From Eubacteriales bacterium (GTDB lineage: Bacteria; Bacillota; Clostridia; Oscillospirales; CAG-272): DNA of 64,000 bases. Made by a program: the position numbers and the translations under genes. The stretch is taken from NCBI GenBank assembly GCA_045128275.1, contig JBGVRH010000074.1:9938-73937 (forward strand), written 5' to 3'. Of this stretch, positions 1 through 64,000 are shown one piece after another. The notes under the pieces are model-generated. The model saw nothing but the letters and a program-made list of their open reading frames with translations, had not been told where the DNA came from and did no database searches. How positions within the stretch are numbered: position 1 is the first letter of the stretch; every line of letters starts with the position of its first letter.

Positions 1-26
1 GAATTGAACGCGCTTCGCACGTTCAC

Positions 27-163
27 GGGCGGCCACATGGGGCCGCCCCTACAAGCAAATCTTATTATGTATCAACAAATTTTTGATTATACTGTTTTTA
101 AAAAAATGTGTGTAGGGGCGACCCCATGTGGTCGCCCGCGGGAGGGGCAAGCCCCTCCCCTAC
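27..163. repeat. REP/REPIN-like GC-rich palindromes flanked by GTAG/CTAC
   Basis: GGGCGGCC-ACATGG-GGCCGCCC-CTAC (27-52). GTAG-GGGCGACC-CCATGT-GGTCGCCC (112-137) lies head-to-head with GGGAGGGGC-AA-GCCCCTCCC-CTAC (140-163). Copies differ by compensatory G/A:C/T arm changes. Confidence 0.5.
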
Positions 164-255
164 AATGGATTTCTGTTACCGACAAACCCAAATTTGTAAA
201 CTTTCCAACCAAAAAAGCCCCGGATCTCTCCGAGGCTTTCTGTCTGTTGCTGTAT

Positions 256-1209
256 TCATTCCATCCTGCCCATGATGTCGTCGATGACGTCAGCCACGGC
301 GGTATAATCCACCTTGGGGAGGAGGAAGGTCTGCTTCCCTTCCCCATCAATGCGGTGGGAGGTGATGCCCTTATCGTCCACCGAGACTTTGCCCCACGGG
401 CGATAATTCCAATAGGTATTGGGTCTGACCGCCTCCAGCACGGCGGTATGATCCCAGCTGCTCCGTCCCACGCCGCCGTTGTGGATGCCGTAGGCCACGG
501 CCACGGGGTTCTCGGGGGCGGTCTCCCCCTTCCAGCCCTTCATGGTGACGATGTAGGTGCCGATCTCGGTGGAGGAGTAGACCAGCTCGCCCGGCCAGAG
601 CTTGGCTACGGTCTGGGCGGCGGGGATGTGGTCGAAGATGTTCCACTCGGTGGTGACGGGGCCGACGTTGTTGATAATGTCGGAGTAGATGACCATGGGC
701 CAGCCCTCGTAGAAGCGGCCGCCCATGACCACGGTGCGGGCTACCTTTTGGGTGATGAGGTCAATGCCATTGAGGGAAGAGTATTCATCAGCCTCACTGG
801 TCACAAGGCGGGCGAGATTGGCCTGGTCACCCACCGTGACGATGGTGACGCTCCCATCCTCGGCCTCGGACAACAGCTTCCGCATGAGGGCGAGGGAGTC
901 GGCGGGGCCGTCGGGGGTACCGATGGAGGCGGCGGGGTAGCGGTTCCCGAAGGTCTCACAGAGGGCTTTCGCGTAGGTATCGGGATTATTGCGGGGGAGG
1001 GTATAGTTGAGGCCTACGGGGACGGGGCGGCCGTAGTAGGTATTGATGGCATCCAGGCAGCCCGCCACGTAGGGGGTCACGTAGCAATGGACGGTGGCCA
1101 GCAGCTCGGCTTCACCCGCGTCGCAGAGGCGGTGGAGAAGGCCGAGGGCACCTGCGTCGTCGCAGTCCCAACCGATGTCGGTGTCGAATATGATCTTGGG
1201 AGTGGGCAT
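256..1209 (-). CDS. inosine-uridine-preferring nucleoside hydrolase family protein
   Basis: ORF 256..1245 trimmed to ATG 1209, which is preceded by AAAGGAG. N-terminal IIFDTDIGWDCDDAGAL matches the DxDxxxDD nucleoside hydrolase motif. Confidence 0.85.
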   Translation of the reverse strand: MPTPKIIFDTDIGWDCDDAGALGLLHRLCDAGEAELLATVHCYVTPYVAGCLDAINTYYGRPVPVGLNYTLPRNNPDTYAKALCETFGNRYPAASIGTPDGPADSLALMRKLLSEAEDGSVTIVTVGDQANLARLVTSEADEYSSLNGIDLITQKVARTVVMGGRFYEGWPMVIYSDIINNVGPVTTEWNIFDHIPAAQTVAKLWPGELVYSSTEIGTYIVTMKGWKGETAPENPVAVAYGIHNGGVGRSSWDHTAVLEAVRPNTYWNYRPWGKVSVDDKGITSHRIDGEGKQTFLLPKVDYTAVADVIDDIMGRME

Positions 1210-1269
1210 GGTGGCTCCTTTCGGGAATGCAAACTGGAAAATCAAGAACGGGGGAATGGGGGTTGATTA

Positions 1270-1299
1270 ATTATAGCACAGATGGAGGCGGATTGTCAA
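1270..1299 (-). promoter_or_regulatory. sigmaA-type promoter for the nucleoside hydrolase gene
   Basis: Minus strand TTGACA (1299-1294), 18 nt, TGcTATAAT (-10 at 1275-1270). Confidence 0.5.
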
Positions 1300-1403
1300 G
1301 GTGGGAAGATGGAAAAGTCCCTCGCGTGAAGACACGTTCCTCTTATCCAGTACCGCCGCCGTTGCACGACAAATCCATAAAACCCATTTTTCTCCTTCCC
1401 CTC

Positions 1404-1432
1404 TTGCAATTCTCACATACCTATGCTATAAT
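1404..1432 (+). promoter_or_regulatory. sigmaA-type promoter with extended -10
   Basis: TTGCAA (1404-1409), 17 nt, TGcTATAAT (-10 at 1427-1432). About 160 nt upstream of the zinc-ribbon gene. Confidence 0.55.
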
Positions 1433-1473
1433 AAAGGCAGCCCCCTATTCTCCGAGAAGGCGAAGGACTCCCC

Positions 1474-1578
1474 ATGTCCGATACCCTGACAGCTGACCGC
1501 TTGAGAGTAGGCTATACCCCCGAGACCTTCCGCATGGTTTACCCCGACGGGGAAACCGTCACCGACCCCGATCATTGA
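1474..1578 (+). CDS. possible 34-aa small protein (MSDTLTADRLRVGYTPETFRMVYPDGETVTDPDH)
   Basis: Below the ORF-track cutoff. ATG 1474 lies 7 nt after GAAGGA, GC-rich third codon positions match the host, stop TGA at 1576-1578. Sits in the leader of the next gene. Confidence 0.3.
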   Translation: MSDTLTADRLRVGYTPETFRMVYPDGETVTDPDH

Positions 1579-1600
1579 CTCTAACAACAGGAGAACATCT

Positions 1601-1888
1601 ATGTTTTGTACCAATTGCGGCAAGCAGATCGCCGACGACTGCAACTTCTGCCCCTACTGCGGTCAAAAGGCCAAGACTCCCCAGCCCGGTGCCATCACCT
1701 CCGACGGCATCCACATCGTTGAGAAGAAGGATCCCCTCTTCCGCATCGAGTGTGAATACTGCCACTGTGTCTTTGAGTACCGCTCCAAGCATCTGGGCTA
1801 TCGCATCTGGTATCCCAGCGGCTTCGTCTACTGCCCCGGCTGCAAAAAGCCCCTTCGCCATCACCCCGAATACGAGGTGAAGGAGTAA
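1601..1888 (+). CDS. zinc-ribbon domain protein
   Basis: RBS CAGGAGA precedes the ATG. CxxC...CxxC at the N-terminus (CTNCG...CPYCG) and C-terminus (CEYCHC...CPGC). Confidence 0.75.
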   Translation: MFCTNCGKQIADDCNFCPYCGQKAKTPQPGAITSDGIHIVEKKDPLFRIECEYCHCVFEYRSKHLGYRIWYPSGFVYCPGCKKPLRHHPEYEVKE

Positions 1889-1934
1889 GGGGTTACGCCC
1901 ATGTAACCCATTGATAGGTAAAGAAAATCAAAAA

Positions 1935-1977
1935 CGGCAGACCGCCCTCGTCATAGGGGACAGTCTGCCGTTTTTTC
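1935..1977 (+). terminator. rho-independent terminator (bidirectional context)
   Basis: CGGCAGAC (1935-42) pairs with GTCTGCCG (1963-70), followed by T6. An A-run upstream could also serve the convergent HAD gene. Confidence 0.7.
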
Positions 1978-2001
1978 GATGATCTCACACAGGTGAAATG
2001 T

Positions 2002-2643
2002 TTACAGGTAGTTCAGGATATCCGACACGCGGGAGATGGTGGGCTTGCCGCAGGCGGTCAGGCGAGCCTCGGATTGGTGACCTCCCGCGAACAAGACACA
2101 ATCTCCGCCCACGGCACCCGCCACCTGAGCATCGTGCTCGGTGTCTCCGATGAACAGAGGTCTGGCCTCGGGATGGCGGCTTTTCCACTCCAAAGCCTGG
2201 GCCTGCTTACTGCGGGCGTGGATGTTATCCAGGCCAATGACCTCATCGAACTCTTGGTACAGACCCAGCCGCTCCAGCTGGGCGGTCAGCATCTCGATCT
2301 TGGTAGCGGATAGGAGGATCTGGGGGATGCCCATGGCCTTGACCGCGCGGATGGTCTCCACCGCGCCCTCGATGGTGGTGCAGGTGGGCTCTCCCTCCAG
2401 GTACATAGCGACCCATTGGGGGGCAAGGATGGTATCGTAGTCGTCCTTCTCAAAGTCAAAGCCCAGACGGCGGTAATACTCGTCGATGGGGAAGCCGAAG
2501 ATCTCGCGGTAGGCCTCCACCGAAGGGATGATGGGCAGGCCACGGTCAGCCAGCATGGTATTGGTACAGCGGATCCCCAGGGTCATATCGTCGAGGATGG
2601 TGCCATTAAAATCCCAAACAAGGTGGGTATACGTGGAGGACAT
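2002..2643 (-). CDS. HAD-superfamily hydrolase (phosphoglycolate phosphatase-like)
   Basis: ORF 2002..2742 trimmed to ATG 2643 after AAAGGAG. N-terminal LVWDFNGTILDD is the HAD motif I (DxDGT-like). Confidence 0.85.
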   Translation of the reverse strand: MSSTYTHLVWDFNGTILDDMTLGIRCTNTMLADRGLPIIPSVEAYREIFGFPIDEYYRRLGFDFEKDDYDTILAPQWVAMYLEGEPTCTTIEGAVETIRAVKAMGIPQILLSATKIEMLTAQLERLGLYQEFDEVIGLDNIHARSKQAQALEWKSRHPEARPLFIGDTEHDAQVAGAVGGDCVLFAGGHQSEARLTACGKPTISRVSDILNYL

Positions 2644-2750
2644 GGCAGGATGCTCCTTTTCAGTGATAGCAAAAGAGCGGTCACGACGTGGCCGCCCTTT
2701 TGTGTATGGATGACGGGGAACCGACACTCGGCGATCCGTCAATTTTGTTT

Positions 2751-5105
2751 TTAGTCCTCGACAGAGGGAGTGTACAGGTAGCCGTAGGTGGTCAGCCAGG
2801 TCTGGTAGACCGTGTAGGGCGAGCTACCCGATGCGTCGGGAGTCTGATCTGCGACCTCAGGGCCAAGAGGAGCCTCGGGATCGTAGGCAGGGTTGACAGC
2901 CTTGTTGAGCTTGGTATCGCCGGCGGAAGCGGAGTGCTTACGGATCAGACCGTCGGAGGTATCGCTCATGAGGCTCATGAGATCCTCCTTGTTGGCGCAC
3001 TCGTTGATCAGAGCCAGGGCCTCAGCGTTCAGCTCCTTGATGTGGTCGATCAGGGCGACATCCAGGCTGTAGTCGCTGTCAGCGGTAGCCAGGTTGAAGT
3101 CAAAGCCCAGCAGGGGGTTGATCAGAGAGTCGTTGTTCTGCACCTTGGCATAGGTCCAGGCATCAGCGCCCAGCTCCTCAGAGGGAGTAGCGATGAAGCA
3201 GTTACCGGTCTTCTCCAGATCCATGCGGTAGATACCGAAGTTCTCGTTGGAAAGGAGCTTGATGGTACCGTCATCGTTGCGCTCGTAGTGCTGGTTCTCG
3301 ATACCGTACTGGAGCAGGTCGCGGAGCTCCTGGTTGGTGTTCAGGTAGGTGATGACCTTCATGGCACGGGACAGGTGGCTGCTGTTGGCGTAGACGGCGA
3401 ACATGTTGCCGTACAGCTCCTCCTCGGTAGCCTCGGGGTACTCAGCGATGACGACGTAGTACTCTCTGCCGTCCTCACCGACGTAGACACCCTTGTCCTC
3501 GTAGTCCTGCTTAATGCGGGAGTCGCCCTTCATGAAGGACACGGCGGCGCGCTGGCCGTCCTTGACCTTACCGTAGTACTCCTGGTACTCATAGTTCTTC
3601 AGGGTAGCGAAGAGCTCATGGTACTCGGTGTTGGTGAACAGGGCGTTGAAGCCCAGGTTGATGCCACCGCGGGTACGGGTAGCGGCATCCTTCATCATAG
3701 CGCCGAGGATGGAGAACTCAGCCTCGGTATCGTAGGAATAATAATAGGTAGGACGGACGTTACCGTCGGCGTCGGTCTTGGTCTCGGCATCAAAGGTGAC
3801 GCGCTTGTCGGTATCGGGAGTGACGGCATCGCCGTTCTCGTCAACCAGGTAGAGAGCGCCCTTGGCGGCCTGATCGTAGGTGTAACGATCCTTCTTCTCG
3901 TCGTAGAGCCAGCCCTTCTCGGCATCCACCTCGAAGTGGTAGTTCAGAACGTTACCGGCGGCATCCACGAACTGACCGGCGGCGTTGGTCTTGTAGAGAA
4001 CGTCGGGCTCGACCAGAGCGGAGATGCGGGTCTCCTTCTTGGTAGAGGTCTCGCCGTTGGCGTCGGTGGTCTCGATGGTGACCTCGTACTGGTGCTGCAG
4101 CACGTAGTAGCGACCGGTCTCCTCATCGAAGTGCATCTTGTAGACAGACTGATCGGTATAGGACAGATCCCAGTACCAGCAGAGCATCTTCATGCACTCC
4201 TCGTAGGTGGAGGCCAGGGGAACCACGTAGCCCTCATCCTCGGGAGTCTTGTCGCCGTTGTAGTTCTTGACGTCGTTCAGGAAGACCTCCAGATCCAGCA
4301 CGGAGCCGACCTTGTCGATCTTCTGATAGTAGGTGTCGAAGAGCTCCTTGTCGATCATCATGTAGGTGTACTCGCCGATCGGCACGTTGTTGGGGATGGC
4401 GTAGACACCGCCCTCGATCTGCACACCGTTGAGCAGGGAGGAGGAGATGTAGGTGGTGAGCTTCTTAGAAGAGGTAGACAGCTCCTCGCTCAGGGAGGAG
4501 AGGTACTCCTTCTCGTAGTACTCCATGTACTTATCGTAGCCGGACAGGTAGAAGATATCGACCTGGTTCTCCTTGGGATCGGGATACTTGATCTCGGTGA
4601 TACCGAACTCGTTGACGATGGTCTCCTCCTCGGTCTCGGGAGCGTCCTCGTCCTCCTCTTCCTCCTCAGCCTTCTGGAACTGCTGATACTCGGGGTGAGC
4701 GGCATAGAACTCGGCGGTCAGGGTGGCGTTATCCTTACCCTCGCCCTTGTGAGCCTTGATGTACTGTCTCAGCTCCTTGGCGCATCTGGCCTCCAGCTCG
4801 ATGAGATCCTGGGCGGCCTTGATGGCACCCTCCAGCTTATCGTAGTACTCGTCCTCGGTGCAGAACTGAATAACCACGTTGGTCTTGAACTTAGCCTTGG
4901 TGATCTTGGCGAAGGCCTCGTTGACAGCCTCCTTGGCCTCGTCGGTGGTCTCGTCCTCGGTGACGACCCACATGGTGATGGTCTTCGCGCTGTTGTCAAC
5001 CGTCTCGCCTTCCTCTTCGGTAGAGGTCTTGGGCGTACAGCTGGCGAAAACGCAGGTCAGCAACATCAATATGCTCAGAGTCAAGCATACGAGTTTCTTG
5101 TTCAT
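2751..5105 (-). CDS. large extracellular solute-binding-like lipoprotein
   Basis: AGGAGG RBS. Signal peptide with lipobox (LLTCVFASC). SBP-like features (ITMWVV, DIFYLSGYDKY). Acidic low-complexity insert. Confidence 0.75.
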   Translation of the reverse strand: MNKKLVCLTLSILMLLTCVFASCTPKTSTEEEGETVDNSAKTITMWVVTEDETTDEAKEAVNEAFAKITKAKFKTNVVIQFCTEDEYYDKLEGAIKAAQDLIELEARCAKELRQYIKAHKGEGKDNATLTAEFYAAHPEYQQFQKAEEEEEDEDAPETEEETIVNEFGITEIKYPDPKENQVDIFYLSGYDKYMEYYEKEYLSSLSEELSTSSKKLTTYISSSLLNGVQIEGGVYAIPNNVPIGEYTYMMIDKELFDTYYQKIDKVGSVLDLEVFLNDVKNYNGDKTPEDEGYVVPLASTYEECMKMLCWYWDLSYTDQSVYKMHFDEETGRYYVLQHQYEVTIETTDANGETSTKKETRISALVEPDVLYKTNAAGQFVDAAGNVLNYHFEVDAEKGWLYDEKKDRYTYDQAAKGALYLVDENGDAVTPDTDKRVTFDAETKTDADGNVRPTYYYSYDTEAEFSILGAMMKDAATRTRGGINLGFNALFTNTEYHELFATLKNYEYQEYYGKVKDGQRAAVSFMKGDSRIKQDYEDKGVYVGEDGREYYVVIAEYPEATEEELYGNMFAVYANSSHLSRAMKVITYLNTNQELRDLLQYGIENQHYERNDDGTIKLLSNENFGIYRMDLEKTGNCFIATPSEELGADAWTYAKVQNNDSLINPLLGFDFNLATADSDYSLDVALIDHIKELNAEALALINECANKEDLMSLMSDTSDGLIRKHSASAGDTKLNKAVNPAYDPEAPLGPEVADQTPDASGSSPYTVYQTWLTTYGYLYTPSVED

Positions 5106-5171
5106 ACTGGTTCCTCCTTGTGCGTTCCCCGCACGAAAGCATGGTACGGGTACGCGATTTTATACCTACAT

Positions 5172-5200
5172 ATTTTACACTATTTTTGTGAATCTGTCAA
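5172..5200 (-). promoter_or_regulatory. sigmaA-type promoter for the lipoprotein gene
   Basis: Minus strand TTGACA (5200-5195), 17 nt, TAAAAT (5177-5172). Confidence 0.55.
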
Positions 5201-5429
5201 GTGAAAATTTTGAACACTTATGAACATCGGAAGTTTTTCGTAAGCCCATTTGGACGAGCCTCCGAAAAATCATCAACCGTTTTGATACACAAGCAACAAT
5301 TTTCATCAAGCGCAATTGTAACAAACGCCGATTTTGTTGTGCAAACCGCCGTTTTTGATACACGCCGATTCAGCCGAATCACGAAAAATTTCGTTCTTCG
5401 GTCAAAGGAGTGCCGTCAAACCTGCCAAA

Positions 5430-6578
5430 TCAGTCCAAAAAGCCCTTCAGATGGCGGGCACGGCTGGGATGGCGGAGCTTACGGAGAGCCTTAGCCTCGA
5501 TCTGGCGGATACGCTCACGGGTGATATCGAACTCCTTACCCACCTCCTCGAGGGTGCGGGTGCGGCCGTCGTAGAGGCCGAAGCGGAGCTTGATGACGTG
5601 CTCCTCGCGGGGGGTCAGGGTGTGAAGCTCGCGCTCGATGACCTCGCGGAGGATGGTCTGGGAGGCGGCGTCGGCGGGAGCGGGGGTGTCCTCGTCCTGG
5701 ATGAAGTCGCCGAGGTGGGAGTCCTCCTCCTCACCGATGGGGGTCTCCAGGGAGACGGGATCCTGGGCGATCTTCATGATCTCGCGAACCTTCTCAGCGC
5801 TCATGCCCATCTTCTCACCGATCTCCTCGGCGGTAGCCTCGCGGCCGTACTCCTGGAGGAGCTGGCGGGAGTAGCGGGACACCTTGTGAATGGTCTCCAC
5901 CATGTGAACGGGGATACGGATGGTTCTGGCCTGATCCGCGATGGCGCGGGTGATGGCCTGGCGGATCCACCAGGTGGCGTAGGTGGAGAACTTGTAGCCC
6001 TTGGTGTAGTCGAACTTGTCCACGGCCTTCATCAGACCCAGGTTACCCTCCTGAATAAGATCAAGGAAGAACATGCCGCGGCCCACGTAGCGCTTGGCGA
6101 TGGAGACAACCAGACGGAGGTTAGCCTCCACCAACGCCTTCTTGGCCTCGATATCACCCTCGGCCATGCGCTCGGCCAGCTCATGCTCACGCTCGGAGGT
6201 GAGAAGCGGCACGCGACCGATCTCCTTCAGGTAGAGGCGGACAGGGTCATCCACCAGGCCCTCCTGCTCCAGGATGCGCTGCATATTCTCGCTGTTGCCG
6301 AACTGCTCCACCTCGTTCTCGATCTCGCTCATCTCGGAGCCGGACAGCTCGGGAAGCGGGATGCCGCTGTCCTCCAGGGACTCGTAGAGCTTGTCCAGGG
6401 AGTCAATATCGTAATCGTTCTCCTCCAGAACCGCGTCCAGATCGCTCTCGGAGAGCTTGCCCTTCTTGCCCTTGGCAACCAGATCGTTCATCTTGGCAGC
6501 CTTCTCGGCCTCAGCCTTGGCGGCGGCCTTGCTCATAGGCTCGTCGATCTCATCGACGTTCAGATTCTTCTTTTCCAT
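5430..6578 (-). CDS. rpoD: RNA polymerase primary sigma factor
   Basis: Region 2-4 motifs ([30 protein letters not shown]; [30 protein letters not shown]). RBS AAAGGAAG. Confidence 0.95.
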
Positions 6579-6647
6579 GTTTTCGTACTTCCTTTCTGTC
6601 CCGCCTCGCGGGATTCTTAACGGTTGATTTATTTTTAAACTTATGGT

Positions 6648-8447
6648 TTACGAATTGTCATTGGAATCGTCCTTCCGGCGCTTCCGTTTGCCCGCCAGGA
6701 TCATGTGGATGCTATCCACGGGGGCGGCCTCCTTGGCGGCTCGGCTTTCCTTGGCCTCTGCCAGAGTCTCGGCGGCGGCGCGCAGTACCGAGGTTCCGTT
6801 CTCGGACAATGCCCGTCTTGCCTGCTCCAGCCTGGCCAGCCGTCCCATTTCCTCCACCGAGAAATACTCCCCGAGGAGGGCGAAGTCGAAGCCTCCGTCG
6901 GAGTCCTCCAGGGTCATGATGACGGTGAAGGCATTGCGGTGGAAGGCGGTGACAAAGCTGTCGCGGGTCAGAGGGATCTGCCCCGTGGCCACGGCCTTGC
7001 GGTGCTCACCGTAGAGCAGGAGCAGGCCCAGGATGGCCTCCTCGGCGGCGGCGGCGCGGATGTTGCCCGCGGCCTCGGGGTTGACCTTGTCCCGAATACC
7101 CATGGCGGACAGGCGTGCCTGCTGGCTCTCCTGTTGCTTCCCTTCCTTCATATTGCGGCGGATGGCGGAATCCACGTCCTTGCGGAGGCTGTCCTCGCTG
7201 AGGGACAACCGCTCGGCCACGGCGTGGATGTAGACCTCCCGCTCGGCGGAGGAGTAGACCTTGGATATGATGGAGCAAAGCTCGGCGGCGGCCTTGATCT
7301 TCTCGTCGGGAATGGTCAGATCGTGCTTGGCCAGAACCGACTGGAGCTTGAACTCAAAGCCCGTGCGGCTGTTCTTGATGAGCTGGCGGAATTTCTCCGC
7401 GCCGAATTTCTTGATATACTCGTCGGGGTCCTTGGCTCCCTGCATTTGCAGGATGCGGACGTCCAGCCCCACCTTGGCGAAGATGCCCATGGCGCGGTGG
7501 GCGGCGCGTTGGCCCGCCTCGTCGGAGTCGTAGGCCAGAATGACCTGCTTGGTGTACTTGGCCAGAATCCGCGCCTGCTCGTCGGTGAGAGCCGTACCCA
7601 GGGAGGCCACGGCGTTCTCAAAGCCCGCGGCGTGGAGGGAGACCACGTCGATGTTGCCCTCGCAGAGGATGAGCTGCTCGGCGCAATGGTTCTTGGCGAA
7701 GTTCAGAGCGAAGAGGTTCCTGCGCTTCTGGAAGGCGGGGGTATCCGAGCTGTTGACGTACTTGCGATTATCCTGTCCCCCCACGTCACGGCCCGAGAAG
7801 GCAATGACGTTGCCGGTGTTGTCGATGACGGGGAACATGACGCGGTCGCGGAACATATCGAAGGCCCGCCCCGACTTCTGACTGATGCCGCAGAGGAAGG
7901 CTTCCTTCATCTCCTCGTCGGAGTATCCGTTCTTCCGCAGAACGGCGGTCAGCGCGCCGAAATCGTTGGGCGCGTAGCCGATGCCGAAGCGGCGGATGAT
8001 GGACAGGGGGAGTCCGCGCTTTTCGGTGAGGTAGTCCATGCCGACCTTGCCGATATTGGGGTCGAAGAGGCACTCCCGCCAGAAGCGGGCGGCGATGAGG
8101 TTCATCTCAAAGACCCGCTTGCGGGACACGCCCCGCCGCTCCTCACGGCCGTCGGTGGGCAGCTCCACACCGCCTCGCTTGGCTAAAAATTCTATGGCAC
8201 CCTTATAATCCAGGTTCTCGGTGCGCATAATAAAGGTGAAGGCGTCACCGCCCGCCTCGCAGCCGAAGCAGAAGAAGGACTGGTTATCGGGGAACACCGT
8301 AAAGGAGGGTGTTTTCTCGCTGTGGAAGGGGCAAAGGCCGTTGTAGTTGGAGCCCGCCCGCTTGAGGGAGACGTAGGTACCGATCAGATCCACGATGTCC
8401 GACCGATCCTTGATGGCCTCCACGATCTCTCTGGGGTACATACTCAT
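6648..8447 (-). CDS. dnaG: DNA primase
   Basis: N-terminal zinc finger (CPFHSEKTPSFTV...FFCFGC) and TOPRIM region (LCEGNIDVVSL). The ATGA start overlaps the upstream stop. Confidence 0.95.
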   Translation of the reverse strand: MSMYPREIVEAIKDRSDIVDLIGTYVSLKRAGSNYNGLCPFHSEKTPSFTVFPDNQSFFCFGCEAGGDAFTFIMRTENLDYKGAIEFLAKRGGVELPTDGREERRGVSRKRVFEMNLIAARFWRECLFDPNIGKVGMDYLTEKRGLPLSIIRRFGIGYAPNDFGALTAVLRKNGYSDEEMKEAFLCGISQKSGRAFDMFRDRVMFPVIDNTGNVIAFSGRDVGGQDNRKYVNSSDTPAFQKRRNLFALNFAKNHCAEQLILCEGNIDVVSLHAAGFENAVASLGTALTDEQARILAKYTKQVILAYDSDEAGQRAAHRAMGIFAKVGLDVRILQMQGAKDPDEYIKKFGAEKFRQLIKNSRTGFEFKLQSVLAKHDLTIPDEKIKAAAELCSIISKVYSSAEREVYIHAVAERLSLSEDSLRKDVDSAIRRNMKEGKQQESQQARLSAMGIRDKVNPEAAGNIRAAAAEEAILGLLLLYGEHRKAVATGQIPLTRDSFVTAFHRNAFTVIMTLEDSDGGFDFALLGEYFSVEEMGRLARLEQARRALSENGTSVLRAAAETLAEAKESRAAKEAAPVDSIHMILAGKRKRRKDDSNDNS

Positions 8448-9469
8448 TCGTGCAACCCCCTCCAGACCCTGGGAACGAAGCGCTCCTGATAGGTCTCAAT
8501 GGCGTAACGGTCGGTCATGCCCGAGATGAAGTCGGCGACCGATCTCTCCACCGTCTCCCCCTCGGCGGTACCGATGCGCTTCTTGTAGCGCTCGGGGAGC
8601 CTGTCGGGGTTGGTGACGTAGTGGGTGAACAGGGCGTAGACCACTTCCTTGGCCTTGGTCTCCTCCCCCTTGGCTACGGGGTTTCGGTAGACCCGCTCAA
8701 AGAGGAAGGCGCGGAGGGCGGCGGTGGCCTCTTGAATCTCGGGGGTCATGGAAATCGTGGGGCTGTTCTCGGAGGCCGTGACCACCGACATGACCATGGT
8801 ATTGATGCGCTCGCCGTGGGTCTCTCCCAGCACCGAGGTGATCTCGGCAGGGAGGTCAGCCTGGGACAGGATGCCCGCGCGGATGGCGTCGTCGATGTCG
8901 TGATTGATGTAGGCGATGCGGTCGGCGAACTTGATGAGCTGACCCTCGGGGGTGGCGGCCACCGAGTCTCCCGTGTGGTTGACGATGGCATCCCGCACCT
9001 CCCAGCAGAGGTTGAGGCCGCGGCCGTTCTTTTCCAGCTTCTCCACCACCCGCAAACTCTGGCGGTAGTGGGCGAAGCTCTCATCGTAACAGCGGGTCAG
9101 CGCGTCCTCTCCCGCGTGGCCGAAGGGGGTGTGGCCGAGATCGTGTCCCAGGGCGGCGGCCTCGGTGAGGTCTTCGTTCAACCGAAGGGCGCGGGCCATG
9201 GTGCGGGCGATCTGGGTGACCTCCAGGGTGTGGGTCAGGCGGGTGCGGTAGTGATCCCCCGCAGGGGCGAGGAACACTTGGGTCTTGTACATGAGGCGGC
9301 GGAAGGACTGGCAATGGATGATGCGGTCACGGTCGCGCTGGAACTCGCTCCGCAGAGGGCAAGGCTCCATGGGATGCTCCCGTCCGCGGGAGGCGGAGGA
9401 TCGGGTAGCCACAGGGGACAAAAGCAGGGTCTCCCGCTCGTCCATCCATTGGTGGAGGTTCATATCCAT
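8444..9469 (-). CDS. dgt: dGTP triphosphohydrolase-like HD-domain protein
   Basis: FQRDRDRIIHCQSFRRL and HD motif (HTLEV...GHDLGHTPFGH). First gene of the dgt-dnaG-rpoD arrangement. Confidence 0.9.
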   Translation of the reverse strand: MDMNLHQWMDERETLLLSPVATRSSASRGREHPMEPCPLRSEFQRDRDRIIHCQSFRRLMYKTQVFLAPAGDHYRTRLTHTLEVTQIARTMARALRLNEDLTEAAALGHDLGHTPFGHAGEDALTRCYDESFAHYRQSLRVVEKLEKNGRGLNLCWEVRDAIVNHTGDSVAATPEGQLIKFADRIAYINHDIDDAIRAGILSQADLPAEITSVLGETHGERINTMVMSVVTASENSPTISMTPEIQEATAALRAFLFERVYRNPVAKGEETKAKEVVYALFTHYVTNPDRLPERYKKRIGTAEGETVERSVADFISGMTDRYAIETYQERFVPRVWRGLHE

Positions 9470-9728
9470 GTGTTCCTTCCTTTCTGCCGGCCCGTAGGGG
9501 TGGCTTTTTTCTTTCCATCTATAATATACGCAAATGTTTTGCGTTTTACTTTTATTTTTTGCGGGAATTTGCGATTTTTGTGGAATTTTTTTCTAATTCA
9601 TAATTTTTTTGTTTGACGAAAAACAATTGTTCGAAGAAAAGCAGTTTTTTGAGAGATTTTATCTCAAGCGGAAGTAATTTGTCGGTTTTTTGCGTATATT
9701 ATGGGTGAAGGCGAAAGGAGGTCTCCAT

Positions 9729-10136
9729 ATGAACGCTCACATCATTTCTATTCACGACATTACTCAAAAGGTCATGCTCGTCAAGCTCACCTATACATAT
9801 CACAACGGTATGTCCGAATTTGACCTATATGAGGCCGTACGGGGCGTTTGGAAAGCCAGCTATGACCGCGCCTCTGAGGTCGATTACGTGTTTGGTATCC
9901 ATGAGCAAACCATCGTAGCGGTGTTTAAGCCCGATGAATGGCATTATGTACGAGAGAACATTGACATTCCCAGACCCCACGAGATATTCGGTGAGGTATT
10001 TGAGCAAAAAAGAGATCGTATCTATTTTATATGTAACGACCACAAACAGAAGGATGCTCAACAAATATCCTACCTGAACAAGTATATTTGCGACTTGAAG
10101 TCATCACAAAATCCCATTACATATATCAACGGATAA
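9729..10136 (+). CDS. hypothetical protein (orphan, AT-richer than flanks)
   Basis: ORF 9690..10136 trimmed to ATG 9729 after AGGAGG. No motif recognised. Confidence 0.55.
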   Translation: MNAHIISIHDITQKVMLVKLTYTYHNGMSEFDLYEAVRGVWKASYDRASEVDYVFGIHEQTIVAVFKPDEWHYVRENIDIPRPHEIFGEVFEQKRDRIYFICNDHKQKDAQQISYLNKYICDLKSSQNPITYING

Positions 10137-10301
10137 GGTCCGCGATCACTCTCACGGACAATGAAATATCCCCCAAAGCCAAGAATTCCCGTTCCGCGAG
10201 ACACATTTCCCGCATCGGGGGCTTGTAATTTGTGTCCCGCCGTGGTAGAATGTAGGCAGACAAGAGCTCACGTCGCATCTTACCACGAAAGGATTACCAC
10301 T

Positions 10302-11660
10302 ATGGAAAAGAAAACACTCGGCTCCTTTATCTCCGCCCTCCGTCGGGCGCAGGGGCTGACCCAGCAGGAGGTAGCCGACCGTCTGGCCGTATCCAACAAG
10401 GCCGTCAGCCGCTGGGAGCGGGACGAGGCCATGCCCGATATTCTGCTGCTCCCCGCCATTGCCGATCTGTTCGGAGTGACGGTGGATGAATTGCTTCGCG
10501 GGGAGCGGATGCGGGAGGCTACGCTCAGAGAGTCAGCGGCCATTGCCGATACCGCCGATGATCCCAACGAGCCTCAAACAGAGCCCTCCACAGATGGGGG
10601 TTACGCCCATGAAACCCCGCCCGATCCAAGGGCGTTGCGGGGGTTGCGGAGCATGACCAAGCGCTCCCTCACCAGCTTCCGCACCTCCCTGCTCATCGCC
10701 ATCGCCCTGTCCTGCGTGGGGTACGTGGTCCATCTGGCCGTCAGTTATGGCTTCTACCGTCCCGTGATCGGCTTCTTCTGCATGGTGGCCTTTACCGTAG
10801 CCGCCGCAGTGCTGGCCGTGATGGCTACCATGCGCCTAAAGGATACTCTGTCGGAGCAGATCGACGGAGACGGCATCCGCCTCCCGGCAAACGAGCTGAC
10901 TGCCGCCTGCCGCACCTTGACTTATTGGTCTTACCGTACCTTCACAAGCATCGCCGATCTGTTGATCCTGAGTACTCCTCTTGTCCTGATGCGGGATCAC
11001 CATTATCTCAATAGCGTGCTGTCCTCCTCGTCCTATCTCCCCGTCGCATTGGTTTTGTGCTGTATCTGCGGAGTGCTGACGCTGTGGCTCCAAAAGCCCT
11101 ACGCCGCTTGGATGCTGAAGCCTTGGGCGGGGCTGATCCTGCCCGATCCCTACCTGCTCCCCGCGCCCCAGGCCATCGGACGGCGTGTCCTTTGGTTGAA
11201 CGCCACCCAAACCGTCGGGATCGTCTTCAGTGCTGTTCTTACGACCCTTTTCACCGGATTTGAATGGGGGATCACCTACTGGGGGGAGGATAATACACAT
11301 TACAACCTCACCGCCATCATTTTCTTTGCCCTCGGTACTCTGACCGTGATCGCCGCTCCCTTCCTGTTCCGCATCGGCTACCGCTCTATTCTTGAAAGCG
11401 GAAGCCTGTCCACCGCCGAATGGATCAAGGGCAAGCGCGCCATGACACGGGCGGCGGTACGGAACGTCCTTCTTTATGTGGTCGCCATCCTGACCGTGGG
11501 CTTTGGCGTATCCTTTGGTGCCAGCTCCTCGGACGGCGTACATTGGGAATACTACCAGAGCTGGAATGAGGGTGCGATCTTCCTTGGCATTCTGGCCGTT
11601 TCCGTCGTGATCATGGCAGATCAAATCCTGAAGGAGCGGGAGGCGCGGAGATCGGCGTGA
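10302..11660 (+). CDS. XRE-family HTH protein with a multi-pass membrane domain
   Basis: Trimmed to ATG 10302. HTH (GLTQQEVADRLAVSNKAVSRWERDEAMPD) followed by several hydrophobic segments. Confidence 0.8.
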   Translation: MEKKTLGSFISALRRAQGLTQQEVADRLAVSNKAVSRWERDEAMPDILLLPAIADLFGVTVDELLRGERMREATLRESAAIADTADDPNEPQTEPSTDGGYAHETPPDPRALRGLRSMTKRSLTSFRTSLLIAIALSCVGYVVHLAVSYGFYRPVIGFFCMVAFTVAAAVLAVMATMRLKDTLSEQIDGDGIRLPANELTAACRTLTYWSYRTFTSIADLLILSTPLVLMRDHHYLNSVLSSSSYLPVALVLCCICGVLTLWLQKPYAAWMLKPWAGLILPDPYLLPAPQAIGRRVLWLNATQTVGIVFSAVLTTLFTGFEWGITYWGEDNTHYNLTAIIFFALGTLTVIAAPFLFRIGYRSILESGSLSTAEWIKGKRAMTRAAVRNVLLYVVAILTVGFGVSFGASSSDGVHWEYYQSWNEGAIFLGILAVSVVIMADQILKEREARRSA

Positions 11661-11678
11661 CCCTTCCTCCAAAAACAA

Positions 11679-11712
11679 AAGAACCCTTCCGCTCTCGGTT
11701 GGGTTCTTTTCC
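11679..11712 (+). terminator. rho-independent terminator
   Basis: AAGAACCC (11679-86) pairs with GGGTTCTT (11701-08), followed by TTTCC. Confidence 0.6.
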
Positions 11713-11724
11713 TATTTCCACATC

Positions 11725-12384
11725 TCACCGATAATCAAACCGCTCCCCCGTCTCCATAATGAAGCACCGCCCCGCGGTGACCTCCCCCAGACGGGCGCAA
11801 AGCTCCTCATATTGGGTACACTTCACCGCCAAAGTCAGGGTCACCCGATCCGAAAACTCGCTGTCGTCGGTCAGCACCCCGTATTTGGGTAGCTCCTGCA
11901 AAATGAGCTGGTAGTCGGAGTAGGTGGTCTCCAGCATGAACTCGGTGAACTTTTCGTAGGTGATGATATGGGCCGCATCCAGAGCGATGCTCGCCGCGTG
12001 GGAGTAGGCGCGGATGAGACCGCCCACGCCCAGAAGCGTGCCGCCGAAGTAGCGGGTGGTCACCACCACGCAGTCGAAGACCCCCTTCTTGCGGATGGCC
12101 TCCAGGGTGGGCAGGCCCGAGGAGCCCTGGGGCTCGCCGTCGTCGGAGTAGCGGGCGGCCTGCTCGGTGGAGGTGCCGCCGCTGATGCGATAGGCCCAGA
12201 CGTTGTGGGTGGCATCGGCGTAGGCCTTCTGCTTCTGCTTGATGAAGGCCATGGCCTCCTCCTCGGTCTCCACGTGGGCGGCGTGGCCGATGAATACGGA
12301 TCGCTTTTCCTCGAATTCGTCCTTGCCTACGCCCTCCAGGGTGGTGTAGAGGACGGGGGTCGGGGTGTCAAGGGCTTCACTCAT
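11725..12384 (-). CDS. YigZ/IMPACT-family (UPF0029) protein
   Basis: Trimmed to ATG 12384 after AGGAGG. EKRSVFIGHAAHVETEEEAMAFI...ATHNVWAYR is typical of YigZ. Confidence 0.8.
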   Translation of the reverse strand: MSEALDTPTPVLYTTLEGVGKDEFEEKRSVFIGHAAHVETEEEAMAFIKQKQKAYADATHNVWAYRISGGTSTEQAARYSDDGEPQGSSGLPTLEAIRKKGVFDCVVVTTRYFGGTLLGVGGLIRAYSHAASIALDAAHIITYEKFTEFMLETTYSDYQLILQELPKYGVLTDDSEFSDRVTLTLAVKCTQYEELCARLGEVTAGRCFIMETGERFDYR

Positions 12385-12970
12385 GGGAGGCCTCCTTGGG
12401 GGTATTTTCCAGGGTGGACACTTCCTCCGCGTCGGCCTGCAACCACGCATCCTCCCCGATGATCGCGGTGAGCTTGGCCTTCACAAAGCCGTACCGCATG
12501 GCGCAGGGCGGGGGGATCAGCCCCTTGTGGATCATGGTCTCGAACTCACAGAAGGTGACCCATTTGGAGTCCACGGTCTCCCACTCCTGCAGGGTGATGG
12601 GGGTGTCCTCCCCCGTCTCGGTGAGGCGGCAGAGGTAGCAATCCATGAAGGCGGAGGGCTCACGGAGGGTGCCGAGGAAGATCAGCTCCTCGGGCGGGCA
12701 GTTTATCCCCGTCTCCTCCAGAAGCTCACGGTGAGCCGAGGTCAGGCTGTCCTCACCGGTCACACCCGATCCGCCCGTGAACTCCCAGTAGTCGGGATAC
12801 ATCCCCTTGGTGGGGGCGCGGAGGGTCAGGAGCAGGCGGTTTTTGGCATCCACCGTGAAGACAGACACCACCGTATGGTAGGTGCCGCGGGGCATGGGGT
12901 ACTGCCGCCCGCGGGGGTGGGTGATGCCCAAGGGGTTGCGGTCTTTATCGAGTAGGTCCCAGAGTTCCAT
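12377..12970 (-). CDS. NUDIX hydrolase
   Basis: Trimmed to ATG 12970 after GGAGGTG. Nudix box GGSGVTGEDSLTSAHRELLEETG. Overlaps the yigZ-like start by 8 nt. Confidence 0.85.
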   Translation of the reverse strand: MELWDLLDKDRNPLGITHPRGRQYPMPRGTYHTVVSVFTVDAKNRLLLTLRAPTKGMYPDYWEFTGGSGVTGEDSLTSAHRELLEETGINCPPEELIFLGTLREPSAFMDCYLCRLTETGEDTPITLQEWETVDSKWVTFCEFETMIHKGLIPPPCAMRYGFVKAKLTAIIGEDAWLQADAEEVSTLENTPKEASHE

Positions 12971-12977
12971 GGGGATG

Positions 12978-13117
12978 TTCACCTCCGGTGAAATGATGTT
13001 GCCGCGATGCGGCAAATGATGTGCCTCTCCGAGGCAATGATGTTGCGGAGCATGCTCCTCAAATGATGTGCGCCTATCGGCGCAATGAGCGGAAGCCTTT
13101 TGCCTATGGCAAAAGGC
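12978..13117. repeat. array of unique GC-rich short-loop hairpins separated by constant (A)AATGATGT(T) spacers
   Basis: TTCACC-TCC-GGTGAA, GCCGC-GAT-GCGGC, GCCTC-TCC-GAGGC, GGAGCATGCTCC, GCGCC-TATC-GGCGC, GCCTTTTGCC-TAT-GGCAAAAGGC. Spacers at 12991, 13014, 13036 and 13061. Confidence 0.8.
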
Positions 13118-13127
13118 AATTATATTT

Positions 13128-14510
13128 TTACCAGGTATCTTCTTCTTTGACAGTCTTGGCATTGGGATCGTACTTCTTCATCATCCCGTACACCCGATCG
13201 TCCACGGTGGCCACCACGGTGACGGCCTCATAGCCGTAGTCCACCGACTCCACGGCGGCCTGCTCGGAGTACAGGCGGGACAATGCCCCCTGCTCGGCGT
13301 TGGGGATGATAAAGGTCACGCGGCGCTTGCCAATGCGTACAACGTCCTGAATGGCCTCAGCCAGGCGGTCAAGTCCCTGCCCCGTCTTGGCGGAGATATA
13401 CACGGCGGTACGGTTATCTTCATTGCGGCCGTCGAAGGACAGCCCCTTCTTGGCCACCACACCCATGAGGCTGACGGTGTCGCAGGACTCGCGGTCGCAC
13501 TTGTTGAAGACGTAGAGGGTAGGCTTACCGCCCGCGCCCAGCTCCTCCAGAAGTGTCTCGGTGACCTCCAGCTGGCTGGCGCACTCGGGATCGGAGGCAT
13601 CCAGCAGGAGCAGGACGATATCGGCGTAGACCGCCTCCTCCAGAGTGGAGCGGAAGGCGGAGACCAGATGGTGGGGGAGCTTGCGGATGAAGCCGACGGT
13701 GTCGGTCAAGAGGATGGTCTCGCCCCCGGGGAGGGTGAACTTTCTCGTGGTGGGGTCGAGGGTGGCGAAAAGCTTGTCCTCGGCCAGGATCCCCGCGCCC
13801 GTGAGGGCGTTGAGGAGGGTGGACTTACCCGCGTTGGTGTAGCCCACGATGGCCACGCGGGGGAGTCCCGAGCGGTCGCGGGAGGCGCGCATGGTGCGGC
13901 GGTTCTTCTCCACCACCTCCAGCTCGGCCTTGAGGGCATCGATGCGGCGCTTCATGTGACGGCGGTCGCTCTCCAGCTTGGACTCACCGGGGCCTCGGGT
14001 GCCGATACCGCCGCCCAGTCGGGACATCTCGGTACCGTGACCCGTGAGACGGGGCGCGCTGTACTGGAGCTGGGCCAGCTCGACCTGGAGTTTACCCTCG
14101 GAGGTCACGGCGTGGAGGGCGAAGATATCCAGGATGAGCATGGAGCGGTCGATGACGCGAAGCTCCATTTTACTGTCGCCGCCGCGGATATCATCCTCCA
14201 GGTTGCGGATCTGGACGGGGGTGAGGTCGCAGTCGAAGACCACCAGACCGATTGAGTGGTTGCGGCACAGCTCGGCCAGCTCCTGCACCTTGCCCGAGCC
14301 GATGAGGGTACGGGGGTCGGGGGTGGACTTGTTCTGCACCACGCGGGCGAAGACCTCGCCCCCGGCGGTGTCCAGCAGGCGGGCCAGCTCGTCAAGGCCG
14401 ATCTCGACCTCGGCGGCATCATCGTCTTTTGTCACAACTCCCACAAGGATGGCTTGAATGGGTGAGGTGCTCTCCTCACGGGTGGTGAAGGTGTTTTTAT
14501 TTTCGGACAT
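13128..14510 (-). CDS. hflX: GTPase HflX
   Basis: G1 motif GYTNAGKST, DTVGF, NKCD. HflX N-terminal domain. RBS AAGGAG. Confidence 0.95.
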   Translation of the reverse strand: MSENKNTFTTREESTSPIQAILVGVVTKDDDAAEVEIGLDELARLLDTAGGEVFARVVQNKSTPDPRTLIGSGKVQELAELCRNHSIGLVVFDCDLTPVQIRNLEDDIRGGDSKMELRVIDRSMLILDIFALHAVTSEGKLQVELAQLQYSAPRLTGHGTEMSRLGGGIGTRGPGESKLESDRRHMKRRIDALKAELEVVEKNRRTMRASRDRSGLPRVAIVGYTNAGKSTLLNALTGAGILAEDKLFATLDPTTRKFTLPGGETILLTDTVGFIRKLPHHLVSAFRSTLEEAVYADIVLLLLDASDPECASQLEVTETLLEELGAGGKPTLYVFNKCDRESCDTVSLMGVVAKKGLSFDGRNEDNRTAVYISAKTGQGLDRLAEAIQDVVRIGKRRVTFIIPNAEQGALSRLYSEQAAVESVDYGYEAVTVVATVDDRVYGMMKKYDPNAKTVKEEDTW

Positions 14511-14540
14511 GGGAATAATCTCCTTTCGGGAAAGGGATGG

Positions 14541-14600
14541 ACGATATGCCCTATGGGCGTGATATGCCCTGCGGGCGTGATATGCGCCCTAACGGCGCGT
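14541..14600. repeat. three tandem hairpin units with (A/G)(C/T)GATAT spacer
   Basis: ACGATAT-GCCC-TAT-GGGC, GTGATAT-GCCC-TGC-GGGC, GTGATAT-GCGCC-CTAAC-GGCGC. Confidence 0.7.
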
Positions 14601-14727
14601 GTTTTGGGGGGAGATTCATCTGACAAAAAGCAAAAGGACAGGCAGCGCCATGGCAAAACCTGTCCTTTTATGGGTTGATACTCTGCGCCCGCGGAACAGA
14701 TGGCTATCCCGTGAGCCCCAAGAAGAA

Positions 14728-14943
14728 TTACTTTCTGACAGCAGCCAGTCTCTTCTTGAACTTGTCCAGACGACCGCCTGCATCGACAAACTTCTGCTTG
14801 CCGGTGTAGAAGGGGTGGCACTTGGAGCAGATTTCAACGCGCATCTCGCTGCCCTTGGTGGAGCGAGAAACGACAGTCTCACCGCATGCGCACTTGATGA
14901 CGCACTCAACGTACTCGGGATGGATTCCGTTCTTCATTTTCAT
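14728..14943 (-). CDS. rpmE: 50S ribosomal protein L31 (Cys-containing, zinc-type)
   Basis: MKNGIHPEY...[13 protein letters not shown]. The start could instead be the second ATG at 14937. Confidence 0.95.
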
Positions 14944-15000
14944 ATACCTCTCACTTGGAATTTCCCCATATGCTTGGACATGGGGTACAAAAGCCTATAT

Positions 15001-15029
15001 ATTATAGCACAAACGCCCCATAAATGCAA
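15001..15029 (-). promoter_or_regulatory. sigmaA-type promoter for rpmE
   Basis: Minus strand TTGCAT (15029-15024), 17 nt, TGcTATAAT (-10 at 15006-15001). Confidence 0.6.
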
Positions 15030-15122
15030 GAGGTTTTTGAAATTTTTCCTTGGGATTTTTCACAAAATTGCAGGGATTTTTCTGTCGTCCCTGTGGCTTT
15101 GTGGAGAAAGCCGTGCCTCGAA

Positions 15123-16484
15123 TCAATCCACCAGCTTCTCCAGGCACCCCACCGTATAGTCGCCGCCCGTGGCCATGAGGTTGTTGAGGAACAACACCGT
15201 GTCGATTCCCTTTTCCTCCGCGAAGGCACGAAGATCACCGTTCCAGAAGCGGTAATCGATGGCGTATACGTACTCGTAGGAATCCACCAGCATGGGAATG
15301 AAGGCGTTGCCGTAGGATTCCTTGATGATGAGAATGGCAGAGTCGTCCGTAATGGTTTCGTTGTGAGCCTCATAATACTCGTGGTCTCCCGAGGAGAAGG
15401 CCAGGTACTTGTTGGTGGTACTGACCTCACAGTCAATGAGGGGTCTCGGCTGATAGATGCCGTCGCGGAAGATGGTCAGCTCACTGACCGTGGGGGACAG
15501 GTAGGCCTCCACGTAATCGGGATGATTCTTCAGATTCAGATTCTGAGTATGGCGGTACAGAGACCCGAGGAAGGTGTCATAGGTAAAGGTGTCGTACGCC
15601 TCCAGGGACGGATAGGAGCGCCCCACGGTGTCCAGGAAATAGCGGCTGGCGTAGTACGCACCCTTGCCCGTCCAGTGGTGATCGGTACGGTAGAAAATAT
15701 ACTCGTCACTATGCTGCTCCAGCACCTGGTGAACGGGCAGAGTCACCACGGGTGTCTCCACCCCTGCCTGGGGGCAGTAGGCGTTGATGGCGGCGTAGAT
15801 GCGCTCAATCACCGCCACACCGTCGGACGCGCCCAGCTCGGTGAGCTTTTCGGGGGACAGACCGTAGCAGTAGGAGGTGGGCACCACCATATCGTAGACC
15901 GTCGCCACGCCATCCAGCTCCAGAGCGGCCTTGACCACCACGCGGCAGTAGCGATCCACGAGCTTTGCGTTGTAGTAGTACAGCTCATAGCAGGTGTCGC
16001 CCTCGATGTAGTAGCCGTTGATGACCTCGGAATAGGGGCCTGTTTCCTCTTCCGTATCCTCGGGGGGCACCGTATCCTCCGGGCGAGACTCCTGCTCGGG
16101 GGGAGTCTCCGATTCGGGGGGCTCATCCTCGGGAGGCTCCTCGTCCCATACGAAATCGGTGTCCGAGCCGATGGAATCCACCTCGCCCTCGTAGCCCTCA
16201 AATTCCATGTCCCCCACGCCGTACAGCCCCTTGAAGTCCCCGCTCATGTCCAGAAGCGTCTCGCGGAAGGGGAAGGTATCGGCATACCACAGGCTGATCT
16301 GAGAGGTGTACTCCCCCGACAGGAAGGACTCTACCGAAAAAGTAGGGAATTTGGTCAGCTCCCGTCCCTCGGATTCCGAGACGGAGGGGCGCAGAGACAG
16401 GATGAAGCCCAGCACGCAGCCGCCGACCAGCACAACGGTAAACAGCAGGATGCGGATCCACTGAAACAGTTTTTTCAACTTCAT
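15123..16484 (-). CDS. DHHW-family protein (AlgJ-like partner of MBOAT)
   Basis: N-terminal TM segment. DHHW motif (YRTDHHWTGKGAYY). Immediately downstream of the MBOAT gene. Confidence 0.85.
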   Translation of the reverse strand: MKLKKLFQWIRILLFTVVLVGGCVLGFILSLRPSVSESEGRELTKFPTFSVESFLSGEYTSQISLWYADTFPFRETLLDMSGDFKGLYGVGDMEFEGYEGEVDSIGSDTDFVWDEEPPEDEPPESETPPEQESRPEDTVPPEDTEEETGPYSEVINGYYIEGDTCYELYYYNAKLVDRYCRVVVKAALELDGVATVYDMVVPTSYCYGLSPEKLTELGASDGVAVIERIYAAINAYCPQAGVETPVVTLPVHQVLEQHSDEYIFYRTDHHWTGKGAYYASRYFLDTVGRSYPSLEAYDTFTYDTFLGSLYRHTQNLNLKNHPDYVEAYLSPTVSELTIFRDGIYQPRPLIDCEVSTTNKYLAFSSGDHEYYEAHNETITDDSAILIIKESYGNAFIPMLVDSYEYVYAIDYRFWNGDLRAFAEEKGIDTVLFLNNLMATGGDYTVGCLEKLVD

Positions 16485-16499
16485 GATTACGCTCCTTTC

Positions 16500-17960
16500 T
16501 CAGAACTGGAAGTACAGGAAGGGGTTATAGCTATCCCCCACCAAGCACAAGAGTGACAGGAACACGAGCAAGACGGGCAGGACGGCTGTGACCGCGTCAT
16601 ACACCGTAACGGCCACCTTACCCATACCGCCCGACCGTCCCTCAGTCATCCTGCCTCGCAGACGCTCAAAGAACCGCCCGACGACAGGGGCGATGGGGGT
16701 ACAGGCCAGCATGGCTATGGGGAGGAAGACCGCGTGGGAGAGCAGTCCGCTCTGCACCGACAGGCTCATCCAGGCGTTCCCGTTCAGGGTAAAGAGACCC
16801 TTGACGGCCACAAGCAGCTCCGAGAGATCCGTGTAGTAGAACAGCATCCACCCAAAGAGGACGACAACCAGGGTATACGCCGTCCGCAGAACCCGAAGGA
16901 TGCCCCGCGAGGGGGTCTTACCGACACGGAAGACCAGCTTTTCGATGATGAGGAAGACGAAATAGTAAAGTCCCCACAGAACGAAATTCCAGGACGCGCC
17001 ATGCCACAGTCCCGTGAGGAACCAGACGGCAAACAGATTGAAAATGTGGCGCAGCTTGCCGACGCGGTTGCCTCCCAGGGGTATGTAAACGTAGTCACGG
17101 AAGAAGCTGGACAGGGAGATGTGCCACCGCCGCCAGAAATCCGTGACCGAATCCGCGGCGTAGGGGTACATGAAATTCTCGCGGTAGTGGAAGCCCACCA
17201 TGAGTCCCATGCCGATGGCCATGTCCGAGTAGGCCGAGAAATCCAGGTAGATCTCCAGCATATAGCAAACGGCCGCCAGGAGGATCCCCGCCGCGGGAAC
17301 GGCGGAAAGATTTTCAGGCTTCTCCACCATCTCCGAAACGATGGCGGCACAGCCGTTGGCCAGAACCGCTTTTTTGGCCAGACCGCAGGCAAAGTGGGTA
17401 ATGCCCCGCGCGGCATCCTCACGGGTAACGCGGCGGTTCTCCAGTTCCTCGTTGACGTCGCTGTAGCGCACGATGGGGCCCGCGATGCACTGATGGAAGA
17501 GGGAGGCGTACAGGAGCAGGAGCCAGAATTTCTTCTGGGGCTCCACCTCACCGCGATACACATCGATGACGTAGGAAATGAGCTGGAAGGTGTAGAAGGA
17601 GATACCGATGGGCAGGGTAATGGCGGGGATCACCTCGGGGACTCCCAGCAGAGCTTGCACGTTGGACAGGAAGAAGCCCGTGTACTTGAAAACCGCCAAA
17701 AGCCCCAGGCAGATGACCAAGGTCAGGATCAGCCACAGCCTGCGGCGGGAGGAATACGCGTGGATCAGCCGCCCGCCCAGATAGCAGACCAGGGTCATGC
17801 CCACCAGCAGGATCAGCAAGGAAGGCCCTCCCCAGGCGTAGAAGATCAGGGAGAACAGCAACAGCACCACGTTGCGGGAGCGGATCCCCGGCATGACCGC
17901 GTAGAGGGCGTAGCAGATCACCAGAAAACCGAAGACGAACAGTAAACTCGAAAAGACCAT
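16500..17960 (-). CDS. MBOAT-family O-acyltransferase (AlgI/DltB-like)
   Basis: Polytopic membrane protein with FWRRWHISLSSFFRDYVYIPLGGNR and a conserved His region. RBS AAGGAG. Confidence 0.9.
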   Translation of the reverse strand: MVFSSLLFVFGFLVICYALYAVMPGIRSRNVVLLLFSLIFYAWGGPSLLILLVGMTLVCYLGGRLIHAYSSRRRLWLILTLVICLGLLAVFKYTGFFLSNVQALLGVPEVIPAITLPIGISFYTFQLISYVIDVYRGEVEPQKKFWLLLLYASLFHQCIAGPIVRYSDVNEELENRRVTREDAARGITHFACGLAKKAVLANGCAAIVSEMVEKPENLSAVPAAGILLAAVCYMLEIYLDFSAYSDMAIGMGLMVGFHYRENFMYPYAADSVTDFWRRWHISLSSFFRDYVYIPLGGNRVGKLRHIFNLFAVWFLTGLWHGASWNFVLWGLYYFVFLIIEKLVFRVGKTPSRGILRVLRTAYTLVVVLFGWMLFYYTDLSELLVAVKGLFTLNGNAWMSLSVQSGLLSHAVFLPIAMLACTPIAPVVGRFFERLRGRMTEGRSGGMGKVAVTVYDAVTAVLPVLLVFLSLLCLVGDSYNPFLYFQF

Positions 17961-18062
17961 ATGAATCTCCTTTTGTTCTTTGAATCAGGTAAGCCCCGCT
18001 CCGCGTGCGGACGGTACAGACGGCCTTCACCCTGGGGGCGCAGTCGTGATCAGAGGGTATAC

Positions 18063-18203
18063 CTATTCTATAAGACGATAAAATTTGCGAAAAGTGCCTT
18101 CAAAGCGATCGATATATTCCCAAAGCCCGGAGACGGCCGTCCGCTCGGTCAGTTCTTTTAACGGACATTGCGGCGGACTCTTATAATATGGCAATTTGTA
18201 CAT
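18063..18203 (-). CDS. possible 46-aa small protein
   Basis: ORF 18063..18353 trimmed to ATG 18203 after AGGTGA. No homology recognised; weak call. Confidence 0.25.
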   Translation of the reverse strand: MYKLPYYKSPPQCPLKELTERTAVSGLWEYIDRFEGTFRKFYRLIE

Positions 18204-18330
18204 TTCACAATCACCTATAAACAACGCCCTCATTATAGCACGGTCATTCCTGCCTGTCAATAGGGGTGGGATATTCGGTCGCGATTTGGGATAATCGGTA
18301 CTTCCCCGTTGAGATTCTGCCCCCATGGGA

Positions 18331-18873
18331 TCACGGTGCCCGGACTTCGGCAATATACAGAATGTGGTTGATCCCGGTGTCCGGGTCGGGGATATAGCGG
18401 ATGACCAGATACTGCCCCTCGCGGGTGATGACCCCGCCGTTTTGCGCCTCCCTGCGGTAGCCGTGGAGGGTCAGGTCGGTATCGGTATAAGCGAAGGTAA
18501 CACCGTCCAGAGTGAAGCTGTCCCCGCCCTTGTGGGGGTACTCCGCGGCGGTCAGATCCTCCACAATTCCCTCGGCGATGAGGTAGTCCCCCGCCTCGTA
18601 GCGGGTCTTCAGGTCGGTGTAGTCGGCTATATACACCGAGCCCGACAGGATGAACACAACGCCGCAGAGCAGGGCAACTCCCCGCAAAAACCATTGGACA
18701 CCCTTGGAATGGGTAAGATCTCTCCGCGCGGGGGCGGCCAGATCCTTCCCTGCTTCCTTGGCGCGGCTCATTCCGCAGGACACCGCCCAGAAGCCCATCC
18801 CCACCAGAAGCGGGATCAGCAGAACGGACAGATCTCCCCAGCGGAAGCGCAGCTCATACAGTACGGTCTCCAT
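18331..18873 (-). CDS. hypothetical membrane protein
   Basis: RBS AAGGGAG. Two predicted TM segments. Confidence 0.6.
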   Translation of the reverse strand: METVLYELRFRWGDLSVLLIPLLVGMGFWAVSCGMSRAKEAGKDLAAPARRDLTHSKGVQWFLRGVALLCGVVFILSGSVYIADYTDLKTRYEAGDYLIAEGIVEDLTAAEYPHKGGDSFTLDGVTFAYTDTDLTLHGYRREAQNGGVITREGQYLVIRYIPDPDTGINHILYIAEVRAP

Positions 18874-19045
18874 GAAGTATTCTCCCTTTCGGTACGGTCT
18901 CTCACCTATATAGACGAAAAAACGTCCCCAGATCTTTCACGTAACGACTCATTTTTCCTTTACCTCATAGTATACACCATATCCCCCCGTTTGTCAAGTC
19001 CAAGGCCGCGAAGCCGAAGCTTTCATGAAAATCCTGTGAACCCCC

Positions 19046-19074
19046 TTGCATTCTGTCGAAATTTGTGGTATACT
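19046..19074 (+). promoter_or_regulatory. sigmaA-type promoter for the LRR surface protein gene
   Basis: TTGCAT (19046-51), 17 nt, TGgTATACT (-10 at 19069-74). Confidence 0.6.
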
Positions 19075-19140
19075 CTATAGTGAAGATTTTTGACCATATC
19101 CATATAAATGAAACCATCACGAAAACGGAAGGATCTGACC

Positions 19141-22100
19141 ATGAAAAAATTTCTGCTATGGGCGTTGATCGCCACCATGACGATATCGCTGTTGAGCCTG
19201 GGTATCCTCTCGGCCGCCGCCGCGGAGACTCAGACGGGTAGCTGTGGAGATAGCGTCACCTGGACGCTGAATCCCGACACGGGTGAGCTGGTCATCTCGG
19301 GTCAAGGCCCCATGACCGACTACGCCATCACCAACATGACCCCCTGGATCGCCTCCTGCACGGCCATCACCTCGGTGAGGGTGGAGGAGGGCGTGACCTC
19401 CCTGGGTGCTTACGCGTTCCTGTATTGCAGCAACCTGGCCACCGTCTCTCTCCCCGAGAGCCTGACCTCCATCGGGGCTCACTCGTTCTCGAACTGCAGC
19501 AAGCTGACCGATCTGCAGATCCCCGCAGGTGTCCGTCAGATCGGCGCGGGCGCGTTCCAAAACTGCGCTTCTCTGACCGAGCTGGTCATCCCCGAGGGCG
19601 TGACCGAGATCCTCGGCTCCACCTTTTCGGGATGCTCCAAGCTGGCTCACGTAGAGCTCCCCGACAGCGTCACCTCCATCGGCAGCAGCGCCTTCGCAAG
19701 CTGCTCCGCTCTGACCGATATCCGGCTTCCCACGGGGCTGTCGGTTATCGATTCCAAGGCCTTCACCTACTGCTCCTCCCTGAAGACCATCACCCTCCCC
19801 GGCACCCTGACCGCTCTGGGCGACGGTGTCTTCACCAATTCCGCCCTGCAGAGAGCTCTCTTTGACGGTGCCCAGGACGAGTGGGACAACGTGACCGTTG
19901 GCGAAAGCAACGCCCTGCTGACCAGCGTTCTGCTGATTCACCCCGGTCATCTCTTCAATCAGGAGATCGTGGATCCCGCCTACCTGTGCACCCCCGCCGG
20001 CTGTGTCAGTGCCGCCTCCTACTACCGTACCTGCGTTTGCGGTGAGGTCGGTGACGAGACCTTCAGCCACGGCGAGCCCATCGGTCACACGGGAGGAACC
20101 GCCACCTGTCGGGATCAGGCGATTTGCGAGGTCTGCGGAGAGGCCTACGGCATTCTGGGCTCCCACGTGCCCAACAGAGAGGCCACCTGTACCGAGGGAT
20201 TTTCGTGCGCGATCTGCGAGATCCCCCTGAAGGATCCCCTGGGTCACGACTACGTCCCCACGGTGACGCCTCCCACCTGTACCGAGCCCGGCTTCACCGC
20301 CCACGTCTGCTCCCGCTGTAACGATACCTTCACCGACACCCCCACCGATCCCACGGGTCACACCGAGGGGGCCGCTCCCACCTGTACCGAGGATCAGATC
20401 TGTACCGTCTGTCACGAAATCCTGGCCGAGAAGCTGGGCCACAACCATATTCCCGAGATCACCCTGGCTCCCACCTGTACCGACTCGGGTATCCGTACCC
20501 ATACCTGCTCCCGCTGTAACGACACCTACGACGAAACCATAGATGCCACCGGCCACATTGAGAGCGATCCCGCTTCCTGCGAGACCGCCCAGACCTGTAC
20601 CGCCTGCGGTCTCCTGCTGGCTGACGCCCTGGGCCACGATTTCCACGCCGAGACCGTAGAGCCCACCTGCACGGCCAAAGGCTATACCGTCCACACCTGC
20701 TCCCGTTGCGCCTACACCTACCACGACAGCCTCGTGGATGCCAAGGGCCACGCCCCCGTTGGGGAGGCCACCTGTACCGAGCCTCAGCTCTGCGGAGCCT
20801 GCGGCGGGGTTCTGACCGAGGCTCTCGGCCACGATTACACAAGCACCGTCACCGAACCCACCTGCACCGAGCAGGGCTTCACCATTCATAGCTGTGACCG
20901 ATGCGGCCACGCCTATCGGGACACCTTCACCGATGCCGCAGGACACACCCCCGGCGAGGAAGCCACCTGTACCGTTTCCCAGCTCTGCACCGTTTGCGGT
21001 GAAGTGCTGACCGAGGCCTCGGGTCATAGCTACACCCAGGCCGTCACCGAGCCTTCCTGCACCGAGCAGGGCTTCACCACCCACACCTGCTCTGCCTGCG
21101 GCCACACCTATCGGGACACCTTTACCACCGCCTCGGGACACACCCCCGACGGAGAGGCCACCTGTGCCCACGCGCAGCTCTGCACCGTCTGCGGGGAGCT
21201 TCTGGCCGAGGCCCTCGGTCACGATTACACCCACACCGTCACCGCCCCCACCTGTACCGAGCAGGGCTTCACCACCCACACCTGCTCTGCCTGCGGGTAC
21301 ACCTACTTGGACACCTTCACCGATGCCAAGGCTCACGTCCCCGGTGACGCGGCAACCTGCTCCCGAGCCCAGGTCTGTACCGTCTGCGGTGAGGTTCTGA
21401 CCCCCGCCCAAGACCACGACTATACCCACATCATCATCGCACCTACCTGTACGACCAGAGGCTACACCACCCACACCTGCTCCCGCTGTAACCACACCTA
21501 TCTGGACGCCTTCACCGAAACCGCTCCCCACACCATCAGACAGGACGCAAGCTGTTATGAGCCTCAGTCCTGCTCGGTATGCGGCGGACTGATCAAGGAG
21601 GCCACGGGCCACGACTACCGCACCACCACCGTAGAGGCCACCTGCAACAGCCAGGGCTACGTCAAGCACGTCTGCATCCATTGCTCCGCCTCCTACCTGG
21701 ACAATTTCACCCCCGCCAAGGGACACACCCCCGGGGAAGCCGCCACCTGCACCCAGCCCCAGACCTGCACCGTCTGCCAGGGCATCCTGACTCCCGCCAA
21801 GGGACACAGTTTTGGCGCTGCCGTCACCGCTCCCACCTGTACCGAAAGCGGCTACACCACCCATGCCTGCGCCAACTGCGAGGCTACCTACGTGGATACC
21901 CCCACCGAGCCCGCGGGTCACGTCCCCGGCAAGGAGGCCTCCTGCCACGCGCCCCAGACCTGCACCGTCTGCCAAGCCATTCTGGCCGAGCGGCTGGAGC
22001 ATACTTACGAGGAAGCCCGCAACGAGCCCACCTGCACCATTGACGGTCAGATCCTGGACGTCTGCTCCCTCTGCGGCGACAGCTACGTCCGCGCCTTCAT

Positions 22101-22401
22101 CCCCGCCGTGGGGCACACCGTAGGTGATTGGGTGCTGGAGAACGCCCCCGACGTAGGCGAGCCCGGACGCAAGCATAAGTCCTGCGAGGTCTGCTCCGAG
22201 ATGGTGGAGCATGAGACCTTCTGGACGCCCGACGCTCCCGGCCCCTCGGACGAGTCCGGCTCTGTCTCCGAGACCGTAACCGAGCCTGAGACCGAGGAGG
22301 AAGAGGGCGGCTGCCGCATCACCGGCGGAAACATTGCCGTTATCGTCATCGTGATCATCGCGCTGGGCCTTCTGTGGTTCGTGGATATGCGACGCAGATA
22401 A
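19141..22401 (+). CDS. surface-anchored BspA-type leucine-rich-repeat protein with a Cys/His-rich tandem repeat array
   Basis: Trimmed to ATG 19141 (signal peptide MKKFLLWALIATMTISLLSLGILSAAAA). LRR units (VTSIG..AF..C..L). About 10 repeats of 65 aa. C-terminal TM anchor followed by RRR. Confidence 0.85.
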   Translation: MKKFLLWALIATMTISLLSLGILSAAAAETQTGSCGDSVTWTLNPDTGELVISGQGPMTDYAITNMTPWIASCTAITSVRVEEGVTSLGAYAFLYCSNLATVSLPESLTSIGAHSFSNCSKLTDLQIPAGVRQIGAGAFQNCASLTELVIPEGVTEILGSTFSGCSKLAHVELPDSVTSIGSSAFASCSALTDIRLPTGLSVIDSKAFTYCSSLKTITLPGTLTALGDGVFTNSALQRALFDGAQDEWDNVTVGESNALLTSVLLIHPGHLFNQEIVDPAYLCTPAGCVSAASYYRTCVCGEVGDETFSHGEPIGHTGGTATCRDQAICEVCGEAYGILGSHVPNREATCTEGFSCAICEIPLKDPLGHDYVPTVTPPTCTEPGFTAHVCSRCNDTFTDTPTDPTGHTEGAAPTCTEDQICTVCHEILAEKLGHNHIPEITLAPTCTDSGIRTHTCSRCNDTYDETIDATGHIESDPASCETAQTCTACGLLLADALGHDFHAETVEPTCTAKGYTVHTCSRCAYTYHDSLVDAKGHAPVGEATCTEPQLCGACGGVLTEALGHDYTSTVTEPTCTEQGFTIHSCDRCGHAYRDTFTDAAGHTPGEEATCTVSQLCTVCGEVLTEASGHSYTQAVTEPSCTEQGFTTHTCSACGHTYRDTFTTASGHTPDGEATCAHAQLCTVCGELLAEALGHDYTHTVTAPTCTEQGFTTHTCSACGYTYLDTFTDAKAHVPGDAATCSRAQVCTVCGEVLTPAQDHDYTHIIIAPTCTTRGYTTHTCSRCNHTYLDAFTETAPHTIRQDASCYEPQSCSVCGGLIKEATGHDYRTTTVEATCNSQGYVKHVCIHCSASYLDNFTPAKGHTPGEAATCTQPQTCTVCQGILTPAKGHSFGAAVTAPTCTESGYTTHACANCEATYVDTPTEPAGHVPGKEASCHAPQTCTVCQAILAERLEHTYEEARNEPTCTIDGQILDVCSLCGDSYVRAFIPAVGHTVGDWVLENAPDVGEPGRKHKSCEVCSEMVEHETFWTPDAPGPSDESGSVSETVTEPETEEEEGGCRITGGNIAVIVIVIIALGLLWFVDMRRR
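19987..22215 (+). repeat. in-frame tandem repeat, ~195-bp period (38+27 aa half-units)
   Basis: Half-unit consensus GHDYT..VT.PTCTEQGFTTHTCS.CG.TY.DTFTDA. / GHTPG..ATC...Q.CTVCGE.L.EAL. The central units are near-identical at DNA level. Confidence 0.85.
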
Positions 22402-22439
22402 AGAGCTCTACAGCAAACGCTCCCACAAAAAAGAAAAAT

Positions 22440-22474
22440 CAGGGTATGCTCTTCGGAGCGTACCCTGTTTTTTC
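22440..22474 (+). terminator. rho-independent terminator (bidirectional)
   Basis: CAGGGTATGCTC-TTCG-GAGCGTACCCTG followed by T6. Confidence 0.8.
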
Positions 22475-22610
22475 GTACCGATGGTGGGACTCTGAACCCC
22501 GCCGAGCATAGCGCCCGCTGTGCGGGGGGCATCAAGCTGCGCCGACAGAGGAAACGAGAGCCTCCTCTGGCAGCTTGAAGTGGTCTCTCGCCCATCAACA
22601 GTATCAAAAA
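22473..22610. repeat. direct repeat X1 (distal island boundary; degenerate tRNA-Leu 3'-end copy plus structured insert)
   Basis: Aligns with 25909-26035. Begins with tcGTaCCGaTGGTGGGACTCtGAACCC (compare the tRNA 3' end) and ends with CTCGCCCATCAACAG (compare the tRNA variable arm, 26101-14). Confidence 0.7.
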
Positions 22611-22646
22611 AGCAGGAACACTCCAAGGAGTATTCCTGCTTTTTTG
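22611..22646 (+). terminator. rho-independent terminator (bidirectional)
   Basis: AGCAGGAAcACTCC-AA-GGAGTaTTCCTGCT flanked by A6 and T6. Confidence 0.7.
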
Positions 22647-22771
22647 TGTAATAACCCGTTCGTTGATACAATGAACTAAGCCGACTCTTTCTTTTTTTAT
22701 AAAAATGACGCCCAAAACGAACTTTTTGTAAAAATACCCGCACAAAAATTCGCATTTTTACGAAAAAAGTA

Positions 22772-22799
22772 TTGATTTTTTTGCGCAATGTGGTATAAT
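22772..22799 (+). promoter_or_regulatory. strong sigmaA-type promoter driving the small-RNA candidate
   Basis: TTGATT (22772-77), 16 nt, TGgTATAAT (-10 at 22794-99). Confidence 0.6.
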
Positions 22800-22804
22800 A
22801 ATAA

Positions 22805-22877
22805 TGCTTACTGAAGGATTCTTATATCCTTTGAAAGTCGCCTGATAAGTGTTGGTAGCACTTATCGGGCTTTTTTA
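22805..22877 (+). ncRNA. candidate ~70-nt convergent antisense sRNA (Y1)
   Basis: Starts about 6 nt after the -10 element. Ends in a 12-bp stem (22840-51/22859-70, loop TTGGTAG) plus T6 (22871-76). Overlaps the stop codon and 3' end of the minus-strand operon. Confidence 0.45.
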
Positions 22878-23222
22878 GTCTTGCCCTAAAATCTCGGTAT
22901 TATCATCCATTATTACGTTTCTAAATGCAATTCCTTCGATGCAGGTGCTGTTAAGAGCGTCTTCCATATCAGCAAACTCTTCAAGCAAAATATACTTTCT
23001 TTTTGCTTTAGGATTGCTATCTTTGCGATAAAGACCGAAGAGAGCTTCTTTGCCATTGGGTAAAATAGTATCCTGCTTTTCATATATCGACCCTGTGTTA
23101 AATCTATATTCTGTGCCGTTATAAGAAAAATCCAAACCAAACCAATGACCATCCGAAGGTCCCCAAACACCGATATATTGGGATGTGAACTCTTCAAGGG
23201 AATTAAATTCGTTTTTTCTCAT
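22875..23222 (-). CDS. hypothetical 115-aa protein (island)
   Basis: The ATGA start overlaps the upstream stop. AT-rich codon usage like the rest of the island. No motif recognised. Confidence 0.7.
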   Translation of the reverse strand: MRKNEFNSLEEFTSQYIGVWGPSDGHWFGLDFSYNGTEYRFNTGSIYEKQDTILPNGKEALFGLYRKDSNPKAKRKYILLEEFADMEDALNSTCIEGIAFRNVIMDDNTEILGQD

Positions 23223-23608
23223 CGTAAATGAAACTCCTTCTTTATCATTTTTATCAAAGCAGACTCTTCTGCCGTCGGGGGAATACCAGGGTCGTTTTTG
23301 TTATGACTGAGATAAACATGACGATGAGGTTGCACGCCTTTATGGTCGTGTGCCAGGTCAATGCTTACCGCTTGTTTGTGAGCGTCGTCATAATATGCGA
23401 GATGCTTCAGCTCACCATTTTTAACAACTGCATAGATTCTTCCTGGGGTGTGAGAGTATTCGGGAGCTTTCACCGCATTAGAATCTTGAATGATAACTTT
23501 GACATTGGGATTGCTGCTTAAAGACCCTAATGACATATAGTGTTGCCCGCCTTGCACAAAACTAAAATTTCCGGTGTTGACGTCAACAAATGCACCACGA
23601 GAACCCAT
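23219..23608 (-). CDS. hypothetical 129-aa His-rich protein (island)
   Basis: TAATG junction with the upstream gene. DLAHDHKGVQPHRHVY. From memory it resembles a C-terminal module on some Firmicute phage MuF/SPP1-gp7-like proteins (unverified). Confidence 0.7.
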   Translation of the reverse strand: MGSRGAFVDVNTGNFSFVQGGQHYMSLGSLSSNPNVKVIIQDSNAVKAPEYSHTPGRIYAVVKNGELKHLAYYDDAHKQAVSIDLAHDHKGVQPHRHVYLSHNKNDPGIPPTAEESALIKMIKKEFHLR

Positions 23609-24294
23609 TATACCGCCTCCTTTATCGTGAACATCGAAGGTATCCCCTCGATCCTCAACTGTTTGTTTTCGACCGCAAAAGATTCGGTATACTTGAAATT
23701 CAGAAAAGTGCCTGTCATCCCCGGTATCATATTGCCAAACACAATTACAACCGGGGGCTCGATACGTGTCTTCATTTCGTTAAAACCGCGCAAAAAATCG
23801 TCTTGGTAGTCTGTGCATCCCAAGGTAGATATGATTACGGGAGTTTTACTTTCTATTGCACTAAAGCACATATCGTAGGTATCGGGCAATGCCCAGCCTA
23901 CTGTAGGGATGACGGACAATCCGTAATTTTGCCACGTGCGTCCCAACCATCTTCCCATATAGACATTGTGACGAATATCGTTAATATTCATTGTGGGATA
24001 AATGCTAAAGTCTGGGGTAGCTACCGCAGCATAGGTTTGCATCATTGGAATGCGTTTTAAAGGGTCATTCCATAAACGCAACAAATCTTTATCGTAGCTG
24101 AACATCATCAGCAACTTGTTCTCGTTGTCGGGCAACGATTTCATACACTTGAAATTACGAACCTCTAAGTTTTCATAATCCAAGTCACGAGTTAAACGCC
24201 GAATCACGGGAAAATCGTATTTGTCATATTCGCAATCCCCGATGATAGGACGAATAACCTTATACTTCTCAAAATCTGTGAGACCTTTAATCAT
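23608..24294 (-). CDS. DUF4417-like protein (island)
   Basis: RBS GAAAGGTAGG. Pattern ...FSYDKDLLRLWNDPLKRIPMMQTYAAVATPDFSIY...VYMGRWLGRTWQNYGLSVIPTVGW recalls DUF4417. Needs HMM confirmation. Confidence 0.7.
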   Translation of the reverse strand: MIKGLTDFEKYKVIRPIIGDCEYDKYDFPVIRRLTRDLDYENLEVRNFKCMKSLPDNENKLLMMFSYDKDLLRLWNDPLKRIPMMQTYAAVATPDFSIYPTMNINDIRHNVYMGRWLGRTWQNYGLSVIPTVGWALPDTYDMCFSAIESKTPVIISTLGCTDYQDDFLRGFNEMKTRIEPPVVIVFGNMIPGMTGTFLNFKYTESFAVENKQLRIEGIPSMFTIKEAV

Positions 24295-24365
24295 AGGTTA
24301 TTACCTACCTTTCTGCAAAATTTTCGTAAAATAGTAATAGTAGAGGTAGGGGATATGAATACAAC

Positions 24366-24449
24366 TGCTTACTGAAGAACTCTTATATCCCCTGAAATGT
24401 TCGGTTGTCCGAAAGGCACAAGTCACCGTTGGTAGCAGTTACTTATGCC
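24366..24449. repeat. Y2: second copy of the sRNA 5' box and loop motif
   Basis: 32-nt box 24366-97 matches 22805-36 with 4 transitions. GTTGGTAGCA (24429-38) sits in the loop of hairpin 24415-49. Confidence 0.7.
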
Positions 24450-24490
24450 GCATAAAAAATCATAAGCATCACCTCTTTCAAAATAATAAC

Positions 24491-25180
24491 TCACCTCGAT
24501 ATGATTCCTAAATCTTGAAGACGGTATTTTACTGGGTTGAAGTTTACTCCGAACTCTTGCAAAAGCATTGCAATCCATTTCTTCATATAATTTTTAAATT
24601 CGAGTGGCTGGCTCGGAATGTTTTTATAACGAGAAATTCTAAAAAATTCAGACCGAATCACATCGCGTGGCATTAAGATAGCAGCATCGAGATAATTCGT
24701 TTGACGCTCAATTATTTCAATTTCGCTCATAGAATTATTCCACCACGTAGAACCAAATTCATTTTTCTTACAAACGTGAAAAACATCTTTTTCAGCGTGT
24801 GTCCTAAAATATTCCTGGTCTTTAATCCAATGCGCACATTCGTGACCGACTATAAAATTCTCGCTTCCACGAGCAGTTTTTGCCTTTGAATCCAGAACAC
24901 GTTGATTGATAAGAATAGTGCCTTTAGGGAAAAATTCAGTAGCAAACATATCGCCTTTATGAAAAGTTCCATCGGGCCATATATACCAATAACCGTCATC
25001 GAAAAATGTGGCACCGAGAATGCTGTCGTCGGGAGAGATGTACTTCCATTCAACTTCACAGCCTAATGCCTCCAAAAGGTCATAACAATCCAAAGGGCTT
25101 GCAGAAGTAAGCCTTGCGGGAAAATATTCTTTGTTTATGGAATCGGCTAATTCTTCAAGTTTTTCCTTGGTATAGATCAT
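24491..25180 (-). CDS. ImmA/IrrE-family metallopeptidase (COG2856-like)
   Basis: HExxH motif (VGHECAHWI). Its start codon abuts the XRE stop (TAAATG). Confidence 0.85.
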   Translation of the reverse strand: MIYTKEKLEELADSINKEYFPARLTSASPLDCYDLLEALGCEVEWKYISPDDSILGATFFDDGYWYIWPDGTFHKGDMFATEFFPKGTILINQRVLDSKAKTARGSENFIVGHECAHWIKDQEYFRTHAEKDVFHVCKKNEFGSTWWNNSMSEIEIIERQTNYLDAAILMPRDVIRSEFFRISRYKNIPSQPLEFKNYMKKWIAMLLQEFGVNFNPVKYRLQDLGIISR

Positions 25181-25552
25181 TTAAGTACCTTCTGTTTCAT
25201 CCTTTGTCATAGATTCAATAATTTGCATCCACTCTTTTTCACCGAGATTAAGTTCTCTGGCTTTACGGAGTGCAATGCGAACGGAGCCATTGCTCATTAC
25301 ATATTCAGAAATGTCAGGAGCAACAGTATTGGTGCGAGCCTCGGCTGCGAGGTCGTTCATTAGGAGAACCTCTTCTTCTGTCAGTTCAAGCAGTTCTGCC
25401 AGCTTTGACATTTTCTCCGGTGAAGGAGAATTGCGTTTACCTTTTTCAATATCGCTTAAATAGGCGGGAGCGATATCCATCAGTTCTGCAAGCTTACGAA
25501 GATTCAACCCTTTTTCCGTGCGTTTTTGCTTAATAAATTCTCCGAAATTCAT
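25181..25552 (-). CDS. XRE-family HTH repressor (ImmR-like)
   Basis: AAGGAGG RBS. HTH LNLRKLAELMDIAPAYLSDIEKGKRNSPS. Confidence 0.85.
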   Translation of the reverse strand: MNFGEFIKQKRTEKGLNLRKLAELMDIAPAYLSDIEKGKRNSPSPEKMSKLAELLELTEEEVLLMNDLAAEARTNTVAPDISEYVMSNGSVRIALRKARELNLGEKEWMQIIESMTKDETEGT

Positions 25553-25578
25553 AGTCGTACCTCCTTAAAAAGCGAGAG

Positions 25579-25594
25579 CTGTTCGCCTGTTCGC
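25579..25594 (-). promoter_or_regulatory. tandem 8-mer (GCGAACAG x2 on the minus strand), candidate operator in the XRE leader
   Basis: CTGTTCGC CTGTTCGC on the plus strand, embedded in the AGAGC...GCTCT palindrome between the predicted TSS and the RBS. Confidence 0.35.
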
Positions 25595-25606
25595 TCTTTT
25601 GCTAAC

Positions 25607-25635
25607 AGTATATCATATTTTTAATGCAATGTCAA
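25607..25635 (-). promoter_or_regulatory. consensus sigmaA promoter of the island operon
   Basis: Minus strand TTGACA (25635-30), 17 nt, TATACT (25612-07). Confidence 0.65.
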
Positions 25636-25821
25636 TAAGAAATGCAAGAAATTATATAAATTTTCATTTCAAAATCAGTAATTTAACGAATAGCGGTCTT
25701 TTAACGATAGAAAGGCACTACACCTTGACGGGGAGTAGTGCTTTTCTGCATTTTGAGGTTTCCGAGACACAAGATATAGGCACCGCAAATACCGAAATGC
25801 ACCACAAAAGAGAAAAAGCCC

Positions 25822-25849
25822 TTGATTTACAAGTACTTTCGGCTAATAT
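25822..25849 (+). promoter_or_regulatory. possible sigmaA promoter reading into repeat X2
   Basis: TTGATT (25822-27), 16 nt, TAATAT (25844-49). Confidence 0.35.
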
Positions 25850-25908
25850 TTAACAATAAAAAGAAAACAGCAGGTCGATACGATTGTATCCATCTACTGT
25901 TCTTTATT

Positions 25909-26035
25909 TGGTGCCGGTGGTGGGACTCTGAACCCCGCCGAGCGGAGCTCGGCAACAAGCTGCGCCGACAAAGAGGAATTGAGAACTTTGGCTGGCAGCT
26001 TGAAGTGGTTTCTTCACCCATCAACAACATCAAAA
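25909..26035. repeat. direct repeat X2 (tRNA-proximal island boundary)
   Basis: The first 20 nt are identical to the tRNA-Leu gene's 3' end (26068-87), then a 1-nt insertion, then GAACCC. The internal stems differ from X1 but keep their positions. Confidence 0.75.
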
Positions 26036-26068
26036 TACGGGGCACCCCTTTGGGGTACCCCGTATTTT
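26035..26068 (-). terminator. rho-independent terminator of tRNA-Leu (bidirectional)
   Basis: ATACGGGGcACCCC-TTT-GGGGTaCCCCGTAT flanked by A4 and T4. Confidence 0.75.
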
Positions 26069-26154
26069 GGTGCCGGTGGTGGGACTCGAACCCACACGAT
26101 GTCGCCATCAACGGATTTTGAGTCCGTCACGTCTGCCAATTCCATCACACCGGC
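26068..26154 (-). tRNA. tRNA-Leu (anticodon CAA), class II with long variable arm, encoded CCA
   Basis: Reverse complement folds as GCCGGTG/CACCGGC acceptor, AATTGGCAGA D-loop, ACGGA-CUCAAAA-UCCGU anticodon arm, GAUG-GCGA-CAUC variable arm, and GTGGG-TTCGAGT-CCCAC T-arm. Confidence 0.95.
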
Positions 26155-26247
26155 GTATATTTCGCCGTCCTTGCGGACAACGGGTATATTGTATCATAGT
26201 TTCATGGAAAAGTCAAGTACCCCCGAGGAATTTCTCGGGGGCTTTTC

Positions 26248-26460
26248 TTAATTTTTGTCATCGGGCTTGTATGCAATGAGGTCGGCAATTCCACAGCCCA
26301 GAGCATCGCAGAATTTTTCCAGCAGGTAACTGTCGTAACGAACCACCTTGTTCTTGTAGTATTTATCCACCACCTGAAAACTGATGCCCGCCCGTTTGGC
26401 CAGCTCATAGCGCGTGATTTTATGATTGTCAAGATACTCTTTCACGGTCAACCGAATCAT
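26248..26460 (-). CDS. small XRE/Cro-type HTH regulator (70 aa)
   Basis: Trimmed to ATG 26460 after GAGAGGTGA. ITRYELAKRAGISFQVVDKYYKNK. Confidence 0.8.
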   Translation of the reverse strand: MIRLTVKEYLDNHKITRYELAKRAGISFQVVDKYYKNKVVRYDSYLLEKFCDALGCGIADLIAYKPDDKN

Positions 26461-26505
26461 GGTATCACCTCTCTTCGGTATATATTTTAATAAACATATA
26501 CCCTC

Positions 26506-26534
26506 TTGACAATTAGTGTGTTTGTATGTATAAT
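26506..26534 (+). promoter_or_regulatory. consensus sigmaA promoter for the SLOG-like gene
   Basis: TTGACA (26506-11), 17 nt, TATAAT (26529-34). The -10 lies within the ATGTA-TAAT-TACAT inverted repeat. Confidence 0.6.
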
Positions 26535-26573
26535 TACATATACATATAATCAAACGCAACAGGAGGCAATCAC

Positions 26574-26903
26574 ATGAAGCTTTTGATCGCAGGCTCCCGC
26601 TCCATTACGTCCTTTGATCTCTCCCCCCATATCCCCGCCGACGCGGATCTCATCATCACGGGAGGCGCCAAGGGGGTGGACACTCTGGCCGAGGCCTACG
26701 CCAAGGAGCGGGGAATCCCCACCGTGACCGTCAAGCCCTGCTACGAGAAATACGGACGCGCCGCGCCCATTCTGCGGGACGAGGAGATGGTGGATCTGGC
26801 CGACGCGGTGCTGGTGATCTGGGACGGCACTTCCCGAGGAAGCAAGCACACCGCCGCCTATGCCCGCAAGAAGGGCAAGCCCCTGACGGTGGTGACGGTA
26901 TGA
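26574..26903 (+). CDS. SLOG-superfamily protein (DUF2493-like)
   Basis: AGGAGG RBS. LLIAGSRS...IITGGAKGVDTLAEAYAKERGIP...APILRDEEMV pattern. Confidence 0.7.
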   Translation: MKLLIAGSRSITSFDLSPHIPADADLIITGGAKGVDTLAEAYAKERGIPTVTVKPCYEKYGRAAPILRDEEMVDLADAVLVIWDGTSRGSKHTAAYARKKGKPLTVVTV

Positions 26904-26954
26904 AGCAGACGCAATCAAAAAAGGTACTCTCCCACGGGAAAGTACCTTTGTTTT

Positions 26955-27482
26955 TTATTCGGCGGGGGTCAGCGCCTTCTCCATGGCCGAGCCTGCGGCG
27001 GTGGTGTCGGCGGAGCTCAGTATGGTGTACATGACGTAGCGGCCCATGACGTTGACGGTGGTATAGTCCAGCTTTGTGATCTCGGTAGGATTGTAAGTCT
27101 CCAACAGGGACTTGAGCTGAAGAGCCTTAGCGTTCAGGTAGTTCTCGCAGAAGGTCTTGACAGCCTTGGCATCCTTCTCGGACTTGCAGAGGAACACGCC
27201 CACCTCGTCAATGTTCTTCTCGAAGTTTTCGGATACCACGATGCGGTACTCGGCTACCATCTCCAGGTAGTCGGCGTAGTCCTCGCCCCAGGAGGAGGGG
27301 GAGATGTAGTTCTCGCTGACCTGACGCCAGCCGTCCCCGGCGGGGAGGGCGGAGGTGACGCTGTTCGACAGTTGGGCGGCGGTAAGATCGTCACGGAAGC
27401 TGCCGCCGTCACAGGCGGTCAGAGGCAGAGCCAGACAGAGGGCCAGGAGCAGGCAGAGGAGCGCGCGGAGGGTATATTTCAT
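26955..27482 (-). CDS. DUF4358-like lipoprotein
   Basis: Trimmed to ATG 27482. Lipobox LPLTAC. Confidence 0.7.
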   Translation of the reverse strand: MKYTLRALLCLLLALCLALPLTACDGGSFRDDLTAAQLSNSVTSALPAGDGWRQVSENYISPSSWGEDYADYLEMVAEYRIVVSENFEKNIDEVGVFLCKSEKDAKAVKTFCENYLNAKALQLKSLLETYNPTEITKLDYTTVNVMGRYVMYTILSSADTTAAGSAMEKALTPAE

Positions 27483-27504
27483 GGTCGGTTCCTTTCTTTC
27501 AGCA

Positions 27505-28335
27505 TCAGTCGGTGATAGCATGGGTGCGGATATACTCCAGGATGGCCACGTAGACCTCGTTGTCCAGGTGGATGCCGTCGTTGAAACTTTCGCTATAGCT
27601 ATCCTTCAGATTTCCTTTTTCATCCTTGAGGATGCTTTGGGTATTCAGATAGCGGCAGCCGTTTTCAGTGGCGATGGCCTTGACCCACTTGTTGGCGGTG
27701 TCGATCTTGCCGTTGTCCAACAAGGTACAGTCCGCGGTGACGGGGAAGATGGACTGGAGGATGATCTTTGTCTTGGGGGAGGCTTTTTGGATATTCTGAA
27801 TGAGGGCGGAGTAGTAGTCCTTAAACTCGGTCTCGCTCAGAAAGGATACGCCCCAATCGGTGCCCAGGGTGATGATCATGATCTCGGGCTGGGCCTTTTT
27901 GGCGGCCTCGGCGATGGTCATTTTCTCTCCTGTGCCGGGGTAGACGATCTTAACGGCGGTGATCTCGGAGTTGAGGTTCATCATGTTGTTCTCACAGCGC
28001 CAGACCTGCTTGGTATTGGTGCCATCCGTCAGCGCGCCGCTTCGGATGAAGTGCGCGGTAAGGGAATCACCCACAAAGATGATCTTGTCCTGGTAGGCGG
28101 TGCCCGCGTCGGGGGTAAGGGGCAGGGTCACGCCGTCATCCTCGGGGGGCTGGACGGGGTCACCCGACACGTTGGTCGTGGGAGTCTTATGGGGATCCGC
28201 CACAGGCTTGTTCGAGGGCTTGGTGGCGATGAAAACAACGGTAAGGATGAGGAGCAGAACCAGCATCCCCGCGATGGCGATGAGCAAAAGGCGGGTCAGC
28301 TTTTCGACCTGCTCGGTCTTATGAGTCGTGGGCAT
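27505..28335 (-). CDS. SGNH/GDSL-family hydrolase with N-terminal membrane anchor
   Basis: Trimmed to ATG 28335 after GGGAGG. GDS motif (IIFVGDSLTAHF). C-terminal DGIHL. Confidence 0.8.
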   Translation of the reverse strand: MPTTHKTEQVEKLTRLLLIAIAGMLVLLLILTVVFIATKPSNKPVADPHKTPTTNVSGDPVQPPEDDGVTLPLTPDAGTAYQDKIIFVGDSLTAHFIRSGALTDGTNTKQVWRCENNMMNLNSEITAVKIVYPGTGEKMTIAEAAKKAQPEIMIITLGTDWGVSFLSETEFKDYYSALIQNIQKASPKTKIILQSIFPVTADCTLLDNGKIDTANKWVKAIATENGCRYLNTQSILKDEKGNLKDSYSESFNDGIHLDNEVYVAILEYIRTHAITD

Positions 28336-28359
28336 GGAAACCTCCCTGTTTTTCATGAA

Positions 28360-28827
28360 TCATTTACGGTAACGGCTTTCGTAGGGCTCCGCGTCAATCT
28401 GCTTCTGACGGCTCTTGGCGGAGACGGCGGTGATCACCGCCATGACGACGGCGTAGAGGATGACGGCGGCCAGCAGGATGATCAGCACCTGCATCCCCGA
28501 GGGCTTGGTGCGGAGCTGGTAGGGCAGGTAGCCGCACAGGTAGAAGCCACCCAGGGTCGCCAGAGCGTGTAGACCCACCTTGACCCCCGTGGAGAGCTTG
28601 TCCGATCGTCTCACCCAAGCCGCCAGAGTCAGGCAAAAGCCGAAGGGCAGTTGCAAAAAGAAGCTGACGGTGTCCACGTAGGTCACGGTCAGGGAGTCCG
28701 ACGCGATGGCGGAGGCGAGGAGCAGGATGAGGCAGAGGACGGTATAGCGGGCGCAGGTGCCCAGCCAAAGATTTTTGGCGCAGGTCAGAGCCTTTGTATT
28801 GTGAGCCTCGGAGGCGGGTTTATTCAT
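28360..28827 (-). CDS. hypothetical membrane protein
   Basis: Trimmed to ATG 28827 after AAAGGATG. Four hydrophobic segments. Confidence 0.6.
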   Translation of the reverse strand: MNKPASEAHNTKALTCAKNLWLGTCARYTVLCLILLLASAIASDSLTVTYVDTVSFFLQLPFGFCLTLAAWVRRSDKLSTGVKVGLHALATLGGFYLCGYLPYQLRTKPSGMQVLIILLAAVILYAVVMAVITAVSAKSRQKQIDAEPYESRYRK

Positions 28828-29036
28828 AGAACGGCATCCTTTCGGGATCAAAGCGTATATTCTATATTATTATATCGTATTTACAGAGAGATTGCAAGGG
28901 GTATTTGTGAATTTTTCAAGGGAAATTCGCCGCTCATCTCATAAGTTTTCAATTTTCCGTTCCGTAGACAAACCTTGTTCACAATTGTGTGGTACAATAA
29001 ACAAGATCCAGACTATCCCGAAAGGAGGAGGCCACC

Positions 29037-30950
29037 GTGTCCGAGAGATCCACCCCCGAGCAGACCCCCGCTACGGCGGAAAAGCGCCTGCCCCATATCC
29101 ATACCCCCGCCGACCTGCGCGCTCTGCCCGCAGAAGCCATCCCCGCTCTCTGCGCCGAGATCCGCGAGACCCTGGTGGAGACCGTCACCGAGAACGGCGG
29201 CCACCTCGCCTCCAACCTGGGAGCCGTGGAGCTGTCGGTGGCCATGCACCGTGTCTTCGACTGCCCCCGCGATCACTTCATCTTCGACGTAGGCCACCAG
29301 AGCTACGTCCATAAGCTCCTGACGGGACGCTATGAGCAGTTCTCCACCATCCGTAAGGGCGGCGGCCTTTCGGGCTTCACCAAGCGGAGCGAAAGCGAGT
29401 ACGACTGCTTCGGGGCGGGGCACAGCTCTACTTCCCTGTCCGCCGCGCTGGGCTTTGCCCAAGGCGACCGTATGAGCGGCTCCGAGGCCTTTACCGTGGC
29501 CGTCATCGGTGACGGCGCCTTCACGGGCGGTATGGTTCACGAGGCGCTGAACAACATCACCCCCGGCCTGCGGCTCATCATCATCATCAACGAAAACGAG
29601 ATGTCCATCTCCAAGAACATCGGCCGCTTCGCCACCCACATGGCCAAGCTCCGTCGGAAATCGGGCTACTTCAAGACCAAGAAGGGCATCACCCGCTTCA
29701 TCAAGAAGATCCCCCTGGTGGGTAACGGCCTGTTCCGCGCCATCCGCGACACCAAGAAGGCCTTCAAGAACGCCATGTACGGCAGTAACTACTTCGAGGA
29801 TATCGGCCTCTACTACCTGGGCCCCGCCGACGGCAACGATTACGAGGCGGTGGAGGCTCTGCTCACCGAGGCCAAGAAGCTGAATGACAGCGTGGTCATC
29901 CACCTCAAGACCCGCAAGGGCAAGGGCTACGCCCCCGCCGAGGCCGAGCCGGGCAAGTACCACGGTATGCCCCCCAAGGGTAGCGTATCCGTGGAAAACT
30001 TCTCCCACCGCCTGGGTGAGATCCTCATCGAGGAGTCCGAGAAGGACGACCGCATCTGCGCCATCACCGCCGCCATGAGCGAGGGCACGGGCCTGGAGGC
30101 CTTCCGCGAGGCTCGCCCCCACCGCTTCTTCGACGTAGGCATCGCCGAGGAGCATGCCCTGACCTTTGCCGCGGGTCTGGCCGCCGACGGCTACAAGCCC
30201 GTCACCGCCATCTACTCCTCCTTCATGCAGAGAGGCTACGACCAGATCATCCACGACATCGCCCTGCAAAAGCTCCCCGTCCTCATGTGCATCGACCGCG
30301 CGGGACTGAACGCGGGAGACGGCCCCACCCACCACGGTATTTTCGACGTCTCCTTCCTGTCCTCCATCCCCCATCTGACCGTCTATGCCCCCGTCACCTT
30401 TGCGGGCCTGGCGGTATCGGTGCGCAAGGCCCTGGCCGACGGAGTCCCCGCCGCCATCCGCTATCCCAACGGCGGAGAGGACCCCCGCCTGCGGGATACC
30501 TTCTACAGGGACGGTGATCCCACCGACGTAGCGGTACGGGAAAGCAATCCCGAAAACCACGCCATCCCCGCCGCCGTCATCATCACCCACGGCCGCATCA
30601 CCCGCGAGGCCCTGACCGCCCGGGAAGCCCTAGCATCCCAAGGGATTCCCGTGGGCATCCTGCTCTGCGAGTACCTCAAGCCCTACGGCAAGCTGGCCGA
30701 CGAGATCGCCGCCAAGCTCCCAGCGGGCATTCCCCTGCTCTTTGTCGAGGAGGAGCTCCGCGCAGGCGGCTTTGGTATGATGCTCACCGACGCCATGAGA
30801 CGCAACGGCTCCCTGGAGGGCCACCCCTACGCGATCCTGGCCACCGATGACAGCTTCGTCTCCCAGGACAAGCCCGAGCCCATTTTCCGCACCGCCGGGG
30901 TGGATGCCGAGGCCATGGCCGCCGAGATCAGAAGACTGCTGAACGGCTGA
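29037..30950 (+). CDS. dxs: 1-deoxy-D-xylulose-5-phosphate synthase
   Basis: GTG start after AGGAGG. GGHLASNLGAVELSVAMHRVFD...DVGHQSYVHKLLTGR. Confidence 0.95.
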   Translation: MSERSTPEQTPATAEKRLPHIHTPADLRALPAEAIPALCAEIRETLVETVTENGGHLASNLGAVELSVAMHRVFDCPRDHFIFDVGHQSYVHKLLTGRYEQFSTIRKGGGLSGFTKRSESEYDCFGAGHSSTSLSAALGFAQGDRMSGSEAFTVAVIGDGAFTGGMVHEALNNITPGLRLIIIINENEMSISKNIGRFATHMAKLRRKSGYFKTKKGITRFIKKIPLVGNGLFRAIRDTKKAFKNAMYGSNYFEDIGLYYLGPADGNDYEAVEALLTEAKKLNDSVVIHLKTRKGKGYAPAEAEPGKYHGMPPKGSVSVENFSHRLGEILIEESEKDDRICAITAAMSEGTGLEAFREARPHRFFDVGIAEEHALTFAAGLAADGYKPVTAIYSSFMQRGYDQIIHDIALQKLPVLMCIDRAGLNAGDGPTHHGIFDVSFLSSIPHLTVYAPVTFAGLAVSVRKALADGVPAAIRYPNGGEDPRLRDTFYRDGDPTDVAVRESNPENHAIPAAVIITHGRITREALTAREALASQGIPVGILLCEYLKPYGKLADEIAAKLPAGIPLLFVEEELRAGGFGMMLTDAMRRNGSLEGHPYAILATDDSFVSQDKPEPIFRTAGVDAEAMAAEIRRLLNG

Positions 30951-31013
30951 CCGCCCACGGATTTCCGTACACTTTCCTGTGACGATTTTCAAGAAACATA
31001 TGCCTTATGGCAC

Positions 31014-31042
31014 TTGACTCCCCCTTTGATTCGTGCTATAAT
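31014..31042 (+). promoter_or_regulatory. consensus sigmaA promoter for the GH43 gene
   Basis: TTGACT (31014-19), 17 nt, TGcTATAAT (-10 at 31037-42). Confidence 0.6.
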
Positions 31043-31067
31043 GGAAAAAAACAGCGAGGAGGCTCCC

Positions 31068-31961
31068 ATGAAGCTACGCGACATCCATCTTCGAGATCCC
31101 TTCATCTTTGCCGAGAACGGTGTATACTACCTCTACGGAACCCGTCGCGGCCCCAGCACCAAGGTCATCCCCTGGCAGGGCCTGGACGTGTACACCTCCA
31201 CCGACCTCATCGAGTGGAGCGAGCCTCACGAGTGCTTTACCCGCCCCGAGGATTTCTGGTCGGACAGAGACTTCTTCGCCCCCGAGGTCTACCACTACGG
31301 CGATACCTACTACATGTTCGCCAGCTTCCGAGGCGGCAACATCACCCGCGCCTCCCAAATCCTGAAGAGCGACAGCCCCATGGGCCCCTTCCTGCCCTTC
31401 ACCGACGGCCCCATGACCCCCGTGGACTGGACCTGCCTGGATGCCACCTTCTACCTGGACGAGGAGGGCAACCCCTGGACGGCCTTCTGCCACGAATGGA
31501 CTCAGGTGGGTGACGGCACCATTGAGATCATGCCCCTGTCGGCGGATCTCACCACCCCCGTGGGCAAGCCCGAGACCATCCTCCGCGCCAGCGGTGCCGC
31601 GTGGTCCTACTCCCTGGTGGATCCCACCTCCCGCAACTACGTCACCGACGGCCCCTTCTTCCGCAAGGGCAAGAACGGCAAGCTCTACATGCTCTGGTCG
31701 GGCTTCCATGCAGGCCCCCAATACTGGTACGTCCAGGCTCTGGCCATCAGCGACAGCGGCAGCATCCACGGCCCTTGGCGTCACGCCGACAACTTCATCT
31801 ACGACGAGGACGGCGGTCACGGCATGATCTTCGACGGCTTTGACGGTCAGTTGTACCTCGTTCTCCACAGCACCAACGTCAACCCCAACGAGCGGCCTCG
31901 CCTCTTCAAGCTCCGCGAGACCGACGACGGCTTTGAGATTCTGGAGCGGGTGGATACCTAA
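31068..31961 (+). CDS. glycoside hydrolase family 43 protein
   Basis: Trimmed to ATG 31068 after GAGGAGG. LRDPFIF...YYLYGT, APEVYHY, and the DGPFF pattern of the GH43 beta-propeller. Confidence 0.85.
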   Translation: MKLRDIHLRDPFIFAENGVYYLYGTRRGPSTKVIPWQGLDVYTSTDLIEWSEPHECFTRPEDFWSDRDFFAPEVYHYGDTYYMFASFRGGNITRASQILKSDSPMGPFLPFTDGPMTPVDWTCLDATFYLDEEGNPWTAFCHEWTQVGDGTIEIMPLSADLTTPVGKPETILRASGAAWSYSLVDPTSRNYVTDGPFFRKGKNGKLYMLWSGFHAGPQYWYVQALAISDSGSIHGPWRHADNFIYDEDGGHGMIFDGFDGQLYLVLHSTNVNPNERPRLFKLRETDDGFEILERVDT

Positions 31962-31966
31962 ACAAA

Positions 31967-32008
31967 AAGATCGGGTAGTCCGTTTGGGCTATCCGATCTT
32001 CTCTTTTT
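31967..32008 (+). terminator. rho-independent terminator
   Basis: AAGATCGGGTAG (31967-78) pairs with CTATCCGATCTT (31989-32000), followed by CTCTTTTT. Confidence 0.65.
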
Positions 32009-32042
32009 CCGTAACGAAGGGGCGAACCCTCGGGGCGGGGGA

Positions 32043-33338
32043 TCAGGCCTTATTGCCCTGAGACAGGGCAGCGATGCGGTAAGTGCCCTCGGTCTTCTCC
32101 CGTTCCGCCGCCCAGAGAGCAGCCTGGTAGTCGTAGACCTCCCGAGGGATCTCGGGCTCTCCCGCCGCGAAGTTGGGCAGTAGCATATCCCCCGCGGCCT
32201 TGGGGTCGGTGCAGGCGGTATCACCTCGCCATCTCTCCCGCTCCTCCCTGTCCCGCAGGTTGGGGATGGCCATGGGGATCCCCCCCGCCAGGATGGAGCG
32301 GTAGGCGAACAGGCCGGGGAGGAACATATCCAGGGCCTCGTAGACGTCGATGGTGTCGGCGGTCTCATCCCCCAGGATCCGCTTGATGAAGTAGTACATG
32401 GAGAAGAAGTCCGACCCGCCGTGGCCGAAGCCCGCCACGTCCTCCGCAGTCGCGTGTTCGGGGTAGCAGGCGCGGAGAGATCCCGTCTCATAGCCGCCGT
32501 CGTATTCGTCGCTGTTGATATAGAGCTTACCCGCATAGCCGTCCTCGGTATCCTCGCGGCTGCTCTCCATGCGCCCCTTGGAGCCGTACATGGAGTACCA
32601 GATGGAGTTCTTGTAGAGGTCGCCGTGGATGGACTTGACCATACCGCCGTTCTCCAACGTCACCATCTCGATGCCGAACTGCCCGCACTTGCGCCCGACG
32701 CGGAGACTGCGGGCATTTCGGGTGCCCTCGAAGCCCACCACCGACACGGGGCGAAGGCCTGTGGCATGGAGGATGGGGCCCAGGGAGTGGGTGCAGTAGA
32801 AGGTGGCGTAGCTGTTGTTTCGCCAGTGGTCGGGATCTCCGTAGGCGATGGATGGCCAGATGGCCTCGCAGTTGTGGATATACTCTCCCTCACCGTACTC
32901 GAATTCCCCGATCTCCCCTTGCTCGTAGAGGCGTTTCATCTCCAGCGGGGCGGGCATATAGCAGTAGTTCTCCCCGTAGGCGTAGACCAGGCCGCTCTCT
33001 TCTACCGCCTCCACCAGCTCTACCGCCTCCTTCATGCTCTGGACGGGCATGACCTCGGAGAAGACGTGAAGCCCCCGCTTCAGACAGCGGACGGCGAAGG
33101 GGGCGTGTTCGTTGGCATAGTTGGCCAGCACCACGGCGTCCATATCGTGCCGGATAAACTTGTCGAAATGATCGTAGAAGGCGATATCCAGCCCCTGCGC
33201 GGCATCCCTTTGGGCCTCCAGAGCCTCGGGATCCTTATCGCATATGGCCACCACCTCGGCGTGGTCGGCCCGCTTGCAGTAGTTGATCATGCTGGTGCCT
33301 CGGTAAGCACCCAGCACGCCGATGCGAACTTTTTTCAT
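32043..33338 (-). CDS. Gfo/Idh/MocA-family oxidoreductase
   Basis: Trimmed to ATG 33338 after AGGAGG. N-terminal Rossmann KVRIGVLGAYRGTSM. Confidence 0.85.
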   Translation of the reverse strand: MKKVRIGVLGAYRGTSMINYCKRADHAEVVAICDKDPEALEAQRDAAQGLDIAFYDHFDKFIRHDMDAVVLANYANEHAPFAVRCLKRGLHVFSEVMPVQSMKEAVELVEAVEESGLVYAYGENYCYMPAPLEMKRLYEQGEIGEFEYGEGEYIHNCEAIWPSIAYGDPDHWRNNSYATFYCTHSLGPILHATGLRPVSVVGFEGTRNARSLRVGRKCGQFGIEMVTLENGGMVKSIHGDLYKNSIWYSMYGSKGRMESSREDTEDGYAGKLYINSDEYDGGYETGSLRACYPEHATAEDVAGFGHGGSDFFSMYYFIKRILGDETADTIDVYEALDMFLPGLFAYRSILAGGIPMAIPNLRDREERERWRGDTACTDPKAAGDMLLPNFAAGEPEIPREVYDYQAALWAAEREKTEGTYRIAALSQGNKA

Positions 33339-33479
33339 GGGACGCGCCTCCTTTCTCAAAAGACGGGGAAGAGCGGACGAAAGGATAGTCTTCCCCCTTG
33401 CAGGTCTATTATACCACAGTTTACGCTGTACCGTCCGTGGTTAATTTCCTCGTATTTGTGTAATTTAGTTACATTCCCG

Positions 33480-33508
33480 TTGACTTCCCACGGGAAATGT
33501 GCTATACT
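33480..33508 (+). promoter_or_regulatory. sigmaA promoter for the AraC-family gene
   Basis: TTGACT (33480-85), 17 nt, TGcTATACT (-10 at 33503-08). Confidence 0.6.
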
Positions 33509-33537
33509 GAAGCCATCTCACCCCAGGAGGCAGGATC

Positions 33538-34368
33538 ATGGCCGAGCAGAACGTATGTCGCTTTGTCCCGAGAGAGATCAACGATCACAGCATCCATACC
33601 GTCCATTTCGTTTTGGAGACCAAGGAGCAGGTCTATACGGGTCTGCGGCTGAAGTCTCTCTATACCGTATATTTTGTTCTGCAAGGAACGGGCAAGCTCC
33701 ATACCCGCGGCGAGGTTCTGCCCTTGAAACAGGGAGACATCTTCTTCTCCTTCCCCGCCGAGCCCTTCGCCATTGAGTCGGTCTCCGACTTTCAGTATAT
33801 GTACATCAGCTTCCTGGGTGCCCGAGGCAATCGGATCATGGACAAGCTGGGGATCTCGGCCAAGGCTCCGTTGTACACGGATTGCGGCGAGCTGGAGACG
33901 GTCTGGGATCAGGGGCTTCACAGTCCCGCGGAGCTTTCGGATATCGCCAGCGAGGCCGTCCTGCTCCATACCTTCGCTTATCTGGGTGGCCGACTGCCCG
34001 AGTTCTCCGCCCACGAGGAGGGGCGGACGGATCTGATCTCCATGATCCAGAAGTACGTGGACGAGCATTTCTCGGATCCCGACTTTTCCCTGGAGCGGCT
34101 GGGGAGCGATCTGAAATACAATAAGAAATACCTCTCCACGGTCTTCAAGCGCCACGTGGGAGTCGGTATCGTGGAATACCTCCACACCGTCCGCATCCAG
34201 CAGGCCTGCACCATGCTGAAGCAGGGCTTTACCAGCGTCAGCGACGTGGCTCTGCGGTGCGGCTATCCCGATGCCCAGTATTTCTCCAAGGTCTTCAAGC
34301 GGAGGATGAGCATATCCCCCCGCGAGTACCTGGCCTCGATCCGATCCGAGGACGGCTCCAAGACTTAA
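33538..34368 (+). CDS. AraC-family transcriptional regulator (cupin + HTH)
   Basis: C-terminal YLSTVFKRHVGVGIVEYLHTVRIQQACTMLK...YFSKVFKRRMSISPREY. Confidence 0.85.
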   Translation: MAEQNVCRFVPREINDHSIHTVHFVLETKEQVYTGLRLKSLYTVYFVLQGTGKLHTRGEVLPLKQGDIFFSFPAEPFAIESVSDFQYMYISFLGARGNRIMDKLGISAKAPLYTDCGELETVWDQGLHSPAELSDIASEAVLLHTFAYLGGRLPEFSAHEEGRTDLISMIQKYVDEHFSDPDFSLERLGSDLKYNKKYLSTVFKRHVGVGIVEYLHTVRIQQACTMLKQGFTSVSDVALRCGYPDAQYFSKVFKRRMSISPREYLASIRSEDGSKT

Positions 34369-34377
34369 TATGACAAA

Positions 34378-34416
34378 AATCCGAGTCCTCCTGCGGAGGG
34401 CTCGGATTCTCTTTTC
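34378..34416 (+). terminator. rho-independent terminator (bidirectional)
   Basis: AATCCGAGTCCTCC-TGC-GGAGGGCTCGGATT followed by CTCTTTTCC. Confidence 0.7.
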
Positions 34417-34447
34417 CCCTGAAAACGCCAAGAGACTCCTTCAAGGA

Positions 34448-35917
34448 TCAGTCCTGATCGGCATACAGGTCGTTATAGAAGATATTGTTTTCCTCGGTCA
34501 CCACGGGACGGTAGGCGAAGAGGAAGGGGGCATTCCCATAGCTGACGGGCTCGTCGGTGGGCTGCTTGGACATGATACGGCTATCCGAGCCGTGATCGTA
34601 GCGCAGGGCGGTACCGCCCTCCTCGTCCTCGGCCAGCATGAAGACGTGCTGGGGGCCTCCGTCGGAGGGGTGGGGATTGACGAAGATGATGTCTCCCGCC
34701 TGCAGATCCTGGATGCGGGTGATCCGCTCAAAGCCCATCTCGCGGCACCAGCCGTGGAGGTTCGACACTACACAGCCCTGGACGGTAGGTTGATCCGTAA
34801 AGCCCGCGCGGTAGAGGATCCAGTCCACCAGACGGTCACAGCTGGTGCGGTGAGGACGGTGGTTGATACCGGGGTTGGTGCAGGAATCGCCGTACTTGAA
34901 GCGCTGGGCGCGGGCGTACTCGGTGATGTACTTGCCCTCGCGCAGGAGGTTACATTGCAGGAGGCTGTAGGGGGTGTAGACAATCTCACCCTTCTCGTTG
35001 GCCACGCGGTAGCCGAATTCCTTCTTGGAGTCGCAACGCCGCTTGGCGTTCTCCAGGGTCGAGAAGGCATCTCCCAGCACGTTGTCCTCGGGGAGGTGGA
35101 GCCTGTCCTCGTAGAGGCAGACGTAGAAGCCTGCGGGTACCTCGGGAATGGGAGCAGCCTCTCCCTTGTCCTCGGCAATGTAAGCCTCGGCCTCGGCGCG
35201 GTCGGCGCAGAAGGCGATCTTCTGGATCAGGAAGGTATCCCCCGCCTCCACGTAGTTGGTATAATCCAGGCGGAAGCCGTCGTTGAAGCGCACGGCCCAG
35301 CCACGGGTCTTTTCGTCAGCCTCAAAGATCACGTACTGCCAGACCCGCTCGCCGAAGAATTCCGAGTCTCCGCCGTAGACCTCGGTCATGGCGTATTCCG
35401 CCTTGGCGGATCTCCGATCCTCGGTGGCGTAGAACATCTCAAAGGCACCGCCCCACTCGGCCTGTACCTTGAAGACGATGACCTTCTTCTCCTCGGGGGT
35501 AAAGGGAACGTAGGTTTTCCCGTCCCCCGAGGCAGGGTAGCCCGCCGCCTGGAACATTTTGCTCACGTCCCAGGGGATGCAGGGGTCTCTGGACTCACTG
35601 CGGGCGATGAATTGGACACCCTCGTCGTGATCCTCGGGGTAGGCTCCCGTGCCGCGGCGGAAGGTGGTATTGAGCAGTTCCTCGCTAAAGGTGGTCAGAT
35701 CGATGCGGGTGGGATCGGGGATGAGGTAGGGAGACTCGGTTTCGGGCTCGGTCTCGGTGGGGGCTTCGGTGGCTGCCTCGGTCTCCACAGTCCCAGGAGC
35801 GGTCTCGGGAGCCGTGCTGTCCCCCTCGTTCTCGTGAGAAGGCTCCGTCGTACAGGCGGCAAGGAGCAGCAAAAGAGCGGTCAGCGCGATGGATACAAGC
35901 AGGTAGGATTTCCGCAT
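34448..35917 (-). CDS. lipoprotein, possible C-terminal NlpC/P60-like papain-fold domain
   Basis: Lipobox LLLAAC. C-terminal SCDRLV...QHVFML Cys/His pattern. The domain call is tentative. Confidence 0.65.
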   Translation of the reverse strand: MRKSYLLVSIALTALLLLLAACTTEPSHENEGDSTAPETAPGTVETEAATEAPTETEPETESPYLIPDPTRIDLTTFSEELLNTTFRRGTGAYPEDHDEGVQFIARSESRDPCIPWDVSKMFQAAGYPASGDGKTYVPFTPEEKKVIVFKVQAEWGGAFEMFYATEDRRSAKAEYAMTEVYGGDSEFFGERVWQYVIFEADEKTRGWAVRFNDGFRLDYTNYVEAGDTFLIQKIAFCADRAEAEAYIAEDKGEAAPIPEVPAGFYVCLYEDRLHLPEDNVLGDAFSTLENAKRRCDSKKEFGYRVANEKGEIVYTPYSLLQCNLLREGKYITEYARAQRFKYGDSCTNPGINHRPHRTSCDRLVDWILYRAGFTDQPTVQGCVVSNLHGWCREMGFERITRIQDLQAGDIIFVNPHPSDGGPQHVFMLAEDEEGGTALRYDHGSDSRIMSKQPTDEPVSYGNAPFLFAYRPVVTEENNIFYNDLYADQD

Positions 35918-36040
35918 GATGATACCATCCTTTCGTGTTTATGACAAAAACATTATAGCACACGCGCCGCGGAATTGTCAATACTGCTCATGGAAATCGT
36001 GTATTTTAGTCTGTTTTTTCTGCCTTTTTGTCTCATTCTC

Positions 36041-36069
36041 TTGACATACGGCTTCATTTGATTTATAAT
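36041..36069 (+). promoter_or_regulatory. consensus sigmaA promoter for the GH36 gene
   Basis: TTGACA (36041-46), 17 nt, TATAAT (36064-69). Confidence 0.6.
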
Positions 36070-36130
36070 GACCGTGTACAGTTTCCACACCGTACAATAC
36101 ACGACGCTTACGCGGAAAGGAAGACCCTCT

Positions 36131-38032
36131 ATGCATACCGTTCCCAATTTTTCATTCCAATACAGAAAAAAGCCCTTCAACCTGGCTGACGTCACCGTGA
36201 CCTCCACCGACTACGGCCGTCTCTACGAGTACGCCGACGGTCTGCGGGTGGAGCTGCATATCGAGGAATTTCCCGCCTACAACGCCATCTCCTGGAACCT
36301 GTGGTTTGAGAACACGGGAGAGCATGACAGCGGTCTGATCTCGGATATCCTGGATTGCGATGCCACTTGGTGCTTCGCGAATGCTTCGGGCAAGACCCCG
36401 CCCCTTTCCCTCTTCAACACCGACGGCTGTGCCGGCTACGAGGCCTACCTCCGTTCCGATGCCATTTCCGAGGAGTGCAAGGTGCACGAGACCAAGCTGG
36501 GTCTGGGTGCCTCCCGCTCCTTCCATCCCATGGGCGGCCGCTCCTCCAGCGGACAGATGCCCTTCTTTGAGTTCTACACCCCCGGCCGCGGTCTCATGGC
36601 CGTCATCGGCTGGTCGGGTCAGTGGCATGCCCACTTCGCCCATACCCAGGGGGATACCCTGGAGCTGAAAACGGGACTGGAATACACCGCCTTCAAGCTC
36701 CATCCCGGTGAGCGCATCCGCACCTCCTCCATCCTCCTCATGGAGTTCGAGGGCACCCGGGTGCAGGGTAGCAATCAGCTCCGCCGTCTCATCAAGAACG
36801 AGCTGTGCCCCTTCACCCCCGATCAGTTCCCCTTCGCCCTGGAGGGCATGGGACTGACCACCGAGCGGCATCTGTACCACCTGAACAAGTACCGCGAGCA
36901 CGGTGTCAAGGCCGACTACTACTGGATCGACGCGGGCTGGTACGGCAAGGGCGGCACCCCCGGCGCGGGCGACTGGTACAAGCAGGTCGGTAACTGGCAG
37001 GTGCGCCCCGACGAGCATCCCGACGGCCTGAAGGACGTGGTGAAGACGGTACACGATATGGGCATGCAGTTCCTTCTGTGGATGGAGCCCGAGCGCGCCT
37101 ACCCCGGGACGGATCTGGCGGTACAGCATCCCGACTGGCTCTACCCCCTGGACGGCTTCTACCTACTCCTCCGCCTGGAAAAGGACGAGGTGCGGGAGTA
37201 CCTCTTTGACGTGATCTGCCGCTTCATCGACGATCTGGACATCAAGTGCTTCCGTCAGGACTTCAACATGGAGCCTCTCCAGTCCTGGCGCATCACCGAC
37301 GAGATGGATCGCGGAGGCATGAACGAGATCAAGTACATCATGAACCTCTACCGCCTGTGGGATGATCTGCGGGCGAAATACCCCGATCTGGTCATCGACA
37401 ACTGCGCCTCGGGCGGCCGCCGCATCGATGCGGAATCCCTGCGCAGAGCCATCCCCATCTGGCGTACCGATGCCTTCTGTGAGGCCGACCTGGACGCCGA
37501 TGCCATCCAGACCCAGATGTTCGGCTACAACCGTCTGGTGCCCTGCTCCGGCGGTGTCTGCAAGCAGCCCGGCAATACCTACGCCACCCGCAGCTCTTAC
37601 GCCCCCGCCTACGTGGGCAGCTGGTGGTGGACAGACCGCCCCGACCGACCCGAGCCCACTGCGGAGGTCTTCGCCTGGATGAAGGGTATGTGCGACGAGT
37701 ACCGCGCCCTGCGCCACTTCTTCTCCTGCGACTTCTACCCCCTGGAGAACGGCGGCTGGAGCTATGCCCACGGCGGCTGGGCGGCCTACCGCTACGACCG
37801 TCCCGAGGAGGGCGACGGCATGGTCATGGCCTTCCGCCGCGCGGGGTCGAATTGCGTGACCTCCTCCTACAAGCTGGAGGGTCTGGACACCGAGGCGGTC
37901 TATACCGTCACGGATATCGACACCAAGGAAACGTGGGAGATCCACGGCAAGATCCTGACCGAAGAGGGTCTGACCGTGACCATTCCCCATCAGTACGAGA
38001 GCAAGATCCTGCTCTACAAGATCAAGGCGTAA
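36131..38032 (+). CDS. glycoside hydrolase family 36-like (alpha-galactosidase family)
   Basis: Trimmed to ATG 36131. YYWIDAGWY, CFRQDFNMEP and DNCASGGRRID resemble the GH36 catalytic region. Confidence 0.75.
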   Translation: MHTVPNFSFQYRKKPFNLADVTVTSTDYGRLYEYADGLRVELHIEEFPAYNAISWNLWFENTGEHDSGLISDILDCDATWCFANASGKTPPLSLFNTDGCAGYEAYLRSDAISEECKVHETKLGLGASRSFHPMGGRSSSGQMPFFEFYTPGRGLMAVIGWSGQWHAHFAHTQGDTLELKTGLEYTAFKLHPGERIRTSSILLMEFEGTRVQGSNQLRRLIKNELCPFTPDQFPFALEGMGLTTERHLYHLNKYREHGVKADYYWIDAGWYGKGGTPGAGDWYKQVGNWQVRPDEHPDGLKDVVKTVHDMGMQFLLWMEPERAYPGTDLAVQHPDWLYPLDGFYLLLRLEKDEVREYLFDVICRFIDDLDIKCFRQDFNMEPLQSWRITDEMDRGGMNEIKYIMNLYRLWDDLRAKYPDLVIDNCASGGRRIDAESLRRAIPIWRTDAFCEADLDADAIQTQMFGYNRLVPCSGGVCKQPGNTYATRSSYAPAYVGSWWWTDRPDRPEPTAEVFAWMKGMCDEYRALRHFFSCDFYPLENGGWSYAHGGWAAYRYDRPEEGDGMVMAFRRAGSNCVTSSYKLEGLDTEAVYTVTDIDTKETWEIHGKILTEEGLTVTIPHQYESKILLYKIKA

Positions 38033-38063
38033 GGCGAAGCCTCTTCTTATATCTTTCATGCAG

Positions 38064-38254
38064 AAAAGGCACCGCAGAAGCGCAATATCATAAAGTTAAG
38101 AAAAAAAGCTCTCCCTTTGGGAGAGCTCCCGCCGAAGGCGGGTGAGAGGGTGAATAGAGTCTAAGATGCCCTCTCCGTCACGCTTTGCGTGCCACCTCCC
38201 CCGGAGGGGGAGGCTTAACTTAATGGTATTGCGCAGAAACGGTGCCCTTTTTTA
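38064..38254. repeat. ~37-bp imperfect inverted repeats enclosing five GC-rich hairpins (MITE-like element or compound bidirectional terminator)
   Basis: IR 38064-38100 vs 38214-38254. Inner hairpins at 38107-27 (loop TTT), 38128-42 (GAA), 38144-75, 38179-91 (TTT) and 38195-213 (GGA). T6 at 38248-53. Confidence 0.7.
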
Positions 38255-38269
38255 TGGTGAGAAATGAGC

Positions 38270-39082
38270 TTACGGGAGAACATATACGGCATCCCGCTCC
38301 GAGGGCGCGCATCCGAAGAAGGCCACGTAATTCCGATAGAAGGTGGTGTAATCCGAAAATCCGCATCGGGCACACACAGACATGGGCCGTTCCCCCTCCG
38401 AAAGCATCTTTTGCGCCAGCATGAGGCGCTTTTCGCGGATGTACTTTGAGGGGGTCTGGTGAAGCTCCTTTTTGAACAGGCGGAACAGGTAGCTTTCGCT
38501 CACGTAGAGCCTGTCGGCGATCTGCCCGATATCCAGAGGGGCGCAAAGATTCTGATTGATATGCCACAAAACCTCGGAGATCAAAGGAGAGAGCCTCGCC
38601 CCCTCGGTAGTGGGGTTCAGATCCCCCGCCGTGTGCAAATTCAAAAACAGCTCGGAGAGGAGATGGGGCAAAAGCCTGGAAAAGACCTCCTCGGTACAGC
38701 CACTGCGGTAGGCATCGCATCGACGGAATATATCCTCGGCCAAAGGATTGCCCGCAAGGCTCACCACCTCCAGACCCTCGGGAAGCAGCTCCACCCCCTC
38801 CACGCCGTGAGCCTTGGGATCAAAGAGAATATCGTACCGCTCGTAGCGGGCTTGCCCCTCGATCTGAATGAAATGGTAGCTCATGGGGCGGATCAGGATG
38901 AGATCCCCCTTTTTCAGCTTGTACCTCCGATCCTCGATGACGTGGCTAGCATCCCCGTCCAGAAAGTAGATCAGCTCATAGGCGTTGTGGGTGTGCATGG
39001 AGTAAGCGTTGCAGGGCAGATCCTCGGATATCTCATGCTTGAAGAACACGCGGTCGACGGTTTGGATATACTGGTTTACCAT
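38270..39082 (-). CDS. AraC-family transcriptional regulator
   Basis: Trimmed to ATG 39082 after GGGAGGGAG. C-terminal HTH (YLFRLFKKELHQTPSKYIREKRLMLAQKML). Confidence 0.85.
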   Translation of the reverse strand: MVNQYIQTVDRVFFKHEISEDLPCNAYSMHTHNAYELIYFLDGDASHVIEDRRYKLKKGDLILIRPMSYHFIQIEGQARYERYDILFDPKAHGVEGVELLPEGLEVVSLAGNPLAEDIFRRCDAYRSGCTEEVFSRLLPHLLSELFLNLHTAGDLNPTTEGARLSPLISEVLWHINQNLCAPLDIGQIADRLYVSESYLFRLFKKELHQTPSKYIREKRLMLAQKMLSEGERPMSVCARCGFSDYTTFYRNYVAFFGCAPSERDAVYVLP

Positions 39083-39162
39083 GATCTCCCTCCCTCTTTT
39101 TCTTGACTTCATTGTAGCATATATGTTCATTTTTTTGCAATAGATCACGGCATATTTCGCCA

Positions 39163-39191
39163 TTTACTTTTCAAAAATTTTCATCTATAAT
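39163..39191 (+). promoter_or_regulatory. possible sigmaA promoter for the oxidoreductase-nag operon
   Basis: TTTACT (39163-68), 17 nt, TATAAT (39186-91). Confidence 0.4.
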
Positions 39192-39270
39192 AAAAGCAGA
39201 CGCTCCCGAGCCTCCCTTTCCCGTGAGGATCCGTCGGGATACGCCATCAAGCTGTAAAGGAGCCACCATC

Positions 39271-40341
39271 ATGAAAAAGCTGAACGTCGCCATCATCGGC
39301 CAGGGAAGAAGCGGAAAGAACATCCACGGCGTCTATTTCCGCAGTCAGGACAATACCCACTATACGGTCAAGTACGTCGTGGACGCGGACGAGTTCCGCC
39401 GCGGGGTGGCCGAGGAGATCTACCCCGGGTGCAAGACCTTCGCCCGCTACGAGGAGCTGTTTGCATTGGATGACGTGGATCTGGTGGTCAACGCCTCCTA
39501 CTCCGAGATGCATTACCCCATCACCAGGGAGCTACTGCTCCACGGCAAGAGCGTCCTGGTGGAGAAGCCCTTCGGCCGCACCCGCTACGAGTGCGACGAG
39601 CTTTTGAAGATCGCGGCAGAGCAGGGCGTGACCCTGGCGGTGTTCCAGCAGACCTTCCTCGCTCCCTTCTATGAGTTCGTCTACGATACGATCCGGTCGG
39701 GCAAGCTGGGAGAGATCAAGCAGATCGGCATCCGCTACAACGGCCTTGCCCGCCGCTGGGACTGGCAGACCCTCCAGAAGAAGTGCGCCGGAAGCACCTA
39801 CAACACAGGCCCTCACCCCATCGGCATGGGTCTGGGATTCTTGGACTTCGACCCCAACGCAAGAGTGGTCTACAGTAAGCTGGACACCGCCCTTACCAGC
39901 GGGGATGCCGACGACTACGCCAAGATCCTCATCGCCGCTCCCAATAAGCCCCTGATCGATATCGAGATCTCCTCCATCGATGCCTACTCAAGCTACAACA
40001 TCAAGGTACAGGGCACCAAGGGAACCCTCAAGGCCACCCCTGCCGCCTACGAGATGACCTACATCGTGGACGGCGAGAACCCCGACCGCCCCGTGATCGA
40101 GGAGTCCCTGAAGGATGAGGGCGGCAAACCCATCTACTGCTGGGAGCCACTGAACAAGCACGTGGAGGGTGAATCCTTCAACGGTAACGCCTTTGACGTG
40201 GGCACCGCCAAGCTGTACGATCAGCTCTACTACAAGATCACCGAGGGCAGACCCATGACCGTCACCCCCGAGATGGCGGCGGCGGTGATCTCGGTCATCG
40301 AGACGGTTCACGCCGAAAATCCTCTGCCTTTGAAGTATTGA
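39271..40341 (+). CDS. Gfo/Idh/MocA-family oxidoreductase
   Basis: Trimmed to ATG 39271 after AAGGAG. LNVAIIGQGRSG Rossmann motif. Confidence 0.85.
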   Translation: MKKLNVAIIGQGRSGKNIHGVYFRSQDNTHYTVKYVVDADEFRRGVAEEIYPGCKTFARYEELFALDDVDLVVNASYSEMHYPITRELLLHGKSVLVEKPFGRTRYECDELLKIAAEQGVTLAVFQQTFLAPFYEFVYDTIRSGKLGEIKQIGIRYNGLARRWDWQTLQKKCAGSTYNTGPHPIGMGLGFLDFDPNARVVYSKLDTALTSGDADDYAKILIAAPNKPLIDIEISSIDAYSSYNIKVQGTKGTLKATPAAYEMTYIVDGENPDRPVIEESLKDEGGKPIYCWEPLNKHVEGESFNGNAFDVGTAKLYDQLYYKITEGRPMTVTPEMAAAVISVIETVHAENPLPLKY

Positions 40342-40351
40342 GGTGAAGACT

Positions 40352-41221
40352 ATGAAACGGATCGCCATACTGGGCTGTGAGAATTCCCATGCCAACGCCT
40401 TTCTGAAATTCATCCGTGAGAGAGAAGAGTTCTCCGACGTAGAGGTCGTGGGGGTTTACAGCGACCAAAAAGAGGCGGCGGAGAAGCTGCGGGAGCAGTT
40501 CGGCGTGCCCGTCCTGGAGGACTACGGCGAGGCCGTGGGAGGAATCGACGGTCTCATCATCACCGCCCGCCACGGAGATAACCACTACAAGTACGCAAAG
40601 CCCTACGTCGACAGCGGCATTCCCATGTTCATCGACAAGCCCATCACGGTGAGCGAGGAGGAGGCCGTGGAGTTCATGCGCCGCCTCAAGGAGAAGAACA
40701 CCCCCATCTCGGGCGGATCTTCCCTGAAGCAGGACATTTATATCAAGCAGCTGAAGCAAGCCGCAACAGACCGTGTAGGCGGGGCCACCCTCGGCGGTCT
40801 TGTCCGCGCGCCCTACCAAAAGGAGAACCCCTACGGCGGCTTCTACTTCTATGCCCAGCATCTGGTAGAGATGGTCTGTGAGATCTTCGGCCGCTTCCCG
40901 ATCTCGGTGACGGCCAAGGAGAACGGGGGTCAGCTCCACGTGCTGTTCCACTATGAGGACTACGATTGCGTAGGACTGTTCTGCGACAACAACTACTATT
41001 ACTACGCCTCCCGCATGGCCGAGTCCGACGTGCAGAGCTTCGTGATCCCCTCCACTGAGGATTGGTTCTATGAGGAATTTAAGGAATTCTACGGCATCCT
41101 ATCGGGAGAGAGGCAGACCGTCACCTACGAGGAGTTCATCTCCCCCGTGTTCATCATGAACGCCATTCAGCGATCCTTGGCCAGCGGTACGGAAGAGGCC
41201 GTCCGCCCCATTGAACTGTAA
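40352..41221 (+). CDS. Gfo/Idh/MocA-like oxidoreductase
   Basis: ATG 40352 after GAGGTGAAG. RIAILGCENSHANAF. Confidence 0.75.
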   Translation: MKRIAILGCENSHANAFLKFIREREEFSDVEVVGVYSDQKEAAEKLREQFGVPVLEDYGEAVGGIDGLIITARHGDNHYKYAKPYVDSGIPMFIDKPITVSEEEAVEFMRRLKEKNTPISGGSSLKQDIYIKQLKQAATDRVGGATLGGLVRAPYQKENPYGGFYFYAQHLVEMVCEIFGRFPISVTAKENGGQLHVLFHYEDYDCVGLFCDNNYYYYASRMAESDVQSFVIPSTEDWFYEEFKEFYGILSGERQTVTYEEFISPVFIMNAIQRSLASGTEEAVRPIEL

Positions 41222-41254
41222 GTCCGCCCAAACCACACAAAAGGAGTCTTCCCC

Positions 41255-42013
41255 ATGAAAGCATACAAGAAAGACCTGTTAGCAGTCCAGATCCACGATA
41301 CCCGCGCCGAGATGGGTGCCGCCGCCGCCAAGGATATCAAGGCCTGCATCCTGTCCCTTTTGGAGAAAAAGGAGACCATCAACATGATCTTCGCCGCCGC
41401 ACCCTCCCAAAACGAGGTGCTGGAGGGCCTGGCCACCGACAGGGAGATCCCCTGGGATCGGGTGAACGCCTTCCACATGGACGAGTACATCGGCCTTCCC
41501 GCCGACGCGCCCCAGGGCTTCGGTAATTTTTTGAAGGAGCATATCTTCGGCTTGGCTGACTTCAAGGAGGTGTTCTACATCGACATCACCGCCGAGGATG
41601 CCGAGGCCGAGTGCGACCGCTACGCCGCCCTGCTCCGGCAGTACCCCACCGATATCGTGGTCATGGGCATCGGGGAGAACGGCCACATCGCCTTCAACGA
41701 CCCGCCCGTGGCGGATTTTGCCGACCCCAAGGCGGTCAAGCCCGTGGAGCTGGATCCCATCTGCCGCAACCAGCAGGTCAACGATGGGTGCTTCGCCACA
41801 TTGGACGACGTGCCCAAGACCGCCATCACCCTGACCGTCCCCACCCTCTTTGCAGGGGATCACCTCTTCTGCATCGTCCCCGCCAAAACCAAGGCCAAGG
41901 CCGTCCGCGCCACCCTCTGCGGTGAGATCGGGGAGGCCTGCCCTGCCACTGTCCTGCGCCGCCACAAGAGCGCTGTGCTCTACCTGGACGGTGACAGCAG
42001 CGCCCTTCTGTGA
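41255..42013 (+). CDS. nagB: glucosamine-6-phosphate deaminase family protein
   Basis: FAAAPSQNEVL...FHMDEYIG...MGIGENGHIAFNDP. Confidence 0.85.
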   Translation: MKAYKKDLLAVQIHDTRAEMGAAAAKDIKACILSLLEKKETINMIFAAAPSQNEVLEGLATDREIPWDRVNAFHMDEYIGLPADAPQGFGNFLKEHIFGLADFKEVFYIDITAEDAEAECDRYAALLRQYPTDIVVMGIGENGHIAFNDPPVADFADPKAVKPVELDPICRNQQVNDGCFATLDDVPKTAITLTVPTLFAGDHLFCIVPAKTKAKAVRATLCGEIGEACPATVLRRHKSAVLYLDGDSSALL

Positions 42014-42021
42014 TATGCCCT

Positions 42022-43173
42022 ATGAAAAGAATAAAATCCGATCAGATCATACTGGAAGACCGTCTGTTTGACGGGTACGTATATGTTGAAAACGGCATCA
42101 TCACCGACGTGACCGCCGAGGAACGCCCCGCCGACGAGGTCTTTGACATGACAGGCTACTACGTCAGCCCCGGCTTCATCGACATCCACACCCACGGCGG
42201 CGGCGGATACCGCTTTGAGGGCAGTACCGAGGAGATCATAAACGGTTGCAAATTCCACCTGAAGCACGGCACCACGGCCATCTGTCCCACCGTGTCGGCG
42301 GCTCCCTTTGCCTCCATGGCAATCTCGGCGCGCAATATCAAGGCCGCCATGGCCGACCCGCGGGTCAAGGGCACCGTCCTCGGCGTCCATATGGAGGGGC
42401 CTTACCTTTCCGCCAAGCAGGCGGGAGCCCAATGTCCTACCCACATCACCCCGCCCATGGAGGAGGACTACCTGCCCTTCATCCGCAAGCACGCCGACGT
42501 GATCGCCCGATGGACATACGCCCCCGAGAACGACACCGACGAGAAATTCGTCAAGACCTTGCAGGAGTACGGCATCATCCCCTCGGCGGGGCACAGTGAC
42601 GCCATCTACAGCGATCTCCTTCGCGCCTATGAGCATGGGTGCGCTTTGGTGACCCACCTCTACTCCTGCACCTCCACCATCACCCGCGACCACGGCTTCC
42701 GTCGACTGGGGGTCATCGAGACGGCGTACCTGATGGATGATATGTTCGTAGAGATCATCTGCGACGGCAAGCACCTGCCCCCCGAGCTGATCCGATTGAT
42801 CTACCGGATCAAGGGAGCCGACCGCATCGCCCTGGTCACCGACAGCCTGGCCCTGGCGGGGACGGAGCAGACCCACGGCTTCATGCAGGATACCGAGTTC
42901 ATCATCGAGGACGGTGTCTGCAAGCTCATGGATCGGAGCGCCTTCGCGGGGAGCATTGCCACGGCGGATCGTCTGGTGCGGGTGGCGGTCAAGGAAGCGG
43001 GTATTTCCCTGCCCGACGCGGTGAAGATGATGACCCTGACCCCCGCAAGGATCATGGGTCTGACGGGCAAGGGCCGACTCGCCGCGGGGATGGATGCGGA
43101 TATCGCGGTTTTTGACGGGGATATCCGCATCAAAGCGGTTTTTGCCAAGGGTGAGCTCATCGGCATGGCATAA
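42022..43173 (+). CDS. nagA: N-acetylglucosamine-6-phosphate deacetylase
   Basis: GFIDIHTHGGGGY metal-binding motif. An alternative GTG start at 42010 would overlap the nagB stop. Confidence 0.85.
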   Translation: MKRIKSDQIILEDRLFDGYVYVENGIITDVTAEERPADEVFDMTGYYVSPGFIDIHTHGGGGYRFEGSTEEIINGCKFHLKHGTTAICPTVSAAPFASMAISARNIKAAMADPRVKGTVLGVHMEGPYLSAKQAGAQCPTHITPPMEEDYLPFIRKHADVIARWTYAPENDTDEKFVKTLQEYGIIPSAGHSDAIYSDLLRAYEHGCALVTHLYSCTSTITRDHGFRRLGVIETAYLMDDMFVEIICDGKHLPPELIRLIYRIKGADRIALVTDSLALAGTEQTHGFMQDTEFIIEDGVCKLMDRSAFAGSIATADRLVRVAVKEAGISLPDAVKMMTLTPARIMGLTGKGRLAAGMDADIAVFDGDIRIKAVFAKGELIGMA

Positions 43174-43204
43174 ACCCTGATTCCACGCTTACCCAAGCAT
43201 AGAA

Positions 43205-43240
43205 AATGACCCCGACCAAATGCTGTCGGGGTCATTTCTT
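43205..43240 (+). terminator. rho-independent terminator (bidirectional)
   Basis: AATGACCCCGAC (43205-16) pairs with GTCGGGGTCATT (43225-36), followed by TTCTT. Confidence 0.7.
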
Positions 43241-43266
43241 GATGGAGAGAAGCCGCTGCCGGTCTC

Positions 43267-45480
43267 TCAACGGGCAAGGCGCAGAATCCTGCTCTCTCCC
43301 GCGGCCAGAGCCAAACGGCACTTCTCCATGCCACGAACCAGAATACTCATATCCATATCGCGGTGAGCGGTAACGGTCACGGTGACGGCTCCGTCCTCCG
43401 TCCACGCAATATCCACAGTACCCTCGGGGAACACCAGACCCCGAACCAAGCCGTGACCCAGCCGCTCGGGCAGGGCGGGCAGGATGGAGAGAGCATCCTT
43501 CTGGTAGCAGAAGACCATCTCCTGGAGGGCGTTAACGATACCGAAGTCGGCGTCCAGCTGGACGAAGGCCTCCCCCTCCCATTCCAGGGTGATGCCCATA
43601 TTCCGCCAATCGTTGTGGGTGGTCATGAGGGAGTTCATGACCACGCTCTTGGCCATGACGTCCAGGCAATCGACGGATCGCTCCCCCTCCCCCATGCGAG
43701 CGTAGATGGAGGCCATGTGGGCCAGAGACCAGCCCGACTGGGAGCCCAGCTTGCGGAGGCGGACGGCCTGCTTGAAGGCCTCGAACAGGGCGGGCTGACT
43801 GTGGGCCGTCACCTCGGTGCCGGGGAAGACGGGGTAGATGTGGGAGAGGTGACGATGGTGGTAGTTGTCCTTGATGTCGGGGTGCATCCACTCCTTCACC
43901 GCCCCGTCCTCATTGAGCATGTAGGGCGGGATCTTCCCGAGCAGGGCACGGAATTCCTCCTCCTCGTCGGTATAGAGTCCCGTGATTTCCATGCCCTCCA
44001 GGAGGTTGGTCAAAAGCTCCTTGAGGATGGCGAAATCCATGGTGGCGTTCTGGGCCACCACGCCTGTGTGTCCCTCGGGGGTGTTCTCAGGAGAGACGGC
44101 GGGGTAGAGGCGGATGTAATCCCCGTCCTCCACGGCGTAGTCCAGATAGAACAGGGCGGCCTCCCGCATGAAGGGGAGGATCTCCTCCCGCAACAGGGTC
44201 TTGTCCCCCGTGTAGAGGTAGTATTCCCAGAAATGGCGGCAGAGCCAGCCCGCACAGCTGATCCAGTTGAGGATCACCGACACGGGGACGCAGGGGCCCG
44301 ACGCGCCCGGGGTGGTGTAGGCCGAGATCCAGATGCCGCGGGTGCCGAACATCTGTCTTGCGCACTCGCGAAGCTTCTCGGTCTTGGCGGTGTAGTAGCG
44401 GAGGAGGGGCGGGATGGCGTAGGAGAGCCCACCCGCCATGGTGTGCCAGTAGGTGATCTCCACGTTCTCGTTGGCCACGTACTGGCTCCAGGCCAGGTGA
44501 TGGTCGCCGTGCCACAGTCCGTACAGGGGGACGGGATAGCCTTCCTCGGAGGCCGCCGAAATGAACAGGTACCGCCCGAAGCGCCACAGCCGCTCCAGGA
44601 GGGCGGGGGAAGCTTCGGAATCATAAGCCTCATCCAGCAACTCCTCGTTGGTAGCGTCGAAGTCCTCCTCGGGAGCCAGCTCCAGGGAAACGCCATCGTA
44701 CAGGGGCTGATGGAGGGCGATATGATCCCGCAACAGCTCGTCGTAGGTCTTGCCCATGACGGCATCCAAGGAGCAGTCCGAGCCGTGGGATCCGCAACGG
44801 ATCAGGACGGTGTAGTCCGAGCCTGTCACCGTAATAGCCGAGCCGCTGACGGTAGCGGTATAGTCACCCACAAACGCCACGCGGGCGGATGTGTACCCCG
44901 CGGCCGAGGCGCGGTACAGGCCGTGCTCGGTAGTCTCGGACTCCGCCGTTTCGTTGTAGAGGTGAAAATCGTAGGTGGCGGTAAAGGGTTTGTCGGCGGT
45001 CATACGCATCACGGTCACGTCGGCGGAGCGGGACACGAAGGTCTCACGGCGGTAGTGACAGCCCTCCACGGTGAAGTCCACGAAGGCCTCGCCCCTCCGC
45101 ATATCCACTCCACGGCGGTATTTTTTGAAGACCGTGGAGGGGGAGAAGGAGATCTCCAGTCTGCCTACGGAATGGGGACAGTCCACAGGGGTGGTCGCCC
45201 CTTTTTCCAGGAGGGCGTGAGCCAGATTCTCCCGATTGGCGGCAGCGTAGTCTCCCCGATCCAGAGCCTCCCGCATCTCGCGGATGGCGTGGGTCACGTC
45301 GGGGATCTCACGGTCATAGCCCCCCTCCCACAGGTCGAAGCGATTGAAGGTAATCACTTCCCTGCCCACCGAGCCGGGGATCAGGATACCCGTCAGGCCG
45401 TTGCCCAGGGGGAGCGCCTCCCGCCACAGCTCCTTTGCCCAGGAGGCGGGTCTTTTCAGCGTGTAAATATGTCTGCTCAT
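43267..45480 (-). CDS. glycoside hydrolase family 95 (alpha-L-fucosidase-like)
   Basis: Trimmed to ATG 45480 after CAGGAGA. The N-terminal WREALPLGNGLTGILIPG signature is typical of GH95. Confidence 0.8.
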   Translation of the reverse strand: MSRHIYTLKRPASWAKELWREALPLGNGLTGILIPGSVGREVITFNRFDLWEGGYDREIPDVTHAIREMREALDRGDYAAANRENLAHALLEKGATTPVDCPHSVGRLEISFSPSTVFKKYRRGVDMRRGEAFVDFTVEGCHYRRETFVSRSADVTVMRMTADKPFTATYDFHLYNETAESETTEHGLYRASAAGYTSARVAFVGDYTATVSGSAITVTGSDYTVLIRCGSHGSDCSLDAVMGKTYDELLRDHIALHQPLYDGVSLELAPEEDFDATNEELLDEAYDSEASPALLERLWRFGRYLFISAASEEGYPVPLYGLWHGDHHLAWSQYVANENVEITYWHTMAGGLSYAIPPLLRYYTAKTEKLRECARQMFGTRGIWISAYTTPGASGPCVPVSVILNWISCAGWLCRHFWEYYLYTGDKTLLREEILPFMREAALFYLDYAVEDGDYIRLYPAVSPENTPEGHTGVVAQNATMDFAILKELLTNLLEGMEITGLYTDEEEEFRALLGKIPPYMLNEDGAVKEWMHPDIKDNYHHRHLSHIYPVFPGTEVTAHSQPALFEAFKQAVRLRKLGSQSGWSLAHMASIYARMGEGERSVDCLDVMAKSVVMNSLMTTHNDWRNMGITLEWEGEAFVQLDADFGIVNALQEMVFCYQKDALSILPALPERLGHGLVRGLVFPEGTVDIAWTEDGAVTVTVTAHRDMDMSILVRGMEKCRLALAAGESRILRLAR

Positions 45481-45766
45481 ATGCGTATCTCCTGTCTGCT
45501 GTTCCGCAAGCGCGCGGTGATCGAGGGGGATGGGGATCCATATCGGATACCCTCCCTCCGATCTCATAGGATGCTACCATTGTAACACAGAATACGGGGA
45601 ATGTCAAGAGACGGAGGTTTCGGTTGCTTCATCCGATCAAAAAATCAATACAAAGAAAGGAAAGCAACGCAACATCAACGATGCGGGGTAGCGGGATCTC
45701 CGCTTGCATAATCCCGCGTCATCCGACACATACTACCCTTGCACACCGTAATAGGGGGTATATTTC

Positions 45767-46168
45767 ATGGGAAACCAGAATCAAGATAAATTCAACCAAG
45801 CCAACGCAACCGACACCGAAACCACCGCCAACAGCCAAGCGGACACCGCTACCCAAACGCCCACCAACGGCGCGGACGATATGCTCTGCCTTATGGAACA
45901 GAGCGGGAAGACCTGCGGGCTGGGGCAATGGATGAAGTGTCTCCGCAAGCCCGCCCTGTCCATGCAGTACACCGTGGACAAGCGGCACATTCCCGACATG
46001 GACGACGATCCTACGGGACAGACACAGGTCAAGGGCTCCAACTCCGACACGGTATCGGTCAAGGGGGGCTTTACCATTCGCTACTTCGACTTCGCCGCCG
46101 GGGCTTTTACCCTGCTGGTGGCGGGGTGCATGATCAAGGCACTGTGCTGTGTGAAGAAGATGATGTAA
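45767..46168 (+). CDS. hypothetical protein with C-terminal hydrophobic/Cys-rich tail
   Basis: AGGGGG precedes the ATG. Polar low-complexity N-terminus. Followed by a terminator. Confidence 0.5.
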   Translation: MGNQNQDKFNQANATDTETTANSQADTATQTPTNGADDMLCLMEQSGKTCGLGQWMKCLRKPALSMQYTVDKRHIPDMDDDPTGQTQVKGSNSDTVSVKGGFTIRYFDFAAGAFTLLVAGCMIKALCCVKKMM

Positions 46169-46175
46169 CAGAAAG

Positions 46176-46209
46176 AGGAGCCGACCGCATGAGTCAGCTC
46201 CTTTTTTTC
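46176..46209 (+). terminator. rho-independent terminator (bidirectional)
   Basis: AGGAGCcGAC pairs with GTCaGCTCCT, followed by T7. Confidence 0.7.
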
Positions 46210-46222
46210 TGTTGGGTCAGTT

Positions 46223-47233
46223 TTACTTTCTCTTCAGCTTCCCCACCACGCGGCCACAGCAGGCCACGTCCTCGAAGTCCTTGAGGGGGATGGGGGCGTA
46301 TTTGGGGTTCAGGGAAATGAGATGATCGCCGCCGTACTTCTTGAAGTAGCCCGCGCCGTCCAGGACGAAGATGCCCAGCTCGCCCTCTTCCACGGTGTCG
46401 GCGGTCTGGATGAGGAGGATATCCCCCGAGCGGTACTTAGGCTCCATGCTGTCTCCGTTGATGCGGAGGGCGTAGTCGGCCTCGGCGGTACGGGGATCGT
46501 CGGGAATGGTAATCTCCTCCACGCGGTCGGCATCCGACAAAAACTCACCGATACCCGCCGACACAGGGAAATCGTACAGCCCGATGCTTCGGCGGCGGAG
46601 GCCTGCAGGGAGGCTGTCGGAGCGGGTGAGGAGGGAGCGGGGGATGGCAGGCTCGGAAGGAGCGGCGGTATCGGTCTGCGCCCCGCCTCGGATGAGGTCG
46701 GCGGCGGTGATGGAGGCGGCGGGGGTCACGGCATCAGCCGCGGAGGCAGTCTCCTCGGGGAGGGCATCGGACATAGTGACGCGGAAGGCGGCATCGGCGG
46801 CATCGTTCTCCTCGGGGCGACGGAGGCGGGGAGCCCCTCGGCGGGCACCTCGGCGGGCCAGATCGTGGAGCTTGATGGCCTCCTCGTCGGCCTGTCGCTC
46901 GGCGCGGGTGCGCTCCATGTCCATCACGGCCAGGGTCAGAGCGCGGCCGTAGCTATCCAGCTCGCGGTAGGACTCCACCAGGGTCATCTCCTCGGGCTCC
47001 AGGGTATAGTTGTTGGTATTCTCGGGGACACCCGTGATGAGCCAATCCAGCGAGCAATCCAGGGCGCGGCTGATGGCCACGATGTTGGACAGCTTGGGGG
47101 AATCGCTGATGCCCGCCAGGAGCTTGGACAGGGTTCCCAGGGGGATGCCCGTCATCTCCGAGAGCTTGTCGTTGGTGATCTTACGGCTGCTCTTGAGCTT
47201 TTTGATCCGTTCCAGATAGGTTTCCTGTTCCAT
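46223..47233 (-). CDS. LexA/CI-like repressor: XRE HTH plus S24 peptidase domain
   Basis: Trimmed to ATG 47233. HTH ITNDKLSEMTGIPLGTLSKLL. C-terminal INGDSMEP...G...FKKY S24 signature. Long Ala/Arg/Asp-rich linker. Confidence 0.8.
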   Translation of the reverse strand: MEQETYLERIKKLKSSRKITNDKLSEMTGIPLGTLSKLLAGISDSPKLSNIVAISRALDCSLDWLITGVPENTNNYTLEPEEMTLVESYRELDSYGRALTLAVMDMERTRAERQADEEAIKLHDLARRGARRGAPRLRRPEENDAADAAFRVTMSDALPEETASAADAVTPAASITAADLIRGGAQTDTAAPSEPAIPRSLLTRSDSLPAGLRRRSIGLYDFPVSAGIGEFLSDADRVEEITIPDDPRTAEADYALRINGDSMEPKYRSGDILLIQTADTVEEGELGIFVLDGAGYFKKYGGDHLISLNPKYAPIPLKDFEDVACCGRVVGKLKRK

Positions 47234-47331
47234 GGCCACTCCGTTCCCGCTGTCGGCGGTTTCTTTATTGGAATTATTATAGCACATTTTTTGTCGTTTG
47301 TAAAGGGGTTTCGGAAATTATTTTTCCGAAT

Positions 47332-48705
47332 TCAGCCGATTTTTTCGAGAACGGCGGTGATCGCCTGCCCCAAGGGCTCCAGGGCGGCCTTGGCCTCGTC
47401 AAAGGTGTTCCCCGCCGCCCCCATCTCCACGGTCAGCACCCGTACGTCCCCCAGGTCGCTCACCATCCCGCCGCCGCTCTTGACCCGCACGGGGCGGCTC
47501 AGGGAGGGGTGGATCTCCCACAGCTCCTGCCGCAGGGCCAGTGCCACGGCGAGATCATGCCCCAGAGCGGCGGATCCCCGCCCCCCGCTGACCGACAGGC
47601 GGATCTGGGCGCAGGGAGCTTGCCCGCCTCTTCCGTCTGTGCGGAGGATGCCTCCCTCCGCCGTCAGCTCGGCGGAACGGCGCAGGTCTATGACCAGCCC
47701 GATATCAGGGTAGAGACGGCAGTAGTAGCGAATGGCGGCCTCGGTGCGGTCACGGAAATTGGCGGCGGATTCCTCGGGGGTAGTGGCCAAGCGGAGGTGG
47801 ATGACCGTGACGCCCAGCTCCCGCAGGCGGCGGGCCAGGGCAGAGCCGAGAGCCACCACCCCATCGGGGGCGTTGGGGGAAACGGTGAGAGCCAGGCCTC
47901 CCGTGGCGGGATCGTACCAGGCCGCGCCGTCGCCGTAGCCCTCGTAGGGATGGGTGTTGATCATCAGGACGGCGGGAGCTGCAGTCTTCCAGGGAGAATC
48001 GGTGGGGAGGGTGGCGGGAAGATCCGCTCCCGCGTTGTCGATATAGCCCGCACCGCGGTCGGGGCAGCTCAGGTCTTGGGAAACGATGGGGTAGCAACCG
48101 TCGGGGATGGGGATGGGCGGCTCGGTCTCGGGCAGGTCGGTGAGCGGCTCGGTCGCCTCGGAGGGAGGATCGGTCACGGTAGCGGGCGGATCGGTTACAT
48201 CAATGGGCGGCTCGCTCTCGCTTTCGGTAGCCGTCTGGGGGGCGGTGTCGGTTGGATCGGTAGGGACAGAATGGATCGTCTCGGTTTCAACCGTCAGGGT
48301 ATCGGTGGGATCCCCCTCGCTTTCGGGAGGAGAGGTCAGCTCCTCGGGGAGAGTATCGGTCTCGGGATCGGGATCGGCTATGTCCGTGGGCTCTTCAGCG
48401 GCGGTGTCGGTTTCGATGCCCCGCTCTGTTTCTGTGACGGGTTCCCATGGGAGAGAGAAGCCGCCGTGCAGACCTCCTCCGAGGCCCTGGGATCGCCTCC
48501 CGCCCATCCACAGTCCCAGGAGCGTCACCCCCACCGCTACCGCCGCCAATGCCACCGCCGCTCGGCGCGGGGGCGTCCACCGTATGGGCGGGAACAGATC
48601 GTCTAATAATATGTAGAGCTTTGACCGCCTCACGCGGGCGGAAGGGGGGCCCACGTTGGGAGCCCTGGCGGGGAGGTGGGGGCTACGGTCTTGTTGGGTA
48701 TTCAT
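47332..48705 (-). CDS. spoIIP: stage II sporulation protein P-like amidase
   Basis: Trimmed to ATG 48705 after AGGAGG. TM anchor, Thr/Pro/Glu/Asp-rich linker, C-terminal SpoIIP-like domain. Conserved gpr-spoIIP adjacency. Confidence 0.75.
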   Translation of the reverse strand: MNTQQDRSPHLPARAPNVGPPSARVRRSKLYILLDDLFPPIRWTPPRRAAVALAAVAVGVTLLGLWMGGRRSQGLGGGLHGGFSLPWEPVTETERGIETDTAAEEPTDIADPDPETDTLPEELTSPPESEGDPTDTLTVETETIHSVPTDPTDTAPQTATESESEPPIDVTDPPATVTDPPSEATEPLTDLPETEPPIPIPDGCYPIVSQDLSCPDRGAGYIDNAGADLPATLPTDSPWKTAAPAVLMINTHPYEGYGDGAAWYDPATGGLALTVSPNAPDGVVALGSALARRLRELGVTVIHLRLATTPEESAANFRDRTEAAIRYYCRLYPDIGLVIDLRRSAELTAEGGILRTDGRGGQAPCAQIRLSVSGGRGSAALGHDLAVALALRQELWEIHPSLSRPVRVKSGGGMVSDLGDVRVLTVEMGAAGNTFDEAKAALEPLGQAITAVLEKIG

Positions 48706-48789
48706 GATCTTCCTCCTTTTTCGGTTTCTTTGCTTCACCCATATATATGCGGCAGTTTTGGGGAAAATGAATCAAATTTGGGTTTGCCT

Positions 48790-48975
48790 GGGCGAAGCCC
48801 GTCACGCCCGAAGGGCATCGTTCCTCTCCGTTGCGCCCAACGGGCGCACATCATTTGCCCCATCGGGGCAACATCATTTCACCGCGGGTCACCGCGGTGA
48901 ACATCATTGCGCCTGCGGTTTCGTCCGCGGCGCACATCGTTTGCGGTTGATCGGAACGATAAACCGCTCGCAATC
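48790..48975. repeat. second hairpin/AAATGATGT-spacer array, inverted relative to 12978-13117
   Basis: Plus strand shows ACATCATT spacers at 48848, 48871 and 48901 (ACATCGTT at 48934). Hairpins at 48790-800, 48806-16, 48832-48, 48856-70, 48878-901, 48909-33 and 48942-66. Confidence 0.8.
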
Positions 48976-49013
48976 GCCTGCCACATAAGCGCAAAGTCCA
49001 CAGGATCATGCCT

Positions 49014-49913
49014 TTAGATCTCCCCCACCCCAAAGGCCAGATCCAGCCCTCGCGCCAGCAAGCGGCAGGTCAGCTCCACCACCTCATCGCTGTCCTTGGG
49101 GGAGACGATGAAGCTCCGTCCCGTCTCCAGCACCTCCTCCAGCGCGGGAGAGATCCCGCCGTCCGTCATCCCCGCCCGCTCCAGGACGTCCCAGACCAGG
49201 GTGGAGGAGTCCACCACCGTAGGCACGCCCACCCCCAGGACGGGACAGCCCATGGCCGCGCGGTCGATGGCCAGACGGTGGTTGCCGATCCCCGCCCCGG
49301 GGGAGATGCCCCCGTCCGAGAGCTGGACGGTAGAGGACAGTCGCTCCACCCGTCTCGCCGCCAGGGCATCCACCGCCACAATGAGATGAGGCCTTACCAG
49401 CTCTACCGCGCATTTCACCAGCTCCCCCGACTCCATCCCCGTCTGTCCCAGCACCCCGGGGGAGATGGCGGCCAGCTCGCAGCAGCCCAGGGCGGTGAAC
49501 AGGCTCTCGTCATAGCCCTTCAGGTGGCGGGTCACGGTCATGCGGCGCACCGTTCCCGGGCCAATGGCATCGGGTGTCATGTGGGGATTCCCCAGGCCCG
49601 CTACCAGGATACGGCAGGCAGAGTCGGGCACCCTTCCCAGCAGAGCCTCGGCCATGCGCCGCAGCTCCCGCGAAAGAAGCTCGGCCAGGGCGGGCAGATC
49701 CCCCTCACCCCGCTCGGTGATCCGCCCCAGCGCCAACGTCACCGAGCGACCACCGTTCTCCTCCCGTCGGCGCGTGACGGTTACGGGGGACTGTCCCACC
49801 GAAACGGTCTCCTCCCGGATCTCGGCGGCGGGGGATGCCGACTCGCAGGCCAGGTCGGTGCGGACGCAGTTCTCGGCCAAAGAGGCACTTTTTTTCGGCT
49901 GATTCAGTTCCAT
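49014..49913 (-). CDS. gpr: GPR spore germination endopeptidase (peptidase A25)
   Basis: Trimmed to ATG 49913 after GGGAGGAG. RTDLACE..., ILVAGLGNPHMTPDAIGP, VDALAAR, ISPGAGIGN. Confidence 0.9.
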   Translation of the reverse strand: MELNQPKKSASLAENCVRTDLACESASPAAEIREETVSVGQSPVTVTRRREENGGRSVTLALGRITERGEGDLPALAELLSRELRRMAEALLGRVPDSACRILVAGLGNPHMTPDAIGPGTVRRMTVTRHLKGYDESLFTALGCCELAAISPGVLGQTGMESGELVKCAVELVRPHLIVAVDALAARRVERLSSTVQLSDGGISPGAGIGNHRLAIDRAAMGCPVLGVGVPTVVDSSTLVWDVLERAGMTDGGISPALEEVLETGRSFIVSPKDSDEVVELTCRLLARGLDLAFGVGEI

Positions 49914-50092
49914 TCTGCTCCTCCCGAACAGTATTTTCGGGGGGCGAGCCCCCTTTCGGGAGATAGTGTGCCTCACCCGCCAAAAGCCTATGCGCGAAAA
50001 GCAAAAACGCCCAACGCCGTGTACAAAATGCACAGTTTTCAGCCGTGGTTGTTGTGCAACCGTCCAAAACTGAAAAATATACTCATTTGCTT

Positions 50093-50121
50093 ATTGATTC
50101 GGAGGGAATTGTATGATATAA
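50093..50121 (+). promoter_or_regulatory. sigmaA promoter for the family-5 SBP gene
   Basis: TTGATT (50093-98), 17 nt, TGaTATAAT (-10 at 50116-21). Confidence 0.6.
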
Positions 50122-50196
50122 TAGTGTGAGAAAACTGTATACGTGTCCCCAAATGACCTTTGGAGGCACCGCACAACAAGGAGGAAATACCCAACC

Positions 50197-52263
50197 ATGA
50201 TGAAGCGTATCTTTGCGTTGCTTCTCTGTGCCGCTACCCTGCTCACCTGCTTCGCCTTTGTCGGCTGTGAGTTCGAGGACAAGAAGAAGACCGAGAAAAA
50301 GGAAGAGGACAAGGGTCAGTACATCACCGCATACCTGACCGATAACGTCTACGACCTTGACCCCGCCAAGGCTTACACCAACGAGGCCGTGGCCAACGTG
50401 GTCAGCCTGATGTTCGACACCCTGTTCAAGCTGGACGAGAACGGTAAGGTCAAGAAGTCCCTCGTCGAGGAGTACGTCATCGAGGAGAACGAGGCCGCCG
50501 GTGAGTACACCATGAAGCTCTACCTGAAGACCACCAACTGGTCCGACGGTACCGCCGTCTCCGCCAACGATATCGTCTTCGCTTGGAAGCGTCTCCTTGA
50601 GGTGGACGTCAACTACGAGGCCGCCGCCCTTCTGTTCGACATCAAGAACGCACGCGCCGCCAAGGAGGGTGATGCCTCCATCGACGACGTGGGCATCTAC
50701 CCCGCCGAGCAGCAGATGCTGGAGATCAACTTTGAGGGCAAGATCGACTACGATCAGTTCATGCTGAACCTGACCAGCCTGGCTCTCGCTCCCCTGCGCG
50801 ACGACATCGTCTCCAAGTCCGACGACTGGGCCAAGAAGCCCGGTACCATGGTCTGCAGCGGCCCCTTCAAGCTGGGCCGTGTCAACGTGAAGACCTCTAC
50901 CGATAAGACCGAGAACTACTTCGACGCTCTCCACGAGTACGTCGATGACAACGGCTTTGACAAGATCGGTATCGAGGGTGCCAGACAGTCCATCACCGAC
51001 TTCATGCTGGAGCGCAACATCTACTACTTCCGTGACAACGAGGAGGACCGTCTGAAGAAGTCCGTCACTCCTTACAAGATCACCGTGGACTGCTCTCTGA
51101 CCGATGAGCAGCTGGTGGCTATGTACGATGCCGGTATGGTCATGTACATCGCTGACGTGCCTCTGGCACTCCGCAAGGACAGCTCCATTGCCGCCGATGC
51201 CGTGATCGCCGATAAGTCCTTCTCCACCAACTCCATCTACCTCAACCAGAATGCCATCGTGGACAACGGCACCGAGGAGGGCGCAAAGCTCTTCGCTGAT
51301 GCCAAGGTTCGCCAGGCTCTGTCTCTGGCCATTGACCGTAACGCCATCGTGGACGCCGTCGTCTACGCTCAGGCCGCTACCGGTCTGGTTCCCACCGGTG
51401 TGTTTGAGTCCGGCAACCGCAAGGTTCTGTTCCGCGACGCCTGCACCACTACTTACGAGAACCTGGGCACCGACGCCGCTAAGGCCGCCGCTCTGCTGTC
51501 CGAGGCCGGCATCAAGCCCTCCCAGTACACCTTCGAGCTGACCGTCGCCGCTTACGACGAGGTCCACTGCGCCATCGCCGACATCATCGTGGAGAACTGG
51601 AAGGCCCTGGGCTTCAACGTCTCCGCCAAGAAGATCGGTACCATCCAGAACAACGACTGGTACAAGTACACCGAGTCTGTCCCCGCAGATATCTGCGATG
51701 ACCTCTACGCCGAGGAGCTGCGCGCCGGTTCCTTCCAGGCCATCATCTTCGACTACGTGGCATTCTCCGCCGATCCCTTCTCGATGCTGGCTCCCTTCGC
51801 CAAGCCCTTCTCGGGCCGCGGCATGGATATGTCCAACCCCGATGAGTACCTGCTGACCCCCCACATCACCGGCTACGACAGCGAGGAGTACAACGCTCTG
51901 ATGGAGAAGATCTTCGCAGAGAAGACCGTCGCTAACCGCGCCGAGGATCTCCGCGCCGCCGAGGGTATGCTGATGGCTGATATGCCCATCATCCCCGTGG
52001 TCTTCAACCTGGATGCCTCTGTGACCTCCAAGCAGCTCAAGGGTACCGATGTGAACTACTACAACGATCTGACCTTCCAGAAGGCCAAGATCAGCGGCTA
52101 CTCCAAGTACCTGGAGGCCGGTAAGGCTTACGTCACCGCCAACTTCAGCGAGCTGAAGTTCACCGAGTGCAACGAGTGCGCTTACAAGGAGTTCGAGCTG
52201 TTCAAGACCGCCAACACCATCTACTCCCAGTACTTCCTGGACGAGAAGGAGGAGAAGAAGTAA
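50197..52263 (+). CDS. ABC transporter substrate-binding lipoprotein, family 5 (peptide/nickel type)
   Basis: Trimmed to ATG 50197 after AGGAGG. Lipobox AFVGC. SBP_bac_5-like features throughout. Confidence 0.8.
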   Translation: MMKRIFALLLCAATLLTCFAFVGCEFEDKKKTEKKEEDKGQYITAYLTDNVYDLDPAKAYTNEAVANVVSLMFDTLFKLDENGKVKKSLVEEYVIEENEAAGEYTMKLYLKTTNWSDGTAVSANDIVFAWKRLLEVDVNYEAAALLFDIKNARAAKEGDASIDDVGIYPAEQQMLEINFEGKIDYDQFMLNLTSLALAPLRDDIVSKSDDWAKKPGTMVCSGPFKLGRVNVKTSTDKTENYFDALHEYVDDNGFDKIGIEGARQSITDFMLERNIYYFRDNEEDRLKKSVTPYKITVDCSLTDEQLVAMYDAGMVMYIADVPLALRKDSSIAADAVIADKSFSTNSIYLNQNAIVDNGTEEGAKLFADAKVRQALSLAIDRNAIVDAVVYAQAATGLVPTGVFESGNRKVLFRDACTTTYENLGTDAAKAAALLSEAGIKPSQYTFELTVAAYDEVHCAIADIIVENWKALGFNVSAKKIGTIQNNDWYKYTESVPADICDDLYAEELRAGSFQAIIFDYVAFSADPFSMLAPFAKPFSGRGMDMSNPDEYLLTPHITGYDSEEYNALMEKIFAEKTVANRAEDLRAAEGMLMADMPIIPVVFNLDASVTSKQLKGTDVNYYNDLTFQKAKISGYSKYLEAGKAYVTANFSELKFTECNECAYKEFELFKTANTIYSQYFLDEKEEKK

Positions 52264-52292
52264 TTCTTCCCGCCCATTCCTCATAACCGATC

Positions 52293-52323
52293 ATCCCCCC
52301 GCAATCGCGGGGGGATTTTTTTG
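52293..52323 (+). terminator. rho-independent terminator
   Basis: ATCCCCCCGC-AATC-GCGGGGGGAT followed by T7. Confidence 0.85.
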
Positions 52324-52352
52324 GTTTCGGGAGGGATTTTTTGCAAAATATA

Positions 52353-52381
52353 TAGACAAGGCGGGGGTTTTGTGCTATAAT
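52353..52381 (+). promoter_or_regulatory. sigmaA promoter for the MBL-gltX-glnS block
   Basis: TAGACA (52353-58), 17 nt, TGcTATAAT (-10 at 52376-81). Confidence 0.5.
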
Positions 52382-52437
52382 AATAGAATGAATAAAGTGG
52401 GGGAGTGTGTCCCCGCCACGAAAGGAGGATCCACGCC

Positions 52438-53058
52438 TTGCAGATCATCAACCTGTTCCCCGGCTCCTACGGCTCCAACTGCTACCTCATTGAGGACAGC
52501 GGTGAGGCTCTCATCGTAGACCCCTCCGCGGCCGCCTCCGCCATTCTGCGCAAGCTCCGCGAGGACGGCTGTACCCCCGTGGGCATCCTGCTCACTCACG
52601 GTCACTTCGACCACATCATGTCGGTGGACACCCTGCGCCAGGCCGAGCCAGGTCTCAAGGTCTACATCCACGAGGGGGATGCTCCTATGCTGACCGATGC
52701 CGACAAGAACGGCTTCTCCTTCTTCTTTCGCCAGGATCGGGTCTGGAACGCCGCCGATATTCTTCTGCGTGACGGAGATGAGATCAAGGTAGGCAATGCC
52801 ACCTTCACCGTGGTTCACACCCCAGGTCATTCTCCCGGCTCCTCCTGCTTCCTCTGTCAGTCCGAGGGCATCATGCTGACGGGCGACACCCTCTTTGCCG
52901 ACAACATCGGGCGGTGCGACCTGTGGGGCGGAAGCTACGCCACCATCCGTCAGTCCCTGAAGCGTCTGCGGGACTACGACGGCACCCTGACCATCCTCCC
53001 CGGCCACGGCGACAGCAATACCCTGTCCAAGGCTCTGGACAACACCATGTATATTTGA
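52438..53058 (+). CDS. MBL-fold metallo-hydrolase
   Basis: TTG start 9 nt after AGGAGG. THGHFDH metal motif. Confidence 0.8.
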   Translation: MQIINLFPGSYGSNCYLIEDSGEALIVDPSAAASAILRKLREDGCTPVGILLTHGHFDHIMSVDTLRQAEPGLKVYIHEGDAPMLTDADKNGFSFFFRQDRVWNAADILLRDGDEIKVGNATFTVVHTPGHSPGSSCFLCQSEGIMLTGDTLFADNIGRCDLWGGSYATIRQSLKRLRDYDGTLTILPGHGDSNTLSKALDNTMYI

Positions 53059-53092
53059 CGAAACGATTATTTCCGAAAGGATGACATAACCA

Positions 53093-54778
53093 ATGGATAT
53101 GAATTATCAAAAGTTAGCCGACCTGCTCTTCCCCCAGGTTACCGAGACCCCCGAGGAGTGCGAGGCAAGATTCCCCGCCCGCAACCTGCCTGAAGGCGCC
53201 AAGGTGACCCGCTTCGCTCCCTCCCCCACGGGATTCGTCCACTTTGGCGGTCTGTTCCCCGTCATGGTGGGTGAGCGTCTGGCTCACCAGTCGGGCGGTG
53301 TGTTCTACCTCCGTATCGAGGACACCGATGCCAAGCGCGAGGTGCCCGGTGCCGCCGAGGGTCTCATCACCACTCTGGAGCGCTACGGCATCCACTTCGA
53401 CGAGGGCGCCATCCTCGGCCCCGACGGCAAGGTGACGGATATCGGTGACTACGGCCCCTACAAGCAGAGCCTCCGCGCCCACCTCTACCACGTCTTCGCC
53501 AAGAAGCTGGTGGCCGAGGGCAAGGCTTACCCCGTGTTCACCACCGAGGAGGAGCTGGATGCCCTGAAGGCAACCGACAAGAAGGCCGAGATCAAGAACG
53601 TGGACTGGGAGGCCGAAGCCGCCGCTCGTAAGGCGGAGATGCTGTCCCACCGTGAGTTCACCATGGAGGACGTGGAGGCCAATCTGGCCGCGGGCAATCC
53701 TTGGGTGCTTCGCCTCTTGTCCGACGGTGACGGTGAGAAGAAGATCACCTTCCAGGATCTGGTGCGCGGCAAGCTGGAGATGCCCGTCAACGACGAGGAC
53801 TTCGTGCTTCTGAAGTCCGACGGTATCCCCACCTACCACTTCGCCCACGCCGTGGACGATCACCTCATGGGCACCAACCTCGTCATCCGCGGCGAGGAGT
53901 GGCTCCCCTCCCTCCCCAAGCACCTCCAGCTCTTCTACTACCTGGGCTTCAAGGCTCCCAAATACATGCACATCTCCCAGATCATGCGCCTGGACGAGTT
54001 TGGGAACAAGAAGAAGCTCTCCAAGCGCGACATGGGCGCGAATCTGGACGATTACGCCAAGATGGGCTACTGCGCCGAGGCGGTGGCCGAGTACGTGCTG
54101 ACTCTGCTGAACTCCAACTTTGAGGAGTGGAGAGCCGCCAACACTACCCTGCCCTACACCGATTTCCCCTTCAACATCAAGAAGATGTCGGCCTCGGGCT
54201 GTCTCTTTGACTTCCAGAAGCTGAACGACGTGTCCAAGAACGTCCTCTCCCGCATGAGTGCCGAGGAGGTCTACGCCAAGTATACCGCATGGGCTTCCGA
54301 GTACGATGCCGAGATGAACGCTCTGATCACCGCGGATCCCGACTACGCCAAGGCCATCTTCGCCATCGGCCGCGGCGGCAAGAAGCCCCGCAAGGACTTC
54401 ACGGTCTGGACCGACGTGCGCCCCTACCTGGACTTCTTCTACGATGACCTGTTCACCATCAAGGACGCCTTCCCCGAGGGCACCGATATGGCCGACGTGA
54501 AGGCCACCATCGCCGCCTTCAAGGCCACCTACGATTCCGCCGACGAGATGACCGTCTGGTTCGACAAGGTCAAGGCCATCGCCACCGACCTGGGCTACGC
54601 CGCCGACATGAAGGCCTACAAGGCTGATCCCACCGCCTTCAAGGGCAGTGTGGCGGATATCTCGGGCTTCCTCCGTCTGGCTGTGACGGGCAAGCTCAAC
54701 GCTCCCGATCTCTACACCGTCATGCAGATGCTGGGCAAGGATCGCGTCTTCGCCCGTCTGGACAAGTTTGTCGGTTGA
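53093..54778 (+). CDS. gltX: glutamate--tRNA ligase
   Basis: RFAPSPTGFVHFGG (HIGH-like), RIEDTD, KLSKRD (KMSKS-like). 561 aa, longer than typical bacterial GluRS. Confidence 0.9.
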   Translation: MDMNYQKLADLLFPQVTETPEECEARFPARNLPEGAKVTRFAPSPTGFVHFGGLFPVMVGERLAHQSGGVFYLRIEDTDAKREVPGAAEGLITTLERYGIHFDEGAILGPDGKVTDIGDYGPYKQSLRAHLYHVFAKKLVAEGKAYPVFTTEEELDALKATDKKAEIKNVDWEAEAAARKAEMLSHREFTMEDVEANLAAGNPWVLRLLSDGDGEKKITFQDLVRGKLEMPVNDEDFVLLKSDGIPTYHFAHAVDDHLMGTNLVIRGEEWLPSLPKHLQLFYYLGFKAPKYMHISQIMRLDEFGNKKKLSKRDMGANLDDYAKMGYCAEAVAEYVLTLLNSNFEEWRAANTTLPYTDFPFNIKKMSASGCLFDFQKLNDVSKNVLSRMSAEEVYAKYTAWASEYDAEMNALITADPDYAKAIFAIGRGGKKPRKDFTVWTDVRPYLDFFYDDLFTIKDAFPEGTDMADVKATIAAFKATYDSADEMTVWFDKVKAIATDLGYAADMKAYKADPTAFKGSVADISGFLRLAVTGKLNAPDLYTVMQMLGKDRVFARLDKFVG

Positions 54779-54822
54779 TCCCCCGCAAAACCATCTTTCA
54801 ATTCTGAAAGGATAAGAATATT

Positions 54823-56481
<1,659 letters not shown>

Positions 56482-56553
56482 TTTTCCCCGATGATCAGGG
56501 CGCGTTACGTGCCCTTACATACAGCATCCCACAACACGGAAAGGAGAATTCCC

Positions 56554-56871
56554 ATGCCCGATCTGCCCATCCATCTCTTCTGGCTCATCTTCTTTGCTTA
56601 CATCATCGTGGTTTCCATCTGCTCCATCGTGGTCTGCATCTACGATAAGAAGATCTCCAAGCGCAACAACGTCAAGCTCCGCATCCCCGAGAAGTCCCTG
56701 TTCATCTGGTCGGCGATCGGCGGCTCGGTGGCCATGTATATCACCATGCAGCTCATGCGCCACAAGACCAAGCACGTGTCCTTCATGGTGGGTATCCCCG
56801 TGATCTTCGTGCTGCAGGTCGCACTCATCGGTGCGCTGGCCTATTTCGGCATCCTGCCTCCCCTGTTCTGA
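56554..56871 (+). CDS. DUF1294-family membrane protein
   Basis: Trimmed to ATG 56554 after AAGGAG. YDKKISKRNNVKLRIPEKSL...GGSVAM...RHKTKH. Confidence 0.8.
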   Translation: MPDLPIHLFWLIFFAYIIVVSICSIVVCIYDKKISKRNNVKLRIPEKSLFIWSAIGGSVAMYITMQLMRHKTKHVSFMVGIPVIFVLQVALIGALAYFGILPPLF

Positions 56872-56885
56872 CCCAAGTGTAACAA

Positions 56886-56921
56886 AACGGCTACCGTTCA
56901 TGTGCGGTAGCCGTTTTCTTT
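56886..56921 (+). terminator. rho-independent terminator (bidirectional)
   Basis: AACGGCTACCG-TTCATGTG-CGGTAGCCGTT followed by TTCTTT. Confidence 0.75.
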
Positions 56922-57969
56922 ATGGGAGAGGGGTCTCCTCCCCGTCGTATACGGGGCGAGAGATCTCGGTATCGAGGAGAGCGAGGCGTGCCTTGAGGTC
57001 AGCGGTGGGCAGGAGGGTGGGATCGTACAGCCAATCCAGGAGGATGCTCTGCTGGGGCAGCTCACCCTCTCCGCGCGGGTGGATGAGCTCAGGGAAAGGG
57101 TAGAGATCTAGACCGGCCAATGCAGCGGCACCGACCGGGCGAGTATGAATGTCCCAGATCTGTGGATCATAGGAGGGGAGGACGGGATAGCGCAGGGTGA
57201 GGGTCAGCCCTTCGTGGCTTGTCTCATCGGGTAGCTCCAGGCAACAAACACCGCCGCGGGTGGCGGATCGGTCGCGGATCTCGGTCAGAAGGCAGAGGAG
57301 AACCGCCTCCAGCAGGAGCGGGCGGTAGCAACCGACGCGGGTATGAAGATTGACCGGATGATTCGGATGCTTGCGGCGAAGGGTAAAGGTGAGGTCACAG
57401 CCCACAAAGGCGGCCATGCTCCGCATGCCTTCGCGGAGCTCGGCAAGGGATACGCGACGGTGCATATCCACGGGAAACAGGGAAGGCGGCGTGCTTTGAA
57501 GAGCCTCGCAAGCCTCCATCAAGGGGCGGTAGGAGGCTTCGTCCTTGGCCGTGACGGCAGAGCCTGCATCCCGCACACGCGCCGATACCAGCATTCCTGC
57601 GGGGTTTCCCATGCGATTGACCAAACGGGCGGCTGAAAGGGGATCGGCATGAATGTGGAGGTAGAGCCCCAGCCCCGCCGAGAGGGCATAGCGGTTCCAC
57701 AGGACACCCAGACCCAGCTTGGTCATAACAAGGAGGGGGCGAGTGGCCTCCCGCTTTTCGCTGATATAGGCCAAGGCCTCCTCCGAAAGCTCCAGGCAAT
57801 CGAGGAGATTGTCCCCCACCTGAACCGTGTTGATATCAGGCACACGGGCGGCTACCACACGGCCGAGATCGCTATCGGTTCTGAAGAGGGCAAAGCTCAT
57901 GCTGAAGAAGTCGGGGGCCAAAGGGAGGGTCGGATCTGTCCATAGCTTTTGGGTGGCGGAGGGCTTCAC
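56920..57969 (-). CDS. hypothetical protein (349 aa)
   Basis: GTG start 7 nt after AAAGGAGA. No motif recognised. Confidence 0.6.
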   Translation of the reverse strand: MKPSATQKLWTDPTLPLAPDFFSMSFALFRTDSDLGRVVAARVPDINTVQVGDNLLDCLELSEEALAYISEKREATRPLLVMTKLGLGVLWNRYALSAGLGLYLHIHADPLSAARLVNRMGNPAGMLVSARVRDAGSAVTAKDEASYRPLMEACEALQSTPPSLFPVDMHRRVSLAELREGMRSMAAFVGCDLTFTLRRKHPNHPVNLHTRVGCYRPLLLEAVLLCLLTEIRDRSATRGGVCCLELPDETSHEGLTLTLRYPVLPSYDPQIWDIHTRPVGAAALAGLDLYPFPELIHPRGEGELPQQSILLDWLYDPTLLPTADLKARLALLDTEISRPVYDGEETPLP

Positions 57970-58108
57970 GGCAGGGTCTCCTTTACGAGGATGTGTTCTT
58001 TCTCCATCATTATACCATATGCGACAAGAGTTTTCAAGGGATGAACACGAGTATTCGGAGCGTGATCCAAATGTTCACAAATTATTTGCAAAATTCGCCC
58101 TCATAACC

Positions 58109-58137
58109 TTGACAACCCCGATATCTTGTGCTATAAT
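58109..58137 (+). promoter_or_regulatory. consensus sigmaA promoter for the SH3b lipoprotein gene
   Basis: TTGACA (58109-14), 17 nt, TGcTATAAT (-10 at 58132-37). Confidence 0.6.
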
Positions 58138-58248
58138 ATAAAGTAACAAAGCATATCTTGTGTTCGGGCAAGGGATTTTCAGCCATTGGAAATTGTATTT
58201 TGCCTGACTCGCATACGTGGAAAATACAAACTACAGGAGGAAAAAACC

Positions 58249-58989
58249 ATGAACAAGAAACTGCTCACCCTGCTTCTGGCAGGTCTTCTGGTAGCCAGCA
58301 TGGCTGCTTGCACCCCCAACAAGCCCAACGATGATACCACCGACTCCGGCAACACCCCCGAGGATAGCTACATCGTGATCGGCACCGACGAGAACGGTAA
58401 CGACGTCACCGAGATCCCCAGCCAGGAGCCTGTGACCGATCCCTTCGACCCCAGCGAGTCCGATCCCACTTTTGTGGACGTGACCAAGAAGGTCGTGGTC
58501 TTCACCTACACCGCCACCGTGCGCTCCAGCACCGTGATTGCCGAGAACAACGGCGTGGGCTGGCCCTCTGAGGGTAAGATCCTGGATGTCACCGGTGAGA
58601 GCGAGAACTGGTACCGCATCACCTACTCCGTGGACGGTGAGGACAAGGAGTGCTACATCGCCAAGACCGTCGCCGCCGACGCTTCTGCTCTGGATGGCTA
58701 CACCGACGCGGAGGAAGAGGTAGAGATCATCGTGGACGCTGTGAACGTCCGTTCCTACCCCTCTACCGCCAGCGAAAAGTCTGTCCGCGGCAGCCTGAAG
58801 AAGGGCGCCAAGGTCACCCGCGTGGCCGTCAGCGAGAAGTGGAGCCGCATCCTCTTTGAGGTCGTTTCCGAGACCGAGACCGACGCCGAGGGTAACGCCA
58901 AGGTGGAGATCAAGCAGTACTACGTCAGCAACGACTGCCTGAAGGTTGTGGAGGGTGCTACCGAGTCCACCACCGAGGCCGCTGAGTAA
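58249..58989 (+). CDS. lipoprotein with SH3b-like domains
   Basis: Trimmed to ATG 58249 after AGGAGG. Lipobox SMAAC. VNVRSYPSTASEKSVRGSLKKGAKV is SH3b-like. Confidence 0.75.
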   Translation: MNKKLLTLLLAGLLVASMAACTPNKPNDDTTDSGNTPEDSYIVIGTDENGNDVTEIPSQEPVTDPFDPSESDPTFVDVTKKVVVFTYTATVRSSTVIAENNGVGWPSEGKILDVTGESENWYRITYSVDGEDKECYIAKTVAADASALDGYTDAEEEVEIIVDAVNVRSYPSTASEKSVRGSLKKGAKVTRVAVSEKWSRILFEVVSETETDAEGNAKVEIKQYYVSNDCLKVVEGATESTTEAAE

Positions 58990-59010
58990 GTCTCATTCCA
59001 TTCAATCAAA

Positions 59011-59050
59011 AACGGTGTCATCCACTTGGGTGACACCGTTCTTTTGTTTG
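59011..59050 (+). terminator. rho-independent terminator
   Basis: AACGGTGTCA (59011-20) pairs with TGACACCGTT (59031-40), followed by CTTTTGTTTG. Confidence 0.75.
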
Positions 59051-59059
59051 TATGGCGGT

Positions 59060-59581
59060 TTATTCGGCGTAGTAGACCCGTCCCTCCTTGCGGGCGGGAG
59101 GCGCGGGAAGCTCGCAGTCGGCATAGCCCAGGACACAGTTACCGATGCCCTCGTAGTCTCCCGTGAGGCCCAGAGAGGCCAGGAACTCCTTCCAATGGGG
59201 CATTTCAAAGGTCTCGGCGGCGCGGTGGATCCAGCAGCTCCCTACACCCAGGGCGTGGGCGGCCAGCATGAGGTTGCCCATAACCAGGGCACCGTCGTGA
59301 ATATAGGTTCTTCTTCCCTTCTCGGCCAGCACCACCAGCACCACGGGCGCGCCGTAAAAGGGATCACGGTTGGTGCCCATGACGGCGGCGTTGTCGCGGG
59401 AGAGGCGGTCGCGGGTTTCCTTGTCGGTGATGGCGATGATGACGGTGTTCTGGGTGTTCATGCCGCTGGGGGCGTAGAGCCCTGCCTGAATAATGGCGTC
59501 GATGGTCTCGCGGGGGAGCATGTCGGGCTTGAAGGCGCGGATGGAACGGCGGGTGAGGATGGTCTGCATGGTCTCGTTCAT
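59060..59581 (-). CDS. nitroreductase-family protein
   Basis: Trimmed to ATG 59581 after GGGAGG. ILTRRSIRAF...APSGMNTQ. Confidence 0.85.
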   Translation of the reverse strand: MNETMQTILTRRSIRAFKPDMLPRETIDAIIQAGLYAPSGMNTQNTVIIAITDKETRDRLSRDNAAVMGTNRDPFYGAPVVLVVLAEKGRRTYIHDGALVMGNLMLAAHALGVGSCWIHRAAETFEMPHWKEFLASLGLTGDYEGIGNCVLGYADCELPAPPARKEGRVYYAE

Positions 59582-59813
59582 GGGGGTGTACCTCCCTTTT
59601 TTCTTTATTATACCAAAGGATTCCGGTTCTGTCAAGCACAAGTTATTTGGCAAGCGTGCAAGAATTTTCGTCCACAGGGTATAATCCTTGTCGTTTTTTC
59701 AAATAATACCCATACGAGGCAGAATCCTGCCCGCAGTCATGCACTCTTCGGCGGTGGAATCCCTTGCCGCCATTCGCATACAGTACAGAAACATCAGAAA
59801 GGACTCCGTTACC

Positions 59814-60368
59814 ATGAAAGCTACCGGAATCGTAAGACGCATCGACGACCTCGGCCGTGTCGTCATCCCCAAGGAGATCCGCCGCACCATGCGCATCCGC
59901 GAGGGGGATCCCCTGGAAATTTATACCGACCGCGAGGGAGAGGTCATCTTCAAGAAGTATTCCCCCATTGGCGAGCTGGCCTCCTTCGCGGGGCAGTACG
60001 CCGAGACCCTCCACAAGACCTGTGGTCTGGCCGTTGCCATCTGCGACCGCGACTCGGTCATTGCCTGCGCGGGGATCTCCAAGCGGGAGTACCAGGAAAA
60101 ATCCCTCTCCGAGGCCGTGGAACACATGATGGAGAAGCGTACCTTCTATGCCAACAACGGGGACACCGAGCCCAGGAGCATCATCCGCGACGGCGGGGCC
60201 CACACGGTCAGCTGCGCCATGCCCATCATCAGCGAGGGGGACGTGGTAGGCTGTGTGGTCTCCGCCAAGCCCCTTGAGGGGGATGGTACTGACCGCCTGG
60301 CCTTTGATATTGAGGCCAAGCTCATCCAGACAGCCGCAGGCTTCTTGGGCCGCCAGCTGGAGACCTGA
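59814..60368 (+). CDS. spoVT: stage V sporulation protein T (AbrB-family regulator)
   Basis: Trimmed to ATG 59814. MKATGIVRRIDDLGRVVIPKEIRRTMRIREGDPLEI is the AbrB/SpoVT N-terminus, followed by a GAF-like C-terminus. Confidence 0.9.
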   Translation: MKATGIVRRIDDLGRVVIPKEIRRTMRIREGDPLEIYTDREGEVIFKKYSPIGELASFAGQYAETLHKTCGLAVAICDRDSVIACAGISKREYQEKSLSEAVEHMMEKRTFYANNGDTEPRSIIRDGGAHTVSCAMPIISEGDVVGCVVSAKPLEGDGTDRLAFDIEAKLIQTAAGFLGRQLET

Positions 60369-60387
60369 CCCAAGGGGAGCCATAGAA

Positions 60388-60428
60388 AAAGGTGCCACCC
60401 GATTGCTCGGATGGCACCTTTATTGGTT
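60388..60428 (+). terminator. rho-independent terminator (bidirectional)
   Basis: AAAGGTGCCA (60388-97) pairs with TGGCACCTTT (60412-21). T-runs on both strands. Confidence 0.75.
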
Positions 60429-60456
60429 TCGGAGTTTCCTCCGAGGGGATTGCGAA

Positions 60457-61557
60457 TTACTCGGCGGTCAGACCGGAGCGCTCGATACCCTGAACCAGGA
60501 AGTTCTGGCCGAAGCAGTACAGGATGACCAGGGGAGCAATGATACACAGACCGCAGGTGTTGCGGATCGCCGCGTAGTACATGTTCTGACCTGCGTAGTC
60601 TGTCTTCAGGGACGTGGGGACCTCCACGATGTCGGGCATCAGGGTGATCTTGGACGTGGTGAAGAACAGCTCGGTGTAGAAGTCGTCCATCCACTGCCAG
60701 CAGAAGGAGAACATGAAGACGGTGACCATCATGGGGATCGACAGGGGAAGGATGATGGTGAAGAAGGTGTGGAACACGCCCGAACCGTCGATGTAGGCCG
60801 ACTCCTCCAGAGCATCCGGCACGCCGGTGAAGAACTGGCGCAGCAGGAAGATGTACAGACCGTTCTTGAACGCCAGACCGGTTGCCGACAGGATCGCCAG
60901 AGGCCAGTAGGTGTTGGTCAGAGGCAGAGCGAAGTCGTCCAGCTTGAAGATCTGGATGCCTGCCAGAACCTCGTTGAAGCCGTCGGGCATGAAGCCGATG
61001 CTGGCTCCGCCGCTGAGGAAGGACAGGATGCCCAGAACGTCAAAGTAACGGAAGTGCATGAACATGGAGAGCTGCAGGGTCTGGTGAGGCACGATCATGG
61101 TCAGGATGACCAGCAGCATGATGATGCTGTTACCCTTGAAGCGGAACTTAGCAAGACCGTAACCGATCAGGCAGCAGACGAAGGTCTGGAGCAGACCGCA
61201 GAGCAGGGAGATCAGCAGGGTGTTGGCGAATGCCTCCCAGTAATCCAGCTCGAACAGGACAGCCTTGTAAATATCCAGGGTAAAGTTCTTGGGGATCAGA
61301 CGGACCGTCACGTCCACGAAGTCCTCGGGAGACATGAAGGAACCGGCGATCTTGGAGATGAAGGGGAACAGGACCACGTAGGAGATACCCACGAGCAGGA
61401 CCATACGGAAGATGATCCAGGCGACCTGCTGGAAGAAGTAGAGGTTCAGGAATTTAGCCTTCAGTCTCTCCTTCAGAGGGGTACGCTCGAACTCAACGCG
61501 GATCTTATTCTTGGACTCTTTCGTGATCTTGGGTGTATTTTGCATATTCGTATCCAT
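60457..61557 (-). CDS. carbohydrate ABC transporter permease (MalG-like)
   Basis: AAGGAGG RBS. Polytopic membrane protein with the EAA-loop region (LEESAYIDGSGVFHTFFTIILP). Confidence 0.9.
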   Translation of the reverse strand: MDTNMQNTPKITKESKNKIRVEFERTPLKERLKAKFLNLYFFQQVAWIIFRMVLLVGISYVVLFPFISKIAGSFMSPEDFVDVTVRLIPKNFTLDIYKAVLFELDYWEAFANTLLISLLCGLLQTFVCCLIGYGLAKFRFKGNSIIMLLVILTMIVPHQTLQLSMFMHFRYFDVLGILSFLSGGASIGFMPDGFNEVLAGIQIFKLDDFALPLTNTYWPLAILSATGLAFKNGLYIFLLRQFFTGVPDALEESAYIDGSGVFHTFFTIILPLSIPMMVTVFMFSFCWQWMDDFYTELFFTTSKITLMPDIVEVPTSLKTDYAGQNMYYAAIRNTCGLCIIAPLVILYCFGQNFLVQGIERSGLTAE

Positions 61558-61569
61558 TTCTATACCTCC

Positions 61570-62544
61570 TTAATCACGTTTCTGGTAGAAGACGAATGCC
61601 GAGAAGATACCGGCGACCGCAGCCAGGATGAGCATAACGATCAGGAAGTACATCCACGCCATGGCGGAGGAGAGAACCTGACCGTCGGAGCCCTGGTACA
61701 CCTGGTTGATGTACTTCATGACCGAGTTGGAATCGGTGGTGAAGGAGTCGATGATGGTGTACACGGCGTTGACCAGGATCATGGGGCTGATCATGGGGAA
61801 GGTGATCTTCCAGAAGGTCTCCCAAGAGGTACAACCGTCGATGCGGCAAGCCTCGTAGATAGCGGGGGAGATGGACTGAAGACCGGCCAGGAAGATCAGC
61901 ATCTGAACACCGGAACGGTTCACGATATCATAGATCTCGTTGATCATCTTAACGACGTACTCGACCAGCTCTTTACCGATCTTCATGGAGTAGAACAAAC
62001 GCTCGATATCCATGACGGAAACGATCTCGCTGGCGGCACTTTTCTCCGAGCCGTCGATGGAATCGCTACCCTCCATCATGGTACCCAGAATGTTCTGGCC
62101 CTCGATGGACTCCATGATACCCGTGGAAAGAATGACGGGGATGAAGAAGATCGCGCGGAAGACAGCACGGCCGGCCATCTTCTGGTTCAGAAGAACGGCC
62201 ATGAACAGGGAGAAGATCAGGATTGCGGGGACGTCGAAGGCCAGCTCCTTCAGACCCTGAATCAGGGTCTGAACAAAGAGCGGGTCCTCAAACAGGGCGT
62301 CACTGTAGTTCTCGAGGCCTACGAACTCCAGGGTGTAACCACCACCGGTTACGATATGGAGGCTATGGAAGCTCATGAAGATGGAGTTCCAGATGATAGG
62401 CAGGTAAACGAGAAGGAAACCAATGACGAAGGGCAGAACGAATACCCAGCCGGCGCGAGCCTTCTTCTTGTCCAAGGAAGCCACCTTGCGCTTCTTGGCC
62501 TTAGGCGCGCTGACCGTCTGTTGAAGCTTCGCTTCGTTGGTCAT
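61570..62544 (-). CDS. carbohydrate ABC transporter permease (MalF-like)
   Basis: EAA loop (IYEACRIDGCTSWETFWKITFP). Six hydrophobic segments. Confidence 0.9.
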   Translation of the reverse strand: MTNEAKLQQTVSAPKAKKRKVASLDKKKARAGWVFVLPFVIGFLLVYLPIIWNSIFMSFHSLHIVTGGGYTLEFVGLENYSDALFEDPLFVQTLIQGLKELAFDVPAILIFSLFMAVLLNQKMAGRAVFRAIFFIPVILSTGIMESIEGQNILGTMMEGSDSIDGSEKSAASEIVSVMDIERLFYSMKIGKELVEYVVKMINEIYDIVNRSGVQMLIFLAGLQSISPAIYEACRIDGCTSWETFWKITFPMISPMILVNAVYTIIDSFTTDSNSVMKYINQVYQGSDGQVLSSAMAWMYFLIVMLILAAVAGIFSAFVFYQKRD

Positions 62545-62578
62545 AGTAATGTTACCTCTCTTTCTTTCTTAGTCCGCA

Positions 62579-64000
62579 TCAGTGCATTACGACCACGTAA
62601 CCATATGCAGGGATGGTGTACGTGACGTCGCCGTACTTAACGTTCACCGAGAAGTTGTTGTAGTTCAGGATGAAGGTCTTGTAAGCGGAATAACTGCCGT
62701 CAGCGTTCTTGGTACCGTAGGTAACAGATACGATGCGACCGTCATCGGACAGGTAGCGGGAAGCCTCATCGCCATCGTCGCCACCCATGCCGGGGCCCTT
62801 GGGAGGCTCGATCAGAGCGTCGATCTGCTCCTCGGTGAGGTCGGAGTAAGCGGTGACGAAGAAGTACATGAGATCCTTCAGACCCATAGCGGCCTCGTTC
62901 AGGGTGCCGGCGTAGATCTCGGAGACATGGAACTTGGGCAGCTCGTCAGCGGAGAGCAGCTCCAGGACTTCGGTGTAGTAGCAGTACTCGAGGTAGCGGA
63001 GAGCCTCGGGACGGAGGATATCGCGCTTGGATTCATCGGCGAACTTGGCCTTGATCAGAGCGCTGACCAGCTCGTTACCGAGTGCCTCGTACTCCTCAGC
63101 GGTGAACATAGCGCGGAGGTTGTAGTTGGGCAGGAAGCCACGCTTGGTGTTCTCCTTGGCCTGGGCCAGCAGCAGGGGCAGACGATCCTCGAAGTCATTG
63201 TCCAGGATCTTGAGCGCGTTGTTGACCTTGGTGGCACCACCCTCCACAGAGAGGGTAGGCTTCTCGGAGAGATCGTAGCCCTCGAAGGAGGTGAAGAGCA
63301 GGTATGCGTAGTAAGCCAGGATGTCATCCTCGGTGCTGAACTTACCCTCGGCGGAGTGAGTGACCTCGGAAGCGATCGACTTCACAAAGTCGTGGACATT
63401 GTTCTCGGAATCACCCAGGATGTTGGCGACCTCGGCGTAGATGTCGTAGACAGTGTACTCGGCGGGCAGCTTAGCCTTAATGGACTCGACGTTCTCGGCG
63501 ACCTTGCTACGGATGGCAGCATCCATCTTAGCCATCTGGGCGTCGTAGAAGTAGTTGTCGACATCCTTCAGAATCTGGTCTCTCATGAGAGCGAGGACGT
63601 TGTAGTAGACGTAGTCCTTAACGTCGGCGGCGGGATCGTAGCCCTCGTCCAGAGCCTCGGTATACTTGTCGTGGAGAGCGATGATCTCAGCGACAACGGC
63701 CTCGGCCTCAGCCACGGTAGAGGTAGCGGTCAGCTTGGACAGGATCACCTGAGCCTCGTCGCGGAGCTTGAAGGTAGTCTTGTTGCCCTCGGCGTCCTCA
63801 ACGTCGTAGGAAGCATTCTCCAGGGTAGGAGCCTTGTCCTTGCCCAGGATCTTGGTAGCGAAGGCCTTCAGGAACGCCTTCTCCAGCTGGGTGCGGACGT
63901 CGCCGTAAGCGCCCTTGACGGAATCGTTGATGCCGTCCAGGAGAGCCTGCAGCTCAGTGTCGGCCTTCATAGCCTTGACGATATCCTCGTACTTGGTCTC
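62579..64000 (-). CDS. C-terminal part of a large protein encoded upstream of the permeases (possibly their solute-binding partner); 5' end outside the window
   Basis: The reading frame stays open to the window edge beyond the listed Met at 63970. Operon position only; no motif recognised. Confidence 0.6.
   Translation of the reverse strand, partial: ETKYEDIVKAMKADTELQALLDGINDSVKGAYGDVRTQLEKAFLKAFATKILGKDKAPTLENASYDVEDAEGNKTTFKLRDEAQVILSKLTATSTVAEAEAVVAEIIALHDKYTEALDEGYDPAADVKDYVYYNVLALMRDQILKDVDNYFYDAQMAKMDAAIRSKVAENVESIKAKLPAEYTVYDIYAEVANILGDSENNVHDFVKSIASEVTHSAEGKFSTEDDILAYYAYLLFTSFEGYDLSEKPTLSVEGGATKVNNALKILDNDFEDRLPLLLAQAKENTKRGFLPNYNLRAMFTAEEYEALGNELVSALIKAKFADESKRDILRPEALRYLEYCYYTEVLELLSADELPKFHVSEIYAGTLNEAAMGLKDLMYFFVTAYSDLTEEQIDALIEPPKGPGMGGDDGDEASRYLSDDGRIVSVTYGTKNADGSYSAYKTFILNYNNFSVNVKYGDVTYTIPAYGYVVVMH

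Follow-up and report, generated by a model that had tools for sequence, protein, structure and literature searches.

What is the string of short GC-rich hairpins that separates the hflX and NUDIX genes in a 64-kb stretch of DNA (64,000 nucleotides, hereafter the window), and what might it do there? An earlier note on the window had described distinct GC hairpins joined by a constant AATGATGT at 12978-13117. Direct reading of the window sequence bears this out, since array 1 contains six hairpins and four exact AATGATGT linkers. The flanking genes named in that note, hflX and NUDIX, were confirmed by Pfam. The features of array 1 and its neighbourhood are the following.

12377-12970, minus strand: NUDIX hydrolase gene (Pfam), downstream of array 1
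12978-12992: hairpin 1, TTCACC-tcc-GGTGAA on the plus strand (full form TTCACCtccGGTGAA); on the minus (gene) strand it reads UUCACC-GGA-GGUGAA
12992-99, 13015-22, 13036-43 and 13062-69, plus strand: exact AATGATGT linkers, with three GC hairpins in between, all different
13000-13014, plus strand: hairpin 2, TGCCGC-gat-GCGGCA (full form TGCCGCgatGCGGCA)
13023-13035, plus strand: hairpin 3, GCCTC-tcc-GAGGC (full form GCCTCtccGAGGC)
13044-13061, plus strand: hairpin 4, TGCGGAGCATGCTCCTCA, with one mismatch
13070-13083, plus strand: hairpin 5, GCGCC-tatc-GGCGC (full form GCGCCtatcGGCGC)
from 13084 up to 13094, plus strand: degenerate fifth linker, AATGAGCG / AATGAGCGGAA, after hairpin 5
13095-13117: hairpin 6, GCCTTTTGCC-tat-GGCAAAAGGC, with a 10-bp stem (full form GCCTTTTGCCtatGGCAAAAGGC), which closes array 1
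13128-14510, minus strand: hflX GTPase gene (Pfam), with array 1 downstream of it and array 3 upstream
14728-14943, minus strand: L31 gene, rpmE (Pfam)

The exact linkers are spaced 23, 21 and 26 nt apart. Hairpin 1 encloses the Shine-Dalgarno sequence of the NUDIX gene (GGAGGUG), 7 nt ahead of the ATG at 12970, while the hairpin at 13095-13117 is terminator-like on the plus strand only, where it is followed by the tail AATTATATTT. The gene-sense strand gives six local hairpins that fold separately; its folding z-score is -5.16 as RNA and -6.61 as DNA, compared to -3.41 for the plus strand as RNA. The hflX-NUDIX spacer yielded no promoter-like site. The second locus that had been placed at 48790 does exist and is related, spanning 48790-48967, and its array runs in the reverse orientation. 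A search for hairpin runs that took no account of the linker revealed a third array, absent from the earlier note, with the rpmE terminator on one side and the hflX ribosome-binding site on the other.

14548..14598, plus strand: array 3, GCCCtatGGGC GTGATAT GCCCtgcGGGC GTGATAT GCGCCctaaCGGCGC
47332-48705, minus strand: SpoIIP gene (Pfam)
48790..48816, plus strand: two short GAA-loop hairpins that flank array 2, GGGC-gaa-GCCC and GCCC-gaa-GGGC, without a AATGATGT linker
48833..48967, minus strand in the AATGATGT orientation: array 2, with hairpins at 48833-47, 48856-70, 48879-900, 48909-33 and 48943-67
48848-55, 48871-78 and 48901-08: array 2 linkers, exact ACATCATT on the plus strand; ACATCGTT at 48934-41
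49014-50033, minus strand: Gpr gene (Pfam)

All three arrays are intergenic, and arrays 1 and 2 each lie between two minus-strand genes, with opposite array orientations; no promoter was found for either of them. The folding z-score of array 2 is -5.52. The Pfam-confirmed neighbour genes indicate a spore-forming Clostridium-class bacterium, the G+C content is about 58%, and a tRNA was the sole match in an Rfam scan of the window. In the window AATGATGT occurs 8 times against 1.5 expected, a number reached in none of 100 shuffles, and 7 of the 8 copies fall inside arrays 1 and 2; with one mismatch allowed there is no enrichment (35 against 32 expected). The shuffle tests rule out a chance origin of the arrays, and a coding tandem repeat was rejected because the arrays lie between genes and have unit lengths that are no multiple of 3. 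Stems all differ within an array, as the earlier note had it, but not across arrays: arrays 1 and 2 have a colinear two-unit block of about 45 nt in common, in which the versions TGCCGCGATGCGGCA and TGCCCCGATGGGGCA differ by a single compensatory G-C to C-G swap. Maintenance of the hairpins by compensatory change is supported.

By its architecture, the window string is a new linker variant of Gut-1 (RF01706), a widespread intergenic hairpin-array repeat of gut Clostridia that has been known since 2010. Weinberg et al. 2010 (PMC2864571) reported Gut-1 in human-gut sequences as a probable non-coding RNA and rated it 'RNA: Y, not cis-regulatory' from covariation, and Rfam classes it as 'Gene; sRNA'. 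Its consensus comprises three variable hairpins with CUUCG/UUC loops and a GUGAAAU linker, although the published seed also holds GUGAUAU members, which stand behind a tRNA and terminator and are followed by inverted ATATCAC units. The window arrays share with Gut-1 the run of at least three tandem short hairpins with variable, covarying GC-rich stems, and the likeness extends to the constant A/U-rich linker and the occurrence in gut Clostridia and, for the family as a whole, to contexts such as tRNA and terminator, then array, as in the seed alignment. They differ in the linker of arrays 1 and 2, which is AAUGAUGU and not GUGAAAU or GUGAUAU, whereas array 3 does have GUGAUAU. They also differ in their loops (tcc, gat, tatc and tat in the window, against the typical UUC type); AATGATGT arrays in other genomes do have loops of that type, with TTC in 90 and TNC in 139 of the 267 units.

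Arrays 1 and 2 gave no match to the Rfam model even at E <= 10, and array 3 reached 28.3 bits (E = 0.006, at 14513-14588) against a gathering threshold of 50 bits; a permissive Rfam scan likewise gave sub-threshold matches of 30.4 and 20.8 bits in L041, one of the loci compared. Positive controls above the threshold, at 52-68 bits, were L002, L018, L072, L078, L101, L121 and L126. In L121 and L126 the Gut-1 matches (66.8 bits) are ATTTCAC arrays directly upstream of NUDIX, and a full Gut-1 array in the orientation of array 1 lies upstream of NUDIX in L121, L126, L128, L130 and L132. The presence of Gut-1 arrays at the NUDIX site of relatives, together with the shared design, is the reason for identifying the window arrays as a Gut-1 linker variant. 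The GTGAAAT/GTGATAT arrays are the Rfam Gut-1, and they are one linker type of a larger family. The Rfam model covers only a 77-nt, three-hairpin half of the element and misses its paired inverted architecture, its range of linkers and its link to the IVP gene described below. Since 2010 Rfam has listed Gut-1 as an orphan 'sRNA' from gut metagenomes only; it is now one face of a larger, multi-linker family, most of which the current model does not detect.

We investigated the extent of the AATGATGT branch by scanning species-representative genomes for runs of three AATGATGT copies at intervals of 10-30 nt, which returned at least 119 loci; the 119 matches listed and the window make up the 120 sequences examined. 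Hairpin-filled AATGATGT arrays were present in 85 of these 120 (84 loci and the window, among the matches listed), amounting to 267 units with 161 distinct hairpins. Nearly all carriers are metagenome-assembled genomes of gut or rumen Clostridia, including Oscillospiraceae, Acutalibacteraceae, Ruminococcus, Faecousia, Anaerotruncus and Christensenellaceae. The earlier note's suggestion of a lineage-specific family is not supported: AATGATGT arrays occupy at least 84 loci in many gut and rumen Clostridia, and a sibling linker type was already in Rfam as Gut-1. The remaining pattern matches, non-Clostridial and giant-virus ones among them, were unrelated tandem, coding or AT-rich repeats and were filtered out. 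A phage origin was rejected, as only 2 of 120 viral-contig pattern matches were true hairpin arrays. The lineage that carries the arrays also has REP-like hairpins of the form GTAG + GGGCG.... In the literature the 8-mer turned up only in primers and the like, and searches on the concept returned nothing beyond Weinberg 2010.

The design of the unit is uniform throughout: a constant, A/T-rich linker of 6-8 nt is followed by a short, Watson-Crick, GC-rich hairpin of variable sequence. Hairpins are 10-16 nt and units 18-26 nt long, and among 185 distinct hairpins 820 of 837 stem pairs are Watson-Crick, with 3 G-T and 9 A-C pairs. The commonest loops on the AATGATGT strand are TTC (90 of the 267 units), TGC (23) and TAC (22). 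Altogether 139 of the 267 are TNC loops, which on the ACATCATT strand are C-G-closed GNA triloops, compared to about 6% expected for GNA, and 37 more loops are GNNA on that strand. The carrier genomes contain other constant linkers, which read ATTTCAC, TATATCAY, CTTCAT and ATTTCAA on the GNA-loop strand; all four lack G and have a common (A/T)TCA core. In the sense of the AATGATGT strand, the linkers seen in other arrays include GTGAAAT, GTGATAT and ATGAAG. The linker core is (A/T)TCA on the ACATCATT strand and TGA(A/T) on the opposite one.

The arrays behave as dispersed repeats. Many occur per contig, with differing linkers, and block duplication has expanded those of L031 and L039. By a strict definition, 15% of arrays have a terminator within 70 nt but only 2.7% of random placements do, and 36 elements begin directly after the terminator T-run. 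Orientation relative to co-directional flanking genes, tallied from the locus table, is about even (8 arrays versus 6). The neighbouring genes are otherwise diverse, and no transposase family recurs among the 268 array-flanking ORFs.

Turnover is evident when the window is compared with its relatives, whose flanking genes are 83-95% identical to it in nucleotides and whose HflX proteins, in L121 and L126, are 92-94% identical; relatives at 85-95% nucleotide identity differ in whether they have an array. In L124, L125, L127 and L133 the hflX and NUDIX genes overlap (TAATG) and there is no array between them. L120, the closest relative at about 95% identity, has a spacer of 41 nt and L137 a different one of 246 nt. 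In L126, L128, L130 and L132 the junction holds a Peptidase_S51 gene, a terminator hairpin and an ATTTCAC array, and L121 has the same arrangement minus the terminator hairpin. The hairpin that closes array 1, at 13095-13117, is homologous to the one 3' of the Peptidase_S51 gene in L126 and L128, and the Shine-Dalgarno hairpin of the relatives (CACCGGAGGTG) is the homologue of hairpin 1. The window and L128 have in common both the terminator hairpin, GCCTTTTGCC..GGCAAAAGGC TTCC, and the Shine-Dalgarno hairpin, CACC/AGGAGGTG, and between the two hairpins all linkers and hairpins are different. Between the window and L128 the array has been replaced, with a homologous terminator hairpin on one side and a homologous Shine-Dalgarno hairpin on the other.

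The ATTTCAC array itself is identical in five relatives, so arrays persist unchanged over short timescales, and their replacement is by whole blocks. Compared with its counterpart in L121, array 3 has one identical hairpin, one similar and one replaced; L120, L124-126, L128, L130, L133 and L137 lack it. Conservation among relatives, to which the earlier note had tied its reading, holds in part: position and structure are kept in some (array 3 in L121, and the Gut-1 array at the NUDIX site in L121, L126, L128, L130 and L132), but arrays are absent in L120, L124, L125, L127 and L133. Neither a target-site duplication nor a clean filled/empty boundary was definable among the relatives compared, because the spacers are too diverged, and a metagenome scan anchored on the NUDIX start gave a single match. 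Annotators should note that an array inside an operon, such as the one between hflX and NUDIX, may make operon architecture differ between close relatives.

It is the larger, paired form of the element that links the family to a protein. Most loci contain paired inverted halves: about 40 are forward then reverse, often with 4+4 units, about 20 reverse then forward, and about 30 of a single orientation. The element seen most often is a conserved module, about 175 nt long, with a mean column identity of 78% across 25 species, composed in order of a tRNA gene (whose identity varies), an A-run, a terminator, a T-run, four forward units, the centre GGCAAACATCGCATCATTGCG, four reverse units and a promoter. 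The promoter is of the sigma-70 type and its -35 box abuts the last linker. The gene behind it encodes a protein of 105-120 aa that belongs to Pfam 23S_rRNA_IVP (PF05635; 93.8 bits), the closest solved structure being 2RLD; this family resembles the DGR accessory protein Avd (PMC10053308). By tblastn, at least 21 of the 84 loci have an IVP gene next to their arrays, its distance being fixed, and there is none in the 64-kb window. The IVP clade tracks both the linker type and the order of the array halves, as listed here.

IVP clade A, 74-100% to the L041 IVP: linker AATGATGT, forward then reverse, 49-54 nt from array end to gene start in most loci
IVP clade B, 54-58% to the L041 IVP: linker AATGATGT, reverse then forward, 105-106 nt
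IVP clade C, 46% to the L041 IVP: linker GTGAAAT (bona fide Gut-1 pairs), forward then reverse, 51 nt (L101)

The best-conserved copies of a family that otherwise behaves as a dispersed repeat, with turnover between species, are thus physically linked with tRNA terminators and an Avd-like protein. Concrete hypotheses that can be tested follow for two orphan families, Gut-1 and IVP, at once. Conservation of the 8-mer across genera and of the tRNA-linked element of about 175 nt suggests a specific function beyond that of generic hairpins, a point against the REP-like barrier reading given next.

The reading that we favour, at slightly under even likelihood, is that the window arrays are dispersed repeats of the REP/BIME kind, transcribed together with their neighbours, whose hairpins, as RNA or as single-stranded DNA, would stand as a barrier between cistrons. 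The three arrays would be 'orphan' copies of the large gut-Clostridia family of intergenic hairpin arrays. Whole arrays would be copied as DNA into new intergenic sites, typically near intrinsic terminators, and would then ride passively in transcripts, where each unit may fold alone to give hairpins like beads on a string. We infer co-transcription because no promoter-like site turned up between hflX and NUDIX. There, the array parts two cistrons that overlap in array-less relatives, and the intercistronic RNA would gain five hairpins and one that sequesters the NUDIX Shine-Dalgarno sequence. Array 1 would most likely form a barrier to exonucleases or read-through and may uncouple or damp NUDIX translation. 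The barrier role is proposed by analogy with the REP elements of E. coli. That the linker stays constant is probably due to a sequence-specific partner, for which the best candidate would be the Avd-like 23S_rRNA_IVP protein beside the 'master' copies. A counterpoint to the barrier model is the position of tRNA-type arrays, downstream of a terminator and ahead of the next promoter, where one would expect little transcription.

The earlier note's proposal of a REP/BIME-like family is supported in its general features, but formal membership is not supported. The functions that the note proposed, mRNA stabilisation, attenuation or protein binding, are plausible. Like the REP/BIME of Enterobacteria and Pseudomonas, the arrays are short extragenic palindromes in many copies and both orientations, vary between strains, and form mosaic clusters with conserved linker motifs, often at gene ends or in operons. 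Unlike REP palindromes, which are conserved in sequence and have a 5' GTAG, those of the arrays vary (161 distinct hairpins in 267 units, with no GTAG) and only the linker is constant. The units are direct within an array, not alternating, and no RAYT gene was identified among the flanking ORFs.

On the acting strand and molecule the indications diverge. The bias towards GNA/GNRA loops (GNA in 139 of 267) and the wobble pairs (9 versus 3) favour the ACATCATT strand, as do DNA energies (74 versus 21 arrays). RNA nearest-neighbour energies favour the AATGATGT strand, the one in the Rfam model (67 versus 28 arrays), and so does the 5'-AU...GU-3' stem extension of that model. A choice of strand from the wobble pairs was rejected, since there are too few (3 GT versus 9 AC) and control terminators from the same loci are similar (381 Watson-Crick, 7 GT and 2 AC pairs). 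A choice from the energies was rejected because the RNA and DNA parameters disagree.

A discrete, structured, trans-acting sRNA encoded by the arrays, for example a multivalent scaffold or sponge that shows its single-stranded UGAU/UGAA linker, clamped between hairpins, to an RNA-binding protein, we consider unlikely. The covariation rating of Weinberg et al. 2010 (PMC2864571), 'RNA: Y, not cis-regulatory', speaks for such an RNA, as do the high conservation of the tRNA-type element across genera and the preference of RNA energies for the modelled strand. CsrB/RsmZ-type sponges have repeated single-stranded motifs between hairpins, a layout that the linkers between hairpins resemble, and the plus strand of array 1 ends in a terminator-like hairpin with a T-rich tail. 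However, arrays 1 and 2 showed no promoter, operon spacers hold arrays in either orientation, and presence or absence differs among close relatives. Furthermore, G-U pairs are almost absent, the many copies per contig have different linkers, and the paired inverted halves would put both orientations into any one transcript.

An improbable alternative is that the active form is single-stranded DNA, in which the C-GNA-G mini-hairpins of the ACATCATT strand would present a linker to be cut or recognised by a strand-specific HUH/RAYT-like or other enzyme that also copies the arrays, which would make them essentially selfish. GNA triloops of the d(GCGAAGC) type (Hirao, Yoshizawa) are reportedly the most stable DNA mini-hairpins known, and such C-G-closed loops account for the 139 of 267 units on the ACATCATT strand, against about 6% expected, with the 37 GNNA loops in addition. 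The DNA energies (74 versus 21 arrays for that strand), the nearly pure Watson-Crick stems, a unit asymmetry that is independent of gene orientation and the GTAG-type REP-like hairpins of the lineage also fit. Nonetheless, no transposase or RAYT gene recurs beside the arrays, and a hairpin-specific HUH enzyme is unlikely because the hairpin sequences differ. No target-site duplication or clean filled/empty boundary was defined among the relatives compared. The argument from the lack of wobble is weak, since terminators at the same loci are also nearly all Watson-Crick.

It is likewise doubtful that the arrays are cis elements of an IVP-centred module, in which the inverted halves would form a branched stem, as in an intervening sequence, through linker-linker pairing, to be bound by IVP or processed with it, helped by RNase III, and of which the orphans would be decayed or non-autonomous members. 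The order of tRNA, terminator, four forward units, four reverse units, promoter and IVP recurs with fixed spacing, and RNAalifold pairs each forward linker of the module with a reverse linker in a nested fashion. In L090 the IVP gene lies between the two array halves, as in ORF-bearing 23S rRNA intervening sequences, and the resemblance of PF05635 to Avd (PMC10053308) and the closest solved structure, 2RLD, also speak for it. Yet the linker columns never vary, so the nested pairing is energetically possible, lacks covariation and is neither supported nor refuted; it is impossible for the window arrays, which have a single orientation and no IVP gene nearby.

A broader form of this idea, to which we give an equally small probability, is that Gut-1-type arrays and Avd-like IVP genes form one unrecognised system, with the arrays as the substrate of the protein and the module seeding orphan arrays. 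The module would lodge behind tRNA genes and intrinsic terminators, with clade-specific linkers, and the substrate could be either RNA processed like an intervening sequence or single-stranded DNA for copying. If true, this would be a REP/RAYT-like partnership with a non-HUH protein.

It is very improbable that the 8-mers are double-stranded DNA sites to which a regulator or roadblock protein binds, as on an iteron or operator array, with incidental palindromes: exact 8-mer direct repeats recur every 18-26 bp and in tRNA-type loci the -35 box of the following promoter touches or overlaps the last linker, but this leaves unexplained the 98% pairing of spacer positions and the strand bias of the loops, the spacing has no helical phasing (hairpins of 10-16 nt), and arrays 1 and 3 lie within an operon beside ribosome-binding sites, not promoters.

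Several other identities were rejected. No array unit qualifies as an intrinsic terminator, the only such hairpin being that at 13095-13117, and on the plus strand only. AAUGAUGU fits 6 of the 7 positions of a C-box (RUGAUGA), but a box C/D (K-turn) RNA was dismissed since there is no CUGA partner, and Rfam snoRNA matches of 9-17 bits were noise. By inspection, units of 18-26 nt are far shorter than an integron attC site, and the resemblance of hairpin 1 to parS is superficial. Helical phasing or DNA curvature was set aside since the unit length varies (18 to 24 nt), and the NUGA start/stop overlap in the linkers was not statistically meaningful.

The alternation that had been called the inverse of CRISPR is a description only, with no logic of unique spacers, and what is copied is the whole array and not the single unit. 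Constant and variable segments do alternate regularly as in CRISPR, but the constant part has 8 nt in place of 23-50 nt, palindromes of 10-25 nt make up the variable parts, and homologous multi-unit blocks recur at other loci. On the first two grounds, and because the Rfam window scan gave only a tRNA, CRISPR was rejected; no cas genes were noted among the few annotated array-flanking genes. The elements also resemble ORF-containing 23S rRNA intervening sequences, which likewise combine a PF05635 gene with inverted-repeat hairpin sequence near stable-RNA genes, with the gene between the halves as in L090. The present elements differ in that they lie downstream of tRNA genes and not in 23S rRNA, their halves are arrays of mini-hairpins, and the window arrays have no IVP gene. 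Searching from the protein side, we confirmed the link between arrays and IVP and found an IVP homologue, P0159, with the same module behind tRNA-Gln, and an identical copy of that module in another sample behind a different tRNA 3' end. The P0159-type IVP gene is followed by an overlapping nucleotidyltransferase gene, a second copy of the terminator and another array.

At least 21 of the 84 fetched loci with hairpin-filled arrays carry a PF05635 (23S_rRNA_IVP) gene, here called IVP, behind paired arrays, as in the following loci from other genomes:

L041:2826-3400, PF05635 gene with arrays
L260:865-2400, PF05635 gene with arrays
L090:2053-2609, PF05635 gene with arrays

The distance from the paired arrays to this gene, which encodes an Avd-like four-helix-bundle protein, is fixed at about 50 or about 106 nt, and the module recurs in the order tRNA, terminator, arrays, promoter, IVP. 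Both the linker type and the order of the arrays go with the IVP clade. Close homologues of IVP are very abundant (7994 at E <= 1e-10 among the scored candidates), and the contigs that bear them are mostly very short (0.5-1.5 kb), as would be expected of a multi-copy element that breaks assemblies. In L260, the stop codon of IVP is overlapped by a nucleotidyltransferase gene.

The window itself holds a tRNA locus of the following form:

25900-26154, minus strand, region containing the tRNA gene
26071-26154, minus strand, tRNA gene

The tRNA gene is followed by its own terminator, past which, about 140 nt downstream, the 3' end of the tRNA occurs a second time (GGGTTCAGAGTCCCACCACCGGCACCA). This duplicated end resembles a scar left by an element that integrated at the tRNA.

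At the hflX-NUDIX junction, a Peptidase_S51 gene lies between the two genes in L121, L126, L128, L130 and L132 and is absent from the window. The hairpin that closes the first window array (13095-13117) is homologous to the one found 3' of the relatives' Peptidase_S51 gene; it therefore seems that this gene was either lost from the window or gained by the relatives at a hot spot between hflX and NUDIX.

Two further features lie near rpmE in the window:

14548-14598, array 3, hairpins joined by a constant linker, GTGATAT, and flanked by hflX and the terminator of rpmE
about 14624-14727, conserved stretch, about 75 nt long, that includes a hairpin (..CCGACGGGATA..GTTCCGTnGGG..), 3' of the rpmE stop codon

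Array 3 matches Gut-1, the Rfam hairpin-array motif, weakly (28.3 bits), and among the relatives it is present in L121 and absent from L120, L124-126, L128, L130, L133 and L137. In L120, the closest relative, its place in the rpmE-hflX spacer is occupied by an AATTCGG/AATGCGG tandem repeat (330-375). All relatives have the conserved rpmE 3' flank, which may be an RNA element associated with L31; after it comes a strong terminator (AAAAGGACAGG..CCTGTCCTTTT).

A second repeat family was also observed in the same lineage, in which GTAG is followed by GGGGCG-variable-CGCCCC hairpins, matching the classical REP signature of GTAG plus a hairpin:

L120:2500-2620, GTAG with hairpins
L121:3895-4010 and 6000-6110, GTAG with hairpins
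L031, GTAG with hairpins

Inverted pairs of these repeats are frequent.

Follow-up and report, generated by a model that had tools for sequence, protein, structure and literature searches.

Tandem Cys/His mini-modules, read as a zinc-ribbon-like stalk, in a membrane-anchored leucine-rich repeat protein of Clostridia

Gene organization

The whole repeat region of the window (the window being the entire stretch of 64,000 nucleotides that was analysed) is spanned by a single open reading frame. The real start is likely to be the ATG at 19141, which would yield a protein of 1086 amino acids, since this codon is preceded by a GGAAGGA ribosome-binding site and the resulting length agrees with that of the database protein P0001 (1086 aa). 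The features of the gene are the following:

19108 to 22401, forward strand: whole open reading frame, 1097 aa from the first ATG, with the stop codon TAA at 22399-22401
19141 to 19224, forward strand: predicted Sec signal peptide with cleavage at MKKFLLWALIATMTISLLSLGILSAAAA/ETQ, as read from the sequence
19285 to 19944 (limits approximate), forward strand: BspA-type leucine-rich repeat (LRR) head (Pfam PF13306 LRR_5 and PF13855 LRR_8)
19945 to 20241, forward strand: three leading modules, of which the long variant has a C-x-C knuckle (GHLFNQ...CVCGE) and the other two are short (H..TC..CEVCGE and H..TC..CAICE)
20242 to 22110, forward strand: super-repeats of 65 aa or 195 nt, built from ten long modules (38 aa) and, in alternation with them, nine short ones (27 aa)
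21061 to 21101, forward strand: first copy of a 41-nt exact repeat, in unit 5, ACCGAGCAGGGCTTCACCACCCACACCTGCTCTGCCTGCGG
21256 to 21296, forward strand: second copy of the 41-nt exact repeat, in unit 6
22111 to 22227, forward strand: terminal W-type module, GHTVGDW...GRKH-x2-C-x2-C...ETFW, with His in place of the first Cys
22228 to 22329, forward strand: acidic linker rich in Thr, Glu and Pro, with GGCRITGG at its end
22330 to 22398, forward strand: putative C-terminal hydrophobic membrane anchor NIAVIVIVIIALGLLWFV followed by DMRRR, as read from the sequence
22440 to 22477, forward strand: hairpin of 12 pairs plus a T-run resembling an intrinsic terminator, directly 3' of the gene

The head matched LRR_5 with E = 1e-51 (174.6 bits, gathering cut-off 27.7) in two stretches confined to about residues 60-280, and LRR_8 with E = 1.4e-6 in Pfam. 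A stalk made up of 23 mini-modules, each 27-39 aa in length, separates this head from the anchor. The consensus of 120 homologs retains the 'GC' that precedes the anchor. The layout proposed in the original prediction, in which a BspA-type LRR domain is followed by alternating half-units of 38 and 27 aa and a transmembrane anchor, holds in view of the LRR_5 match and of the anchor with its RRR.

The genes in the neighbourhood encode MBOAT, DHHW and HflX proteins and are accompanied by a mobile island. A link to these neighbours was considered and dropped, as the MBOAT/DHHW pair lies on the opposite strand, the downstream genes are part of a low-GC island and the stalk gene has its own terminator.

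Repeat array and copy number

Tandem Repeats Finder reported a period of 195 nt (and also of 390 nt) across 20745-21518, and a direct-repeat search found seven in-register copies at a spacing of exactly 195 nt. A scan of the window with profile HMMs built for each half-unit recovered 10 modules of the long type (A) and 11 of the short type (B), all in one frame; elsewhere in the window no credible match was found, the sole other hit having E = 1.1 and a negative score. Ten units of 65 aa occupy residues 379-1028 (20242-22191), and the last W-type module extends to about 22227. This confirms the array of about ten tandem Cys3-His units that had been predicted in an extracellular LRR protein. 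The limits first given for it, 19987-22215, were essentially right, the modules running from 19945. The pattern H-x(6-12)-C-x(4-10)-C-x2-C occurs 26 times in residues 280-1040, compared with a mean of 0.38 and a maximum of 5 in 2000 shuffles of the same composition.

Identity between units ranges from 44 to 76% at the DNA level in the unit frame, with units 5 and 6 as the top pair (76%), and from 25 to 71% at the protein level. In another register adjacent copies reach 81% DNA identity in the direct-repeat search. The earlier description of the central units as near-identical in DNA was overstated, exact identity being limited to the 41-nt stretch.

Ten units are carried by no fewer than eight complete 1086-aa alleles, namely P0001 and seven members from ENA. 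Moreover the ortholog P0002 (1087 aa, 82% identical) has the same ten units with their order unchanged, and orthologous units are 72-91% alike whereas paralogous units reach 66% or less. One complete allele of 1021 aa (L002/P0133), found on an ENA metagenome contig (MEGAHIT k141_293284, short-read assembly), is without exactly one 195-nt unit. It is otherwise 99.2-99.5% identical, and its deletion junction falls inside the 41-nt exact repeat (21061/21256). In addition, a fragment on a contig of 1,567 nt (P0124, also from a short-read assembly) may represent an allele with one unit more. The balance is therefore one allele of 1021 aa against eight of 1086 aa, all from short-read assemblies. Variation of copy number by recombination had been expected, with the units around 21060 and 21255 as the example, and the deletion allele has its junction at this very site, but the array length is mostly stable; unequal recombination between short stretches of identity may alter the number of units.

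It is very unlikely that the array or its copy number variant is an artefact of assembly. The short-read origin of the deletion allele and of P0124 gives some reason for caution, as both have their junctions exactly at the common 41-mer, a sequence at which mis-joining in a de Bruijn graph is possible. Nevertheless the ten-unit array recurs in the complete alleles and in the ortholog with its order kept, and the frame and all the ligand codons are intact in every copy. Furthermore the units differ from each other by 24-56% in DNA and so would not be collapsible in assembly. For the array itself the artefact, a doubt raised together with the original prediction, is refuted by these alleles and the ortholog; that refutation does not cover the variants.

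Conservation of the module

All modules follow the pattern H-x(7-10)-C-x(5-9)-C-x2-C, the long module being GH-x10-C-x9-C-x2-C and the short one GH-x7-C-x5-C-x2-C. Across 554 homologous modules the invariance of the four residues is about 100%; the set comprises 244 full-length long and 310 short modules taken from 120 homologs with 27-60% identity to the query. In the long modules H2 is present in 244/244, C13 in 243/244, C23 in 244/244 and C26 in 239/244, while H2, C10, C16 and C19 of the short modules are each found in 310/310. Within the window the first residue of the 'GH' varies (A, D, P or E) and the His is constant. The second His of the long module, H21 in H-x-C, was considered as a ligand and ruled out by its replacement with Tyr or Phe in 47 of the 244 modules; apparently it is a packing residue.

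The His belongs to its own module and not to the preceding one, because in the homologs inspected every array opens with a His in its first module, and several arrays end on a module that no further His follows. Alignment of the long with the short module by hhalign placed the H, the C and the CxxC in register (P = 0.0035), which suggests that the two are versions of one ancestral module. The W-type modules, of which 115 were collected from homologs, hold the last CxxC of the protein in 71/115. They are without the first Cys, and an additional His at most eight residues before the CxxC is present in 80/115, whereas 35/115 have no obvious fourth ligand.

Searches for a known family and predicted fold

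No family of Pfam-A or NCBIfam covers the repeat, whether the whole protein, single units, half-units or the linker region were searched. The sole signals from the domain libraries were rubredoxin and zinc-ribbon models, all of them sub-threshold: Rubredoxin (PF00301, E = 0.008, 16.6 bits against a cut-off of 23), RUBY_RBDX (E = 0.007), Zn_ribbon_3 (E = 0.04) and the YgiT zinc finger (E = 0.017). Overall the Pfam matches scored 12-17 bits against cut-offs of 22-29, and those of NCBIfam had E values of at least 0.017. Searches of the PDB by sequence and by profile gave a best E of 0.23. In the published literature searched for the module, surface or stalk zinc ribbons included, no description was found. 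One candidate preprint was set aside, the term 'cysteine-rich' referring there only to CAP domains. The module is thus without a name in Pfam-A, NCBIfam and the PDB, as had been suspected.

AlphaFold2, which had been suggested for two or three units, predicts all-beta mini-domains with high confidence (pLDDT 94.6 for three units and 95.7 for one). The predicted strands lie at positions 4-9, 17-23, 29-35, 52-54 and 60-62 of the unit. Since strands 17-23/29-35 and 52-54/60-62 flank the two CxxC motifs, both of these would be placed at beta-hairpin turns. The relative orientation of the modules, possibly rod-like, is poorly determined by the three-unit model, as its pTM is 0.52. Foldseek searches of the models against the PDB gave no significant match (best E = 0.07 for three units and 2.7 for one). 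Scattered local matches with E > 2 include the zinc-ribbon proteins NrdR, VdcD and archaeal ribosomal proteins. The resemblance to zinc knuckles or ribbons noticed at the outset is upheld by the sub-threshold matches and by the CxxC at predicted hairpin turns; a CxxC followed by Gly is the usual knuckle of zinc ribbons and rubredoxins.

The best of the sub-threshold matches being of rubredoxin type and the hosts anaerobic, the sites could in principle hold iron and the array could be a redox-active or oxygen-sensing chain at the surface. This is extremely improbable. The ligand set is Cys3His and not Cys4, the match is well under the curated cut-off, and none of the neighbouring genes encodes an electron-transfer partner. 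In addition, the centres would probably be too far apart for electron hopping, as each stretch of 27-38 residues in extended beta structure has a single site.

Distribution of the family

The profile search retrieved 36,479 cluster representatives at E <= 1e-3, and the proteins of the family are as long as 7,583 aa, the matched stretches numbering at most 76 per protein. In the homologs checked the partner domains were LRR_5, Dockerin_1, Cohesin, SLH, Big_2 and fn3, all extracellular, and in some homologs Pfam recognises no further domain. Those hosts that are named, only a handful, are all MAGs of Clostridia, Oscillospiraceae or Ruminococcus. Genome contigs searched with the whole protein yielded one distant locus (28% identity), in a Clostridia MAG from yak cecum. 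One relative is annotated as 'RNA polymerase subunit RPC12/RpoP', which is a mislabel. The module currently passes unannotated in very long proteins, or mislabelled, and it merits a family model.

As an alternative to a passive spacer, the repeats might themselves be ligand-binding units, for example for a polysaccharide, a host glycoprotein or another cell surface, and the array a multivalent adhesin. The many matched stretches per protein and the homologs without another recognised domain would suit this, as would the good conservation of Y4, T12, Y30, D32 and Q52, described as surface-exposed. However, the modules are placed like a spacer between heads and anchors of widely differing kinds (LRR, cohesin, dockerin, SLH), and the residues beyond the ligands and a few structural positions vary freely. 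A role of the repeats in adhesion is on this evidence distinctly improbable.

Metal or disulfides

Outside the cell disulfides are the usual staple and Cys-zinc sites are rare, which counts against a metal in the module. By analogy with the extracellular Cys-rich repeats of eukaryotes, three disulfides might be formed among the six Cys in a 65-aa super-repeat, some of them from a long to a short module, with the His otherwise employed and no metal present. The signal peptide and the anchor, which make the protein extracellular, are in keeping with this proposal, and so is the lack of any significant zinc-ribbon match. Nevertheless, with three Cys per module full pairing within it is impossible, and the homologs P0017, P0020 and P0036 contain runs of long-only or short-only modules, so that the three-Cys module must be self-sufficient. 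Moreover the His equals the Cys in invariance, and the W-type modules carry His for Cys, an exchange that fits metal ligands and not disulfides. From zinc ribbons and rubredoxins it is established that a C-x2-C-G placed at the turn of a hairpin serves as a metal knuckle; a disulfide across the C-x2-C would be under strain at that point. The hosts would also be strict anaerobes of reducing habitats. Following this sequence logic, the odd number of Cys per module and the invariant His favour a metal, and a disulfide-stapled module is considered unlikely.

The module would bind a metal, most likely zinc in a Cys3His coordination. Against it stand the lack of a significant zinc-ribbon match, by sequence or by predicted fold, the first knuckle, which in contrast to canonical zinc ribbons would give one ligand, and the 35/115 W-type modules with no obvious fourth ligand.

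Proposed architecture

Taking these lines together, it is reasonably likely that the protein consists of an exported and anchored LRR head on a rod-like stalk of zinc-stapled Cys3His modules which acts as an extracellular spacer, and for the stalk repeat a zinc-ribbon-like fold is the best reading. It would be a cell-surface protein of uncultured Clostridia of the gut or rumen type, exported by the Sec pathway and held in the membrane by its C-terminal helix and basic tail, with the BspA-type LRR domain at the N-terminus as the binding head. Each module may form a beta-hairpin or a three-stranded sheet with the C-x2-C(G) knuckle at its turn, one more Cys and the His at the N-terminus of the module completing a four-ligand site. 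In this arrangement a structural metal, most likely Zn2+, would staple modules that are too small for a hydrophobic core, and the fold would be that of a zinc ribbon with a degenerate first knuckle. Placed head to tail, the modules could form a rod that reaches through the cell wall and keeps the LRR head at a distance from the membrane, and the alternation of long and short modules would give the period of 65 aa. As the hosts, going by the handful that are named, are anaerobes, an exposed Cys-metal site would be expected to be stable. The same module may serve anaerobic Clostridia as a general extracellular spacer in proteins that number in the tens of thousands.

Cys/His sites of the zinc-ribbon type are generally seen as belonging to the cell interior. 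If the proposed architecture is right, at least 36,000 protein clusters would use such sites outside the cell as building blocks of surface stalks in gut and rumen Clostridia, which would be a new route to a rigid extracellular rod from very little sequence. The display of adhesins and of cellulosome parts would then be tied to zinc availability and anaerobiosis. A more daring idea, to which we give little credence at present, is that the module is an unrecognised, very large and anaerobe-specific family of extracellular metal-stapled mini-domains that fold only with a supply of zinc and in a reducing environment, on which the stalks displaying LRR heads, cohesins and dockerins would then depend for their length and rigidity. 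Were this true, oxygen or the sequestration of zinc by the host would bring down a large part of the surface structures in these gut Clostridia, and the stalk would be a built-in environmental switch and not a passive spacer.

Comparison with known systems

With zinc ribbons and rubredoxins (Zn_ribbon_3 PF13248, Zn_Ribbon_TF PF08271 and Rubredoxin PF00301) the module shares the C-x2-C-G knuckle at a hairpin turn, the C-x2-C(G) being invariant and flanked by the strands of the AlphaFold2 model. Like them it would be a small three-stranded antiparallel sheet of about 30-40 aa with four ligand-type residues and no room for a hydrophobic core. However, a zinc ribbon is Cys4 with a second two-ligand knuckle, whereas the corresponding loop here, PTCTExG, has one Cys only, and the set appears to be completed by the His 7-10 residues upstream (Cys3His). 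The modules differ also in being extracellular, in forming long tandem arrays and in having no significant match to a curated model or a solved structure (Pfam, NCBIfam, PDB and Foldseek). Rubredoxins have two CxxCG knuckles for Fe(Cys)4; each module has one CxxC, and its rubredoxin match is below the cut-off. Repeats of the EGF-like type combine an even number of Cys with membership of a known Cys-rich family, and here there are three Cys and no Pfam match.

The head, stalk and anchor in a single chain follow the same logic as in fibrillar adhesins and Periscope Proteins (Rib, G5-E, SHIRT; PMC9704523, PMC8286594), and the signal peptide, head, repeat stalk and surface anchor of that layout are all present, the peptide and the anchor as read from the sequence. 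Periscope Proteins also carry an array of small, independently folding domains. Their number of repeats varies between closely related strains, and one allele here, known from a short-read assembly, would have changed its length by recombination within the array. Nevertheless they are defined by highly identical repeats (PMC9704523), and the units of the window fall short of this in protein and in DNA. The stalk array is moreover conserved unit for unit between orthologs. The known stalk domains are Ig-like or beta-sandwich folds that measure 70-100 aa and owe their stability to a core, to isopeptide bonds or to Ca2+, in contrast to Cys/His modules of 27-38 aa.

The N-terminal domain is a clear member of the BspA-like LRR surface proteins (PF13306 LRR_5). 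The definition of that group is however silent on the stalk, and the His-Cys3 module is also joined to many heads that are not LRR. RTX adhesins have tandem extracellular repeats rigidified by Ca2+ (PMC7493085), and the concept is alike, metal ions stiffening a tandem array that reaches away from the cell. In these adhesins of Gram-negative hosts the Ca2+ is bound by acidic residues between beta-sandwich domains (PMC7493085), whereas the presumed metal of the stalk described here would lie inside each mini-module, held by Cys and His.

Protein organization

An unnamed and very widespread His-Cys3 mini-module builds the stalk of a leucine-rich repeat (LRR) surface protein. The longest ORF begins at 19108, although the only Shine-Dalgarno-like ribosome-binding site, GGAAGGA, precedes a second ATG at 19141, which gives a protein of 1086 aa. 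Public gene calls start at this second ATG, and the database entry P0001 (1086 aa) is 100% identical.

Features of the LRR-stalk gene
19108..22401, +: whole ORF, a single frame spanning the repeat region, 1097 aa
protein N-terminus, +: signal peptide of typical form, read from the sequence, with its boundary between MKKFLLWALIATMTISLLSLGILSAAAA and ETQ
after the signal peptide, +: BspA-type LRR domain (PF13306, E = 1e-51)
aa 280-1040, +: Cys/His-rich repeat region, after the LRR domain
19945-20241, +: three extra modules before the array
20242-22191 (aa 379-1028), +: ten 65-aa units, a protein-level repeat
22111-22227, +: W-type module, GH..GDW...KH-x2-C-x2-C, replacing the tenth short module
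after the repeat region, +: acidic Thr/Glu/Pro linker with GGC at its end
C-terminus, +: hydrophobic helix followed by DMRRR, read from the sequence
22440-22477, after the stop codon: hairpin of 12 pairs with a T-run

Since this hairpin and T-run follow the stop codon, the gene looks monocistronic. In the C-terminal tail (22306-22398) the acidic T/E/P linker, GGC, hydrophobic helix and RRR follow one another in that order, and the consensus of 120 homologs retains a GC directly before the helix. In NCBIfam, MYXO-CTERM-anchored tails and an ArtA-dependent S-layer glycoprotein tail matched it weakly, below threshold (E = 0.009-0.11). Instead of a plain membrane anchor, the tail may serve as a sorting signal that is processed.

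The repeat array

Tandem Repeats Finder gave a 195-nt period for the repeat region, and a separate DNA repeat search found seven copies in perfect 195-nt register. Each 65-aa unit joins a long module of 38 aa (GH-x10-C-x9-C-x2-C) to a short one of 27 aa (GH-x7-C-x5-C-x2-C), and the protein has 23 modules in total. Module HMMs matched 10 long and 11 short modules. All of them lie in one frame, and the rest of the 64-kb window had no credible match. The motif has 26 occurrences, whereas 2000 composition-preserving shuffles averaged 0.38 and never exceeded 5. The Cys/His tandem repeat proposed for this LRR protein is therefore confirmed, and the limits first assigned to it (19987-22215) were essentially right when compared with the mapped modules (19945-22227). 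When long and short modules were aligned with hhalign, their full lengths matched and the H, C and CxxC positions coincided (P = 0.0035); the 65-aa period is thus a di-module of one ancestral unit.

Module fold and proposed metal binding

No curated family in Pfam-A or NCBIfam covers the module, whether the protein, single units or half-units were searched. The sub-threshold matches were to Rubredoxin (E = 0.008), the rubrerythrin rubredoxin-like domain (E = 0.007), FYVE, several Zn_ribbon families and the YgiT zinc finger. Sequence and profile searches of the PDB reached a best E of 0.23. The literature, searched in full text, yielded no account of the module, and a candidate preprint proved unrelated. 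Foldseek against the PDB returned nothing significant (best E = 0.07 and E = 2.7 for the three-unit and one-unit models, respectively); a few of the weak local matches were zinc-ribbon proteins. The original prediction recognised no named family for the unit, and Pfam-A, NCBIfam and the PDB contain none.

The AlphaFold2 modelling proposed at the same time gave all-beta models of very high confidence. The pLDDT was 94.6 when three units were modelled from a 34-row alignment, and 95.7 when one unit was modelled from a 70-row alignment. The long module is predicted to be a three-stranded sheet (strands 4-9, 17-23 and 29-35) and the short one a hairpin (strands 52-54 and 60-62), positions that would place the C-x2-C motifs of both modules at hairpin turns. 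The relative orientation of the modules is poorly determined in the three-unit model (pTM 0.52), so that a rigid rod is a hypothetical form of the array.

How much interest the His-Cys3 stalk deserves depends on whether its modules bind metal. Conservation was counted over the full-length modules of 120 homologs that are 27-60% identical to the query. In the long module H2 and C23 were each present in 244/244, C13 in 243/244 and C26 in 239/244, while H2, C10, C16 and C19 of the short module were present in 310/310. Where the long module has its second His (the H of H-x-C), 47/244 modules carry Tyr or Phe instead; this His therefore looks like a packing residue and was rejected as a ligand.

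Disulfides would be the alternative to a metal. Three Cys per module is an odd number, which favours a metal site. Moreover, homologs P0017, P0020 and P0036 contain runs of long-only or short-only modules, so disulfide pairing of a module cannot require an adjacent module of the other type. Among the homologs inspected, the first module of every array opens with the His, and several of the last modules are not followed by one; thus the His belongs to its own module. W-type modules, the terminal variants, lack the first Cys and carry an extra His just before CxxC in 80 of 115 cases, a Cys-to-His exchange that metal ligands would allow but disulfides would not; the other 35 have no obvious fourth ligand. 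In addition, zinc ribbons and rubredoxins have as their classical zinc knuckle a C-x2-C-Gly sequence placed at the turn of a hairpin. Taken together, these five points favour a tetrahedral Cys3His site in each module, most likely with Zn2+.

Alleles and copy number

The 90% cluster includes at least eight complete 1086-aa alleles, namely P0001 and seven members from ENA, and the ortholog P0002 (1087 aa, 82% identity) has the same ten units. Its units are 72-91% alike to their positional counterparts and 66% or less to other units, so the array is old and is maintained unit by unit. The array is real rather than an artefact, and it is mostly stable.

The central units had been described as near-identical at the DNA level. 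This was overstated, as pairwise identity in the unit frame is 44-76% for DNA (25-71% for protein) and the best pair reaches 81% DNA identity in another register. The positions named for it (around 21060 and 21255) are the two copies of a 41-nt exact stretch common to units 5 and 6 (21061-21101 and 21256-21296).

Two variants bear on the suggestion that copy number varies by recombination. P0133 (1021 aa; metagenome contig L002, ENA ERZ27303936) lacks exactly 195 nt, is elsewhere 99.2-99.5% identical, and has its deletion junction within the 41-mer. P0124, a JGI fragment of 464 aa on a 1,567-nt contig, carries between units 5 and 6 a hybrid of unit 6 head and unit 5 tail. This is the reciprocal of the P0133 deletion, as expected if crossing-over at the 41-nt repeat was unequal, and hints that an allele of 11 units exists. 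Both variants are what unequal crossing-over predicts, but a short-read graph assembler could also produce them at the shared 41-mer, the hybrid unit as an assembly loop. This leaves copy-number variation plausible, though unproven, in an array that keeps ten units in at least eight alleles and in P0002.

Genomic neighbourhood

Features flanking the LRR-stalk gene
15123-16484, -: DHHW/AlgX-like SGNH protein
16500-17960, -: MBOAT O-acyltransferase, adjacent to the preceding gene
18331-18873, -: 180-aa ORF, no Pfam match, between this pair and the LRR-stalk gene
22450-26154: low-GC island, including HTH regulator genes
23608-24294, -: DUF4417 gene, in the island
24491-25180, -: 229-aa ORF with an HEcaH metallopeptidase-like motif, in the island
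26068-26154, -: tRNA-Leu(CAA), adjoining the island end

An MBOAT and DHHW/AlgX-like pair is the usual set for O-acylation of a surface polymer. The island directly downstream of the LRR-stalk gene has a GC of 0.40-0.47, compared with 0.57-0.65 in its surroundings, and resembles an integrated mobile element. Its first genes are also found in the L002 strain, as far as that contig reaches.

Distribution and proposed role

The first search matched the module to more than 5,000 proteins at E <= 1e-5. An exhaustive profile search, counted as 50%-identity cluster representatives, gave 36,479 at E <= 1e-3, 17,536 at E <= 1e-10 and 4,403 at E <= 1e-30. Matched proteins can be as long as 7,583 aa and contain as many as 76 matched stretches; the giant relatives P0262-P0265 have 5,865-7,583 aa and 26-76 stretches. 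The relative P0043 is labelled by JGI as 'DNA-directed RNA polymerase subunit RPC12/RpoP', probably a mislabel arising from the zinc-ribbon-like knuckles. Named hosts are Clostridia, Oscillospiraceae and Ruminococcus MAGs, one of them from yak cecum, and HflX of the window is nearest to 'Clostridia bacterium' MAG proteins. The viral contigs L003 (3671-4912) and L004 (3737-4984) from IMG/VR encode, right after a large tape-measure-like ORF, proteins of 413-415 aa. Each begins with a hydrophobic stretch resembling a signal peptide, continues with about five H...C...CxxC modules of the same kind and ends in a basic domain; phages that infect these bacteria thus carry the module as well.

The module is found across more than one kind of protein. 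Partner domains in the proteins of the first search are LRR_5, Dockerin_1 (PF00404), Cohesin (PF00963), SLH (PF00395), Big_2, fn3 and Flg_new, all of which are extracellular. Five large representatives examined directly had SLH, dockerin, LRR_5 or nothing recognisable. A small self-contained module repeated between varied heads and anchors looks like a spacer or stalk, which would hold the LRR head off the membrane anchor and through the cell wall. On the best explanation, the module is a zinc-ribbon-like spacer outside the cell, probably stapled by a metal. Exposed Cys-metal sites would be tolerable because the host organisms live without oxygen.

Comparison with known systems

The original prediction was largely right, though it overstated the DNA identity of the units and did not choose between metal and disulfide. 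The module can be likened to a zinc ribbon or zinc knuckle, with no significant model or structure match to place it there (Pfam-A, NCBIfam, PDB, Foldseek). It differs from zinc ribbons in having one real knuckle instead of two, a predicted Cys3His instead of Cys4, and an extracellular tandem setting. The LRR-stalk protein has the same overall architecture as a Gram-positive fibrillar adhesin and resembles the Periscope Protein idea (PMC9704523). However, the defining feature of Periscope Proteins is highly identical repeats (PMC9704523), whereas the units here share only 44-76% of DNA and 25-71% of protein positions. Stalk repeats are known, and here they are built on a zinc-ribbon-like fold with a module that lacks a name.

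Follow-up and report, generated by a model that had tools for sequence, protein, structure and literature searches.

A covarying repeat family at the 3' ends of tRNA-Leu(CAA) and tRNA-Thr(CGU) genes of uncultured gut Clostridia: possible units of a non-coding recombination module

Introduction

The 3' ends of tRNA genes are classic landing sites of genomic islands, and the repeats found there are usually treated as short inert scars. The locus described here raises the question of whether such a repeat can be something else. We analysed a stretch of 64,000 nucleotides from an Eubacteriales bacterium (hereafter the window), in which two copies of a repeat, X1 and X2, lie on the 3' side of the sole tRNA gene, tRNA-Leu(CAA). 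[quoted passage not shown] We asked whether X2 is the gene of such an RNA, an integration scar or a unit of another kind. The reading that we tentatively prefer places X2, as one unit, in a family of recombination modules, or mini-cassettes, that are non-coding and non-autonomous and are located at the 3' ends of tRNA-Leu(CAA) and tRNA-Thr(CGU) genes.

Results

The tRNA-Leu(CAA) Locus of the Window

The elements that make up the array are the following:

22440-22467: T0, terminator of an LRR gene, abutting X1 (terminator scan)
22473-22603, plus strand: X1, the tRNA-distal copy of X (covariance-model score of 105.9 bits)
22607-22647: T1', terminator hairpin of the X1 unit, homologous to the hairpin found between units in locus L061
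25909-26029, plus strand: X2, the copy of X nearer to tRNA-Leu(CAA), homologous to X1
25909-25928, plus strand: IR-L ("acc"), the 20 nt that end the tRNA gene, repeated directly and without mismatch (seen as their complement)
26013-26032, plus strand: IR-R, a degenerate copy of the tRNA 3' end in inverted orientation (TTCACCCATCAACAACATCA), able to pair with IR-L (duplex analysis)
26031-26069, both strands: T3, two-way intrinsic terminator hairpin of 18 pairs between the tRNA and X2 (terminator scan)
26068-26154, minus strand: tRNA-Leu(CAA) gene, anchor of the array (ARAGORN; Rfam tRNA model, 53.7 bits)

The 20-mer TGGTGCCGGTGGTGGGACTC (plus strand), located at the tRNA 3' end (26068-26087), occurs again without a change at 25909-25928, so that X2 indeed begins with the complement of the last 20 nt of tRNA-Leu(CAA), as had been noticed. 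A degenerate third copy of the tRNA end, with 3 mismatches, was found at 22473-22491, in X1, where it has decayed to TCGTACCGATGGT; the tRNA-end search pattern thus gave 3 matches against 0.01 expected. From both upstream copies, about 110 nt of homologous sequence extend rightward. X1 and X2 are homologous, with about 80-87% identity (81-87% in the shared blocks), and their stems lie at equivalent positions, in agreement with the initial annotation. The hairpin and T-run that it had placed near 26035-26068 correspond to T3, a strong terminator in both directions (-32.2 kcal/mol on the plus strand and -33.4 kcal/mol on the minus strand). X2 and T3 together form a separate 159-bp unit without cargo.

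The palindrome of T3 (26028-26072) continues past the hairpin and the A/T runs into CATCA/TGGTG, and the end of IR-R therefore has two possible pairing partners, the tRNA-end copy of its own unit or, across T3, the real tRNA 3' end. To the left of the array, positions 19108-22401 (plus strand) encode a 1097-aa BspA-type LRR_5 protein with seven Cys-rich tandem repeats of 195 nt, whose length differs between strains (1021, 1030, 1065, 1086, 1087 and 1097 aa). Upstream of tRNA-Leu(CAA), in the window (26248-26918) as well as in L032, L061 and L065, we found a 70-aa HTH_26 regulator and a 109-116-aa YAcAr/cpYpsA-like protein, both of which keep this position across X-carrying species; distant homologues of the regulator (P0184, P0231) had neither a tRNA nor X alongside.

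X Is a Family Linked to Two tRNA Genes

An exact-pattern scan of one genome per species gave ten loci, all from uncultured Clostridia/Eubacteriales and originating from ruminant-gut and other metagenome assemblies. The tRNA partner was tRNA-Leu(CAA) in seven of them and tRNA-Thr(CGU) in L005 and L006; L002 (tRNA-Leu) and L005 (tRNA-Thr) belong to one metagenome-assembled genome, which carries X at two tRNAs. A covariance model was built from 14 copies, and loci reached through neighbouring proteins were then added. Together, the pattern, covariance-model and protein-neighbour loci amount to 45 copies, 36 of them distinct, in related uncultured gut Clostridia. A pattern scan of metagenomes returned two true copies of X together with three chance matches.

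All 45 copies share one orientation relative to the tRNA gene, which led us to reject an invertible promoter switch. Wherever the contig reaches the tRNA, the gap between it and X consists only of a terminator hairpin or of further X units. At its end away from the tRNA, X carries a copy of the adjoining tRNA's 3' end; in L005 this left end corresponds to tRNA-Thr instead of tRNA-Leu. The tRNA-end copy decays in tRNA-distal units, such as X1, L011, L001, L004, L006 and L034, and an antisense action on the tRNA is therefore unlikely as a selected function; judging from these sequences, the complementarity of X to the tRNA would be a by-product of the origin of the unit.

In L032-L038, a heptamer AGTGAAN present in about 3-7 copies, variable between strains, lies to the left of the tRNA-distal X and replaces the outer part of the tRNA-end copy. 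The T-loop of tRNA-Leu(CAA) itself differs within one species (GGGATTTGAACCC versus GGGACTCGAACCC; L032, 3356-3442, and L037, 1128-1214), the variant form being devoid of the GAGTCCC segment common to the X core.

The Rfam comparison proposed in the initial annotation matched no family to X: Rfam 15 at gathering score recovered the tRNA gene only, with no match on X1 or X2, and nothing credible appeared on either copy at E <= 10 over 22300-26300. X was absent from phage and plasmid collections (blastn) and from viral contigs (two exact-pattern scans).

The Structure of X Is Conserved by Covariation

The modelled structure comprises 23 pairs in 5 helices, of which the following are named below:

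25922-25943, plus strand: core GGGACTCTGAACCCCGCCGAGC, like a tRNA T-arm with one extra base, including hairpin H1 (GGG/CCC)
25937-25953, plus strand: hairpin H2, GCCGAGC-GGA-GCTCGGC, with covarying pair 34/41
25956-26002, plus strand: hairpin H3, 8-bp stem CAAGCTGC/GCAGCTTG with a variable purine-rich tip and two covarying pairs
26005-26017, plus strand: hairpin H4, GTGG-TTTCT-TCAC, with 96.5% of cells paired, competing with the closing helix

Over the 36 distinct copies, 98.5% of the cells of this model are paired; sliding the 3' partners as a control lowers this proportion to 31-48%. The alignment of homologues showed that H2 and H3 covary. Over the whole model, cells changed on both sides numbered 28, compared with 7.3 in shuffles, and none of 500 shuffles reached 28. 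This covariation beyond the controls is that of a structured non-coding element, and the earlier suggestion that X is more than an att scar is thus supported. Pair 34/41 of H2 is GC in 29 copies and AU in 6, the switch being also observed within one species, and in X1 and L010 the tip of H2 is swapped for a different hairpin, CCCGC-TGT-GCGGG. In H3, pair 68/126 is AU in 17 copies and GC in 17, and pair 69/125 is CG in 32 and UA in 3; the TTGAAG that follows is invariant. Pair 133/143 of H4 is UA in 27 copies, CG in 2 and UG in 4. The 22-nt core varies at a single position, number 21, where 6 distinct copies have A and the others G; most of the copies compared come from loci found with a pattern from the core, but those reached through protein neighbours carry it too. 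Within species, changes fall in loops or are compensatory.

These observations bear on the possibility that X is an inert scar, a decayed att site or tRNA-duplication remnant amplified by unequal crossing-over and devoid of function. The decay of the flanking tRNA-end copies would fit such a scar, as would the perfect tandem duplication in L061 (see below), which shows plain unequal exchange. However, the 22-nt core is invariant and the hairpins stay paired through double changes between genomes with only about 76% backbone identity, within-species changes avoid disrupting the stems, and X1 and L010 exchanged the H2 tip for another hairpin instead of losing H2. We thus consider this explanation quite improbable.

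Two other candidates were rejected. X is not coding, the ORF at 25979-26251 being spurious and running antisense through the tRNA, and the 1-nt indels observed in H4 among copies break any frame. A hammerhead or self-cleaving core (CUGA...GAA), suspected by eye, has no G8/A9, and Rfam returned nothing for it.

Another possibility is that X is a tRNA-like RNA of the tRNA strand, arising from transcription that reads through T3 and matured at a 3' end resembling that of a tRNA. On the minus strand, D-like, long anticodon-like, variable-arm-like and T-like hairpins succeed each other in tRNA order, which fits a class II tRNA, and the 3' end corresponds to a T-arm, an acceptor and CCA. The X covariance model weakly matches antisense tRNA genes (12 bits), three mismatches of H3 turn into G-U pairs on the minus strand, and ARAGORN under relaxed settings calls the minus strand of X1 an intron-containing tRNA. 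That call, obtained at an 80% threshold, nevertheless mis-assigns the arms; default ARAGORN finds nothing and the Rfam tRNA model (RF00005) has no match on X even at E <= 10, so that we rejected a tRNA or tmRNA identity. Moreover, the 5' acceptor strand is missing, H4 and the closing helix contain A-C mismatches on the minus strand, a strong terminator separates the tRNA from X, and the CCA end decays in distal copies. What X has in common with tRNA and tmRNA is thus a hairpin resembling a T-arm and an acceptor/CCA-like end taken over from the neighbouring tRNA; it differs from them by a T-loop of 8 nt and the lack of an anticodon loop, and a processed tRNA-like RNA appears improbable.

The Two Ends of X Could Pair With Each Other

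The initial annotation had proposed a closing helix that works only on the plus strand, through G-U pairs. A helix GGTGG/TCACC with G-U pairs can indeed be drawn on this strand, with 93% of cells paired, but it competes with H4, in which the proportion is higher. When the closing helix is extended, the "spacer" before T3 is seen to be IR-R, the degenerate inverted copy of the tRNA 3' end. The pairing of IR-L with IR-R has energies of -9 to -26 kcal/mol, the clearest case being L061 (TTCACCCATCAATCGGCATCA versus CCCACCACCGGCACCA, -25.7 to -29.9 kcal/mol). IR-R ends with ATCA or ACCA in most tRNA-Leu units and with TTCCA beside tRNA-Thr. It also follows the cognate tRNA, the Leu end pairing better in 11 of 12 Leu-type copies (with one tie) and the Thr end in all three Thr-type copies. 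The helix predicted from these pairings can be regarded as suggestive, because RNAalifold did not recover it, nor the closing helix, on the alignments on which it was run.

Strand and Transcription Signals

Comparison of G-U with A-C pairs and RNAalifold energies favoured no single strand, the latter being equal (-25.5 versus -26.0). The G-U pairs point both ways: in H4, three independent cells, as well as a loop-closing G-T, pair on the plus strand only, and in H3, three cells pair on the minus strand only. The IR-L/IR-R duplex is more stable on the plus strand in 11 of 15 copies. Single-sequence folds of X have modest z-scores (+0.4 to -2.8), and the unit 25856-26072 folds with a z-score of -6.9. 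Every locus has a terminator hairpin on the tRNA side of X, often with a second one adjoining the far end. By eye, no promoter-like sequence was evident before X in other genomes, on either strand; the promoter scan itself covered the window alone. The terminator of X is thus conserved, without an evident promoter, and X2 is probably not a self-contained small-RNA gene.

These signals are those on which a plus-strand small RNA has to be judged. In such an RNA, IR-L and IR-R would close a three-way junction and T3 would end the transcript; it would act in trans, or as a mimic or sponge of tRNA ends, and would be a recombination hot spot only through its tRNA-like sequence. The covariation of stems around invariant loop and junction sequences, the H4 pairs formed only as G-U on the plus strand, the stability of the IR-L/IR-R duplex on this strand and the low z-score of the unit are all in line with this possibility, and the terminators being two-way, a plus-strand transcript may need stopping. 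Conversely, no promoter is evident upstream in any species, the T-run of a terminator often abuts the 5' end, and the only promoter candidate is island-specific and at chance level. The minus-only cells of H3 and the equal RNAalifold energies also argue against it, and the excess of plus-only wobbles could reflect C-to-T decay of a C-rich repeat. We thus regard a plus-strand RNA as unlikely, but as a rival to be kept in mind.

The Island Is Separate From X

Between the two X units, the window contains the following elements:

22649-25903, genes on the minus strand: low-GC island of 3.3 kb, between T1' and the tRNA-end copy of X2, absent from L011 and L061-L064
25822-25849, plus strand: promoter-like hexamers TTGATT-16-TAATAT, inside the island, agreeing with the consensus at 8 of 12 positions
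25866-25904, both strands: T2, hairpin at the right end of the island (-14.9 kcal/mol, z -3.4 on the plus strand; -18.1 kcal/mol, z -5.4 on the minus strand)

The island has a GC content of 0.35-0.44, compared with about 0.62 in its surroundings, and its genes, all on the minus strand, encode an XRE-type HTH protein, an ImmA-like protein, a DUF4417 protein and two small proteins (Pfam). Alignment to L061/L063 sets its bounds exactly at 22649-25903, from the T-run of T1' to the tRNA-end copy of X2, and in strain L022 T2 lies directly 3' of the tRNA gene. From this alignment and this junction, T2 and the hexamers are therefore island sequence, separate from X. The extended hairpin described in the initial annotation is thus well formed, but neither it nor the promoter belongs to the X unit, and X itself is not encoded by the island, since island-free genomes have X beside the tRNA.

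We can now evaluate the scenario in which transcription from an island promoter at 25822 crosses X2 and yields a structured RNA antisense to the 3' end of tRNA-Leu. The hexamers exist and the first 20 nt of X2 are perfectly complementary to the tRNA 3' end. However, TTGATT-16-TAATAT was below the threshold of the promoter scan, which did not list it, and 21 equally good sites (13 on the plus strand and 8 on the minus strand) occur within the 3.3-kb island; the T2 hairpin, with its T-run, stands between this promoter and X2; X occurs without the island; and the complementarity is lost in many copies. We consider this very improbable, and less likely than the plus-strand small RNA, the minus-strand tRNA-like RNA and the inert scar.

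In other Clostridia (L026-L031), the five-gene module of the island (22875-25552; HTH, ImmA-like, DUF4417, 129 aa and 115 aa) is found again as a compact island, located at unrelated places in the chromosome and without X, an integrase or a tRNA gene within 8 kb; in L029, a tRNA-Leu lies about 8.8 kb away. X was sought at the ends of these relatives and was absent. The cargo is therefore not tied to X: the island may have entered the tRNA-like 3' end through a route of its own, and is best read as cargo lodged between units X1 and X2.

The island also contains, on the minus strand, a direct repeat of about 80 nt (22795-22875 and 24360-24455), ATAAGT..GCTACCAAC..hairpin..TTTCA..GGATATAAGA.T.CTTCAGTAAGCA, which is kept in related islands, with one copy just upstream of the DUF4417 gene and the other just downstream of the 115-aa gene. 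A plus-strand promoter-like site at 22772-22799 (10/12, with a TG extension), followed by a terminator at 22840-22870, would give an antisense RNA over the downstream copy. Another low-GC gene (0.37), encoding a 353-aa HTH protein, adjoins the tRNA-Thr-linked X in L005 (6535-7596); it lies beside half of a terminator-like repeat and looks like a small cargo insertion at an X array.

X Units Are Gained, Lost and Exchanged

The locus of the window exists in three states. In L011, the LRR-gene flank is 94% identical to that of the window and the tRNA-end copy shows the same decay as in X1; one X, whose body resembles that of X2, is followed by a terminator and then the tRNA, with no island. In L022, from the species of the window, the island is present and the 159-bp X2 unit is missing, the junction falling inside a 28-nt tRNA-end repeat. 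The window has both the island and the X2 unit.

In the sister lineage L061/L063, which has no island, two X units of 163 nt stand in perfect tandem duplication; L062 and L064 have one. Unequal exchange therefore clearly operates at the repeated tRNA end. In the species carrying P0152, one or two X units follow the tRNA, perhaps more where assembly gaps interrupt, and the order and combination of X and terminator variants differ between strains. L039 shares only 76-77% identity with L011 and L065 over the chromosomal backbone, but its tRNA-distal unit is 94% identical to the unit that lies next to the tRNA in these two genomes; this identity at a different array position suggests that X units have been exchanged between lineages.

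As in att-flanked elements at tRNA genes, we thus found a distal direct repeat and presence/absence junctions within this repeat. No integrase lay within or next to the element: Pfam detected no integrase domain in the island or its neighbours, nor did the gene tables of X-carrying loci contain one.

Discussion

X as a Recombination Module

We tentatively interpret X2 as a unit of a recombination module. Each unit spans about 160 bp and comprises the repeated tRNA end (~20 nt), an invariant T-arm-like core, two covarying hairpins, IR-R and a two-way terminator. Units would be gained, lost and reshuffled through recombination at the repeated tRNA end, the likely agent being a tRNA-targeting tyrosine recombinase provided in trans, together with unequal homologous exchange, and the common GAGTCCC segment with the acceptor end being the likely region of exchange. 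The covariation of the hairpins suggests that X is recognised as a folded single strand; its hairpins would most likely form in a strand, either RNA or DNA, recognised by the recombination machinery.

Several lines of evidence argue for this interpretation: the location of all 45 copies by a tRNA gene, of two types, wherever the contig extends that far; the three states of the locus in L011, L022 and the window; the polymorphism of arrays between strains and the unit that species seem to have exchanged; the covariation of H2 and H3, the invariant core and the tracking of the cognate tRNA by IR-R; and the absence of an obvious transcription unit around X. There is also precedent in Firmicutes, where elements are known to accumulate in tandem at the 3' ends of tRNA genes and where the att-flanked cis-mobilizable elements (CIMEs) occur without an integrase (PMC5704250). 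On the other hand, neither gene tables nor domain searches revealed an integrase beside any X copy, a unit of 159 bp would make a small circular intermediate, ill suited to recombination, and RecA-dependent unequal exchange alone could explain the changes in copy number. Double-stranded att arms are classically not expected to show hairpin covariation. The life of relatives of the five-gene module elsewhere, without X or a tRNA, and the absence of X from phage, plasmid and viral collections also weigh against it.

Comparison With Known Systems

As in the ICESt1/ICESt3 family and in the accretion and CIMEs at tRNA-Lys of S. agalactiae (PMC5704250), X units are bounded by direct repeats of a tRNA 3' end, are devoid of an integrase, form tandem arrays by an intact tRNA and are present or absent according to the strain, with junctions inside the repeat. 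They differ from these elements in that the module includes about 120 nt of conserved covarying hairpins, beyond a mere core repeat, and in that units are most commonly cargo-less and only ~160 bp long. The loci examined revealed neither a partner integrative element nor an integrase.

X also resembles the attP(+) site of CTXphi and elements exploiting the Xer recombinases of the host (PMC3442271), which likewise have no recombinase of their own and form arrays at one chromosomal site; its inverted target-like sequences, IR-L and IR-R, are separated by about 90 nt and might form a fold-back within a single strand. In contrast to CTXphi, the target is a tRNA gene and not dif, the putative crossover region (GAGTCCC, T-loop) is not clearly included in the folded IR-L/IR-R stem, and X gave no sign of a single-stranded phage or of Xer sites.

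With integron cassette arrays, X shares a folded site at one cassette end, conserved in structure and variable in sequence, variable arrays beside a fixed site and the existence of empty cassettes. Unlike attC, which forms one imperfect hairpin, X has several hairpins and a 22-nt invariant core, and no IntI gene is nearby; we rejected an attC identity, the R'' (RYYYAAC) and R' (GTTRRRY) boxes being absent from both strands of X1 and X2.

A more speculative possibility, which we find doubtful, is that X represents a new kind of folded single-strand site, in which the stem is built from a duplicated tRNA 3' end and its co-evolving inverted copy, and a tRNA-targeting counterpart of attC and attP(+). 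The units would then be integrase-less mini-cassettes of ~160 bp, arrayed at tRNA T-loops and able to take up cargo, for example the 3.3-kb island.

Significance

A conserved, covarying repeat of about 120 nt with an invariant core, present at two tRNAs in arrays that vary between strains, is unlike a short inert scar. If X were a recognition structure for a recombinase acting in trans, it would be a new minimal mobile unit and would explain the coming and going of integrase-less islands in gut Clostridia. If it were instead an RNA, X would represent a family so far without annotation and in close linkage with tRNA genes. In both cases, it is a concrete family missing from Rfam.
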